A stretch of DNA of 63,455 nucleotides, filler included, from Globobulimina sp. (lineage: Eukaryota), in assembly GCA_003354225.1 (NCBI GenBank). It is 16 parts of 16 records of this genome, joined end to end, with 100 filler letters (N's around TTAATTAATTAA, not from the genome) between each part and the next. Parts side by side here need not be neighbours in the genome. Positions count along the whole stretch, not along the records: positions 59,587 to 63,455 come from PIVH01001965.1; 15 more parts are not named here. One strand, written 5' to 3'. The translations under genes were made by a program, and so were the position numbers. Every line of letters starts with the position of its first letter. Position 1 is the stretch's first letter. Of this stretch, positions 1 through 63,455 are shown piece by piece. The notes beneath the pieces are model-generated. The model did not search any database and was not told where the DNA came from. It saw nothing but the letters and a program-made list of their open reading frames with translations.

Positions 1-2
1 CG

Positions 3-1352
3 TTGTTAAAGGAGCGGTTACCAGAAGCAAATGAGTTTTTTAATGTGTATTCTATGGGCACGTCGCAAATCAATTTATTAGTGTCGAAATATTTACAGCG
101 AGCGGATGATTCGAGCGGAATGACGACGACGGAGAAATGGTTAAATGCAGCCTGCGATTGGATGAAAGATACGCAATCATGGAGTACTTGGAACATCTCG
201 TCGTGGAAAATCGATATTGAACGCATTAAATGTACGGAAGGATGCGGTATTAATGGCTTTGGCGGTTCGTGTAACACTTTTATTGGTGAATGCGAGTGTG
301 ATTATGATGAAATCTTCGCAGATACAAATTGCCGAGAATCGTGTCCCGGATTAGTTGGACCTTCATTGCAGGGAAATTTCTCCTTTTGTTCCGGCGCCGG
401 TATTTGCGACACAATCACGAGACAATGTGCATGTTTTGATGGGTATGGTGGCGAAGGATGCGGCACCAAATATGATGAATATACGTATATTGCACTTACG
501 GCGATCATTATTGCATTATCCGCGATATTGATCATTTTGGGCACATTATGCATTGTTTGGTTGCGGATGTCTGCGAAATATAAGACAGTGAAGGCGTTAT
601 CTATCAGTATGACCACATTGATGAGTGTGGGAATTATATTTTTGGTGTCTAGTAACATCGCATTAGCTGTGCCTGTTAATAGTGCATCGTGCATCGCCTG
701 GCAATGGCTCTTTGGTATGGGCGGTGTGTTAGCAATTATGGCGCCATTATTGAAAGCATATAGAGTTTCGCGCGTCTTCCACGGCGGTAAAATGTTGCGT
801 GCAGTGAAAATCACAGATAAAATGTTGCTGGCCACGCTTATTAAAGCTGCTATATTCGAATCAATTTTGTGTATCGCTTATTCGGTGAGTCATGAAATAT
901 TTGGTGGTACGGAGATATTTTATAACCACGAAATGTTGCGATCGGAAATAAAATGTAATTCATCCACGATTACGTCGTATTTATCATTAGGTTCGTATGC
1001 GTACTTCTTTTTTATTTTATGTGCGTTGACCTATTATTCGTGGGGCACAAGAAGAGCATTGGCTGTCTTTAAAGAGTCGACGTGCGCTTATTTCAGTTCA
1101 TTCTTATCCTTATTGAGCACATTGATTGTCTTTGTGTTTTATATGGCCACCGATGATCCCGCATTCCGAGTCGCTGTTCAGTCGTTTGCTATTATTTTCG
1201 TTGTATCCGCTGTATTGATATTATTTTATGCCACCAGAATTTATACATTTTATACTGAACCAGAAAACAGAAACGTCACCGATGCGAGAACTGCCACATC
1301 AACTTCTTCGCATGCTTCTGTTATGAAACCTGGTCCAGCTTCACAAGCATAA
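3..1352 (+). CDS. Class C (GABA-B-like) 7TM GPCR with EGF-like Cys-rich stalk, 5' partial
   Basis: Cys-rich EGF-like segments (CSGAGICDTITRQCACFDGYGGEGC), then seven hydrophobic helices with class C-like motifs (CIAWQW, LLKAYRVSRVF, VFKESTC). Confidence 0.75.
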   Translation: MLKERLPEANEFFNVYSMGTSQINLLVSKYLQRADDSSGMTTTEKWLNAACDWMKDTQSWSTWNISSWKIDIERIKCTEGCGINGFGGSCNTFIGECECDYDEIFADTNCRESCPGLVGPSLQGNFSFCSGAGICDTITRQCACFDGYGGEGCGTKYDEYTYIALTAIIIALSAILIILGTLCIVWLRMSAKYKTVKALSISMTTLMSVGIIFLVSSNIALAVPVNSASCIAWQWLFGMGGVLAIMAPLLKAYRVSRVFHGGKMLRAVKITDKMLLATLIKAAIFESILCIAYSVSHEIFGGTEIFYNHEMLRSEIKCNSSTITSYLSLGSYAYFFFILCALTYYSWGTRRALAVFKESTCAYFSSFLSLLSTLIVFVFYMATDDPAFRVAVQSFAIIFVVSAVLILFYATRIYTFYTEPENRNVTDARTATSTSSHASVMKPGPASQA

Positions 1353-1646
1353 TAAAATTAAATAAAATAAAATCAAATAATAATAATATTTTTTTTCTTT
1401 TTTTTTTGTATCGTAAATTGTGAGTTTGCTATTTATTTAATTTCAATTTCTTTTAACTATTTGTTCAAGATTGAAGTTCATTTTATCAATGAGAAAGATA
1501 TTCATTCTGTAATAGAAAACTAGCACAATGTTAAGTTTCCCAACAAAAACAAATCAGACAGAGTACATTATTCAATCTCAATCAATCATTTTTATTTTGT
1601 TGGGATTAGCTTTGCAATTTTGGGCTGTCGCATTCAACAAATTATC

Positions 1647-1742
1647 TCTTAACGTATATCGATTTGAAATTGCAAAATATTCCAACTGCAATATTCGAAC
1701 ACATTTCTTAACGTATATCGATTCGAACACATTCCAACTGCA
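1647..1742. repeat. Mosaic of short direct repeats
   Basis: TCTTAACGTATATCGATT at 1647 and 1706; ATTCCAACTGCA at 1679 and 1731; ATTCGAACACATT at 1693 and 1721. Confidence 0.85.
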
Positions 1743-2336
1743 CAATTTCCTTTTTGCGTAGAACATCAGCTGCAGCCTTCAAAAGTACACTTTAATAACT
1801 TAGCATTTTATGACACGTGCTGAGAACTTACAACACCCGAACATTTCCGAGTTGCTCCTTCGTTTCATAAAGCTGTATCTGATTATAAGACTGGATAATA
1901 TTTATAAACATATTATGTATTCGCATTTGTTTTTTGTTATGTTGATTGTAGAAACGTTCTGATTTTTAACAAATTAAAAACTTTAAAATCGGATTTTAGG
2001 ATTTGTTTTTTAGATTAATTTAATTTAATTCAATTACATAAGAAAACAAAAAGGAAACCATGGAGTATCTTCGAAGCACCAACTCAACACTTAATAATCA
2101 TAAATTAATATCATATAAATTTACTTCATCATAATACTTTCAGTAAAGGTAAATTTGGTGTCAATGAACCTAGTCAAGCGGTTGTGTCTCCATGCTTCCT
2201 CTGTTGTGTCTGGCAGTTCAAACATTTATTTTAACCCTTAAAATTCATCAAACAAATACTTATGGGATATGTCACAATACAGTTTCAAAAGCAAAGTAGT
2301 GCTGGTCTGCAAAATTGATATACAATATTAAATATC

Positions 2337-3827
2337 TCACATAACAAGACAATTTTGCATAACATTTCCACTGTTTCTAGGTTTCCTACATTCCTTGTAA
2401 ACACCCTTTGGGAAATGCCTCTTTCCGTCCTGTTCCTCATTATGATATCTTCCATATAATAGCTCACCGCATGTATAACAAAAATGTGTGCCATTTGCTT
2501 CTGTTTTATTCAAACATCCAGCATGAGTCATATGATTACATCCAGATACTTTCTCAACCATTATTCCACATTTCGGACACGACTGAAATTTGCTTTTCTT
2601 CATCATTCGTTTCGTTTTTGCATCCAACACTGAAACCTTATCGTTTACCACTATCTGTGCACAGACACCATTCTTCAAATCATCTTTATCACATACATTA
2701 TGCCATGGTTCTTCACACCGATAACATATCATTTGCTTACAATCCTTGCATTGGATACAAAACAAGCTCGTAAAACATGCCATGCACAAATCCACCGCTT
2801 CCACATATCCTAACTCTAATATTTGCATTTTAAACCTTACACATTGGTGACAAAAAACGTTGCCACAAATGGTGCAGTTATATCTCCATTTTAACATTGA
2901 AAACGAATGCAAACATAAATCACTCTCACATTTTTTGACAGATTTCAATGGTTTGTAATGTTTTCGTTGCTTATACGTCGGATATTTGTCACTATTGAAT
3001 TGCCTATTTAGTGGTGGCTCATTTTTAATTAATATATTCTGGCAATCCGCGTTTGGACAATCGATACGTAAATGCCTCGGAGTATTTATTATGAGATTGA
3101 ATCTGTGATATTTGCTCAATAATTGTCTACATTCACTTGTTTTATTGTGATCTTGTTTCATTTGAGAATGAATAATATATTTTATTAAATCTTTATGTAT
3201 TTCGGCGTTACAATTATATTGAAAACAGTTGATTGGATATTTTGTGATGTCAGTCACTGAATGTTTAATGTAGTTATATCCACATTCATTATTTAAGCAA
3301 ATTGAATGATTGCACTCATTCATGGCCACTCCATCAACGATGCCATCCATGCAAATGGGACATGATTGATTCTCCGATGTGGTGATTTTATGAAAAGTGG
3401 CTGTCGATGAAAATTTAACATAAAAAATTATCCCAATTATGAATGTGGAGACAGAAATTATTTGAAAAATAAATTCAACCAATGTGCTGTTTGGATATTG
3501 AGTATTTTTAATAGAATTTAATTCCATTACAGTCAGAATCCATAATGCAACAAATGATGCTGATAATTGTGTTTTTGATTTCATTTTGTTAGGTTTGGAG
3601 AGTGATGATTGATACTTTTGGAATAAAATTACAATTGAAATTAAATTGAGTAATATTATGAATTGTAATGTTGAATGAAAAAACGTACGGAAGATAAGGC
3701 TGAATCCATTGAAAATGGTAAAAGAAACAACTTTAACAATGTCCAATGCGAAATGAATGCTGAGTCCAAATACGATGAAAATAAGCAACATTTTGAAAAA
3801 TGCATTGTCATCAGAAGTAAAATCCAT
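2337..3827 (-). CDS. Membrane-anchored RBR E3 ubiquitin ligase with a FYVE-like finger inserted in the IBR and a C-terminal CaaX
   Basis: N-terminal hydrophobic helices; RING1 CPIC..CNHSIC..C; split IBR CPNADC...CKDC..CYRC..WH; RING2 CPKC..EKVSGCNHM; ends CLVM-stop. Confidence 0.85.
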   Translation of the reverse strand: MDFTSDDNAFFKMLLIFIVFGLSIHFALDIVKVVSFTIFNGFSLIFRTFFHSTLQFIILLNLISIVILFQKYQSSLSKPNKMKSKTQLSASFVALWILTVMELNSIKNTQYPNSTLVEFIFQIISVSTFIIGIIFYVKFSSTATFHKITTSENQSCPICMDGIVDGVAMNECNHSICLNNECGYNYIKHSVTDITKYPINCFQYNCNAEIHKDLIKYIIHSQMKQDHNKTSECRQLLSKYHRFNLIINTPRHLRIDCPNADCQNILIKNEPPLNRQFNSDKYPTYKQRKHYKPLKSVKKCESDLCLHSFSMLKWRYNCTICGNVFCHQCVRFKMQILELGYVEAVDLCMACFTSLFCIQCKDCKQMICYRCEEPWHNVCDKDDLKNGVCAQIVVNDKVSVLDAKTKRMMKKSKFQSCPKCGIMVEKVSGCNHMTHAGCLNKTEANGTHFCYTCGELLYGRYHNEEQDGKRHFPKGVYKECRKPRNSGNVMQNCLVM

Positions 3828-3877
3828 GCTCCAAATCTATATCTAGTTAGTGAAAAGTTTTTTGATGTATTTAAGAA

Positions 3878-3977
3878 NNNNNNNNNNNNNNNNNNNNNNN
3901 NNNNNNNNNNNNNNNNNNNNNTTAATTAATTAANNNNNNNNNNNNNNNNNNNNNNNNNNNNNNNNNNNNNNNNNNNN
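3878..3977. other. Artificial contig spacer N44-TTAATTAATTAA-N44 (six-frame stop linker). Identical spacers start at 7853, 11828, 15802, 19775, 23748, 27721, 31693, 35665, 39636, 43607, 47578, 51549, 55518 and 59487
   Basis: 15 identical 100-bp spacers; the contigs between them decrease in length from 3877 to 3869 bp; genes are cut at the spacer edges. Confidence 0.99.
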
Positions 3978-6900
3978 TGTCAATGTCACAGTCCATAACA
4001 TTGGTTGCCGATAATGCTCCAAACACATTTGAAAAGTATTCAATATGATACAAATCATTATAAATAAATCGAATTTAGGATTTTGACACATTTTGAATAT
4101 TTCTTTTTGTAATGCATTGGGTGCCTTACCTTTGAGTTCATAGTCTTTGGTAATATCAATTCGATCCGTAATCATCCTCTGTTGTACCCAATTTTTTTGC
4201 GCCTCGGTTAGGAATAAGGAGCCGCCGCTGTGGTTTGATTTAATTGTTTGAAAATTATCCACAACCACAGAGATCAACAAATTAAATGCAAAAAAGCCAG
4301 CAATTAATATAGTGGCTATAAAATACGACGATAACAGTGGGTTATGATTTGTTTTTGGTTGCTTGTCCACGCCGACTGAATCAATGGCATTCCACATAAT
4401 GGTGGACCAATTCACGCGTAACGCGATAACGAATATGGATTGAATTGCTTTAAATATATCATCAAAAGTAAATATCGGATTAATCCATTCTCCGCCTGCC
4501 TTTTCACAGTCTGTCCGCGTGAAAATATCTTCCAATATGTCCTCATTAGTTATACTGCATCGCATAAAGGTACCACACATTAATTGCACGCCTAAAATAG
4601 CCAAAGCGATCCAGAATAATAATATAAATCCGGTTGTTGCTACAACGCCGGGTATCGAATAAATTAACTGATGCAAAATAATAAACAAATGACTCAGAAA
4701 ATAGGCAAAAAAAAGTAAATATGGATCACTTAACTGATGTGATTGCAACCCGCAATGATTCAAAACGAATGGCCAATCTTAAGGGGCGAACTGCGCGCAA
4801 TACCTTGAAGAACTCTATGCTGTCTGGAAATAATAAGGAAACAATGCTGATAAAAACAACCAACGCATCGAGCCGGTTCCAATTATCTGCCCAATAGGCA
4901 CCTTGCCGCAAATTCGCCATTTGCGGAGAATGAATCACTGCGCAAAATGAATGCGGAGCAATGCGAGATTTGACATCATATTGTTCATGCTGCCAAGCAC
5001 CGGTTAACGGATTGATTAATTTGTAGATATATTTCAATTTTGGTTGGCTATAATTATAAGTCTCGATGTTTTCAGATTCAATGTCCTCTTCGGATGGTGC
5101 AGCAACGCCGGTGGCTGCATAGCCATTTTTTGTTTTATCTGCGTCTTTGTGTTTGTGTGAATGTGAATGTTGGTCATTCATTTCATCATAAAATACCATT
5201 CGAAAGTGCTTGATTTTTTCGTCTGCGCTCATAAAATGTATTATTGTGTGACCCGTATTCGATTGAATGCAGTTTAATATTCTTCCATATTCTGTGACTA
5301 ATTCCTCTTTGATTTGTACGTGCTGTGCGATATATTGTTGACAAATTTGAGTCCAGTATTCCGTGAAAGGTGCATCATTATAAATGTCCTTAAATGTCCA
5401 ATGTCGAAAATCAAATATCGGTTTGGCAATAAATCCATCGGCAACCACTTTAAATAGCATTTCGGCGGAATAAATGCACACAAATATAATATCTATAAAC
5501 TTGAATACTTTTAGAACTTTTGGTTGTCGTTGCGGCATTGACGGGTTTTCAAATGCCAACATTACGCAATTTATCACAATCATAGTGGCAATAAACCATT
5601 CAAACCAACAGGAATGCACCAAATCAAATAATTTGCATCGAATGTAAGATCTCGTAGTGAATATTCCTAATGATTTGCCAGTTGGTCCATTTTTAAATAT
5701 TACTTTTTTGTAATGTGGAGACCATAACATTTCTAAATTCCGTAATTGTCTTTCAAATCTTAAATGTTCTGCGATATTGCACAATTTTAATATTTTTTGT
5801 TGATATTTATCTTCCGAATCATGGAATTCTTTCGCGTATTCTGTCAATGCCACCATTAACCATTCAGGGCAGTCTCCATTGTCCCGATCCGAGGCTTCGC
5901 AGATTTTGGTCAGCAGAACAGCCACGAATAAGTTCATCAAAATGAAGTCACCAAATATCACAATTGCTAAAAAAAATAAGAAACTCCAGGATTTTCCAGT
6001 GATTTCCGTATTTGAATACATAATACCTTACATATATATATTTATGTATTTATAGATCTATTAGAAATACTTTGCTGCCTCTTATGATTTTTATACCTGT
6101 CCAATTATCGCCAGTAACCACCTGGAAAACAGTGATCATGCTCCATTCAATACTCTTAAATGAATGTCTTGCGGCTAACTTAGTTTCGTCGATGTCAACA
6201 TAGTAAACAGCAAACAGAGAGACTCCCAACGTTGCAAACATAAACACCAATAAAAATGGAATAATACACAGATATGATACGTCCGCTACAGCTGCGCCTA
6301 ATGTCGCTGTCAAAACCTTTAATGATTCAATTTTATTCAGCACTCGAAATATTCGCATAATACGAAACATTCGCAACAATTTCAAACTTCTAAACACAGA
6401 CAACGAGGACGCAAAATCACTCCCTTGCGTACCAATGAATAATGATATAATCAAATCCAGCGAGCTCACCAACACTATGATAAAGTCGAATTTATTAAAG
6501 TTATCAGCAAAATATGTTTTACATCCCAGTCCTATCAGTTTTATAATCATTTCGCCAAAGAAGATCACAGTAAATATATTATTGACCCATTCCAATCTTT
6601 TTTGTATTTGCAAAGGCATATACGGCCAATGAATGGCCATAACTATGCTATTCGCGATGATGCATAGCAACAAAATGCTGTCAAACCAGGGATTCGTACA
6701 GATCCTATACGCACTTTGCACAAAGCTCGAAGAGGTATCTTTCTCCAATACACTCCGCTTAGGCCGGGCATTGAAAATCGCCTTTTTGGAGCATTTATAA
6801 TTTTGATTCATAATCCGCTCACTCTCTGCATAGTGATCCACAATAATGCCAAAGCGCATTTTGCTGCTAAGCTTCCAATCTGTGGACCTTTCTTCCTTTG

Positions 6901-7852
6901 CTCTGGGCGACAATGACGGTATCATTTCAGCAAAGGAACTCAACGAAGGCTGTTTGGTCAGGTCTCTGTAATTAAGTAAATGCAACGACCCGTCCCACCG
7001 TTTTGTCTTTAGATTGGCGTGAAATGTTTGCGACTTAAAACGTTTCCAGCCTTCAATTGGCATTATTTCTTCGGTTGGCTGCAATTCTGATAAAGTTCCA
7101 ATGGTACGCAACCTGCGTAACTTCCTTCTACTTAGTTTTTGTAGTTTTGGTGATGGTGATCGAGCAGATTTCAACGACGAATTGGATGATGAGGGTTCGT
7201 TATATGATCTGTGATTCGCTAATCGAGGAATTGATATACATGAAATATCGGTGATGCTTTTTTGGATTACATTCGTTTTCCTCGAGCAGTGTTTAATAAC
7301 TTTGATTGGAGCGGACGATGACCGAATATGGTCCATACGCTGTAGCTGTAAACCTGGTGTCTTATCTGCTATGTTGTCTGTTGTACGAGCGGTTATATTT
7401 TCTTCTGTGTTGTCTGGCGTCGGTGTGGCTTGATTATCGTTATTATTATCTTCAGAATCAGTGATATCGATGTTGGCAAAATCCAATAAAGTCTCGACAT
7501 CTAATTCTCCGGCATCGAAATCCAGGTTATTTGTATTGTTTTTTTCTTCTTCAACCACTATGTTTGCAGAATCATCGGAGTAGGAATGGGATGGTCTGGT
7601 TAGAATATCGAGCGAAGGCACATCAGTCAGCAATGGATCCATGCTGTTAGGATTAGCATTTGTGAGTTCAATGCCTGCGTCGGGATCATCTACATTTATT
7701 TTAAATGATTTCCTGCATTGCATGCCTGGATCTGTTTATTTTTTATTTTGTTTATAGGATATATATATGTTATTAATTTGGAGAAAACATACTGTCAGGG
7801 ATATCATCGTCTGGCGCATTGTTTTGCGGTGGTTCAATCCCATACAAATCAT
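3978..7852 (-). CDS. Four-domain voltage-gated Ca/Na-type channel alpha subunit, internal fragment (I-II linker, domains II and III, start of IV)
   Basis: S4 helices FRSLKLLRMFRIMRIFRVL and LRAVRPLRLAIR; pore loops VTGDNW and ALRVNW; S6 FILMNLFVAVLL and FAFNLLISVVVDNF; frame-restoring GT-AG introns at 6027-6096, ~4668-4734 and ~7732-7792. Confidence 0.9.
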
Positions 7853-7952
7853 NNNNNNNNNNNNNNNNNNNNNNNNNNNNNNNNNNNNNNNNNNNNTTAA
7901 TTAATTAANNNNNNNNNNNNNNNNNNNNNNNNNNNNNNNNNNNNNNNNNNNN

Positions 7953-10900
7953 CCATCGTTTTACACTCAGAGATCACGAACGAAGTGCACCGCCAACGCG
8001 GGTTGATGGGCAAAATAAACGTATTCGGCAAAATGGAGTTCAATTTCGCCAGTTCGCCGTGCAAAAACTGCTTCAAATCCGCTTTCGTCACATCTTTCTT
8101 CTTGGACTTGGCCTTTAGCCGCAACGAACTGTTGATTTTGCCCAGTTCGCGGCACAAATTGCACTGCAAAAAGATGTCTCGCGGCACGCCCAACTGCGAA
8201 AACAGTAAATATTCCTCCAAATACACGCCGAAGCGCTCCAGATACATAATGTTGAGCTCGTCGTCCTGCAGATATTCGCTCTTAATGTGCCAGAAGAAAA
8301 AGTGGCCGATCTGGTTCGGGTTGGCGATGCTGCGCCGCATCAACAGCCGGATCAGCCCGTTGTTGTGATGCAGTTCGTACTTCAGACATTGTACCAATTG
8401 CAACAAATAGCGCTGCAAATCGCTGTCGTGCATGGCCGCCAGCCGCATTATGGCATATTCGCGCACATAATTATCCATAAATTCGTACGACAGCAATTCC
8501 AGCGAGTCCTCCAAATACGGCGAAGGCGTCCACGCCTCGATCAGATCATAAGTCTCGCTGCGAATGTCGGCGTCGCGCCAATCGATACTGGCCAAGAAGC
8601 AGTTCAATGCATTCGGCATCTTACACAAATCCGAGCGGTACTTCCATAGCAACTGCTTGTCGCGCTCGCTATATTTGTACAACAGGTCGGAAATCACGAT
8701 CTCGTGCACACGCCGCCATTCTTCCGCTTTGTTCTCAGACTCTTTGTGTTCGCGCTCTTTCTTTGTGGAAAATATGCGCATAAACGACGACGACGACGAT
8801 TTGCGTTTGGCGCCTTTGCCATTCTCCTTTTCCTTCTCCTTCGATAACTGCGACAGAGACAACGTCTCTCTCCGCGATAACTCCCTCGCTGTCTTTTTTA
8901 AGTGCGCCGCTTTGTAATTTATGCGATGGTTCAACGGCGGCGCAATGATTTTGAATTTGCGTTGTTCGAATTCGATGCCTAATTTGAATATATTTTGCAA
9001 GGCTTTGTCCTCTAAGTCCATGCCGGTCAGTTTGTCGATTTTCGAGTGTCTTTTTTTTTTGATCTGTTTGAAATGTCGGTCGGTGGTACTTCCACGATAA
9101 CGAAAGGCTAAATTTATATATGGGTCGCATTTGGCACCTTTATACAATGCAATGTACACTGGAATGGGCCATAAATTCAGCGCATATTTGCCATCACGTA
9201 ATAAATTGCGTGCGTCCACAATGGGGAGACGTACGAAGGCGATGGGCATTTCTAATTTGATTTTTTTGTCTGTGTCTGTGGTGGCCGCCGAGTCGCACAA
9301 CAACACAGTGAATGATATGCATGATTCGCGTGCTAAATCGCACCATTTCTGCTTCGATTGCGCGAAAACTGCATTGCCGAACCGCATGCCGTCGCAAATT
9401 TTGGTGTTGCCGTCGGTATCAAAGGTCGTGGTGTTATATTTCAAATCGCCAATCCACAGTTCATGGCGTACGATGATCACTAATTTCTTGATGTTTTTGC
9501 TCGAAATGGAGGAGATGTAATGTTTATACCGCGGCAAATGCGTCACATTGGTCAAAAAGGACATTTTCACGCGATAAAATTGCGCAAATTCGTGCAATAA
9601 CATCTCTTTAATCGGCAATCCAGCCTTGATTTGGTCCACTTTCTTTGGTATAGTTTTCAATAAAAACTGGGTGTCTTTCAACGAAGGGATATTTTGTAGG
9701 ATCTCCTTCCCGTTTAACACCTTCATTTGCGAGGCGAATACGTTCATAATACGCCGGTTATCGTCGATTTTAATTTCGGCCGCCACGTCTTCCATAATTA
9801 TTTTCGACGTAAACGACCCTTTGGGGTTGCCCTGACTCGCTGCATTGGGCAACAATGGCGGCGGCGGCGGGACCTCCTCGGCCGTGGCGGTGTGGCTGTC
9901 ATCGTCTGATTCTTCCAAATGTTCCTCTTCACGCAAGCAAATCGAGGTGTTTTTGTACTTAAATGAATGCTTTATACTCGGCAATGGCTCGTCGATCGTC
10001 GCCGGAGGACTGGCCGCGGCGGTGATGGTAGGCGGAGGTGGCGGCGGTATGTCATCTAAAAAAATGTGCAAATTAGTTTTATATTCATCGAAATCCTCAT
10101 CCATTCCATCCTGAATAGTCATCATTTTGTTCAACTTGGTCTGCGAGGACAAAATCAATTGATTCTGGTATAATTGGTAGGGTTTGGTGAAACCGTTGTG
10201 TTTCTTTGCTAACATGATCTCATTCAACGACATGCCATCGCCATACGAATATTTGCAGTATTTACGGGTCTCTTTGTCGGCATGTTTTTGTATGGTTTTG
10301 TTGGTTAATAATTTGGCGCTTAAATACTTATTTTTAAATTGCATAATATGCCATATGTTCTTATCAAAACATTCCTGTTCAATCAATGGCAAATCGGGTC
10401 GATGATCGAGTTGAAAGACGACGTCGTCTTCGTTGCGCACCGCTTTTCGCACCGCTTCATAGTCGACAATTAATTTGGTGTCATCGTACAAGATATATTC
10501 CTCACAACCGACTACTTTCAATATAAACTCTGCGCAAATGACGGTATCGCCGTCGTACTCGGAGACTAAGGAGGTTTTTAACTTCTTTTCGACGATTTTG
10601 TCAATCAATTGTTTGGCGGTGGTTTCTTGGACAATGACGCGTACTTTCCACTGCTTGGAGGTGGTGGGGAACAGCGTGTTGTCTTTGGGCGGCAAGATTT
10701 GCGCAACAAAGTGTTTTTCTTTGGGGATGGTGTTGGTGCTAAAAAATTCAGGGAAAGACATGGAGACCGGATGGGGCAGCATCAGAGTGTGGTTGATGTC
10801 GTTGCATTGCAAGCGGTATATATCCACCGCGTTGTTGTCAAATTCCCATTTGAGTTTATCAAATTTGAGTATGCGACTTACGAGTTGGTTGTCAGTGATG

Positions 10901-11271
10901 TCTTCCGCTAACATGTCGTCTTCGAATTCGTCGTCGTCAGAGCCGCTCGCGTTGTTTTTGCTGTTTTTTAAATGCTTTTTTTTATTTATAACCGGGTTGT
11001 TATCGAATATGATTTCCATTGTGATTGAGTTGTAAAATAAGTGTCGCCCACTTACAAGTTCTTGACATTCGATCCATTCACCAGAGGGTTCGTGGTAGTT
11101 TGTAGTTGAACGGGATTCTTCAGTGTCGTCATCATCGTAAAGCATATAATCGACGCTTAAATTGTGTTTAAACTGTTTGAAATCTTTTGATAAATTTATC
11201 GTTGGTGAACTGTACGACGTTTGTAATTTTGTCAGCTTGTCGTCGGCTTCGTCGTCTTCTGGATCTGACAT
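7953..11271 (-). CDS. Class I-like phosphoinositide 3-kinase, 3' partial (RBD-like, C2, helical, start of kinase domain)
   Basis: FILKVVGCEEYI, LLRDGKYALNLWP, LQRYLLQLVQCLKYE, IGHFFFWHIKSE, FILPINPRW..SECKTM; one intronless ORF cut by the spacer. Confidence 0.92.
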
Positions 11272-11404
11272 GGTTAAAATACTTACTTACTTTCATAAAA
11301 TACTTACTTCACTTCTTACAAAACCCAAACAGCTAAACAACAACGTTTGACATTATGAAGTTGCTGAATAAGGGATGGAGACAGGGTTTTTAAAAACATT
11401 TTAG

Positions 11405-11827
11405 TTAATCATCTGTTCCACTTTGATTCTGATCCGAATGAGTCGCCTGTGGCTTTTTTTGTTGATCTTTTCCAATTTTATTTTTGTTATCTGTGGCTTT
11501 TTCAACTTGATTGACATTGTCCTTCTGCTCATTGTCATTGACTTTATCATTAAAATCCTCCTTGGATTCATTCTCTTCATTCTGTTCATTGTCATTGCCT
11601 TCCAACGCAGCCTCGATTTGCTTGGCACTCATTGCATTACATTGGGTCAACAACTCCTTCAAATTCTTATTCTGTTTAATTTTTGTCCGTATAAACATTT
11701 GTATCAATCCATTCCATTTCGACCATTGCCATGTACTCGGCGCCCCCAATAACTCAAAATCCTTTGTCTCAGCAACCAATTGTTTCTGAAATGAAGCATT
11801 ATACGAATATTTGGCCAAATTAATCAT
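11405..11827 (-). CDS. 3' end of a hypothetical protein with an acidic/Asn-rich tail
   Basis: Open frame from the contig edge to a stop at 11405; no motif recognised. Confidence 0.5.
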   Translation of the reverse strand: MINLAKYSYNASFQKQLVAETKDFELLGAPSTWQWSKWNGLIQMFIRTKIKQNKNLKELLTQCNAMSAKQIEAALEGNDNEQNEENESKEDFNDKVNDNEQKDNVNQVEKATDNKNKIGKDQQKKPQATHSDQNQSGTDD

Positions 11828-12148
11828 NNNNNNNNNNNNNNNNNNNNNNNNNNNNNNNNNNNNNNNNNNNNTTAATTAATTAANNNNNNNNNNNNNNNNN
11901 NNNNNNNNNNNNNNNNNNNNNNNNNNNTTCTGTTAAAAGCTTTAACGTCCGCATCAAGAACAAGATTTTGAGAGAATTGTATAATTTCTTATAGATATAT
12001 GTAGTTTCGATTGATATTTGTAATGAATTCAATTATTCAATCACAACATCAACACAAGAACCCAAACAATTGTATAATACATCCCTCCCTCCCCTCAAAA
12101 CAAAATAAAAAAAACAAAAACAAAATTAAATTATTAAAAATTGATAGA

Positions 12149-13890
12149 TCACAGCATATCATCTCTTGTATGCGCAGTGGCTTTTGAATGAGTCATTGGC
12201 TGAGCAATTCTGAGTGATCTCGCATCAATCCATTGATCCCATTTTTTCTTATAATCCGCAAATCCAATTTTGATGCGATGCTGATACATATCCCTTTTAT
12301 CAATTTCTTTTACTTTGAATAAACACCAATTTCCAATCTCATCTTTGAAATCAACATAATCGCCAACAAAACATTCGTAATTTAGATATTCTACAATCAC
12401 ATTCAACATATCGTCGTTATCAAATTGTTTAAATTCCTTTTGTTTGCAAAATTTCTTCAAAGCCACAAAGTAATAATTTTTATATTCTTTTATTGAAACT
12501 TGATTGGGAATGAATAGATTTATTCCATTTTCTTCGATTTTATCATTGCAATCAACAAACAAATCATTACCACAGTTTTTACAAAATCGCAAATAATATC
12601 TTTTAAATCCAAAGCATAGATTTCTGCAAAGCCTGCGATTGACACAAATGTGAGTTAACTCATTCTTTGTTGCCTGATATCTTTGTAAATGGCTCTTAAT
12701 TAAATCACATTTTTTATTTAAACATTCCAACACAGAAATTGCATGAAAATAGATATTGAACAACGTATCTTGGAATAGCTCCAATTCATTGCCATTCAAA
12801 GCATGTTTTCCATTCTCCAATTTCAAAGTGAGTGATTTGCAGTAAATTAATATTTCACAGATTAATAATATTCCGCCATTATGACCGGCATAGATACGTT
12901 GTGGGAAAGGCACCGTTTTACACAAATTCTTTAATAATAAAAATATTGAACGTATATTATCAATGCTCCGCATAATATTGATTTGATTCCAATTATTATC
13001 CACAAAATATTTTAAAATGACAAAGTATTCAACCATTTGTTTGATAATTATGCCATTGCTAAAGTCAACAATTTCCATTTTACTTTGTACAGTCCAGGAA
13101 AGCATAAATATTGCACAAAAAACCACTTTATTAATTCCAATTCTTTTATTATAAATTTTGATGAATATTTGCATTCGGTGTTCTCTTTCGTTTCTGTCTC
13201 ATTCTCATTGTGTTTCGTTTTAAATATTGACGGAGTGCATGTTAACGAATAACTGTTTGCATTGAGAATGGCGGAGAAAGCATTTAATGAATCACCCAAT
13301 GTCTTAAATAATATTTGAAAGATAAGCGGAGAGGATCCCATTGCCTGATATTCAAAGTCTGAGTCACTGTCATCCTCATCCTCGTTGCTGGAAACATTTG
13401 TTTTCGATAATAACTGGTGAGTATTAAATGCATTTTGAGCCAAAAGAAATATCATTTTACAATATCTTATTTTATGTGCTATTGATTTCAAACCATTTTT
13501 CTTGGCAACTTTTCCATTTTTATGATTGAAGTTTGGTGGACTCAATTTTTTAAAGAAAGTATGATTTATGAATGTTTTGAATGAATCTATTTTTTGTTTT
13601 GCCGGACAAAAAGCATTAACATCGCACAAAATACTTTTTATGATGGCGTTATCCCAAAACATTAACGAATAGACTTCGGATGGTGTGATACCGCATAATT
13701 TAACAAATCTGTGAGGAATACATAATAAACCCATAAATTGTACGTATAAAATGAATACAAACAAAACTAGATTTACACACCGATCAATTACACCTGGCAC
13801 AGATAGAGCGATTGTGGTTTGTTCTACTGCTGAGAATATGGAATTGTATAAAGACTTGTTTTTTTGAGATGTAGTGAATTTAGTTGCCAT
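12149..13890 (-). CDS. Hypothetical protein with a C-terminal chromo-barrel/Tudor-knot (MBT-like) domain
   Basis: Two overlapping ORFs join in frame through a 32-nt GT-AG intron at 13059-13090; C-terminal VGDYVDFKD..GNW..KV..IKIGF..KKWDQWI..SLRIA pattern. Confidence 0.6.
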
Positions 13891-13978
13891 GAGATGCACT
13901 AAAAAGATGTAAGATGAAAATCTCTATTAATTCAACCAAACCTTACATTTTTAATACATTCGTTGCTGTATATTAAAA

Positions 13979-15490
13979 ATGTATCAATATAACAAAACAG
14001 TTCGTAATAAGCATGAAAGCCAACATATTGATGCAAAATGTAAGAACAAGCATGCAAAATCTAGAAAGAAAATGTGGCGGAGATCATCAAATTCATTAAA
14101 ACAAGAATTCAGAAATGGCTCATTTAATTTGCAACTATTCACTCGTTTACATACAACCAAAAGAAATGAACAATACTCGCTACAAAAATATTTAAAATCT
14201 CACCACATTTATGATGATATTCAGATGATTTTAACTCATCAATACATAGCCACTGAGAATATTGAAGATGAATGGCAGTGTACTCGTTGTACATTTATTA
14301 ATATTAATGTTGACAGATTATCACATTGTAAAATATGTCATAATGAGAATAATTATTGGAATGATTCAAATTCAAATTCAAATTCAGCCATTACCACATA
14401 TTCATCCCTCTCGTCTTATATTTCTCATTCAAAAACATCACCGATTAAACGCAAAAAAACTACAAAAAAATATAAAAAACCTGCTGAAACATTTAAATTT
14501 GATGATGAAAACTACAAAAAATTAAAAAAATATATGCAAAAACGCAAAACATCAATTATTGCATACAAACCGTTGCAATACAATACGAACTGGAATAATG
14601 TCCCTAAAATGGAAAAACGTAAAAAGAGTGCAAATAAATTATTTTCTATGTATAAAACCCTCCATTTCTCACAAAACAAAAAGAAACAGCAAATCATGCC
14701 AATTATAAAAAATATCATGTCATTCGTTCCAAAAAAACACACAAAAATTGTATTGCCGCAAACCTCCGCCAATACACAATGCAAAGTATGTTATTGTGAT
14801 AAATCGGATGGAGTGGAATTAGTGACAATGAGTAAGTATTGCAGCCATTGCATGATTTGCACCGATTGTTTTATTCGATATTTATCCATTTCCATATCTG
14901 ACGAAAAGAATATATTTCCGTGGCTATTATGTCCGGCACAAAACTGCAAAGCCGCCATCAACAAAGATTTATTATTAAAATATGTATCGATTAATGATTT
15001 ATATAAATTTGCGGCATTGTTTTTATATAAACACTTACAACGAACATCGTTTTGGATTGATTGCCCCGATGGTTATGACAGGAAATGTAAGTTTGGATGG
15101 ATTGTGTTTGAGAAAGCAGCAAATATGAAATTAAAATGCGAAGTGTGTGGCTGTTTGAAGGAAGAGAGAATGGAGAATGTTTTCGATGATTTATTGTCTT
15201 CGGGGACAATGAAGGAATGTCCGCAGTGCAGCTATCCGGCAATCAAAGATTATGGAATGTGCACTGCGATGCATGGTGGCAAATGTTTTATTTTGTGGAA
15301 TTGGAGAACCAAAGAAATGGGCTCATCCTCAGTTGCCGTCAAAGAAAAAGCGAGATCCAAAGGCAATTTGTGGGAACCCGGCGAGTTGTCATATCAACAA
15401 AACTTACAACAAAACGATTTAACTCAATTTATTGCCTTATTGGCTAGGAATGGAATAAAATATGATCCAAATTATAGGCGAGGAAATTAA
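13979..15490 (+). CDS. RanBP2-type zinc finger plus RBR-like E3 ligase with divergent IBR and RING2
   Basis: WQCTRCTFIN...CKIC; RING1 CKVC..CSHCMICTDC..CPAQNC; C-terminal CPQC...GMC. Confidence 0.75.
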   Translation: MYQYNKTVRNKHESQHIDAKCKNKHAKSRKKMWRRSSNSLKQEFRNGSFNLQLFTRLHTTKRNEQYSLQKYLKSHHIYDDIQMILTHQYIATENIEDEWQCTRCTFININVDRLSHCKICHNENNYWNDSNSNSNSAITTYSSLSSYISHSKTSPIKRKKTTKKYKKPAETFKFDDENYKKLKKYMQKRKTSIIAYKPLQYNTNWNNVPKMEKRKKSANKLFSMYKTLHFSQNKKKQQIMPIIKNIMSFVPKKHTKIVLPQTSANTQCKVCYCDKSDGVELVTMSKYCSHCMICTDCFIRYLSISISDEKNIFPWLLCPAQNCKAAINKDLLLKYVSINDLYKFAALFLYKHLQRTSFWIDCPDGYDRKCKFGWIVFEKAANMKLKCEVCGCLKEERMENVFDDLLSSGTMKECPQCSYPAIKDYGMCTAMHGGKCFILWNWRTKEMGSSSVAVKEKARSKGNLWEPGELSYQQNLQQNDLTQFIALLARNGIKYDPNYRRGN

Positions 15491-15901
15491 TTAACTTTTT
15501 TTCTTTTTGTTTTTGAATACAAATGACTCTGAAAATGAATGCATTGGAAACAATGAAGGAACATTGATGTGAGATGAAAAGACAATGTTTGTGCTTGTCT
15601 TGACATAATTGAATTGATGTTTCATTCTATGATTTATGCAAATATAAATTGAGTGGTCGCATGCTCTTTGCTTCTATATATGGTTTAATACGGATTAGAA
15701 CACAAAATAAAATCTAACTAATAATGAATAATCACAAATGATCACAATACGGAACACACACACAAAAAAACACAAAATCATCACAAAAAAAAACACACAA
15801 TNNNNNNNNNNNNNNNNNNNNNNNNNNNNNNNNNNNNNNNNNNNNTTAATTAATTAANNNNNNNNNNNNNNNNNNNNNNNNNNNNNNNNNNNNNNNNNNN
15901 N

Positions 15902-17706
15902 TTCATCAAATTGTTTGTTCTCCATCTTAATATTTCGGTTTTGGGTATCTGATGATTCAGCATTTTCTAATCCTAATATCATACTATCAATTATTGCAAT
16001 TTCTTCTTCGAGCATGTTTTTCTCCATTTCCTCCACCATAATTCCTCCGGAATGCGGGTGTTTGGTCGAAATACAGTTCGTGGCCATGGATGTTGACCCA
16101 TTCTGTAATGATAAGGATGCGGTTCCTTTTGTTTTAACAATATTTGAACCGCCATCTTTTTCTTTTTTTGCACCAATTTCAATATTTTTCCGAAGTGATT
16201 GCGATGAAGTTTCTTCATCTTGATTTTGTATTACTTTTCTTTGTTGAATGACTGTCGAATATGAATCAATGATATCATATCTTTGTTGAGTGAGAATTGA
16301 TATCATTTGTGAGATATTACATGATTTATAGGGATAATTATTGTTAAATTCAACAGCATCGTCATCGTCTTCATCAGTATTATTTATCCACGACATTGAG
16401 CCAATTATATTCACTGATTTCTTGATTAAGGTTTGCTTGCATTCAACGTGTATCTTTGAAATAATTTTATATGGCTTTATTTCAGAAATTTTAACAGTTT
16501 GAACGCCTGACCAGATCTGCGATTTATTGTCGTATAATAATATATTCATCGAGACGTATTTTTCCTTTTTTTCATTGTTATTTTTTATTAATTCATCGTA
16601 TTCTTTATTATCAAACAATAGATCAATTCGTAAACGCTTAAATATTTTGTGGTTAATTGGAGTGGTAACACAGTGACAAAATCTATTGATATTATCATTG
16701 TATTCTGTAAGTATTTCATCTCTTTGCTTTCTCTCGAAAGCGTAACTAAAACAGTCGCATAATGACGTTTTATCTAAATTTCCGACATAATATTGTGTTT
16801 CTTCTTTATTTATGGATATATTCAATGCAAACTGCATATGTTGACAAATGTATATTTATTGTGTATATATCGCATTTAAATTGATAGAAAATAACCTGGT
16901 TTTTTGATATGGAAAGAATGGATTTTGGTGATTTCAGTTTTAAATTATTTAATGGATGCATTGTATGATAATAATCATCGTCGTCGTCTTGGTTGTCATC
17001 ATTATTGTTGTTCTGTATCATGAATGAATCGATACTTTGTTGGTCGTCTGAGTCCATACGATGTCGAAATATCATATTTTGTTTTTCTTTTCGCTGCGGA
17101 GTAGACATGTTATAGTTTTTCGGAAACAATGGGGCTGTTTTAATATGAAAATATGAATATGAATATGAAAAATATTACATAGCAATACCTTGGTCTTTTA
17201 ATGGGTGCGTATGTTCTGCAAATTTATTATTTGTTAATTTGTTTTGTGTGGAACAACAATAAATACAATTAATACATGACGGTGGTGGTGAACGTGAAGA
17301 TAATTTGATACTTTGTAATTGTTTTGAAGATTTAGGAGGAGGCGATAATGCGCGTTTTTTTGAAGAACGTCCCATTAAATATGATGCAAACGACCAAACA
17401 CTGCTGCTCTTAGCCCTGTTTTTGGATAATTTTGATGACGAATTATTTAATTGATTTCCTCGCGATACTTTATCGCAGCATTTGTTACATAATCTTAAGA
17501 ATGATGGATTTGGCTCGTATGATAATACAAACTTCCTCGCACAATTCGAGCATAGTCTATGTTGGTTACACAACTTTAATTTGGTGACATTTCCAGTCAA
17601 TTTAAGCTATTTTGGTAACTGTATATTTACATACTTCGCATGAATAAGGACGAATAAATACGGAGAATTCACGATGACAGCCCTGACATTGCTTATTAGA
17701 ACTCAT
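15902..17706 (-). CDS. FYVE-like zinc-finger protein, four exons, 3' partial
   Basis: ATG at 17706; intron 17574-17634 gives CQGCHREFSVFIRPYSCELCNQHRLCSNC...RLCNKC; further GT-AG introns near 17135-17188 and 16832-16895 join the listed ORFs in frame. Confidence 0.65.
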
Positions 17707-17790
17707 ATCCAAGTCAGTCATTATTAACACCAAAGATTGAGGCGATAAATGTTTGAACTGCAAAACTTTATAAATGTGATAACAGGAAAC

Positions 17791-19084
17791 ATGCTTCTTT
17801 TATTGTTGCTCCTCAGTCTGTTAAATAATTCTTCTGCAAGTTGTGGCTATGCAGATCTCACTGCCACTATTAGTTATGGTGGTTTTCCGTTTCCAATTGG
17901 TGAATTTACATTATCTAACGATAAATGTCAGGCATTATCTGCTGTGCTTAGTGTGGTATGTATTAATTTATTGTAGAACTTATTATAATGAGCAAGAACT
18001 GGTAATTTCCAATCAGTTTGGTACGGAACAAGCTATATATGGAGCACTGATTTTTTCATGTGACCCAACAAATAGCAGCAGATTAATTGTAACAGAATAT
18101 AACAATGCATTATGTACCGGACGTATAGTTGCATCATCACCAATTTCCATAAACGAAAACATAAATTTATTTAACGAGTATTTGTATTTTGTTTTAAATG
18201 GATTTGTTTGCTCAGATACAGACTGCGGTGTTGATATTACATTTAGCGATGATTGTACTGGAATATCGTCAGATAAATATGCGAACCTTGCCATTCCACC
18301 AGATTCATGTCAAACATTTGGCGATGATTTTGGTGTTGGAACTGTATCATTTGCTGTTTTATCCGCCATACCATATCAAATATTACCTCAAGGCGTAGTT
18401 GATGGGCTACTTTCCACTGCATTGCAATTTAAATGTTGTGAGAATGATAGTAGTTTATTAATATATAATTACAGTGATACAAATTGTTTATCAACAACAG
18501 CATATAATACACTCCGGTTATCAAATAATTACAATGGACAATGTTTTGTATTAATGGCTGAACAAAAACCATTTGATATGTCAAGTAATTCCAGCACATT
18601 GAATCCAAATGATATAAATATTAATCATCAATTATATGCACTTCGATATACATGGAGTTGTGATGAATATACGGATTGTACGGATATAGAATTTATGGAT
18701 GAAGCACAAATACCTAATCTATGCCCGGATAAATGTTTGGAGGCAGGATATACATTACCGCCAACAATAAGAACCCCAACAACTGCACCAACAATTGCAC
18801 CCACCTTCGACTGCGACATGTTAATATTTGTGATTGTTGCTGCAATTGGTATGGTTGGATTATGTATGTATAATAAAAGAAAAATGAAGCGTGTTGTTGA
18901 GGAAAGATATGAACCAATGATTGTTAATAATACAGTTGAAGGTACATTCAATGAAGAGAATGATGATGATGATGATAATGATAATACAACATCTGGACAA
19001 TACGTATTGCCTGGAAAGGACACAATAGATGGTGGTGATGGTGTTACTATTGATAATGCAAATTTGCTATGGGGATTTAGATGA
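17791..19084 (+). CDS. Cys-rich type I membrane protein
   Basis: Signal peptide MLLLLLLLSLL; 61-nt intron 17956-18016; PT-rich stalk; single TM followed by NKRKMKR; acidic tail. Confidence 0.65.
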
Positions 19085-19661
19085 TCGGTCCGGGTTTATA
19101 GGTATTGGCATACATGGCTGGGTCATGGCATACGCGTTGTTGAGTTTTTTTGTTGAGTTTTTTTCTTTTTAGTTCTTTATATTTTGTGTTCTTTATATTT
19201 TTTGTGATGCTGAAATAATTTTTTATCCTAGGTTTGACCATAGAATAATGTCAGAGTATATTGCATCGGAAATAATAGACAAGTTAATGAATTGACATCC
19301 TTCATTGACTATGAAATTTATAGAAAATAAAAAGACGAAAGTGTTTCTACAAAAACAATATGATAAGTACATTAGGTGTCAGATAGCAAATTTGCATTAT
19401 CAACAGTAACACCATCACCACCATCTATTGTGTCCTTTCCAGGCAATACGTATTGTCCAGATGTTGTATTATCATTATTATCATCATTCTCTTCATGGAA
19501 TGTACCTTCAACTGTATTATTAACAATCATTGGTTCATATCTTGGGTCATTCTCTTCAATTTCATTTTGTTTACTTTCTTCAACAACACGCTTCATTTTT
19601 CTTTTATTATACATACATAATCCAACCATACCAATTGCAGCAACAATCACAAATATTAACA
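18819..19661. repeat. Inverted duplication with arms 18819-19070 and 19383-19661
   Basis: Arms are near reverse complements, differing by a few substitutions and in-frame indels. Confidence 0.9.
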
Positions 19662-19705
19662 CCCCAATCAATGCATCTCCAGCACTCTTGATTATTAAGT
19701 TATAT
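19372..19705 (-). CDS. Last exon of a convergent paralog of the 17791-19084 gene, 5' partial
   Basis: TM and tail almost identical to the + strand gene; acceptor-like ...TGTCAG near 19706. Confidence 0.6.
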
Positions 19706-19874
19706 CTGACATATGTTAATTTGTAAAATCATATATATTTATATACTAAACTAATGGATGTCTGTCATGTTTATNNNNNNNNNNNNNNNNNNNNNNNNNN
19801 NNNNNNNNNNNNNNNNNNTTAATTAATTAANNNNNNNNNNNNNNNNNNNNNNNNNNNNNNNNNNNNNNNNNNNN

Positions 19875-22800
19875 CATCTTCCTTATATTTGTAAAATAGT
19901 AACCCTTTGTCGTTACATATGTATTTTCCATTTAATACATAACGATATAAATACTTAGGAAGTGACCGGATTAGATTGGTATTATCTGTCAATATATATT
20001 GGATTATCCCATATAGCCATGGATCGGATTGTTGTTTATCAAGTATTAATTTTGGAGTTATGTGTTTTGGATAGTATCTATCGAGGATTTGGGATGGAAT
20101 GGGATCGATTGTATCGAGATTATAGATGGGATCATTGGTTTTATATGATATGATTTGATTATTTAGTTTTAACGCTTCATCTAAGCGTTCGTTATATAGT
20201 TTGCGTTGGTTTGTATTATGGACATCGTCAATATGCGGGATTTCGATTAATGTCGAATTTATAATATCTTGTTCTTGATTTGCAGGGATTTTGTTTCTAA
20301 GTCGCGTAGATCGGCGACGTGTTTCTGTTTGTTTTGGTTTGGGTTTTGTTTGTTGTGTGGGTTTATTTGGTTGGTTTTGTTGTAGTTTGTGTTGTGGTTT
20401 CTTTTTATTTTTATGTGTAACTAACACCCGCCACTTCTGAAGGTTTTCAAGTAATTCATCTAAAAACTCTTCTTCGTTCCGCTCTCCTTTGCCTTTATCA
20501 TGGTTTCGTGGTGTTGGTGGGTCTGAGTCGTCCAATCCATCCATAACGACATCGGTATCGTATGAGGTCGCGTCCGATTCGTCATAGTCGGGATAGAATG
20601 GCCTATCATAAAGGCTCTGGTCGCAATCGGATGAATCAACAAATTCATTATCAATGTCATTAAATATTTTCTCGTCGTTATCCGAATCGTCCACAATGAA
20701 TGAATTATTATGGTCCGGATTTGCGTGACCTGGACAATTTAGATTAAGGTCCGGGTGAATTAAATCGTGATTTGGGACCATTCCGTTGTGATTCAAACCC
20801 ATTATATCGTGGTTTGAATTGAGTTTATGCGAATTTGCGTCGTCGATTGAATCAATTTGATTATGGGCCGAATCAATTTGTGTATGTTCCGGGCTCATTC
20901 TGTAATGATTTAAACCCATTTTATCGTGGTTTAGATCATTTTTATGATGTACATTATGCGAATTTGCGTGGCAATTTGTGGCCGTTAATGCACGCAAATT
21001 GTATGAATTACGCAGCGTCGTCGGGTATTTGTCAGTGATTTGGTGATAAAATGCATCAAATTCACTGAGTTTATTATGTGTTGATCCAGTCGAATGGATC
21101 GAATTTAATTTTAGTGTGCGCGGATTTATTGCAATTTGTATCAATGTCGGGTCTGATTTATGTGTTCCCGGCGTTAATTTATGTGTTTTGTGCCGCGAGA
21201 ATGATTTGTGTGTTGTGCCATCGATCTGTGCCGCCGTTCTATGTTTCGATTCTGTTATCGTTTGAGTCTGAAAATGGCTCAAATACAATGATAATATGTC
21301 ATGTGTTTGGAGCTTGCGTTCCTCCCTCAATTCATTTATAATGATGCTGTTCTCGGTATGTTCAGCATATAATCCATTCCTTGATAAATAATCTGCGACA
21401 ATATTTTCATAGCCAGGCACATATTGCGCAGTAAAATCGTATTCCTGAAGTCGTACGGCCCATCGATAGAGTTTCCCGGCGCGGAAATTCTTGGCTCTGT
21501 TGAAGAGCTCTTGTAAATTTTTGTGGTCGGTATGGACTATGAAATGATTCCCGACCAACAAATACCGCCATTTTTCCACCATATAAATCACTGCGAATAC
21601 TTCCTGTTCGCTTACATGCCAATTCTGCTGTGTTGGCGTAAAGGATTTCGAGGCAAAAGCAATGGGTCGGAACAGCCCGCCGTCGTCATACTGGCCCACC
21701 ACACCACCGATGCCATGGATCGATGCATCACAAAAGATATGTATTTTGCGATCAGGGTCCGGATGAATTAAAATATCTGCCTTTTGGATCATTAATTTCA
21801 AGGCGGCGAAGGCTTTACGGCGCTCTGCATTCATTGCAAATGGCTCATTGGCCTCAAGCAGTTTGTAAAGCGGCTTGGCTATTTTATGCAAATCAGGTAT
21901 AAATTTGTGCAAATAAGCAATCAATCCGAGGAAGATTTGGGTCTCTTCCTTGCTCCGTAACTGTGGCACATTTATGATTCTCTTTTTATATTTTTCTGTC
22001 GGGCGATAGCCATATTTGTTGACATAGTACCCCAAATATTCTGTTTCTTGTGCTGCAAATAAGCACTTATCAATCCGGAGCTTAATGTTATATTTTTGGA
22101 TGCGTTCAAATACGGCCTTTATGTGCGTTATGTGTTCGGTTAAGGAGTCGCTGAGTATGGCAATATCGTCGATATAGACAGTGACAAATGGCAGATCCGC
22201 AAATATTTTCGTCATTACGCGTTGGAACATTGCGGGCGCATTTTTGAGACCCATCGGCATCACAGTCCATTGATATAAACGTCCATCAAATTCGAATGCA
22301 GTGAGTGGCTTCGTATCATCATCCAATGGAATATGCCAATATCCCGCCTTCATGTCCAGCGACGTCACATACTCCTTATTTCTGAATTTTTGCAGCAATT
22401 TTTGTATGTTTGGTATTGGAAACTGGTCAGGTTTTGTGAGGTGATTCAAGCGGCGAAAATCGAATACAATGCGTACATCGCCAGTCTTCTTAGGGCGTGG
22501 AAACAAGCTCGAACGCCATTCACTGTCGCTGTATTCGATCCGTTTATCATCAAACAAGTTTTGTATTTGTCTCTGCAATCCTTCATAATATCTTTTATTT
22601 ATATAATATGTAGGATTTGCGACAGGAGTTACGTCGATGTCGTCGCGTAAACGAATTTTGAATTTTTCGCCTGGGATCAACCCGATGTCAGCACCACTGC
22701 CTCCATGTGATATATTATCCGCATACGAATGAAGTATATCAAGTATTGGCTCTCGCGCAGCCTCGTCGTGTATGGTTATGTCGAAATTTATATTTTCGGC

Positions 22801-23679
22801 ATCTGTTTTTAATGGGTATAGCTCGCATGGCATATCATCGAAGCCGTCGTCATAGAATTCGGGCTCAAATTCGTGTTCAAAGGTATCATTCATTTGAATC
22901 AATTTATAATTTAAGACGTGGAGCAGCGATCGGCCAATAAGGAAATTGATATTATCGGGCAATTGATGCAGTACATAGAACTTATTGGTGATTATGCGGT
23001 TTTTATGTTTTATTTTTATCGGTAAGTATTCGTGTACGGTGGCATAGCCATTGCCAGTACGTACTTTCGTGTGTCGCCGATCCCTCAATAGGTATTTTTT
23101 ATATTTTAGGGCAGTTTTCAGATTTATGCATTGCAGATTTGAGCCACCATCGGCGACCGCATTAATAGTGGCATTAAACGGCGATATGACGTCGAAGTTG
23201 GTTGTATTGACTGGCACATCGATGTATGCCGTGTTTATGCTCTCCGTGGCATATAATTGACGGAAATTTTGCGCATAAACTGGATCATTCATATTAAAAC
23301 ATGGATGGTCGCGCAATACGTGAGTTAAGGCAGGGATGATGGCACTGGTTTCGTTATCGTTTATTTCATCATCATCATGCACGTTGGGTATGGCTCTGGC
23401 AATGAGTATGGGTGCCGGCGTTGGGTTTGGTGCTGGTTCTGGACTCTCTGAACCATCATTCCTTATCATAGGCGACCGGCCATGATCGAAAGTGTGGTGT
23501 GAGGATCCTACGTAATACGTGTTGATATCTGTGGTGTTTGTGGTATGTTTCTGTGCTGTTTTTGATAGGTTTGATGTCGGAGAGGGATTAATTTGTGGCG
23601 TCGAAGAAGATATCGACCGATTCTGAGTGTGTCCGGGGATGCGGTCTGTTTTGCGGTCTTTTATTGCGAGCTTTATCAT
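19875..23679 (-). CDS. pol: Pol polyprotein: aspartic protease, reverse transcriptase, RNase H, long insertion, start of integrase region; 3' partial
   Basis: ADGGS (protease); DFRRLN, LDMKAGYWHI, MPMGLKNAPA, YIDD (RT); CDAS, EQE, TDH, ADYLSR (RNase H); QQSDP...GLLFYK (pre-IN). Confidence 0.93.
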
Positions 23680-23747
23680 TATGGGCGGGAGCTTTATTTG
23701 GCTGCGATATCGTTATCGTAAATTGCTGTCGCTCGTTCTTTTTATTC
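19875..23747 (-). mobile_element. Ty3/gypsy-type LTR retrotransposon, internal part (LTRs not on this contig)
   Basis: PR-RT-RH order followed by a pre-integrase linker; intronless. Confidence 0.93.
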
Positions 23748-24442
23748 NNNNNNNNNNNNNNNNNNNNNNNNNNNNNNNNNNNNNNNNNNNNTTAATTAAT
23801 TAANNNNNNNNNNNNNNNNNNNNNNNNNNNNNNNNNNNNNNNNNNNNAAATGCAAGTCTTCATATAAATATTACTATTCTTTTAAAATATAAATATTGTC
23901 AAATACCTTCCCTTTCTCTTCTCTGTTTTGAAATTATATCAGTACTTTGCTTGTAACTATTAAATGATAAACGATTACTACGCATACTGATAGATATTGA
24001 TTTAATGTAAATGGCCTCTGTGCTTTCACCTGCTCCAATACCCGCCAAAAGTAATAAAATACTGAGAATAATAATTAAAGCGTTGGCTGTGGCAATTGTA
24101 CTTTTTGGTGAAATTGATGTATTGACGCGACAGGAGATTAGAAATTTAAGGGAAAGAGTTTTTGAAAATAATTCAGTCGGTGTTTTCTTGCACAGTCTCG
24201 TGACTCTCGTCTCTGTTGTGAACTTGTGATATTAGGTGATCTAGAAAAATATCTGATTTTCAGATTGTTTATTATATTCTGCCCAGTTTAAGAGCCCCAA
24301 ATGCGATTATAAAATAGAAATAAATGACACATTAAAATGTATAAAATATGTATGTCAAGATACGAAAATACGACAAAAACGAAATCCAGAAACAAAAACT
24401 ACATATCAGATACAGTAAACACACAGGAATTTGTTTTTAACA

Positions 24443-25184
24443 TTAAGTGCTCATATATGATCCAGGTGATCCATCTAAATTTTGTGCTCTCCACGCCCAG
24501 AATTCAGCTTCTTCGGCTTTCTCATGAACTTTTCTGTCATTTTCAGAAATCATACTCGCTGCCACATCTTTGATAGACAACACACGACAAACAACAAACT
24601 CATCATCAACCAATGGCAAATGCCGAATATTGTGCGATAACATGATCGAAAAACAATCCTCTGACGAGATATGGTTCTTTGCTGCCACGATTGTATCATT
24701 TGGCGTCATTATATCACTGATTATGGTCTCATTCAATCCAGTTACATTTTCACTGATTGCTTTCATGCAATCTCGCTCTGTCACCACACCTACGATCTCA
24801 TGCTCGTCCTTCTCATTCACCACCACCAAACAACCAATGCTCATCTTTTTTTATTTTATTTTATTTTATTTTATTTTATTTTGCGTTTTTGCGTGTTATT
24901 AAAATATATCGGATATATCGTATCATATATTACTAAACATCAATCATTTTTTTTGCTGCGGTTTTAACGGATGTTTGATCGCCTGTTGTTGCAATACGAT
25001 GCGATTTGTGGAGTCGATTTATTTTTTGGTCTGATGGCACTGTGAAAGCATTGGTTGTAAATAATTTTGAGCTTGCGACGAATTTACGAGTACTAATAGT
25101 TGATAAGATACAATTTGAATTTGGATGATAATTTCCAAGACGTTTTCCTAGTGACCTTCCAAATATACGTACTATTTCATTCAT
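24443..25184 (-). CDS. Tandem CBS-domain protein with a probable mitochondrial presequence, two exons
   Basis: IGCLVV...GVVTERD...DIMTP...NIRHLPLVD...SIKDV; intron ~24845-24938; R/S-rich N-terminus. Confidence 0.85.
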
Positions 25185-25510
25185 TTTGAGTGATTCTGGT
25201 TTGTTCCGTGAAAAAAATAAGCTGTATTGCTAAAATCTGCGCTGGAGTGGTTTACTAACTAACATGTCGTTATCATCGTCGAATGGTAATAAGGTAAATG
25301 TGCTGATAGGTTCAATATTGAACAATACAGAAACACAAAATAAAATAAAATACATAGAGAGGAAAAAACCGATATCCTCGGCACAAAGGCAATATACCGT
25401 TACATGCAAAAAAACCGAATTCGAAAAAAGCAAATTTTAACCCGCAAGAACTATTATATAGCTTCTTCTGCAATGAATACAAATTTCATATAATAAACGC
25501 TATTAATAAC

Positions 25511-26812
25511 ATGAAAGAGCATTCATTCACAGCGGACATGATTTATGCAGAGATATCCTGCAAATTGAAAGAATCAGATAAATATAAGGAATATGGCGGC
25601 AATGAACATTTAATCAAGCACTCATTGCATAAATTGTTAAATCATTTTTGCAAAATTAAAGTTTTAGGCAAAAGTTTCTCAGTTTCTGCAAACTCGCAAA
25701 TATTTTGTATTGGTTTAAATTTTAAGAAATTTCTAAAACGATTACATGAAAAATTACTTTATTTAAACGAAATTCCACAAAATACGGTGGTTGGTAAAAT
25801 CAAAGAAAATAAATACGTTTTAAATGAGCCGACCACACCGTCCTCACCTTCATCGGCATCTGAATCTGAAGAAGAAGAGGAAGAAAAACAACAAATGCAA
25901 CCAAAAAAACAAGAAAAACGACAACGACAAGAACAAAAACATGAAAAACAACAAGGACGACAACAATATGGCCAACAAATAGAAGAAAAAACAGAAACAA
26001 AGCAGAGATTAAATATTTTATTATACGAAGAGAGGCACAAAATCCCGTCGGAATTTCAAGAGTCGTTGCTCAAAGTGATGAAAATGGTGAATATAATCAA
26101 TATAAATAACAACAACGGCACGACCTATTACAGATATTTTGGTGATCAGATTGAAGATTATAAATTGATCCAAGTGTCTCCCAATTATTTTGAGTATAAT
26201 TGCCATCAACATACGTTGATCTGCAGTGAGTGCGATTTTTCATTCACAATGTCGATTATAAATAAGCGCGGTGGCTTTGGCCAAGGTCTCTGTTCGACTT
26301 CGTATGAAGCCGCCTTTAAACAGCATTTGGCCAATTTTCAGTTTTGCATTGCTGCACAATGCAAAATATCATTTGAGATTGACGCCAAAGCATTGCATTT
26401 AACTGAAAAGCAATGGAATGATAGATATGGAGAGAAATTTGAGCGCATTTTATTTACATTCCCCAGGATTTTCAAACCTGAATGGACCAAAACTGACTAT
26501 AATCAGTATAATGCGACGTTAATACATGATTTACTAAAATCAGCAAAAAGGTATTTGAATCAAGATGGCGGTGAGATCCATATGATGCTTTTTAAGGAAC
26601 AGTTCAAACATTGGCGCGTCAATCACTCCTTAAACGAATTGGGATTGGAATTGTGTTTTTGGTGCATTTTAAATGAATGTTTATTGACAAAGCATTTCGT
26701 ACCATATAAACCAAGAGATTTGCATGGAACACCAATGACTTTTTGCAGCTTTGACATAATTTATTTATGCAGTTTTAAAATTCGCCCCGAGTGTACAGCG
26801 AATAATGTTTAA
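25511..26812 (+). CDS. Protein with a C-terminal DUF2431/Bmt5-6-like rRNA methyltransferase fold, degenerate
   Basis: ECDFSF, STSYE, IDAKAL, FERILFTFP, N..LI..LLKSA..L..GEIH, YKPR match the DUF2431 motif order; Q/E-rich N-terminal linker. Confidence 0.6.
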   Translation: MKEHSFTADMIYAEISCKLKESDKYKEYGGNEHLIKHSLHKLLNHFCKIKVLGKSFSVSANSQIFCIGLNFKKFLKRLHEKLLYLNEIPQNTVVGKIKENKYVLNEPTTPSSPSSASESEEEEEEKQQMQPKKQEKRQRQEQKHEKQQGRQQYGQQIEEKTETKQRLNILLYEERHKIPSEFQESLLKVMKMVNIININNNNGTTYYRYFGDQIEDYKLIQVSPNYFEYNCHQHTLICSECDFSFTMSIINKRGGFGQGLCSTSYEAAFKQHLANFQFCIAAQCKISFEIDAKALHLTEKQWNDRYGEKFERILFTFPRIFKPEWTKTDYNQYNATLIHDLLKSAKRYLNQDGGEIHMMLFKEQFKHWRVNHSLNELGLELCFWCILNECLLTKHFVPYKPRDLHGTPMTFCSFDIIYLCSFKIRPECTANNV

Positions 26813-27820
26813 ATATATATAAAGACTTTTATTACTTACTTACTTATCAAAGATGTAGAATGTTAATTAATATTTTATGCTGATTAGGATGGTGAAAATA
26901 TTGATGATTAGGAGTTATAGCAAAAATATATTAATACGTATACGTTTTTGTATAGATACAAAGAGAAATTATAGCGGAGAAATTAATGAGATCCTGGACA
27001 CGAACCAGATCAAGTCATTCAAAATCAGGTTTTATAATTGTTTTACCACGGATATAAATGTGAGATAATATGCTATATCTCCAGCGAGACTCTGTTAACT
27101 GCGACCTTATATGGACAGAAATAACGGAGTTGTACCAACCATGATTTTGAATGACTTTATCTGGACATATCTGTAGTGGTTATACTTTATCTGGACATAT
27201 CTGGTTTATTTGCCCAGGATCTCACTAAAATGTATTTTTGCACTAATTCCACCATCGTAATCAGCACATCATATCTTCTGCAATCTGCATATGTAATATA
27301 ACTAAACATAAACTAAACTACGTGCATGATGCAAGTGGCTAATATAAAGTGGCTGTAATGTGAATGCTCGTAATGATTATTCAGCAAATAATTATATATG
27401 TAAAACTTTTTGCTGGCGAATCCAAGTTATCGTAAAGTTGTAATATAAGTGATTAAAAACTCTGACCACAGGATTAATTAATTACCGTTTTTTGCGTGGT
27501 CGGATTAATCCTGCCAACTGCTTTAATCTTAGTAAATAGTAAACTCAGTTCGAATTAACTTACTTCTTGATACAGTGCAGTTTATTTGTAATAAAAACAA
27601 TAAAATACCCTTTCAAAAGGTTCTAAACACGATAAACAAACAAACAAATAAGAAAACAATGAAAACCGAACAATAGAAGCAGGTGCGTAGATTGCTTGAT
27701 AACGATCAAGTGCATGATTCNNNNNNNNNNNNNNNNNNNNNNNNNNNNNNNNNNNNNNNNNNNNTTAATTAATTAANNNNNNNNNNNNNNNNNNNNNNNN
27801 NNNNNNNNNNNNNNNNNNNN

Positions 27821-30453
27821 GGAATTTTCGACAACTTTTTATCATCATTAATAATGGTAACAATGGAGTCCGATGGGATGCAAATCAAATTCGTTCTTTT
27901 CACCAGAGTCAAAAACAACTCATTAATCCTCTCGATATGAAATTGTTTAACCGTATCTTGGTATTTTTTCGCATCGTTTACTAATATCATAGCACCTGTA
28001 TTATTATAATAAAAGTCTTTAAAATGTTGAATAATATTATAATATAATCTGGTTCCTAAACATAGAAAAAACCGATCCAAATTCCTTCCATCCAAACATA
28101 TCAGGGATCGGCCTCGAAATTGATCAATAAATTGGCACGCCGAGATACAAGCTTTTGTCGCAGATAAATTGGTAATATCATCTTGTTTCGGTTTAAAATC
28201 TGATTTTTGTTGTTCTTTTTTCAAGATTGTCTCAATAATATTCAAACCCGATGACAATAAATCTTTTAATCCGCACAAAATATCTGCCTCAAATAGACAA
28301 TATATCTGATTCTTGTCTTCCTTACAAATGGAATATTCAAATGTATCCGTTATCGATGGAGCTACATCATTCAAAAAGCACTGCTCTACCAACTGCAAGG
28401 CACTATTTGTGTGATGCACCGCCTCTAAAAAGTACCAATGAGTGATATTCTTACTGCCCTTTTTGGGCAAAGTCTCCTTACAAATCGGTATCAATGTCTT
28501 TCGAAATAACATATCGATGGCATCCAAATAGATCAAAAATATCTTATGAATATTGCCAGATAACTCTGTCGCTTTACTGATATTAATACAGCGCTTCAAC
28601 GACACGGACACTTTCTTTTTAATGGTAGCCACACATTCATTGATCCCAAACTGGAACACATTCCTCAATCTGGCCATCATTTCCTCGAACTCCTTGGACG
28701 ACATCGACTTCGGTAGCATTTTCTTCATAGTTTTCAACTTCTTTTCCGAATAATTGCGTGTCTGTTGCATGATCTGTTTGGTGAGTTTGCGTCCACTGTT
28801 TATAGGAGTTCTCGACTTCAAAGCAGACAAAAAATTCACTTGTCTGTTTTCATCAATACTCATCTCAAACGCTGACAGTTCGTCATCCTCCACAGTAATA
28901 TTCACAGCGCCTCTTTTCATTTCACCCTCAGCCTCATACTCATCATCGGACAAATCGTGATGCTCCAATTTCAAAGCTTCAATCACGTGCAACTTAATCA
29001 ATTCTTTCAATCCATTCTTAAGATGCTTCATTTCCAATTTTAAATAGTTTGACTGATGTTTCCCAAACACAATGGATAACAATTTGTCCTCTTCCAGTAT
29101 ATGTCCAATGGAGTACAGCTTTGACCTTTTATCGTGATTCAAATCGTTGTCGTCGGCTGAAGTGAACACGATTTCTAATAACTTTGTTTTCAAATCCTTT
29201 AATAAGTTATTTGTGTGTTTATACACAATATCAATAATCGATAAGTATTCGTCCAATTCCTTTTTGCTTAATCTATTCACGTTGCCGCCGTTGGATGTTT
29301 CTGTGATTGACTGTAAATTTGCTTCGCGAAAACCACTGCTTCTCTGCATGGACACATCCGGTGTTAACGAGTCAAAACCAGCCAAGTCGTCCAATACATT
29401 GCCTACCAACATGGGCTGCGTCGCATTCATTAAATAGTTTAAGATCTGGTCGGTGAATGCGCCGATAATTAAGTCTTTTATCACTAATTCTGGTTTGGGG
29501 AAGACTTTGTTTATTGATTTGATCGCGGTCTCCATGACACGCGATAAGTCGTACATAAATTCAACGATTGTTTTAGCGACATCAGAGTAAGAGGTCGATG
29601 CATAACGATGGAAGTCTACGTCGCGCAAATATAAGTTTAAAAATTCCGCAAAAGCTTCTTTATCATTAAATTCATCCAAAATTGTGGCACATTGCGTCAT
29701 CTCTATATAATTATCTTCTCTCTTAGCTATTTATTAGCATTTATATGTCACAGAGGTTGTGCAAGGATATGATTTATATAAAATACCTTGATATGCTCTG
29801 ATAAACTCCTCTTTTAAATTTAATTTGATTCTATTGGCAATATTTGTGATTTCATCCCTTGCGTTTTGCGTTTCTGGCAAAGTTAAATCGGTTCCAATCT
29901 CATGTAATTTAATGATTAATTTTGCAGCTTTATATAAGTCATCACCAGATTCAGCAAAAAACATCGGATCTATTTGTCTGTATTTCTTAGGTTTGTTAAA
30001 ACTCAAAAAATGTTCAATTAATTCTTCAGAATCCAATATTTGTTGTCGTTTTTCTTCGACATTTTCTAAGCGATCACCGATTCTGATGGCAGTCTGCGAG
30101 ACTTTACTTATGCCACCATCCAATATACGAAAATCATGCATTATTTTCTGTAAATCGGTCATAAAACCACTTAATTGTGATTTATAATTTGCTTCGTCTT
30201 GCTTAGAGATTGCGGATTCTTTTCCAATTTCAACGTCGACATCATTTCGTAATAAACGTATTTGGTCGATGGCATTCTCAAATTTTAATAAATATGGTCG
30301 TGGAATAAATCCTTTTCGATTGTTTTGATTGTTTTCTTGTTGTTGTTGTTTAAGATCTACGGAGGCTGTTAATTTTTCAATTAAATCTTGTGGCACAAAG
30401 TCATTCTTACCGTCATGCGGTGCAAAATCAGACTGCCTGATGGTTCGTGCCAT
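27821..30453 (-). CDS. SEC10: Exocyst complex component Sec10, 3' partial
   Basis: LDGGISKVSQTAIRIGDRLE, EQQKSDFKP, LDGRNL, GAMILVND; 60-nt intron 29727-29786 joins the ORFs in frame. Confidence 0.9.
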
Positions 30454-30478
30454 GATAAAAAAGCAACTTATGCAAGAC

Positions 30479-31079
30479 TCAAAGATCTAAATTATCTTCA
30501 ATCAAATGAGTAGGGATATCCTTATCTATATATTTGACAGATATTGAGTTTACACAATGTCTTTGATCACTTCTTGATTTACCAGATGTATCAAAACCTT
30601 CTCCTAAGAATACATGACCAAGATGTCCATCACATTTATTGCACAGAATTTCTATTCTCCAGCCATCGGAATCACGTTCTGCTTTAACAGAATCTTTGAA
30701 ACATTTATCAAATGCTGGCCAACCGCAACTGTTACAAAATTTTAAAAATCAATGACAATGAACCACAAATAGATATATACCCAGATTCGAATTTTGATTT
30801 AAAAGAATACAATGCATTGTCACATCCACGACAAACAAAATAACCACTCTTTGGTTTGAGTGAATTGTACTCGCCAGTTCCCGGGAATTCTGTTCCTTTG
30901 TTCCTTAACACATGGTATTGTTGAGCAGTAAGTCTCTCTTTCCATTCTTGTGGTGATAACAACACTTTGTCATTGGGATTTGTCCATTCATACCGGACTT
31001 GAAAGTATGTAGGTTTGGGCATGCTTACTCTTGATAGATGGTTGATGAATTTAGACAGTCGTCTGCTTGTTACAGGCAT
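30479..31079 (-). CDS. msrB: Methionine-R-sulfoxide reductase B (Cys form), two exons
   Basis: QYHVLRNKGTE; CRGC; 52-nt intron 30729-30780 gives KFESGCGWPAF; CNKCDGHLGHVF; RHCVNS; TGA stop at 30479-30481. Confidence 0.95.
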
Positions 31080-31143
31080 GATTTAAGTTGGATTATCTTT
31101 AATTTTTAAAAAACATTGCAGTCAAAAAACAAGTTGAAAAACA

Positions 31144-31692
31144 ATGCTGCGGAAGGTATCATTTCGTCTAAAGCCATCAGATGTATCTAATAGAGACAGA
31201 ATTTATTCTGGTTATCTATTCAAACAAGGCTCTAATTTTAGTAAAAAATTTCTAAAGCGATACTTTGTACTATTTGAAGGCAAGGTGTTGGCATATTATT
31301 CATCGCAAAATAACACCAAAGAACCAAAAGGAGAGGTGAATCTATCCCATGTTATTAGCGTCGGTGAATCGGACGTAAAAGTAAATGATGATAATATTTA
31401 TCAAAATGTGTTTCAAATCACAACAAAAGACAGAATCTACATATTATCCGCGCCGGATATCAAATCAATGAACGCGTGGATCGATCTAATTCGTTCCTGC
31501 GTATTTGGTACAAAAATCCACGAAGGATGGATGACAAAGCAAGGCGATTTTGTTAAATCGTGGAAGCGCAGATATTTTGTATTGACCTCCACCAAATTAC
31601 TTCGTTATTTTGAAGATGAACAGCAAACAAAATTTAAAGGCATTATAAATGTGCAACAAATCCAATCCATCAAAGAAGGTGATGCTGTTGCA
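31144..31692 (+). CDS. Tandem PH-domain protein, 3' partial
   Basis: GYLFKQG..FLKRYFVL...W and GWMTKQG..SWKRRYFVL. Confidence 0.9.
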
Positions 31693-31856
31693 NNNNNNNN
31701 NNNNNNNNNNNNNNNNNNNNNNNNNNNNNNNNNNNNTTAATTAATTAANNNNNNNNNNNNNNNNNNNNNNNNNNNNNNNNNNNNNNNNNNNNCACACTGC
31801 AATCAAGAAAAAGTTACAAATCTAAATTTCAAATACAAATCTACAAAAGTATCAAA

Positions 31857-34232
31857 ATGACAAATATTGAGCAACAAATTACAACGCTCGACCCTACATC
31901 AATAACAACCCCTATTAATACTCATTATCAATATCAAATAACTGGCACTATAAACACTAATCTGCATCAAAAATGTATCACAATAAATAAGCCAGCACCT
32001 CCTCCTTACCATACGTATGATATTCAAAGAGCAATCACAACAAAACACATACAGCCGACGTTAGTAAGAACAGCAAATCAAACAGCATGGATTACTGCTT
32101 TGTATCTATTCGGAGTTGCAATCCTTGCCAGTCACCACTATCACATTGATGTGCTTGATCCAACAATCTTAAATCATAAATTTGTACTTTCTGTGTTTGT
32201 CTATTACCTTTCCAACATCTCTTGGAAGTTTATATATATTGTGTGTTTTCCCTATTTAACTAATAATAATATCAAATGTGATATAACTCATTGCGAGATA
32301 CTACCACTACACCGTCAGTACACGTTTCTAATAAAGACTTACTTACTTGCACTAAAAATAAACACTTTCATCAAACAATCAAAAACAATCTTTCTTTCAT
32401 TTCATCCCTTTCCTTATTATACCTATTCCTCACAACCCCATAAATTTAGATGTCGACAGATGAAAAAAAAGGTAAATATACTAAAATATACATTTATAAA
32501 TACGATTAAACAACACTGCACACTTTCAGATAATTTTGACGAATATACATTTGGCGATGATGACAGTGCATCGCAAATCCCCTTCCCTACAAAACCAAAA
32601 AATTCCCTAAAACGTACGCATACTCAATCACAACAACCAGCGGATGCCCCCACACATGAAACGAAAATAAGACATTTTTCAATACAGAATCCGTCTGTGC
32701 ATGCTCCGCGTTTACAATATATCAAAGGTATACAAAGCATCCCTGAAAAGGCAGAATCTGTCCGTATTAAATGTGTAACCAAGGTGATACCAAATAAAAT
32801 CACCACGTTCAGAGATTTTAATGCATTGAATTTGGTGTTTGATCAAACCAAATTAACATACAAAGCACCACCTTTATTGACAACAGCCACCACAGTGTCC
32901 AGCCAGATCGATCGCAGCAAGAAATTAATAGTAAAATTTGAGAATTTCCAATTTAACAATACGCTCAAATGGGTACACCGCGCCAACAAATACCATCAAC
33001 AAATGGGCTTAACAGTGAGTCCGCGCATAATCTTTGATAAAATTTATATTAACAGCAGAATTGAAGACAATTTATGGATACGTAAAGAGGCTGACTTTAT
33101 GATACAATTAGCCGACGCCCAAATTAGTAAATCGAGACAAGAATTGCAGCCGAGATTGCCGCCGCTCTCCGTATCATTAGATTGTACCATTTATGTACAT
33201 ATGTCATATGTCGTAGCGTTCTATAACTCAATCAAGAATATCACCGGCAACACAGACGGCATTTTAGCGTATATTGCAGCTCAACATGGCGATGCAAGCA
33301 AAACCGGTGCTGGTTATCATTATGAGTCTACAAACACGGCGTTGTTGAAATATATTACGAACGTTGTTGGGAAAAAGTTGCCGTTGCAGTATGATGTGCA
33401 TCTTTACGGGATGATTGCGAACGTATTGGGATATTAATGGGATTATATATTACGGGATGATTGCGAACGTATTGGGAGTATATATATTAATGGGATGATT
33501 GCGAACGTATTGGAAACATATACCGACGATATTGTCAAACGAGCGGCCATGTCATTGAACAAAGCGTCAAATTGTTATTATTGTCCGTCCATTTTTTGTG
33601 CCAATCCCGGTAAATGCGAGCGATTCGATGCCATATTAATTGAAGCAAAAAAGAATAAACAATACGAAATGGTCCAAAATCAGACGGCCAAAGTGGTAAT
33701 GGATAAAGTCCTGAAGAATATGAAGAGAGTACGTATTCAATCGAAATGCGGACACCTATCAAATAAATGTGATGGCTGCGATTCTGTACGACCCCAATTA
33801 GAGGATGGCTATAAAGGCGTGCCTTTTAATGGTAATGCCCCCAACGAACAAACCCTGACAATGTACTATCATTCGTATGCATTGGCGTCTATTAAAGAAT
33901 TGAATATCAACGGCAACGCTGTCAAATGGGATGAAATGTCGACAATGGACCAATTGGCATTCTCCGTTAATAAATATATCAAACAGCAATTCAAAGATAA
34001 TGATGTGTCGCATTTGCTATTTAATAAAGTATTATTTGTAAATGAGAATAAAGAATTAACAGTAAACCACGATGTCTTAAACGTAATGATTGCAAAACAA
34101 ACAGAAGGAATGAACCTTTCTAATAAATATCAGGTGCAACAAACTTACAGCATCTCCGAGAACGCGGCCAAAGACAATACGAATAATTCGAACAATAAGA
34201 ATAATGCTGACAACACAAACGATTCTCAATGA
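31857..34232 (+). pseudogene. ORF1-like gene split into 31857-33437 and 33495-34232 by an 84-nt duplication containing a stop
   Basis: First part ends GMIANVLGY-stop and second begins MIANVLETY in the same frame; Cys clusters CYYC..C..C and CGH..CDGC. Confidence 0.6.
33408..33513 (+). repeat. Three copies of the 22-mer GGGATGATTGCGAACGTATTGG
   Basis: Copies at 33408, 33454 and 33492, separated by AT-rich filler related to neighbouring sequence. Confidence 0.95.
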
Positions 34233-35664
34233 TCTTCAGCGGCAACAACAATGGCTATGTGAATAGCCCAATCGTCATAAATCAAACCTTAATCCTTCCC
34301 TTTCTAATACCTATTTTTTCTTTTTATAACTATTTTAATATCTTTCCTGCCATTTATTCCTTATTTTATACACCCATTTTTCTTATTTTTCTCTCATACC
34401 ATGCTGCTTTGTGTTTGCTTGCAATGTCTTTATCCATCGCTCTTTATACTAATAACTTGGTGAATAAACGAATTAGTTTATTCATGCAATGTGATAGTAT
34501 GCAAATCCGTTTTAATTTTAAATCCAAACCACTTGCATTCAGACCAAAATACCACACAAAAAATGGCCCCAAAAGTCACGGTACCACCATACAATTCGCA
34601 GCCAAACAAAAACATAATAGCTCTCAGACTGCAACCAAACAGTTAAACCGCTATTTTGTAATCAAAAAATCCACCCATTCAGTCCATAATTACCATAACC
34701 ATTACCGACACCTAATCAAAACCAAATGCATCTCCGGTTACATGATTAGTACAAAGAAACATAAACACACGCAGGAGCTCTATAAATTCATTGAAAAACA
34801 TCAATATCGACTGCGTAAATTCTATCGATACATTAAAATTGTGATGGATAAATCACTCAGATGGATAACGCTGCGTATGCCCCAACATCGGTATCATCCA
34901 ATAAAGTATTACATCACCAGCCAATTTCCGAAACAAATTAAGCTACGTTTTAAGAAGATACCATTTAACAATGAAACTGTGGAAAAGACAGCTTACCAAC
35001 AGCTGCATGCTTTTAGTAAGAGCCCGAGTAACATTTTGAAACTTCACGCATTTATCTTAAAAAACAGCTATGTTGTAAACGAACCAATATTGCAGCAGTC
35101 AGTACGGCACAACAAGTACCACATAAAATGGTTTATTCCGCCTGATAAAAACGCAAAAGCAATACAAAATCATTGGGAAGCAACACATTTTGAATTAAAT
35201 ATGAAATTGTATACACTAAACAGAGACAATTGGATCAATAATCAAAAAAACAATGCCATAATATCACTAAATCACATTTATAAACACGCAATCAATAAAT
35301 ACCAAACACACAACATACAATTAAATCGGTATAAAGACTACTTAGTAAACAAAACTATACAGCAACACACAGACAATAAGCAGAATAATGCGAAGGATAT
35401 CTCCCAAATAATCCTGAAATATCCATTTATGCAGATCTATGATCCCAACATCACACCATTCACCACTACTGCGATAAAAATAAAACAACTAAAAATTGGC
35501 TTTTTGAACATCAATGGCAAGGCTAAAACGAAGATTAACCAGCTGCACCCATACATGCAGCAACTCGTAATTCACCATAAATTGGATATCATTCTCTTAA
35601 TTGACACGCGAAGGGTTCACAGACCGGATTGGAGCTTGCCAGGATACAAATTAATTGTCCATAA
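34229..35664 (+). CDS. ORF2-like protein: hydrophobic N-terminus, ~420-aa extension, start of APE endonuclease; 3' partial
   Basis: ATGA start/stop overlap with the upstream ORF at 34229-34232; APE motifs begin at ~35492. Confidence 0.6.
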
Positions 35665-35831
35665 NNNNNNNNNNNNNNNNNNNNNNNNNNNNNNNNNNNN
35701 NNNNNNNNTTAATTAATTAANNNNNNNNNNNNNNNNNNNNNNNNNNNNNNNNNNNNNNNNNNNNTTTTGTTTTGATATTTGCATTACAACGATTACCTAT
35801 GTGATATCACTGACATATTATATAAACAAAA

Positions 35832-36323
35832 GGGAAAAGTACGTTAACTCAATATTATGATTATACGAATAAGCGAATGCGATATGACCGAGGAGATGGT
35901 CAAACTGATTATTTCTGTGAAATGAATGAAAAACAAAAAATTGCCTGTTCATTATATTTTGATTCATCCGGTGCTATGTTTGTTAATTATCCATCAACAA
36001 ATTATTGTTGTCAATTATGCCCAGTTGGAGAGCATTGCTCTGTGCTTTTACCAGATTGGTTGAAAAATGGTAAATATGACGGACAACAAAATATTGCAGG
36101 GCGGCAATGTGATGTTTGGGAAAAAAAAGGTGCCATTACAGCCGATCATTGGTCTCAAGATAGTAATAACGTTCCCTGTGCATATTGGGAGATGTATGGC
36201 ACTTCAATGTCACAACAAAATAATTACACCGCTGCTTCATATAAAGTTGGCGAACCAGCTCCTTCATTGTTCGTTTTACCGTCGCAATCATGTCATACTG
36301 TGTGTCCAAAAACATTATATTAA
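35832..36323 (+). CDS. Cys-rich, probably secreted or lysosomal protein (ependymin-related/At4g14100-like pattern), 5' partial
   Basis: YYDY..RYD...CC..C..C..L.PDWL..G.Y.G...CDVW...P...F.LP..C pattern. Confidence 0.45.
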   Translation, partial: GKSTLTQYYDYTNKRMRYDRGDGQTDYFCEMNEKQKIACSLYFDSSGAMFVNYPSTNYCCQLCPVGEHCSVLLPDWLKNGKYDGQQNIAGRQCDVWEKKGAITADHWSQDSNNVPCAYWEMYGTSMSQQNNYTAASYKVGEPAPSLFVLPSQSCHTVCPKTLY

Positions 36324-36369
36324 CATTGTGACCTTATACTACTAAAACTCATAAATAATTCTAAACAGT

Positions 36370-36612
36370 CTCAACGATATATTCCAAAAGATAACCCCCC
36401 CCCTGGTCGATAAGTTGTATACATTTAATTCAATTATCTGAGAAACGCTTTGCAAATCCAGAAACGGTTTGCTATAGGTTTGTATTTGGTTTGTTCTGTG
36501 TTTGTTATAACTTTGTTTTGGGTTTGCAAATCCAGAACAAAGTCAGAACAAATTTATAATTGAATTTTCGGTATACAAAGGGGGGGGTTATCTTTTAGAA
36601 TATATCGTTTAG
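36370..36612. mobile_element. MITE-like element of ~240 bp with ~30-bp terminal inverted repeats
   Basis: AACGATATATTCCAAAAGATAACCCCCCCC (36373-36402) versus GGGGGGGGTTATCTTTTAGAATATATCGTT (36580-36609), one mismatch; non-coding interior with TTTGCAAATCCAGAA twice; no clear TSD. Confidence 0.7.
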
Positions 36613-37818
36613 GGTATGAGAGGTCAAATTTACTGAAGAGAGTCTCATAATTAATGATAATTTTGTCTTGCCGCTTCGTATAAGATGTAATCCATTATAA
36701 ATTGGTCCAACATGATGTTTTTGTGCATAGTTAATCCATCCAATTATTGTAAACCATAATTCCGATAATGTCTTACTCTGTGGAAATCGTTTGGTGCCTA
36801 AATAATAAAATATGCCCGCCAACCATGTCCAGTTTACAATTTCCAAAGATAATACACTTGCAATCACTGCACAAATCCACCCAAATGTCAGCAGAAAAAA
36901 TGCGCCAATACCATAGCAAAGCTGTGCTAAAAAACCATCGCTGTCATGATCGTGAATGGCTTCATATAATAAAAGTTGATGGAATGAAACCGAAATTAAA
37001 GCAATCGCAGGAAATTCCATTATGACTAATTTGAACAACCAGACATTTCTTATAGTAACAAATGCGTCCAATAATTCATCATTTGTTGGTTCATAAAATA
37101 CCCAAGAAACAGTAAAAAATATACCAAAGAAATCGGTGACTGCACAGAGCCAATTAAAAAACAATTGTTTTAATGTGATTGCTGTGCCAATGCTCAATAT
37201 AAATGATTTAGATGCCACACTTAATAAAGATATTAATATGGATATTATTGAAACAATATTTGCTTCGTTATATACCACACAATATGTCATTTGTAATATT
37301 GCCTGCGGCAATGCTGTTTATTATTAAATATTAAATATAGAATTTAATAATGTGTGTTATGTCCATCATACATTGGCAGAGTACGTACCTTCCACACAAG
37401 CTTCTACAATGAAGCCCAAATGTTTATTAATTTTGGACAGCATAAATGTTTTTAATTTTGATAAATCCGGAGGTACTCCTTTGTCCTTAAATGAAATGTT
37501 ATAACAACAAGTACTCTCAATAAATGCTGCAACTTTGCCACTGGAATTATCCGCAAAGTAAAATATAAACGGTAAGAATGGTGATATTGGCAGCAAGGCA
37601 AAAAATAGTTGGATCGTTGTTGTAACTTCATATTCGTTGGAATATTTAACAATGAATGCAATGTCATATGCTATTAGCGCCAAACATAAGATAGTTAGTG
37701 ATATTCCAAAAAATTCCCACCTTTCATTCAAATAGAATTCAGCACAGACAATAATATCTGTTGATACATCCAGTATACTAATTGTAACTGCTAAAATGTC
37801 ATACAATGCAGCAAACAT
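36595..37818 (-). CDS. XK-related multi-pass membrane protein, two exons, stop codon inside the MITE TIR
   Basis: LDVSTDIIV; splicing of the ~37314-37388 intron gives EALPQAILQ; many TM helices. Confidence 0.65.
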
Positions 37819-37964
37819 CGTCGATGTAGGGATAAGAGATTTGTCAAGGTCTGTAGGCCATGATGCAGTGAGCTAGGTTTTTTTTTCAAAGAGAATGGGG
37901 GAACGAACCAGTAAACAACACAATGCAGTGTTTGTGAAGCCGTCTATTCAACCTTTAAAATTTG

Positions 37965-38907
37965 ATGGCTATGCAGTAATGTCACATGAACTCGTTTTAG
38001 GGAACAAACCCAGACACAACGAATATATTTGATATTTGATCCATACAATCAACAAACCAGCACAGCGGAAGAAGCAGAAAAGACGCGGCCAGATTGTGAA
38101 TATAATGCTGTTGTATTTCTATTGCATGGGACAAATGAGATGTGTTATGATACGGAATTAATTGAACAGTTACAACAAAATGATCCACAATATACATGGA
38201 TGGATTTATCAATGGAAAAGCATATATTATTAATATATCCTCAATCTCAAACAGAGAAATACAATGACAAAAACCCAGACTGTTTTATTAATGATTTCAA
38301 GAAAGAGGACAGGTTAAGAGCTGTATGGTCGCCTTTTGATAGTAATGATAAAATATTTATACATAAATTGAAAACAAGTGTTTTGCGAAAGTATAAAATA
38401 AAAGATAACAAGACATATGCTATCGGATACTCAAATGGTGGCATATTTTTGTTGAATCTCTTGTTGGATGATCCATATTTATTTGATGTGTCTTGTTCGT
38501 GGGGAGGAGGCGTAGAAAGTGGCAATTTAGAAGATCATAAGATAAATGCACAAGAATTGGACAATGAGTTGCAACAAGAATTAAAATCAATTGACCACGA
38601 TGAAAATTCCAAGTATTATGTTGGAAAATGGTTGTTTTACTTGATTAAACTTCCTGTTAATACTCAATCCAAAAAAAGTAAAATAGTGATAATGACAGGA
38701 AGTAGAGATGAAAATCGAACACCATCATATCGAGCATGGTTACTATTAAAAAGATTTAGTGAAAACTTTCAAGTTAGATTTGAGGATTGGAAGGACTCGA
38801 AACATCAATACAGATCTGATGCAACTAAACATATTTGGCAGTGTTTCAATAACTTTTATGAGTTTCAATGTATCGAACAATGTGATGTATTTCAATTTTA
38901 CAGTTGA
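37965..38907 (+). CDS. Alpha/beta hydrolase (LpqC/PHB-depolymerase-like esterase)
   Basis: VFLLHG, nucleophile elbow GYSNGG, GSRD, late His; start inferred via a 25-nt intron 37976-38000. Confidence 0.75.
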
Positions 38908-38991
38908 TTCTTACAATTGTTTTTTTGTTATGTCCTTGCACTTTTGCACTTTGTCGTGTGTTTAATATCAGACAAACATTTCAACAAATAA

Positions 38992-39635
38992 TCAATTTAC
39001 ATTCCAGGATGCAAGCTCAATGCCATTGGAATCATTTATTTTATTGAATGCAAACAATATGACATCCACAATACACCAAATGATCAAAGCAGTCGATGTA
39101 ATAAACACAGGAAAGCAGCCGAATGCAGATCTTTCTCGTTTTTGTTTGCCTAACATATAGGCACAGCTATATCCAATGGCACATCCAATGAATATCAAAG
39201 TACATTTAACTGCGGCGGACTGACTTGCATCAACATACCATCTGCCACCACCAAATCCGCCCAAAAAAAAACTTAATAAAAAAGCAATTAATTGTTCTTT
39301 TTGTCGGTAATTACAATATGTATTTTTCAGTGGTGGATTAAATGTTGTATATGCATGTTGACATTTGCATGTCCCATCTATTTGACATTTACCCTTTGCA
39401 AAACATGTGACAGTATCTGTGCAGTTCGGATGGACAGTTGGGGATAAAGTGGGTGGAAGTGTTGTTGGCGTGGTTGGAGCGAGAGTGTGGAACAAAGTGG
39501 GTGATGCTGTGGGTGATTGCGTAGTGATTGACAAGGGTCGGTTGGTGGAATTGATTGTGAAGTTGAATGATGTTACAGTGGTTGAAATAGTAGGTGTGAG
39601 GGTAGTTAATTGTGCATTACATAGGCTGGTATATA
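38992..39635 (-). CDS. TM2-domain protein with a Thr/Pro stalk and EGF-like domain, 5' partial
   Basis: CNYRQKEQLIAFLLSFFLGGFGGGRWY...WCIVDVILF...DSNG. Confidence 0.85.
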
Positions 39636-40281
39636 NNNNNNNNNNNNNNNNNNNNNNNNNNNNNNNNNNNNNNNNNNNNTTAATTAATTAANNNNNNNNN
39701 NNNNNNNNNNNNNNNNNNNNNNNNNNNNNNNNNNNTTTATTGAAATTATTGCTGAGAACACAGGTAATCACTGAGCCACACCAATGACACCATCGTTGTT
39801 TTTATATCGTAAGAAATGTGAGTCTGTTCAACGCTGTTTCGATTATAAAATGTTACCACGACAACCGCCCTCATCATCAAATAAAATTGTTTCGTGCAAC
39901 GAACGCACGCCGCCAACATAGCCACTGTCACATTTCCTTTCCGGCAAAGTTTCAGACTCACAACGATTTACTCGAAACATCATACAAAGACAGTACCAAA
40001 TCATTATATGGTACATGGTTCGTAGATATAGCACCATAATGATCGCACAATAAAATTCTTCAATATCTTGCTGTTGAGGACGATTGCAAGGCGGTTTTAA
40101 TACTTTCTGTAACTGTGTTGTACGAATTAATGACTCTTATCTTTTAGACTCCTTGTAACTGTTTGAAGACGATACAGCGGTGATTCAGCAAATGTTGTGT
40201 TTAAATATCACCAGAACTGAATGAAGGATTAAAGAAGTGTTTCATAAAGTTTTTAAAACAATTGTAGTGATTTAAAAGAAT

Positions 40282-43200
40282 ATGGCAATAAATCTGACAC
40301 ATATTCCATTCGTATTGTTATTTCTACTTTATTGCATCGAATGCATTACATCAACAAATAAAGTGAATAATGTTCATGTATCAATGACTGCTAATTTCGA
40401 TTCAGTCCCTTTACTATTTGAAATAACAGAATTTTTCCATGATTATCATACCTCCAACAGAGACCCAAATAAGTTATATTTTAATTACATTAACAAATTT
40501 ATCGAGTATTACCACGACACATCACCACCACCACCATCCGCAACAGCAACAGCAACACCAACACAACAAGACATATACCAATGGACAGTCTCCACCTTCA
40601 ACAACGACATTGGTACAACAGCCATGGAATCATTAGAATTAGCATTATCATTAAACCATTACACGCCTCGCCTGGCTATGTTTGAACAATTATATCAAAA
40701 TTACATCGATAACACTGCTCAAAGACAAGAAATCATCGTAATCCAAAACAAAAACGAAAAAGCACTCAACATTGCCATACAAAACGAACAATCATTAAAC
40801 CAGATACTCGACACTCTAAAAAACCTAAACCATAACAACCAGCATCAAAACCATTACATCAATTGGGAAATATTCGAATTGCACGATCATTGGATTGGTG
40901 ATACCTGTTTTGACGATGCAAACCGCCAAATCCTTATAATTTATTACGCCGATTATCTATCCTCGACATTCAAAGATATATACAACGCATTCAGCAATAC
41001 ACCGAATAGCAACTACTGTTTCGTATTGCGGCCAATATCTCTAAATAAATCCCTCAAAGAGTTCAACTTGCAAGGATATGGCGTCGAGTTAGCCATAAAA
41101 AACATGGAATACAATGTCACCGACGATCGCAATGTCATTGCCAATGTGGAGCTAGATGTCGACGGACAGGCTCATGTACGCACAAACACGGACGCTGCGA
41201 ATGATGCGAATGATGTTTATAACCAACTTATTCATATATTTAACGGTCTAATCGATACTAAAAATACCAGCAATCTGCCCAAACGCTTGGAGATGGAGGA
41301 AGAAGATATGAAAAATTACATGAATCATATCGATATACAGGCCACCAGAGGCTTGCTGTCATCGTATGAGCATTGCCTGGATTCCATGGCTGCGGTGGAT
41401 GGGGATATAAATAGCAAGAAAGGGGAGAAGGATTTGAATAAAATCAAGTTGTCCAATAATAATTTTTTGTCGATATTTAGGGAATTTTCAACCAATTTCC
41501 CGCGTTATGTTGAGGCTGTATCCCGTGTTCAAAATGAAACATTTGCGTATTTAGTGCCATATTTACAGACTGTGCATAGATATCAACGCGAAGGACAGCA
41601 GTCCTTTGCGTTGAATGGCATTAATTTAGGTACGGGCGATTTTGATGTTTTTAATTTCTATCATATTTTGCATAAAGAGGCGAAATTTGTGGATATTTTG
41701 AATGGTATCATGTCGAAATACGATGAGAATTTCCAAAATAATCGACTGATCACGAAATTATTAGCCACGCCGTTTACAATGTTAAGTAACACCATCTGTG
41801 ACCTATAAATAAAATAACAGCATACATCCACAGCGGCGCCGGAGGCCAATCACGCAAAGGAGGGGGCGGCGGAATGATGGGTATGTTTGGTATGGGTGGC
41901 GGCGGCGGCACAAGTTTGGAGGAGGAAGATGTGCAAATTGATATGCGCGATAACGAATTTATTCGCAGATATAAAAAGCACAAAAACGCGGAGAAATCGT
42001 TGAAAGTGATAGCATGGCTCAATAATATCGAAAGAGATAGGAAATATAATAACTATTACAAAGATTTGAAGCCACTCAAATCTTTTATGGTGATGCAGCA
42101 GGTCGTGCCAATCAAAAAAAATATGTATAATGGCATTGCTATCTTTGACCCCATTGATTTTAGCGGCTATTCTATATTCCATGCTGTGCTGAATGGGGTT
42201 GATCAGGGCTTGCCGTTACGTTTAGGATTTGTTTTATATCCAAAATATTTATTCCCCGCTGCTGAGATTATATCTGGTATGCCTATATAACGTGTTTTTG
42301 CTTATAGAAAACGTATGTTTTTGTATAGATGCGGATAAAAATAAACAATTTATATCGCGGCGGATTGTACAATGTGTGGTGTGGTTATTGGATGAACATA
42401 AAAGTGGCAAACAAGCATCGATATTTTTGAGTAATTTATACGCGCCAATTTTGGAGCAAATGCAAGAAAAACAACAAAAAGCAATGCAGAAATTAATGGC
42501 ACAAATGGCCACTGAAGAAGTCGAGGACGAGCCGTTCGGGTTTGAGGGTCGAGCATTAATTGGCGATGACGTCGAAGAGGAAGACATTAATACCTTACCG
42601 ACAGCCAATATGATTGAAAGTGTTATTTTAGATTTTATTGTGGTGGCTAAAGATGGCGCAATCAAAACAAAACAAGGCGTTTTAGATCAGATCTATGCGT
42701 ATGATATCAGTCCATATTTGGAGGTAACCAAAGCATTTTTAGATGATAAAGGTATGAGTTCATTATTAGAAGCAGTCGAAAATGAAAAGGATATAGAAAT
42801 TGCTGATGAAAAAGATGACAAAACAGATGTAGAGACCCAGCAACATTGTGGTTGTTTATTGGCATTAAATGGCCGCATATTCCCGCACATTATGGGTGAA
42901 TTTAATGTGTATACATTGTTGGGGATACTCATGGAAGAACAGAGAGGATATTTAATGTCGTACGCAAGCGGTAAAATCAGCCGGAAAACGAATTTCAACA
43001 ATTATGTGTATGATAAACCCGACGTATTGTTGAGATTTAGTAAGTTTTTATCGTGGCTGGGCACTGCTGGATTACCGGCGGAGATTACAACAAATGGCGA
43101 AGTGACGGATAAAGCATCGAATACAGCCATTACTATCTTACATCCACAGCAATTGCAAACTATTGAGAGCCATATTGGCGATGAGCTGTATTGGCATAGT

Positions 43201-43606
43201 ATTTATTCAGCAAATACAGATTTGACTGATATGAGTAATGTGTATACAGTCACGGTGTGGTTAATTGTGAACCCACAGAGCATAATGGGTCGCTTTTTAA
43301 TGTCCGCATTCGCAAAAATCCATAGCCATTTCGCAGAGTATGGCGCGTTGAATGATGAAAATAATGAACCCACAGTCCCAGAAAGTGAATATAGTAAACC
43401 AAATCCATTTGGTATGCGATTTGCGATATTGTTCAACGAGCACAGTAACAAAATACCACCGCAATGCGTAGCGTTGAATAAAATGTCATGCCAAGAAAAT
43501 GGTGTATTTTCATGGGAATTATTTGAGAAAACTTGGACTGTAAAATTGACAATCACTCTTTTTGCGGGGCCATCTCAGATAATGACTGTTATCTTATAAA
43601 ATATTG
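40282..43606 (+). CDS. UGGT: UDP-glucose:glycoprotein glucosyltransferase, N-terminal thioredoxin-like region, 3' partial
   Basis: Signal peptide; LLFEITEF, LQGYGVELAIKNMEY, TNFPRY, WLNNIERDRKY, LPLRLGFV; introns ~41786-41820 and ~42278-42328. Confidence 0.88.
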
Positions 43607-43836
43607 NNNNNNNNNNNNNNNNNNNNNNNNNNNNNNNNNNNNNNNNNNNNTTAATTAATTAANNNNNNNNNNNNNNNNNNNNNNNNNNNNNNNNNNNNNN
43701 NNNNNNCAATGCTCTTATATCTGATGGAGCCTTCTATGTAATTTACAGGCAAATAGTTAGAAAACCCAATGACTTAAGTTTGAAGAATGGCTGTGGTTAC
43801 TCCTTGTTGTTAAGTAGTAATTAATTATTTGTGTCG

Positions 43837-44304
43837 TTAAGTTGCAAGCGTAATATATAGAGATTTACCAGTAAAGGCTGCCACGCTCAAAATAATATAA
43901 AAACCAACATCTTCAGAGTCTGCAAATATATATTGGGTGAGTACTGGAAAAAACATCGCAATTCCCATTGACAAAAAACTAATACATATTCGTGATGTAA
44001 ATGAAAACATTTCACCATAAAATAATACTAAAGCTAAAAATAGTACATCTGGAATTGTATAGACGGGTACAATCAGGAAATTGATGTTTGAGTGATGTGG
44101 ATATTCATCATCGAAATAATCTGGCGCTGATAATAAAAAATTATATGCCAATAATATTCCACATCCTAGCAACATTGAGATCCAATAAATTAAATTGCCA
44201 CTGTCTTTAATATTTTCCGACAGATCATTTGGATAATTTTCACTGCGAATATTATCAGGCAATAATACTGTTTTTTGCGCTTTCTTTGATTGTTTCGAAG
44301 TCAT
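43837..44304 (-). CDS. Equilibrative nucleoside transporter, first exon (remainder off-contig or truncated)
   Basis: LLGCGILLAYNFLLSAPDYF...YP, SRI, hydrophobic helices; donor-like GTAAAT after FTG. Confidence 0.8.
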   Translation of the reverse strand: MTSKQSKKAQKTVLLPDNIRSENYPNDLSENIKDSGNLIYWISMLLGCGILLAYNFLLSAPDYFDDEYPHHSNINFLIVPVYTIPDVLFLALVLFYGEMFSFTSRICISFLSMGIAMFFPVLTQYIFADSEDVGFYIILSVAAFTGKSLYITLAT

Positions 44305-44389
44305 GATTGCAAAAGTTTTTCGTTAAAAAAAATGAATAATGTATCATCATCTCCAACACCAAAAATAGATAATAACCAAAAAGAACAGC

Positions 44390-45379
44390 ATGTCACTGCA
44401 TGTGAAATCCAAACAAAATCTAAGCAGCACCCAATCAATTTCCATAAAATCGAATGATATTAATGAGACATGGCAGAACACTAAAAATGCGAAAAAGTGG
44501 AATTTAAACGATGCTCTTTATATATTTTCAAATGCTATGAATGAATATATGCCTGGCCTTATTGTTAAGGTACATGATAAAACAAAAGAATTTACCGTCA
44601 GGTATTGGGATGTGCAGTCATTAGACATCAAACACAAAAAAAGAAAATTATATGGTTCAAATCGGGTTAAACTGCGAGAATATAATACAAAATATGATCC
44701 GTGGAATCTGCCGTTTTCTGACACAGCACTCTGTAACGACCATATTCAGCAAATCAAACAATGTTTATTCAAAAAAGAAGAGTACTTTGATATCAACATC
44801 GATATCGACGAATGGTTTATCAGATTTAAAATATTCTTGACGAAAAAAAACACGTTACATGTCAAGAACCCATTTATCAGATTAATTAGTTCTTATTTAG
44901 GGCAAAACGCTGAATCATGGATTGCAATTTTTACAAAATATATTTATGTTAAGCAGTATTGTTTTATTGCACATTGAATCATTTAATACATTGTATTTAC
45001 CATTTTATACACTATTCAGACAATGCGTTTATTTGAACAGGAATCAAATAACGAACAACATTTGAACGCAAAATTAGAAATATTGTTTAATATATTAAAT
45101 GTAGGCAGCCAATGTATTGATGGTGAAGCACTGCATATAATTTGCCTAATGTATGCAAAAGGACTGATCAACGAAAATGAATCGGAAACTCGAGAACAAA
45201 AGCGGAAAATTGCGAAATTTGCTAAAAAATTGGTGCAAAAGATAAAAAAGCGAGATGATGAAATTGATATTGATGAATTCAAGCACATGGTAGGAAATAC
45301 CAAAGAAATGAATAATATCATATCTCAATCTATTAACGATTTTATTATAGAAGAAAAACCAAAAATGACTATTATTTAA
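44390..45379 (+). CDS. Hypothetical protein with a degenerate EF-hand (calcineurin-B/NCS-like) C-terminus
   Basis: 72-nt intron 44948-45019 joins the ORFs in frame; KLEILFNIL...IDGEAL and DEIDIDEF. Confidence 0.5.
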
Positions 45380-45506
45380 TTATAAATTCCAAACGTTTAT
45401 TAAACGCTTTCTACCCACTTAATTTTTCATACAGGGTCAATTTTCCTCAAACATTAAATTATTGTATATTGAAAGGTGTCAAGTTTGAATAACAAACAAA
45501 GTCTTG

Positions 45507-47183
45507 TTAATATACATTATTTTTGACAAAATCAATTTGCTCTCTGATAGCTTTTTTAAATAGCTCAGTATGTGGATTCACTTTAAATTCCGAACCACCC
45601 ATAACATGATTATACTTATGTCCATTCCATTGACTAAATGCTTTAAAATGTTCTTCGCCATTAAATCCCGCCGGTACAATTTCAATCAATCCACTCTTTG
45701 GCGGTAAAAATAATACATGCGATAATCCAGCACCATGCGCCCCGATTAATATGTCAGTACTGGCTGCAATCTCCAATTGCTCCTTAAATGAATAATCGCT
45801 CCAACCTATATTCCTTATATTCACTTCAATATCATTCATACCCCGCACTGCATCGCGTATTTTGTCTTCCACCTCGCGATCATTCACAAATTTCCTCGAT
45901 GCTTTGCCCCCAATATTCCTTGGATGAGCGACATAATCTTTACGACAAGTCAACGTTATTGAAATCTTATTATCGCGCCTCTCTGTTTTCGTTTTTATAC
46001 CAAAGCCCTTTAAAAACCATTTACCGAAGTTTTGAACATATTTACTTTCTCGTTTACAGTCATTTTGTTCAACGGTTCGCAAAGATATCCCGCCCACATA
46101 GCCAGCGGAGACAAATATTGCTTTCTTTAAACATATCGGCTGTCCGTTATTCAATGTTTTCACAAAACTATATTTTGAATTTATTCCATATTGCCAGGCC
46201 TCATCAATTTGCGATTTAGCATGTCCATCTAAGAAAATTATATCGTAATTAGCACCGTTAGGATCTATACCCAATGCATGTATGATTTGATAAAAATTAT
46301 ACCAATCTGTAGCTTGATGGTACATATTTGCATATTCATAACGCATTGTAATGAGAAATATTGTCACCTTCTTATTATCCTTACACAGCTCGTTATAATC
46401 TGACAGATATTTTTTATGATAAATACTTTCTTTATTATCAATATCGATGCTCCGCATAAACTCGATAATATCATGAAAATAATATGAAATGCCATTTTTT
46501 TGGGGGACTTCTCCTTTTGGTTTGCAGTCTATATTCAACGCAGTGTCTCCAGTATTTTTGTCATGATTATAAGTTGGAAATTCATGGCCTTCGATTCGTC
46601 CCGCAACGGAGGCTATGTCTTCGCCACCATTTGATACTTTGATCAGTGATGGATTTATGATAAAATTGTTTGCCTCGCAATAGATTTGATTGCTAAACGG
46701 ATTTTGAATGCATTTGAAGTGTGATAAATCAGTGGAACATGATATTATTTCCTTTGAATAGCCATTCCCAAATATTGCTTCGCATTCTGCTCCGTTTGAT
46801 GTCTCCAATGGCCATTGTTGGAGAGCAGAGGGTGACACATCATTTGAGCTCATATTGTTTGTATCAACATCATTTGAGCTCACATCATTTGAGCCTAATA
46901 TGATTACATCTTTTGGCTCATTAAGGTTCGTTCGATCCAGACTTGGTTGATGAATACTGACTGTATTCGTTTATAGATAGATGTTAATGATGGAGACATA
47001 ATTAATAAATATCACTTAACAATCATAGGTTACTATCAGTAATATAATGACAATGACCATCACAATGCATAGAAACACATAAGCGATCCAGTGAGTACCC
47101 TTACGTTTTGGAGCCGTTGACAGTACAGTTCTGGAGATTCGAGCGGTTCGTTTTGTGGTTCGTTTGAGGTGTTCCTTCAGCAT
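45507..47183 (-). CDS. Glycosyltransferase family 61 (EOGT-like), type II membrane protein
   Basis: RYEYANMYH, RKDYVAHPRN, FKEQL..TDILIGAHGAGLSHVLFLP; N-terminal TM exon from ATG 47183 with intron ~46961-47020; SSNDV repeats in the stem. Confidence 0.88.
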
Positions 47184-47204
47184 GGTACTTATCACAGTTT
47201 TAAT

Positions 47205-47280
47205 TTCGCAGTTTTCACAGTTGTTTTCGCAGTTTTCATAAGTCCATGATTTTCACAGTTGTTTTCGCAGTTGTTTTCGC
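47205..47280. repeat. Imperfect tandem TTTTC(A/G)CAGTTG repeats upstream of the GT61 start
   Basis: Several copies of TTTTCACAGTTG/TTTTCGCAGTT. Confidence 0.6.
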
Positions 47281-48279
47281 ATTGATAGAATAATTCTGGT
47301 AACCTGTATGTGACAGCAGCTGCAGCTGCTATCTTGTTAAGAAGTTAACTAAGTTCATTCATTATTTTGTAAACCAATCAAAAAAAATTAAATAACTTAC
47401 AAATCACAAACTTACATCACATTTTTTGTTGAAGTTCCCAATTCAACTTTTTTTGCGCGTTGTGCAAACTTTAACGATGTTAACGTTTCTTGAAAATGAA
47501 TATCAGCACAACTTAAATTGATAAACATCAACGTCTTTGCACTTCGCCCCAAACTATCTTGTAAAATAAAGTTTACANNNNNNNNNNNNNNNNNNNNNNN
47601 NNNNNNNNNNNNNNNNNNNNNTTAATTAATTAANNNNNNNNNNNNNNNNNNNNNNNNNNNNNNNNNNNNNNNNNNNNGCACCACATTCCCACCTCTGCCC
47701 TGGTTGGCTATTGTTTTATGACCTATCTGTATTGTTTTTGGTGCATGTGGTAAATCATTCTGAATGACAATGTTGGTGTGCAAGTTCAAATCTATAACAG
47801 AGGAGAAGCAAATGTTTCCAAGACATAGCCATAGGCATGGTCACAAGAAACTGTAATACTGATTACTGAACCTATTGATAATATAACACAATATTATGAC
47901 AAAGGTATTATTAGCTTGGAATTCAAGGAATAATAGTAGCTCGGCTGATGATGAGTTAATGATATTTTGGTGCAAGGGTCTAGAAGAAAATATCAACAAT
48001 GGATCCTTTTTTTTAATTTGTAAGGCTAATTTTACCCAACCTATCAATGATGCAACACATTATTATGAGAAATATAATATTTGCTTGGAATTCTAGGAAT
48101 AATAGTGGCTGGGTTGACATAATCATATATTGTGAAAGTGTCTAGCTGAACAAACCAACAATAAACACTTTTGAAATGTGTATGACTGACTTTAAAGAAA
48201 TGGGCATTAGTGCCGACCTCGAAGACATATATGCGAAACGCGCTGAATCACTCAGAAAATTGAGTACGAAGCAAGGAAA

Positions 48280-49467
48280 ATGGAAGTGGAATGTGAATGT
48301 AAAAAAGCGATAGCAACAACCGTGGTTTACAAAGAGAATATGACCTACCCGACCCATCTTTGTAAATCTTGTCACACTGCGTATGTAGATGTTGAGATTG
48401 AGCGACTGCTGAGCGAGGTTAAAGCTGGCGAACCTTTTCCCGGCGAGCTACACACATACCAACCGTTCTATAGCGTGGACATGAAAGATTGGCAGTTGGT
48501 GCGTGGCGACTCACCATCGCGATTGGATATAATCCGGGATGCAGTTAGCCGATCACCCAAGGTCACTGAAATGCTCGCCAATCCAGTTGCGCAGCCCACG
48601 TATCTTGATCTGGGTTGCTGTTCTGGATTTTTCGCTGAAGGTATGGATGAAGCAGGCTTTAGATCATTTGGTGTTGACGTAGGTAAACACTTTATAGATT
48701 GGGGCAGTCGACTAGCTAGAATCAAAGGAAAAGCAATAAATCATATTCAGTTAGATGCCCATAAATTTATGCTTGAAACAGAAGAGCGATTCGAGGTTGC
48801 ATCAACATTTGCAACAGTGCAATGGGTCATGGTGCAGAAAGGTTACAACACTGGTGTAGACTGCTTTAAAGAATTTTTCAACAAAACAAACCACATAGCT
48901 ATCGTCGAGATGGGCTATACAACCGAAGATATCTATAAGGATAAAATTGATGGCGCCCCAGGAGTAATTGATAAAAATTGGGTGTTGGAGTTAATGGAGA
49001 AGCACGGTGATTTCGCCTCGATTGAGGTTCATCATGCGGGAGAAAATGGCATCTGGAGAGACATTTTTGTCGGGTTTCGGGAGGTCCCGACGGAGCGTCC
49101 CTTTCGTCGAGCCTTTGAAAGTGAAATGGTGGCTTATGCATCGGATGCCCAGGGTTACTCAGAAGATGGCTGGGTTGCACCGATATCTGAGGTCTATCTT
49201 AAGGCGAGTAAGCCGATCAAATTGATTCAGATGAAAGGCTGGCGGCCTGATGAGAGTAAATCTGGCGAAGCCCAAGTAAGCCTCTATTTGGACGGAAAAC
49301 TATGTAGTGAGCTATCTACACGGGGGGGAAGTTTTGAGGTCAAGCAAAACGTTGACATCAAACAGAATCAAATTTTCTGCCTTCGAACAGAGTGTAGCAC
49401 TACTGAAGAAGCGCCAGGGGACAGCCGAGAGCTTTCATATATCTGTAGTGATCTCGTATTCTACTGA
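48280..49467 (+). CDS. Class I SAM-dependent methyltransferase with a C-terminal beta-rich domain, bacterial-like
   Basis: YLDLGCCSGFF, GVD; AAGGA just upstream of the ATG; intronless; less AT-rich than host contigs. Confidence 0.8.
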   Translation: MEVECECKKAIATTVVYKENMTYPTHLCKSCHTAYVDVEIERLLSEVKAGEPFPGELHTYQPFYSVDMKDWQLVRGDSPSRLDIIRDAVSRSPKVTEMLANPVAQPTYLDLGCCSGFFAEGMDEAGFRSFGVDVGKHFIDWGSRLARIKGKAINHIQLDAHKFMLETEERFEVASTFATVQWVMVQKGYNTGVDCFKEFFNKTNHIAIVEMGYTTEDIYKDKIDGAPGVIDKNWVLELMEKHGDFASIEVHHAGENGIWRDIFVGFREVPTERPFRRAFESEMVAYASDAQGYSEDGWVAPISEVYLKASKPIKLIQMKGWRPDESKSGEAQVSLYLDGKLCSELSTRGGSFEVKQNVDIKQNQIFCLRTECSTTEEAPGDSRELSYICSDLVFY

Positions 49468-49701
49468 TATACACTGCCGCAACGTAACACAATGTCACTT
49501 GATTTAGGCTAGACATCCCACCGGAAAATGGATTGTGGGATAGCGCCGTGGGATAGATAATAGATACCCCAAAGGGTAAAAACCATACAAAAATTGTGAT
49601 CCCGCGCCGGTTTTGATTGCGTGCCACACATCAGCGAAGTGTTGAGTGGTAGGTCTGTTATAGCTAATAAACGTGCAAACCAAGGCCCACCACTCCGGCA
49701 C

Positions 49702-51548
49702 TCACTTATTATCGAAGATAAAAAAACGTAACACCTTCTCTAAAATTGTATGTTGCTCACTAGAAGAACTTGATTCTTTTACTTCTAACGAAATCTCACT
49801 CGATAGCACCGTACCATCCAGGGCCATCGCGTTAACCGAAACAATCCAACGACCACTGTTAGAAAAACTATGTGAGCAAGCCAGGCATGCTTGTATTTCA
49901 TTGTCTCCATCAAGATGCCAACGAACAGTTGATACGTTGACGGGTTTGGCAAATAGCGCCAGTAACCCAAGGGGCTCCCCTGTCAATATGTTGTTGTGGG
50001 ACAAGAGAATGACACCATCATTGATAGCTTCTCCACCACCCTCAGTGATATCAACAATTGAATTAACTTCAGGCACATGGAATCTTTCTAACAATCCACT
50101 GGGCCATTCAACAATTAAATCATCAACAATTGAATAACTCCCAAGGCCAAAATGGGCTCTAATATCATCTTGCGCCCGGGAATGGAATCCACCGGAATAA
50201 TTACGCACTTGCGTTTTCCCTCCTGCTTCCAGGAATATCCTCGCACCATAAGCACTCCTGGGCGATATTGTTCCAATGAGAGTTAGCTTTAGCCAGTTAT
50301 TCCCATTTCCCCGGTTGTGAAGCAGCTGCAAAGGCCCTTTCTCACCAGTCTGCACACCAAATCCATTGCTTACAAACAGATCAATAAATCCGTCATTGTC
50401 ATAGTCACCGGATGTAACCCTATCAAGCACACCCAAGTTTGCGCCTTCTGCCCCCGAAATTCTGGCAATCTCGCGAAATTTTTTCCCCTCAATATTTTCG
50501 TAAAGGCGATTAGGTGGATTATCAATTTCGGAACGGCATCCCAAATAAAGATCCAAATCCATATCGTTATCAAAATCTGCAGCTGTAATTGATGTACAAC
50601 TGGTCTTGTCCGTGATCCCAAGCTGCTTGGAAATATCAACAAAGTTGTTCCCATGGGTTTTAAAAATCTTATCTTCCATTTCCGCTCTCTGCCGTTCAAT
50701 CAGCGATAACGGTTGAACTTCATAGGTGATGGGATTAGAGCCGGTTATAACAATATATGTCCGTCCACGGCCACCGTTACGCTTAACGGTAAGGTGCCAG
50801 ATATCCTCTAGATTATCGTAGCCAATGGCTATAGCCTCATCATAGCTATCAATATCTACAATGCCCCAATTCAATTCGTCGTTAACATTAAGTGGAAAAG
50901 GCCTTTTGGCAGGGTGGTAACCTGTTTTGCCAATAAAAATTTTATTACTGGTCCAATAACCACTGGTAATAGGTGAAATACGAACACGACGCAAATTGCC
51001 TTTCGTCTTGAAACTCCAGCTTTCCATCCCATTTTCAATGAATTTGGTTAACACAAGCCGGTCGGCTTGCGGCATTAATTCGTATGAGTGCTGGCCAGCA
51101 CTCACAAGAACAACTTCTGGACGTAAATTACCAGTAAAATCTTCCACCACAAGATCTTCCACGTTATGTGCTTCTTTTGGCGAAACTTTGTGTTGACTCA
51201 AAATAAACTGACAGCCACTTCCCGGTTGGTAAATTGCCTTAAGAGGATTCCTGTTATTAGCAATTATTTTAAGTGAATCATCGGAAAACATTCGACGGAA
51301 GTAGACCGCTTGCAGGTTATGTTTTGGATTAAATCCAGCCAGGCCATTAGCACATGGTTCAAATTGGTCGTCGGATTGTAAATGCAGGAATACTTCCTTC
51401 CTACCACTTGCCGCCTTGGTCAAAAATACATCCAAGCGTCCATCTCTGTTGACGTCGTACCAGATAGGCATTCTGCCGCGGCCAGGAACATCTCTAAGTC
51501 CCCACTCACTTGCACCATCCCTGAATCCATCCTTTGTTTGAATCCAAA
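49702..51548 (-). CDS. FG-GAP/VCBS repeat protein with ASPIC/UnbV and PKD-like domains (CRTAC1 family), bacterial-like, 5' partial
   Basis: DVNRDGRLDVF, ADFDNDMDLDLY, GDYDNDGFIDLFVSN, NNWL..AYGARI..AHFGLG..VEWPSG, W.L.GD..HSF..GRW.V. Confidence 0.88.
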
Positions 51549-51902
51549 NNNNNNNNNNNNNNNNNNNNNNNNNNNNNNNNNNNNNNNNNNNNTTAATTAA
51601 TTAANNNNNNNNNNNNNNNNNNNNNNNNNNNNNNNNNNNNNNNNNNNNTGGTTGGAAGTCCGTATGAAGTTTGTAGTTTTGATTATTATGGCTCTGATTG
51701 AATCAATGAAAAACATACTTTTCTTTTGAAACTGTATACATTTAATATCCTTGCACTGCATGTAAATCTCCATATAATTTTAAGTTTATTGTCCAGTTTC
51801 GTCTCCTTGAGGTGAGAACCCTGATATTAAGATTTTCTTGCAGTGAGCTAGTCATCACTTCGAGAATTCAAAAACTTACTGTTCTAAAGTATATAAATAT
51901 TG

Positions 51903-54269
51903 ATGACAGCTGCACCTTTGTTGCTTTTGTTGATTTTATCATTGACAGCAAATGGATATGACTATAAATGTCCAACATCACAAACCATGGATACGCATGC
52001 AACCTGTCGTATATTTCAACCAACAAACATTAAAAACAAAATTCCTCATGATTTTTCCGATCATAATTATTGTGGTTGGAAATACAAAGAATCGTTAATT
52101 GGATGTCAATCAGATTCGACTGAAGAAATTAATTTAATTGTAATTGAATATGTTGATGGAATTAATGGTACATTAAATTGGGAATATCCATGGCCATCAC
52201 ATTTAAAAGAATTAGATCTTGAACAATCCTGTATGTACTACATAAAATATTAACTTATATTGCAACCAACAAATATCATTTAAAGTTTCTTCTATATCCA
52301 ATTTATATGGTGAATGGAAATGGGAATCGATACAATCTTTACATGATCTTTTGGAGCTTGATCTTGAGGGAAATGAGGTTGTTAATGTACATTAATTGAA
52401 TGTGAAATGAAACAACATTTATTGGTTTGTTATATATACAGTTTTCAAGTATTATTAGCAACGCTGACTGGAATATAATTGCTGCGATGAAAATGTTAAC
52501 TGATTTTACTTTGGTAAACAATAATTTTGAGACAAATTTCTCTGAAATCAGAATTGATGCTATTTCCAAAATTACAACAATGGGCCTATCAGATAACAAT
52601 TTGTACGGAACTATGGACTTACGAACAGACGGCTTTTTCAGCAAATTCCCCGATTTAGAATTGTTTTGGATTGATGGTAATAATATTCATGGATATTTTG
52701 CAAATATGGATGTAATTTCATCGCAATATCTACCAAATTTAAAAGAATTTAAACTGGGAAATAATTATTATTCAGGCGAGATTTCATTGTCAAAAGATTT
52801 ATCCTTAAGTCCGTTATTAACGCACTTTGAAATTTATAAAAACGATTTTTATGGATCTGTGGAATGGGATGTTTTTGCAGATTTAAACAATTTAAAGGTA
52901 ATTGATATTGGTGGTAATTTTTTTTCTGGTTCTTTATCAATGTCAGATACTTTATCGTTACCTCCTTCTTTGGCTCATATTGATATCGATTACAATAATT
53001 TTCAAGGACAAATTGATTGGAATATGTTTGCAAATTTATATAATTTGATTGAACTCCATTTAAATGATAATTCATTTTCAGGTGACATCGATTGGAATAT
53101 TATATCAGATTTGCATAATAACGGAGATTTGGACAATATAAATTTGAGAGATAATGATTTTACAGGTTTGTACTTTGTACGTTCACTTTACTGTACATTT
53201 CCGATTCGATCATATGTTTACAAATTAAAAACGTTTGCAGGATACGTAGATTTTTCATGGATTGACGATGGCAAATTGGTATATCTTGATTTGGATGTTG
53301 ATATTCCATGTTATGTAATATTATCTTTGTATAGTCCAATATTATGATAATAACATAAAATAATACATAGGTAATCCAGTTATATACAAATGTGTCAATG
53401 GCATTCAAACAAAAAGAAGTAACCAAGATTGTCACAGCAGAGCAGAATGTGAAGCAACATGTGTGTGCTCGTCAGGCGATGATGCTATAAACCATGTAAT
53501 ACCGCCAAGCACATCTTCAATAACACCAAACATGTCACTTATAAATGATGATGAATATTTCCATCCATCCACTGGTGTTTATGTAAACCATGTTTATGTG
53601 ATATTGATTGGTTGTATTGTTTTATTTTCATTTATTGTATGTTCGATGGTAATATTTATTGTCCATTGGAAAGCTAAAGCGAGGCATGAAAATGAAATGT
53701 TTCAGCCACCCGTACATCAATCAGGAATATCAAATAGTATAACAAGTGCAAGACAGGCACGACAAAGACAGAAATTATTTTCAGTCTCATGTACTGAATT
53801 TAGCATTCCCCCAAGTATTCAATCACAAGCAAAACCAATCATAGCGCAACGTAATCATCGTCGTACATTAACACCCGGATATAGTCAACATATAATTGCT
53901 CTTTCTGGTAGAACAAGAAGAGAAGCAACGTTTGAAGGACCGGAAGGACATGAAGAAGAAGATAGTGATTCTGGTGAATTTACTGTAGAAAAATCAATAC
54001 AGTCTTTTGGTTATTTACCAACACCCGCATACTCTCTTGATATGGATGGTATGCGAGGTAGAGCCACTATTAGTGATATATATGTACCTGGAACATACAA
54101 TTCTAATATAATTGAACTTGAACCTGTTTTCCCAGATGATAGCGATATCGATCAACATCAACAAGACGACAGTCAGAAACAAAATATAAAGACAGCTGCG
54201 TTGGCAATTGTTGGTATGATGAGAATACTGAGCACAAAGGGCATGATTCAAGATAACGAGTACAAATAA
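51903..54269 (+). CDS. Leucine-rich repeat type I membrane receptor-like protein, multi-exon
   Basis: Signal peptide; LxxLxLxxNxFxG repeats; single TM near 53590-53665; ORF breaks flanked by GT..AG. Confidence 0.8.
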
Positions 54270-54384
54270 AAGTAATTTTTAATTTCACAACGTATTATTT
54301 TATTGTATTATTTTTTTTTAATTATTTTTTTCTAGTGCATCTTCGGATGTTTTTTTTTCTGAGATAAAAATCAAGAGTTGAACC

Positions 54385-55497
54385 ATGTTCTTTTTGTTTC
54401 TAATGCTGTCATGCACGTATTATATTGTATATACTAAACAAGACCAGTCCAGTGATGAATTACCCACTGCACTGGATGCATCTCAAGCACTTTCATTATG
54501 GACTCAATTTGTGAATTCATTTAATACATCCTCATACGTATATAAATTGCAAAAATACTGTGCTGAGTGCGATGAATGCGACTCAAAATCAAAATATATC
54601 GCAATAAATAATAACCTGATCACCAATGTACAATATGTCGACACAAACAGCGAATGTCTGTCAGATGCACCACTTAATATATATTCTTACAAAACTATTC
54701 CCCAATGGTTTGAATATAGTCAAAAATCTGAATGTCAAACAATTTATGATAATACTTATGGATTCCCCAAAACTATAACATACTCTCATGATAATGCCAT
54801 AGGAACAACAGTTCAAATATTATGTGTATCGTTCCATTCAATGTCCATTAAAAATGTAATTGCATTGAATCAACTTGATACTGAACATTGTTCTCAACAC
54901 AAAACAGATAATTTTAATGCTAATAACTTTGATAAAGTGCAATTGAATGCATCCAATTCTACAGCGTGTAAGAATAAGATCATTGAACGGGAGGACTGCA
55001 CAGAATGGCTATATGTTTATATAACCACTGGTTTGAGTGTGATTTTATCCGTATTAAGTATATTATGCTCGTGGCTGTATTATCGACAGGGCATCAATCC
55101 GGCAACAAAGGGATATAAAAGGTCGCAAGGTAGTGATTTTGTGATAAATGAAGATGATTCTGATTCGGATTCGGATTCTGTGCAGTTGCATGGCGACAAT
55201 ATCATTAAACATAAAAAAAAACGAAAGAAGAAAAATAAATTGTTAGGCATTGATGAGAATGAGGTATTGCCAAAAATTAAAATTAAAAAGAATATGCAAA
55301 ATAAATATGGTTCAGTGGCGCAAACAGATGAAGAGGAAAGATCGGATAATCCGTTTGATATGGATCCAGATAGTGAGAAGAGCGATGAATGGCACTTTGT
55401 CGGTGATAGTAAAGGAAATGATGCTGCAAATATACCAAATAATGACAACCCTTTTTGTGGAAGTCAAAGTGATCAAACTGCTGAAGAAGAAAATTAA
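54385..55497 (+). CDS. Type I membrane protein with a DUF6174-like ectodomain
   Basis: Signal peptide; W..SYVY..C.EC...TI..WF...YD.TYGFP..I pattern; single TM; acidic/basic tail. Confidence 0.55.
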   Translation: MFFLFLMLSCTYYIVYTKQDQSSDELPTALDASQALSLWTQFVNSFNTSSYVYKLQKYCAECDECDSKSKYIAINNNLITNVQYVDTNSECLSDAPLNIYSYKTIPQWFEYSQKSECQTIYDNTYGFPKTITYSHDNAIGTTVQILCVSFHSMSIKNVIALNQLDTEHCSQHKTDNFNANNFDKVQLNASNSTACKNKIIEREDCTEWLYVYITTGLSVILSVLSILCSWLYYRQGINPATKGYKRSQGSDFVINEDDSDSDSDSVQLHGDNIIKHKKKRKKKNKLLGIDENEVLPKIKIKKNMQNKYGSVAQTDEEERSDNPFDMDPDSEKSDEWHFVGDSKGNDAANIPNNDNPFCGSQSDQTAEEEN

Positions 55498-55773
55498 ATT
55501 GACAACACCTATAATGTNNNNNNNNNNNNNNNNNNNNNNNNNNNNNNNNNNNNNNNNNNNNTTAATTAATTAANNNNNNNNNNNNNNNNNNNNNNNNNNN
55601 NNNNNNNNNNNNNNNNNGGCATAATGCTGGCATATTAGATTTGGTGCAGCCAGCTCTTAGACAACATGTTGAACATGTTACTCAAATGTTCAACCCACAA
55701 TTTTAAAACCCCTGAGAAAGTGTCCACACTCTTGGAAAAAAATGTTATCTTTTGAATTAAAATATATCAGTAA

Positions 55774-58700
55774 TCAATATTGATGATTACAAACTTTCAT
55801 AAAAGGATTATGTTTTTTTGGTTTCGGGTCAATATAATGTTTAGACTCTTGTTGTTTTTTGGGGTTACATATTTTAATCATTTCTTGAATAAAAAAATCA
55901 ATATAAAATCCTAAATCATACCATTTCCATCTACATTGTGTCCATTGCAAATATACTTTTGGTTCTTGGAACATTGCATCCAATTTAAAAGCAACATGTT
56001 CCAAAGATTTCAAAATATTACAAATTGTGTGCTTCTCATTTATGGAATGATAAGAAATATATTTATATGCCCGACTTAACAATAAATGGGTCTCAACCAT
56101 CCGTGCTATTAATTGGCCAATAAATTCCATATCCAATTTCTTTGGTATTTTCTCATTATTTTTCTCCGTCGATAATATTACATTTTTCAGTAAAATCCTT
56201 AATTTTTTTGCTTTTTTTAAATATTTTTCTTGTAAAAATATGGATGCTCTTTCATGCTGAATCGCCTTTTTTGTCCTTGATTTTCGCAAAACTTCTTTTT
56301 TCATTTTTTCGTCGTGCTGCTCTCGAATCTGTTTTCTTTGTTGCACCACATTTTTATACGCATTCACATATCGTTCCGTTGGCTCTTCCATCACAAATGT
56401 TTGCTTTTTTGTATTTGTAACATAGCCTTGCTTACATTCATAGAAATCATCGTGTGTCGCGGAGTTAAATTCTTTCAAACAAACCCAACAAAAGTGATAC
56501 TTGCATTTCCTGCAATGGATATGGTTGCAACCACCATTCTTCTCCCACCATGTCTTACATTTTGGGCATTCTTTCGTCTTCACCAACATTGTATATTTTT
56601 GTCCTTCAAATGTTGGCAAATCTGGCAACAAAGGATCGCTTATTTTTAATTTGGTTTTCAAGCTCAAACTCCAAATTTTATTCTCAACACATTTTAAGGG
56701 CCAATGGAATTTATCAACGCACGACGTGCAAAGTGGTATGCCACAATTACAAACCAACAAAGCGATGTCACGTTTTGTTTTTATAGCAGAACAACCTAAT
56801 TATACAGTCAGTGAGTCAGTGAGTCATTGTGTCAAACTCAAAAAAAAAAAACTTTAGTAACATACATTGCGGATTTGGACAGAATTTCCAGTCTTTACGT
56901 GTTTCCAAAAACGAATTTTGCAAAAACTGTCTATACCGTTTATACGTGATATTATCAGATAATATATGAATCAATGAGTGATATAGATACTTTTTACATT
57001 TATATTGTGGACATTTTATAACCGTAATTCCATTATCAATTTGATTAAAAATATAATTCGATAGACACTCAATACAAATGATATGCGAACAATGAATTCT
57101 TATCCCATTAAACATTGATTTCAGCTCCAAACAAATCGGACATTCAAATTCTAAAATCACAGGAAACGATAATTTAATCTCTTCTGTGCCAGTACCAGTT
57201 ACATAAATATCTTGATTGGTCCGTGTGTGTTGTATTTGTTTATCGATGGAAGTGTGTGAAGTCCATAAATTCTCTGCTAATTTTGCCATTGCTTGAGACT
57301 TATTACATTTCCACTTCGCGCTCATTCTTTTAATTAATGCAAAAATAGTCTCATCAATTTCCCATGAACTGTAACATTGTGTCATTAGCTGTTCTTTGCG
57401 TATCATCTCTTTTTGTTTCTGTTTCTGTTCAATCTGTTTTATACGCAATAATTCATCGCAACAATTGCGGAGTTTACGTATTTTCCGTTTTACCGGCGAC
57501 TGTGTGTTATAATTGCTGTCACAGTTTGTCTGTATACCTTTTGCTTGCGAGGTTTTCGTGATGGCATAATTACAATTATTGCTGCTAAACGATAATGTGC
57601 CATCATGTATGCCTAAATTATTCAGTTTCAACTGCATATTTTCCGGATATTCGTTCCAATTTCGATTTATATCCTTCCAGTACCACACATATATTTTGCC
57701 CTCCATTCCATGCATTTTCCCACCATTTTCGAATTCGGCAATTATTACATTTTTGTCATTCTTATCAATTAAACCTAAGGCGGTGCGCAATTCAATATAT
57801 TTATGTGTCTTATTTGTCGTTTCTTGATTCACATATCGTTCTTCATATTTCTCCACCCATTCTTTGCCAAATTGCACCATATCAAATAAATGTTGCTCGC
57901 CAATGGAATCCTGCGCCATTCCATGTAATTTTATTTGCAAATCAAACCATATTTCATTATTGGTGGCAAAATCAGTGGGTCCATTGAAGTAAATGGATGA
58001 TTTTATGCAGGATTTGAGCGGATAATCAATGGGGCACAAAAAAGTGAGGTACAATTTGCCATATTTATGTGTTTGCGTTGTCAATAAACACAGTTCAATG
58101 ATTACTGGATAACAATGCGAATGAATGACAATCTCATCGTGTTCTGCACTAAATATTGATTTAAGAGTATTTATTTCATCCGTTAATAACGACACACATT
58201 CTTTATAGATTAATATTTCTTCGTTTAGTACGTCTTCAATCATACGCATTGTCACTGTGTTTTTAGCATTGTCCAGGTGTTTAATATCATCATCGGCATC
58301 GCAATCAATTAAATTATAGCATTCTTCAATTGTTATGCATTTATCTTGGCCAAAATGTAGAGCTTTTCTTGACACATTGCTTATCGATATGGATAAAATA
58401 CTTTTTTCAATCAAATATAAAATATCCTTGGATAAAATTCTATTTTCCATCAATTTATTTAATATTTGGGTGAAATTACTGAGTGGATTGCAATTGCTAT
58501 GTGATAATTGTATTAATATTGCTTTTTGAATTGATGGACGTATACTTGCTTGAAATATACGTATTTCTTGTTCAATATCGATGATTTCATCACTGACAGC
58601 CTCATTGTCGCGTTTTTTCTCATCATTGTTATGCTGGCCATGGTTATGCTGTTCTGACTGTTGTTTAAATGACTCGACAAATCGTAGCAATGGAGTGGAT

Positions 58701-58891
58701 AATAAATGATGGTATTCTGAGTTTAATAATATTTTTTTAATCTCCTTGGCATCGGATGCATTTAATATGCCCTGTTGCCATGCTACTTGAATGTTTGGTA
58801 AATAAATGGAGATATCCGTATCATTTGTATTGCAAGTTTCAAGAGCTGTCATTGGATGACACCAAAAAATAACAGTTTTGTAAGTCAACAT
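55774..58891 (-). CDS. RWD-WWE-RBR (Ariadne-like) E3 ubiquitin ligase, two exons
   Basis: RWD (DEINTLKSIF, PIDYP, LFDMV); WWE (WYWKD..WNEYP..QTN..VKR); RING1 CPIC..CSHIICIEC; IBR across intron 56796-56865; RING2 CPKC..EKNGGCNHIHC..CWVC. Confidence 0.88.
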
Positions 58892-60379
58892 TTGGGAAAG
58901 TGAACCCTTCCATTTAGTTTTGTTAATGAAATAAATTAGAAAGCAAGCAATATATTGTTAACCATTTCATAATTCACATTCTTTGCTGATTTTAATAAAA
59001 ATATGATTGAATAAATTCAAACGATTTACATGAAATATGATTTAAATGGAATATGCCATCCAAGCCAGTATTATCATCACCATCATCATCTAAACCAACA
59101 TCAGCATCATTATTCTTATTTTGTATCTTCTTTTCATCATATAATAATGCAGTAAATTTATCCACTGATTCCATGGTAAATTTTATTTTCAATACCAACC
59201 TCAAATTTAATACATTTCAGTCTTAAACATTTGCTTTTCTTTATAAGACGCCATGCTCACAGCTATACACTACACATAACACTTTGTTTTCGGAAACACG
59301 TTACTGAGCAACACGTTACTGAGCAACATGGATAGAATATTAATTTTTTTTTGATCGATTTATTTGAAGCAAGAAATTTATTAAATTTGTTATTGACAAC
59401 ATAGCATGTTCTGGTAATCCAGGCTGGCACGGATGGCCCAGCGTAGGTGTTGGGAGCGTCACATTAAAATTATGTTTTAGTTGAAANNNNNNNNNNNNNN
59501 NNNNNNNNNNNNNNNNNNNNNNNNNNNNNNTTAATTAATTAANNNNNNNNNNNNNNNNNNNNNNNNNNNNNNNNNNNNNNNNNNNNAAATTAATCCATAA
59601 CGGATTGGACACGCTGTGGTGCACTCCGCTGAGTCCTTTTATTAAATCAAATTCGTTGTCGAATTCCCACACAATATTATTATTCACATCTTCTCCGTTA
59701 TCCGCCGTATTGATCATTGGTGAGTCCATCACAGTAAACTTACATAGATTCAATATGTATTATTTCGTCATCAAAGTATGTATTTATTACATCATCTGTT
59801 TTTAATTGTATCATTGTATACATTGGTAGAATGAGTTCATAGGTGATAGGAGGACTGGATTATAGCGTTGGTTTGAGATCTGTGTAGGACCTAGGCCATC
59901 CTTAATTGCAATAGACTAGTTTGAAGGAGAGTAGCGGTCGCATGTCTAAGCATCATTAATTGCAATATCATGGTACCTAGGTCCTAGGTCTCGATTTATA
60001 TTGCGCAATATAAGAACAACCCCTATGAGAATGAGATCATAATCGAATGCGCCGATTACAGCTGCAGATAAAAAAAGGAGTTTATTCCGATGAAGATGAG
60101 GCAGATATAAAAAAAGGAAAAAGAAAATAAAAGAAAGAAAAGGGAGCATATTCAGTTTATTTGGAACAGAAACAACACTACAAATTAACCACAATGTTTG
60201 TAGCCTTTGTACAATCATAATTTACCTCATATTGTGACAGACTGACAGCTATCGATAAATATCATCTCGATCCCGATGAATCTATATCTTGTCATCGATA
60301 ATTATAAGGAAATACACAACTTTGTATTCCATATCCTTTCAGCACTGCTTTATGATTATAAAAATACATATATACTAGT

Positions 60380-60990
60380 ATTGTACCAAAACAATCTGTG
60401 TTGGGATTACTAATATAACACATTGACCTCCATGTTTATGCCCACATTGATAATCCCAACATAAACATAATGTTCTTTCATTTCCTTTCCTTTTAATCCA
60501 CTTTTTTTATCACTCAATGTGCACCAAATCGGAATATGACCAAATAATATAACATTATTCTTTAATTCCTCTATTTCAATCAATTTATTTTCTAGCCACC
60601 TGGTATCATAATATTAATTCCTGTAAAACATGCTTGGATTTATTAAGCCACAATTTGAGCAATTCCATGTTTTGCTGTTTGTCTGCGATTTCCAATTACA
60701 TTTTGAAAAAACGGGAATCTCGGAATAAAATCATTATTTTCTTTCTTCCCTTCAATACAATGCTCATTCAATGGATGGTCCATTACATTCTCTATTAATT
60801 TCAATGGATCTGATGCTTCAAACTTTAATTTATTGAATTCTGATAATGTATGTTTCATACATTTTGCAGATGTTTTTGTTTTTGTTTTTTTATTTAAACC
60901 ATCAATAATATCTCCTAAACAAATAGCTAACAATGGATTATCGGTTTCATTCATTCCATGTCTTAATAGCGTTTTTGACGATGCTTGATC
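60380..60990 (-). pseudogene. Decayed Mn-dependent ADP-ribose/CDP-alcohol diphosphatase-like metallophosphoesterase
   Basis: Motifs in order but spread over frames with stops: NAIKTWNE / CLGDIIDG / VIGN / WLENKL..VILFGHIP / LCWDY..GHKHGG; GAAT duplication frameshift near 60950; N-terminal DxQY motif absent. Confidence 0.65.
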
Positions 60991-61346
60991 CGTTTCTGTA
61001 TCTTAGATGCTGGTGCTACGATGCAAGATTCTTATTCGCTTGAAAAGTCATATGAACTCGATCTAGCAATAAGTGTTAATGATACAGTGTGGAAGATATT
61101 GCATAAAGAATCGTCTCCAGGTGAGTCAGAGTTGTATTATTTTGATAAGACTATTAAATGTATACCGCGGGAAGATCCTTGTCCTCTGCAAATAACCACT
61201 TCAATCAATGTAACATTCTCTATTTGTGGTTGAAAGCATGCTTTATTATTAAACGTACGAGTTCGCAAAATAGACCATTTAATTTACAAAGAATGCAATG
61301 TAAAAAATACTAAAAATGTTTCTTTACTACAAAATACAATTAAACT

Positions 61347-63455
61347 CTAACTGCCTCTCAACATAATAGCGGTATGCAAAGTCATTCCAGTTTCAACGCC
61401 GACGTCTTTCATTGTTTGTGCATCCCATAATAATTTCCCTTTAAAAATAACTCTCAATTGTTCCGCACAAATCCCCTCCAGTTCTTGTATTAATAATTTT
61501 ACTTCTTTCACTGTAAATGTCTCTTCAATACCAACTTGACATTTATTCCCTTCCAATGATTTAATAAATACTTTCATTGAACCTGATCCCGTTGTTTTCA
61601 TTTTATTATCATAATGATGTTTTTTCTCTATTTCAGAATGACCGGGACATATATCTTTTGTATCACCATCAGAGCTCTGTTTGTCATACTTATCACAACT
61701 TGAACATCCTCCACATACTCCATATGGCCCACCTCCACCATTATAATGATACACATGTTTATCGTTTTCATCTGTTGATAAATACTCCAATTCACGCAAA
61801 TTACAGATTCGTTTGCGAACATGTTTGCCCGTTGGAGTAAATCTGCCACTTAATTGACGAATAACTTCATAAACCAAATCATTATGTTGCAAAGTGTTCC
61901 GTGCGCACATAACCCGAACTATCGCAGCATCCTTTTTATTATATATGATCACAGCAAACACATATCAACATTAAAACAAATAGCATACCATCTGATGTCT
62001 CCGTGACCTGTATCTTGACTCTGTTTGTGACCGACAAATTGCACAATGACCTTTGGATTTATCTGTTACTTTGATATTTAATGTAGGAATTGCTATTTTG
62101 GCAGCGGGATGTGAATATTTTGGATTTATTTGAAATTTATGCGAATCCTCCACTTGTTTTGTATTTGGCGCTTTTCGCAACACTTTTATTCTTGGATGAG
62201 CCATAGACATTGTTGCAGCATATAAATCCCCCGAAGGTATATTTGTGTCATCTTTTATCTGTTTCCAAGTTAATGTGTTTTGATGATTAAATAGTAATAA
62301 TACAATCATTTGATACGTAGACACGACCAATATTTTCCTGGTTGTTGTATTAAATATTATTGCTATATCCGCTGTGCCTTTATCCATTTGATAATTTAAT
62401 CTCCGGCCACTGAACCTATTTACATAAAATTGGGAAAATATATCTGATACAGATGCAATATCTGCTGGTTTTTTCACTGGTTCTATTGACGCTGTTGGCC
62501 ATGCTCCAGTTGTACACACTGACACATTTATTTCCATTTCCAATGAGTCATTATATTCTTTCTTAAAATTTACCATTAACTCTTTCGATCGTTGTATATC
62601 TTTAAACATATCTTCTAATTTGCTTATCCAATGATAACCAGTTTCATTTTTTAATTTACCGATCATTGATCTTTCAGATTGCTCACTTTCTGATAAATTC
62701 TGTAATAATCGCGATGCTAAATATTGCTGATAGTCGCGTTCAAAAATATCTTTATCCCGAATATAAGCATATAGCATAGCAATATGATCCATTGTAGTGT
62801 CTAAATCCGATGTTGTGACTTTTGTGCCTTTTTTAAGGATATCATTTGCAAATCTTGCTAACAATGCGGATGTGTAATATTCTTTGTTTATAGCTTCTTC
62901 AAATGATTCCTTTAGTGTTCTATAAAATATTTCTTCATTTTGTAATTCTGATTTTATGACATTTGAAAATATTTTATGAAGCCGAATTAACAAATGTATC
63001 AATTTATGTTCATTATTGATATCGCATTCATATTTCTTACTGTCATTGTCATCAACATTATAATTATTTTTATTTTGCAAATATTTTTGTTTTGCAATCA
63101 TTTCCGTAAATAATAATTTTAAATGTGGTATGTTACAAATTATGCTGTTTTCAATCATTTTATCATAGAACTTGTCAATAAGTTGTTTGACGGTATCAAG
63201 TTGAGATATTGTATAATTTTGTGATTTTAAAAATTGTTTTAATTTTTTTTTGGGTTTAACCAATTCATCAATAATGTTCCAACAATGCGTTTCAAACAAA
63301 GCATTAGCAGTTTCTACATTTTTTGGGCATGTAGAAAATATTGAAAATCGAGGATCTGAGGTAAATCTGTTGTCATTTAAAATATCGCGCCATTTTGTTT
63401 TTGAATGAAATATTGGCTGTTCACAATTTAGTGATAAATCCGTCAATAATTGATT
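61347..63455 (-). CDS. Chimeric FF-repeat / cullin C-terminal half / Cys-rich linker / ubiquitin-NEDD8-like fusion protein, 5' partial
   Basis: KDIFERDYQQYLASRLL, KLEDMFKDI, VSVCTTGAWP, VSTYQMIVLLLFN; 57-nt intron 61932-61988 gives RRHQMDAAIVRVMCAR; 76-aa Ubl at 61350-61577 ends LRGS-stop; frame open to the window end. Confidence 0.9.

Follow-up and report, generated by a model that had tools for sequence, protein, structure and literature searches.

A Globobulimina cullin with a cysteine at the neddylation position and a C-terminal ubiquitin-like domain

All cullin-RING ligases share one master switch, the reversible attachment of NEDD8 to a single invariant lysine, and this switch is a drug target. 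A locus in Globobulimina sp. raises the question of what becomes of such a ligase when a cysteine stands at the position of that lysine and a ubiquitin-family domain is encoded in the same polypeptide. The first-pass annotation of this DNA had proposed a "pre-neddylated, CSN-resistant ligase" and named an architecture unfamiliar to its author. The gene's integrity, its relatives and the possible meanings of the two changes are considered here.

Gene layout and splicing

Of a CUL3/CUL4-like cullin gene whose nearest relatives are foraminiferal, the window (the whole stretch of DNA analyzed, 63,455 nt with filler) carries the 3' two-thirds. The gene lies on the minus strand of the part from PIVH01001965.1, and its 5' side runs past the window end. 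Its layout is as follows:

63455-61989, minus strand: exon A, a partial cullin homology region in an unbroken 489-codon frame, the N-terminal part, whose repeats bind the adaptor in cullin-RING scaffolds, being beyond the window end
61988-61932, minus strand: intron of 57 nt, GTATGC...AAAG (GT..AG), between the codons for ...RRHQM and DAAIVR...
61931-61350, minus strand, with TAG at 61349-61347: exon B, the last exon, 194 residues in one open frame

Exon A matches the Pfam Cullin profile (PF00888) over profile positions 251-620 with E 1e-84 and 286 bits, against a cutoff of 33.2, and the solved chains nearest to it are CUL4A (4e-53) and CUL3 (1e-51). Its segment VSVCTTGAWP, which we take to be a putative Rbx-binding strand, aligns to the corresponding segment of CUL4A. 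Contigs of sequencing runs X1 and X6 cover this exon without additional joints.

The 57-nt splice put forward in the first-pass annotation is borne out by one contig each from runs X1, X6, and X8, from three studies, in which 61930 is joined exactly to 61988 (GT..AG on the gene strand). The kinds of runs X1, X2, X6, and X8 are not on record, so that a processed copy in DNA is in principle another source for the spliced contigs. A contig from X2 retains the intron and has no differences to the window. With the correct splice, the frame is open across both exons for 683 codons.

Exon B encodes, in order and in a single frame, a WHB (Cullin_Nedd8) domain, a 55-residue cysteine-containing linker, a 76-residue ubiquitin-family domain (Ubl) and a terminal Arg-Gly-Ser-stop. 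A mis-joining of two neighboring genes is ruled out, since WHB, linker, and Ubl form one uninterrupted exon; the WHB-Ubl junction is also spanned by the spliced contigs from the three studies. No second copy of the gene was found in the window by tblastn of both exons and of a related Ubl fragment (P0178, below), and an Rfam scan of the whole window gave no matches.

The acceptor position and the ubiquitin-like domain

The features within exon B are:

61743..61931, minus strand: WHB / Cullin_Nedd8 domain (Pfam PF10557), exon B residues 1-63
61907-61905, minus strand: cysteine codon TGC where the neddylation acceptor lysine is expected, from the sequence and the alignment of relatives
61578..61742, minus strand: linker of 55 residues (exon B 64-118), predicted by AlphaFold2 to be disordered
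61695..61715, minus strand: C-x-G-C-x-x-C motif in the linker (C73, G75, C76, C79), from columns invariant in the window tail and those of two related fusions (P0007 and P0062, below)
61350..61577, minus strand: ubiquitin-family beta-grasp domain of 76 residues (exon B 119-194) ending Arg-Gly-Ser, from Pfam, HMMER, and AlphaFold2/Foldseek
61347..61352, minus strand: AGT (Ser, ubiquitin position 76) followed by the TAG stop, unchanged in the X1 contig, which reaches 61303

The WHB domain, DAAIVRVMCARNTLQH, matches PF10557 over exon B residues 1-57 (E 1.2e-16, 61 bits, cutoff 36.9), and 40 of its 63 residues are identical, by hand count, to those of a canonical cullin (P0003). Neddylation-regulated cullins carry the acceptor lysine in a helix of the form ...VR-I/V-MK..., and here the window copy has cysteine. 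Among the 115 of the 150 nearest cullin representatives that align to the window WHB at E <= 1e-3, the acceptor column holds lysine in 114 and a gap in one; none has cysteine. The replacement claimed by the first-pass annotation is thus found as described, and a sequencing error is ruled out as its source: TGC differs from either lysine codon at every position, and it recurs in independent contigs that diverge by 1-4% from the window. Over 61303-61930 the X1 contig has 5 differences, and over 61354-61930 the X6 contig has 20; all are listed, and none falls at 61905-61907. In X1 the serine codon and the stop are also free of differences; in X6 these lie outside the span covered. TGC is likewise unchanged in the X2 contig.

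The C-terminal domain matches the Pfam ubiquitin profile (PF00240) over exon B residues 121-189 (E 8.5e-18, 64 bits, cutoff 25.4), and in HMMER its residues 119-193 pair with ubiquitin 1-75 without any gap. On that alignment a hand count gives 30 of 76 residues (39%) identical to ubiquitin, as the first-pass annotation had estimated; L8, I36, I44, K48, H68, L73, R74, and G75 are retained, with methionine at 72 and serine at 76. The C-terminal Gly-Gly of conjugatable modifiers such as ubiquitin and NEDD8, which is free or becomes exposed on processing, is replaced by Arg-Gly-Ser-stop. Together with the splice, the single exon for WHB and Ubl, and the Pfam scores, this gap-free alignment shows that the Cullin-WHB-Ubl architecture is real. 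The AlphaFold2 model of the Ubl is a beta-grasp with block pLDDT of 74-91, and Foldseek superposes it on ubiquitin chains with target TM of 0.9-0.97. For exon B as a whole, modeled from a 3-row alignment, the mean pLDDT is 60.8 and the pTM 0.43, which is uninformative on the mutual placement of WHB and Ubl; pLDDT is below 50 across residues 52-116. A complex prediction of WHB (1-64) against Ubl (117-194), run without controls, is likewise uninformative on it, with scores of 0.00 and 0.01 where the mark is 0.34.

The first-pass annotation had called the domain ubiquitin/NEDD8-like. The best 60 solved-chain matches of the Ubl are all ubiquitin, ubiquitin fusions or engineered ubiquitin variants, and a protein atlas look-up gives only generic ubiquitin-like clusters, with a NEDD8-like one no higher than rank 20. 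Position 72 is alanine in NEDD8 and arginine in ubiquitin, and neither is present here. The distance to ubiquitin is about the same as that to NEDD8, the latter by the hand count of the first-pass annotation only, while identity to the foraminiferal-type Ubl fragment P0178 is 64%. Judged by its sequence, the Ubl does not appear to be specifically NEDD8-like.

With both reactive residues gone, the gene might be a decaying or dominant-negative paralog, dead for neddylation and for conjugation, and either drifting or acting as a decoy for Rbx, adaptors or CSN without ligase activity. The branch leading to it is long, 0.57 where P0003 and P0174, both canonical cullins, have 0.01. Its Cullin_Nedd8 score is 61 bits vs. 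97 in the canonical relative, and the 138 residues upstream of the conserved cullin core have no aligned counterpart in the nearest relative. Against this, the core itself is 67% identical over 350 residues to a canonical Nonionella/Bolivina cullin, the 683 codons are open and correctly spliced, with spliced contigs in three studies, and the Ubl has a confident in silico fold. The first-pass annotation had also raised a dN/dS near 1. Between the window and the X6 contig, the 192 exon B codons compared show 8 synonymous changes (118.3 sites) and 12 non-synonymous ones (457.7 sites), a pN/pS of about 0.39 (synonymous excess, binomial p = 0.037), an estimate based on 20 differences of which only 5 are within the Ubl. 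Three indels are seen in X6 contigs, each of 6 nt and so a multiple of three; one, in a single contig, is an in-frame insertion within the linker. Decay or a decoy role is on these grounds quite improbable.

Sister fusions and the order of the changes

The architecture is not unique to the window copy. Among the 150 nearest cullin representatives, two have the same WHB-CxGCxxC-Ubl tail, namely P0007, a Bolivina argentea protein in EukProt, and P0062, and these two further natural cullin-Ubl fusions are new here. Both keep the acceptor lysine, and both end in a free Gly-Gly (TTGC-L/F-GG, vs. AIMLRGS in the window). Their cullin cores are 51-59% identical to that of the window copy and their Ubl domains 34-38%. 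In an alignment of the three tails (A1), C73, G75, C76, C79, G128, N129, K130, and K164-L168 are invariant in all three, and the Ubl domains have the signature motifs KSL-N/E-GNK and KGKLL-x-D in common. The fragment P0178, closer to the window Ubl, has the tail ...AIMLRGG-C, that is, AIMLRG followed by Gly-Cys. The window cullin belongs to a small lineage-specific family, defined here by Cullin, WHB, a CxGCxxC linker predicted to be disordered, and a C-terminal Ubl with these signature motifs. Searches for more members were negative within their scope: WHB plus linker (residues 1-118), used as a query for longer homologous proteins, gave 37 candidates with none at E <= 0.001, and of 524 matches to the A1 pattern in metagenome contigs none was confirmed by tblastn.

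A single origin of the three fusions is not rejected. When they are constrained to one clade, the tree gains 14.8 log-likelihood units over the free quick one (AU p = 0.84), and with the common linker motif this clade test does not favor independent fusion events for the window copy and its sisters. Since P0007 and P0062 keep the lysine and a free Gly-Gly (Gly-Gly-Cys in P0178), the fusion predates the loss of the lysine, and the window copy is the one that lost both reactive ends. For the same reason the fusion did not arise to replace neddylation, and a tethered Ubl alone is no substitute for it. This, and the seemingly unspecific likeness of the Ubl to NEDD8, qualify the earlier proposal of a pre-neddylated, CSN-resistant ligase, which stays an inference. 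The same annotation had suggested looking for co-variation of lysine loss with Ubl fusion. There is no simple co-variation of the two; what accompanies lysine loss is loss of the di-glycine (n = 1 vs. 2).

A more far-reaching variant would make the family self-conjugating. The free Gly-Gly of the ancestral Ubl, as kept in Bolivina, would be activated by E1 and ligated to the WHB lysine of its own cullin or of a partner. The product would be a covalently closed or covalently dimerized, permanently "neddylated" ligase; the window copy would be a derived form in which both ends were lost together and the Ubl, now purely non-covalent, mimics an activated cullin outside the NEDD8/CSN cycle. This is considered unlikely.

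They also bear on whether the cysteine has a function of its own, either as a thioester acceptor of NEDD8 or ubiquitin, or as a metal or disulfide ligand which, with the linker CxGCxxC, staples linker and Ubl to the WHB. The cysteine is retained in the diverged contigs, and a tetrahedral site would take one ligand more than the three invariant linker cysteines. Just past the acceptor position the sister fusions have His-His-Cys where the window has Gln-His-Asn, so a cysteine ligand could have moved. However, the linker is predicted to be disordered, the sisters manage with lysine at the acceptor position, and we know of no precedent for thioester acceptance on a cullin WHB. A role of this kind is very improbable.

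Somewhat easier to credit, while still rather unlikely, is that the Ubl is an ordinary integral UBL domain, of the sort found in Rad23/Dsk2-type shuttles and in parkin. It would dock proteasome receptors or ubiquitin-binding proteins and so bring ligase and substrates to them, and the change from lysine to cysteine would only mark a cullin not regulated by NEDD8, functionally unlinked to the Ubl. Like integral UBL domains, the window Ubl has no di-glycine at its end and follows a long linker predicted to be disordered. Its distance to NEDD8 is no smaller than that to ubiquitin (the NEDD8 side again by the earlier count); it falls only into generic ubiquitin-like clusters, and retains the Ile44 patch used by most ubiquitin receptors. 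The sisters and P0178, however, have Gly-Gly or Gly-Gly-Cys ends, which mark conjugatable modifiers rather than integral UBL domains, and two very rare losses would have to be unrelated in one protein: that of a lysine present at 114 of 114 occupied positions, and that of a di-glycine present in all 3 other tails of this Ubl type.

A possible mechanism and known systems

The reading tentatively preferred, at somewhat less than even confidence, is a neddylation-independent cullin scaffold with a tethered Ubl acting in cis. The window copy would undergo no neddylation at the canonical lysine, and its Ubl no activation by E1, from which independence of neddylation would follow. The L8, I36, I44, H68, and L73 patches have established roles on neddylated cullins, and the tethered Ubl may do, non-covalently and in cis, the job of conjugated NEDD8 on ordinary cullins: freeing the WHB and the Rbx RING, and giving E2~Ub or RBR partners access to its Ile44 and Ile36 surfaces. 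As a consequence, CSN deconjugation would be unable to switch this cullin off. The synonymous excess and the 6-nt indels speak in favor of this reading. Against it stand the lysine and di-glycine kept by the sisters, the similar distance of the Ubl from ubiquitin and NEDD8 along with its Met72, and the separate Ubl type to which the nearest relatives of the domain belong. The ancestral form, judged by the free di-glycine and lysine of the sisters, would still have been conjugatable, possibly to its own or a partner cullin's lysine, and in the window copy both reactive ends would then have gone together.

The family offers three states for comparison: lysine without Ubl (ordinary cullins), lysine with a Ubl bearing a free di-glycine (the sisters), and no lysine with a dead-ended Ubl (the window). 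Such a comparison could show which NEDD8 effects require isopeptide geometry, whether a tethered Ubl activates a cullin, and how a ligase behaves outside the CSN/CAND1 cycle.

Rhizaria are known to be prone to fusing genes of the ubiquitin family to other genes, and the window gene adds a striking case. As described in the available text of two papers, rhizarian genomes have many ubiquitin fusions, some with ubiquitin C-terminal to its partner; these involve ubiquitin itself, mostly in N-terminal position, with partners including actin, ribosomal proteins, zinc RING fingers, and NiSOD (PMC6332867, PMC11354881). The word "cullin" has no occurrences in the available text of PMC6332867. Unlike those fusions, the window has a diverged Ubl, joined to a protein that normally receives one. 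In the literature searched, outside of which the supplementary fusion lists fall, no description was found of the architecture that the first-pass annotation had not recognized, and a natural cullin without the acceptor lysine and with a permanently attached, non-transferable Ubl seems to be undescribed.

Each half has a precedent elsewhere. APC2 is a cullin-homology protein that works without neddylation and is not known to have a Ubl, while parkin is an RBR E3 ligase with an integral UBL that is N-terminal and auto-inhibitory. The first is a case of a cullin fold that does without the NEDD8 switch, the second of a UBL that regulates its own E3 in cis, but neither combines both. The closest comparison is with NEDD8-modified cullin-RING ligases (human CUL1, CUL4A or CUL3 with RBX1). 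Like these, the window protein has a cullin homology region, a WHB with the conserved acceptor helix, and a ubiquitin-family domain attached at the WHB region with the Ile44 and Ile36 patch residues present. Unlike them, it has cysteine in place of the lysine, and a Ubl that is only 39% identical to ubiquitin, has Met72, and ends in Gly-Ser, so that E1/E2-driven attachment and CSN-type removal would both be inapplicable; in place of an isopeptide bond to lysine, a peptide bond and a linker of 55 residues connect the Ubl to the C-terminal end of the WHB.

Gene layout, splicing and surroundings

The gene for the cullin with a C-terminal ubiquitin-like domain (Ubl) is laid out as follows.

Features of the cullin-Ubl gene (window coordinates)
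63455–61989, minus strand: exon A, cullin frame, 489 unbroken codons, open at the window end
61988–61932, minus strand: 57-nt intron, GTATGC...AAAG, between exon A and the last exon
61931–61350, TAG at 61349–61347, minus strand: exon B (last exon), 194 residues
61695–61715, minus strand: linker motif C-x-G-C-x-x-C, invariant in 3/3 cullin-Ubl fusions, the rest of the linker being predicted disordered

In Pfam comparisons exon A matches the Cullin family (E 1e-84, profile positions 251–620), and exon B encodes both a Cullin_Nedd8 domain (WHB; residues 1–57, E 1.2e-16) and a ubiquitin family domain (residues 121–189, E 8.5e-18), each over its curated cutoff. Because WHB, linker and Ubl are on a single exon, the fusion is independent of any splice model. 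The nearest solved cullins are CUL4A and CUL3.

The 57-nt intron and the WHB-Ubl continuity described in the first-pass annotation are both found in contigs of sequencing runs. Runs X1, X6 and X8, which come from three studies, each have one contig that joins 61930 to 61988 and skips 57 nt reading GT..AG on the gene strand; the X1 contig spans 62892 to 61303, crossing the junction and taking in the entire Ubl. The intron is retained in an X2 contig. The simplest reading of the spliced contigs is that they are transcript assemblies; as the kind of run is not on record, processed DNA copies are a less likely alternative.

Exon B of the window differs from the X6 contig by 8 synonymous nucleotide changes (118.3 sites) and 12 non-synonymous ones (457.7 sites), a pN/pS of ~0.39 (binomial p = 0.037 for the synonymous excess); only 5 of these fall in the Ubl (3 synonymous, 2 non-synonymous). 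X6 contigs (~4% diverged) also carry three 6-nt insertions relative to the window, at 61663, 62633 and 63040, all frame-preserving. For the dN/dS check proposed earlier, this single pairwise comparison over few sites points to purifying selection on the gene. A decaying or decoy paralogue is improbable, given this ratio, an open frame, a splice in place and a cullin core conserved at 67%.

The join at 59487–59586 (an N-run, TTAATTAATTAA and a second N-run) places the gene on a separate piece (59587–63455), so its adjacency to genes further down is not established. Across the join is an open frame of 713 codons (56816–58957, minus strand) with RWD (E 1.1e-6), weak WWE, RING and the start of IBR (Pfam). 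These domains suggest an RBR ubiquitin ligase of the RNF14 kind, which probably carries on in frame 55774–56799.

The acceptor site and the ubiquitin-like domain

The WHB sequence is DAAIVRVMCARNTLQH, with TGC (61907–61905) in the position of the acceptor Lys, which normally receives NEDD8. Relatives were the best 150 of 1.84 billion representatives scored with the cullin core. Among the 115 aligning to the window WHB (E <= 1e-3), the acceptor column is Lys in 114 and a gap in one; the other 35, some of which may be fragments, have no WHB alignment at that threshold. The Cys codon is covered by an X2 contig with no differences from the window, while the X1 contig has five over 61303–61930 and the X6 contig 20 over 61354–61930, none of them in this codon. 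The Lys-to-Cys replacement noticed at first pass therefore stands. Sequencing error is ruled out, since TGC differs from AAA/AAG at all three positions and the X1, X2 and X6 contigs agree. The X1 contig also bears out the terminal AGT-TAG.

Ubiquitin residues 1–75 align without gaps to exon B residues 119–193 (HMMER). The earlier hand count is reproduced on this alignment: 30/76 identities, with L8, I36, I44, K48, H68, L73, R74 and G75 retained, Met at position 72 and Ser at 76. The Ubl is modelled by AlphaFold2 as a beta-grasp (block pLDDT 74–91) matching ubiquitin chains at target TM 0.9–0.97 (Foldseek); residues 52–116 have pLDDT < 50.

Relatives and sister fusions

The top representative, P0003, is an ordinary 766-residue cullin from Nonionella stella (67% identity over 350 residues), whose 90% cluster also contains a Bolivina argentea protein; further close matches are likewise foraminiferal, which makes a foraminiferan, or something closely related to one, the very probable source of the window. 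Exon A residues 1–138 (63042–63455, minus strand), which are Asn/Lys-rich, have no alignment to P0003, whose match begins at residue 139. Judged from these alignments, evolution seems to be much faster in the adaptor-binding half than in the C-terminal one.

When the 150 representatives were searched locally with the window Ubl, two proved to have a C-terminal Ubl: P0007, a public EukProt protein of B. argentea with 719 residues, and P0062, which has 390 residues and is encoded on a 2367-bp contig. Both have Cullin, Cullin_Nedd8 and ubiquitin domains (Pfam), and share with the window protein the linker C-x-G-C-x-x-C (tail alignment) and the Ubl motifs K-S/Q-L-N/E-G-N-K and K-G-K-L-L-x-D. The acceptor Lys is still present in both (VLKENK, VMKERK), and their tails, ...TTGCLGG and ...TTGCFGG, have di-Gly last and nothing beyond. 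On the first-pass question of whether Lys loss co-varies with Ubl fusion, the two go together in the window protein but not in these sisters.

A profile of the three tails, run against 5.8 billion clusters, yielded no additional fused proteins: among 23 proteins with E <= 0.001 (of 6139 longer candidates), only P0007 and P0062 have a ubiquitin domain. The shorter proteins yielded two fragments with a Ubl only, P0178 and P0179. P0178, from a 2114-bp ENA contig, is 64% identical to the window Ubl (49/76), and its tail reads AIMLRG as in the window, then Gly-Cys. An in-frame insert of 21 residues in it resembles a short intron (~63 nt) left unspliced. P0178 may be the tail of another cullin or else a free-standing Ubl modifier of foraminifera.

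A tree was built from cullin core and WHB, leaving out linker and Ubl, with 41 rows: the window and 40 proteins picked from the matches (the highest-ranked longer ones and CUL3/CUL4-type outgroups), all remaining matches being excluded. A starred clade of 10 rows groups the window with P0003/P0174, P0175, P0005, P0018, P0008, P0014 and the pair P0007+P0062. The free quick tree has the three fusions apart; the best tree holding them together is 14.8 log-likelihood units better (AU p = 0.84), so a single fusion event is compatible with the data. It is favoured because the three share the linker motif, but not proven, because long branches are involved.

Order of events and possible function

Full-text literature searches, with supplements and domain-architecture databases outside their scope, found no description of a natural cullin-Ubl fusion, an architecture also unfamiliar at first pass. 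No cullin-NEDD8 fusion appears in the passages found of a review of engineered Ubl fusions (PMC9703124), nor the word "cullin" in the available text of a paper on ubiquitin fusions in Bigelowiella and Guillardia (PMC6332867). Rhizaria do have C-terminal ubiquitin fusions, for which the passages found in PMC11354881 name no cullin as partner. The architecture may already be in a database without having been remarked on.

In the window protein the Lys that would be modified and the Gly-Gly that would be activated are both missing, yet the hydrophobic patches are retained. NEDD8 on the WHB Lys frees the WHB and the Rbx RING, the activated ligase is assembled through the NEDD8 Ile36/Leu71/Leu73 and Ile44 surfaces, and CSN removes NEDD8; E1 activation requires the terminal Gly-Gly. 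Our preferred reading, held tentatively, is a neddylation-independent scaffold on which the tethered Ubl would act in cis. An ordinary docking UBL with no connection to the Lys loss is rather unlikely. That the Cys itself has a function, either accepting a thioester or serving with CxGCxxC as a metal or disulfide ligand, seems very unlikely; in its favour the sisters have His-His-Cys just past the acceptor helix (Gln-His-Asn in the window), which with the linker motif could form a metal site.

The first-pass proposal of a pre-neddylated, CSN-resistant ligase started from the absence of both acceptor and Gly-Gly, but the sisters keep both, which alters that account: the fusion would have preceded the losses, with Lys and Gly-Gly intact at first and both later lost in the window copy. 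As ubiquitin-like proteins with an N-terminal extension are in general still E1-activated, self- or cross-conjugation of the sister cullins through their free di-Gly is conceivable. Joint loss is as expected if the two residues worked together, although one protein against two (three with P0178) makes this only a lead. The comparison is of sisters with Lys and a terminal Gly-Gly to a window protein with Cys and a Ubl ending in Gly-Ser.
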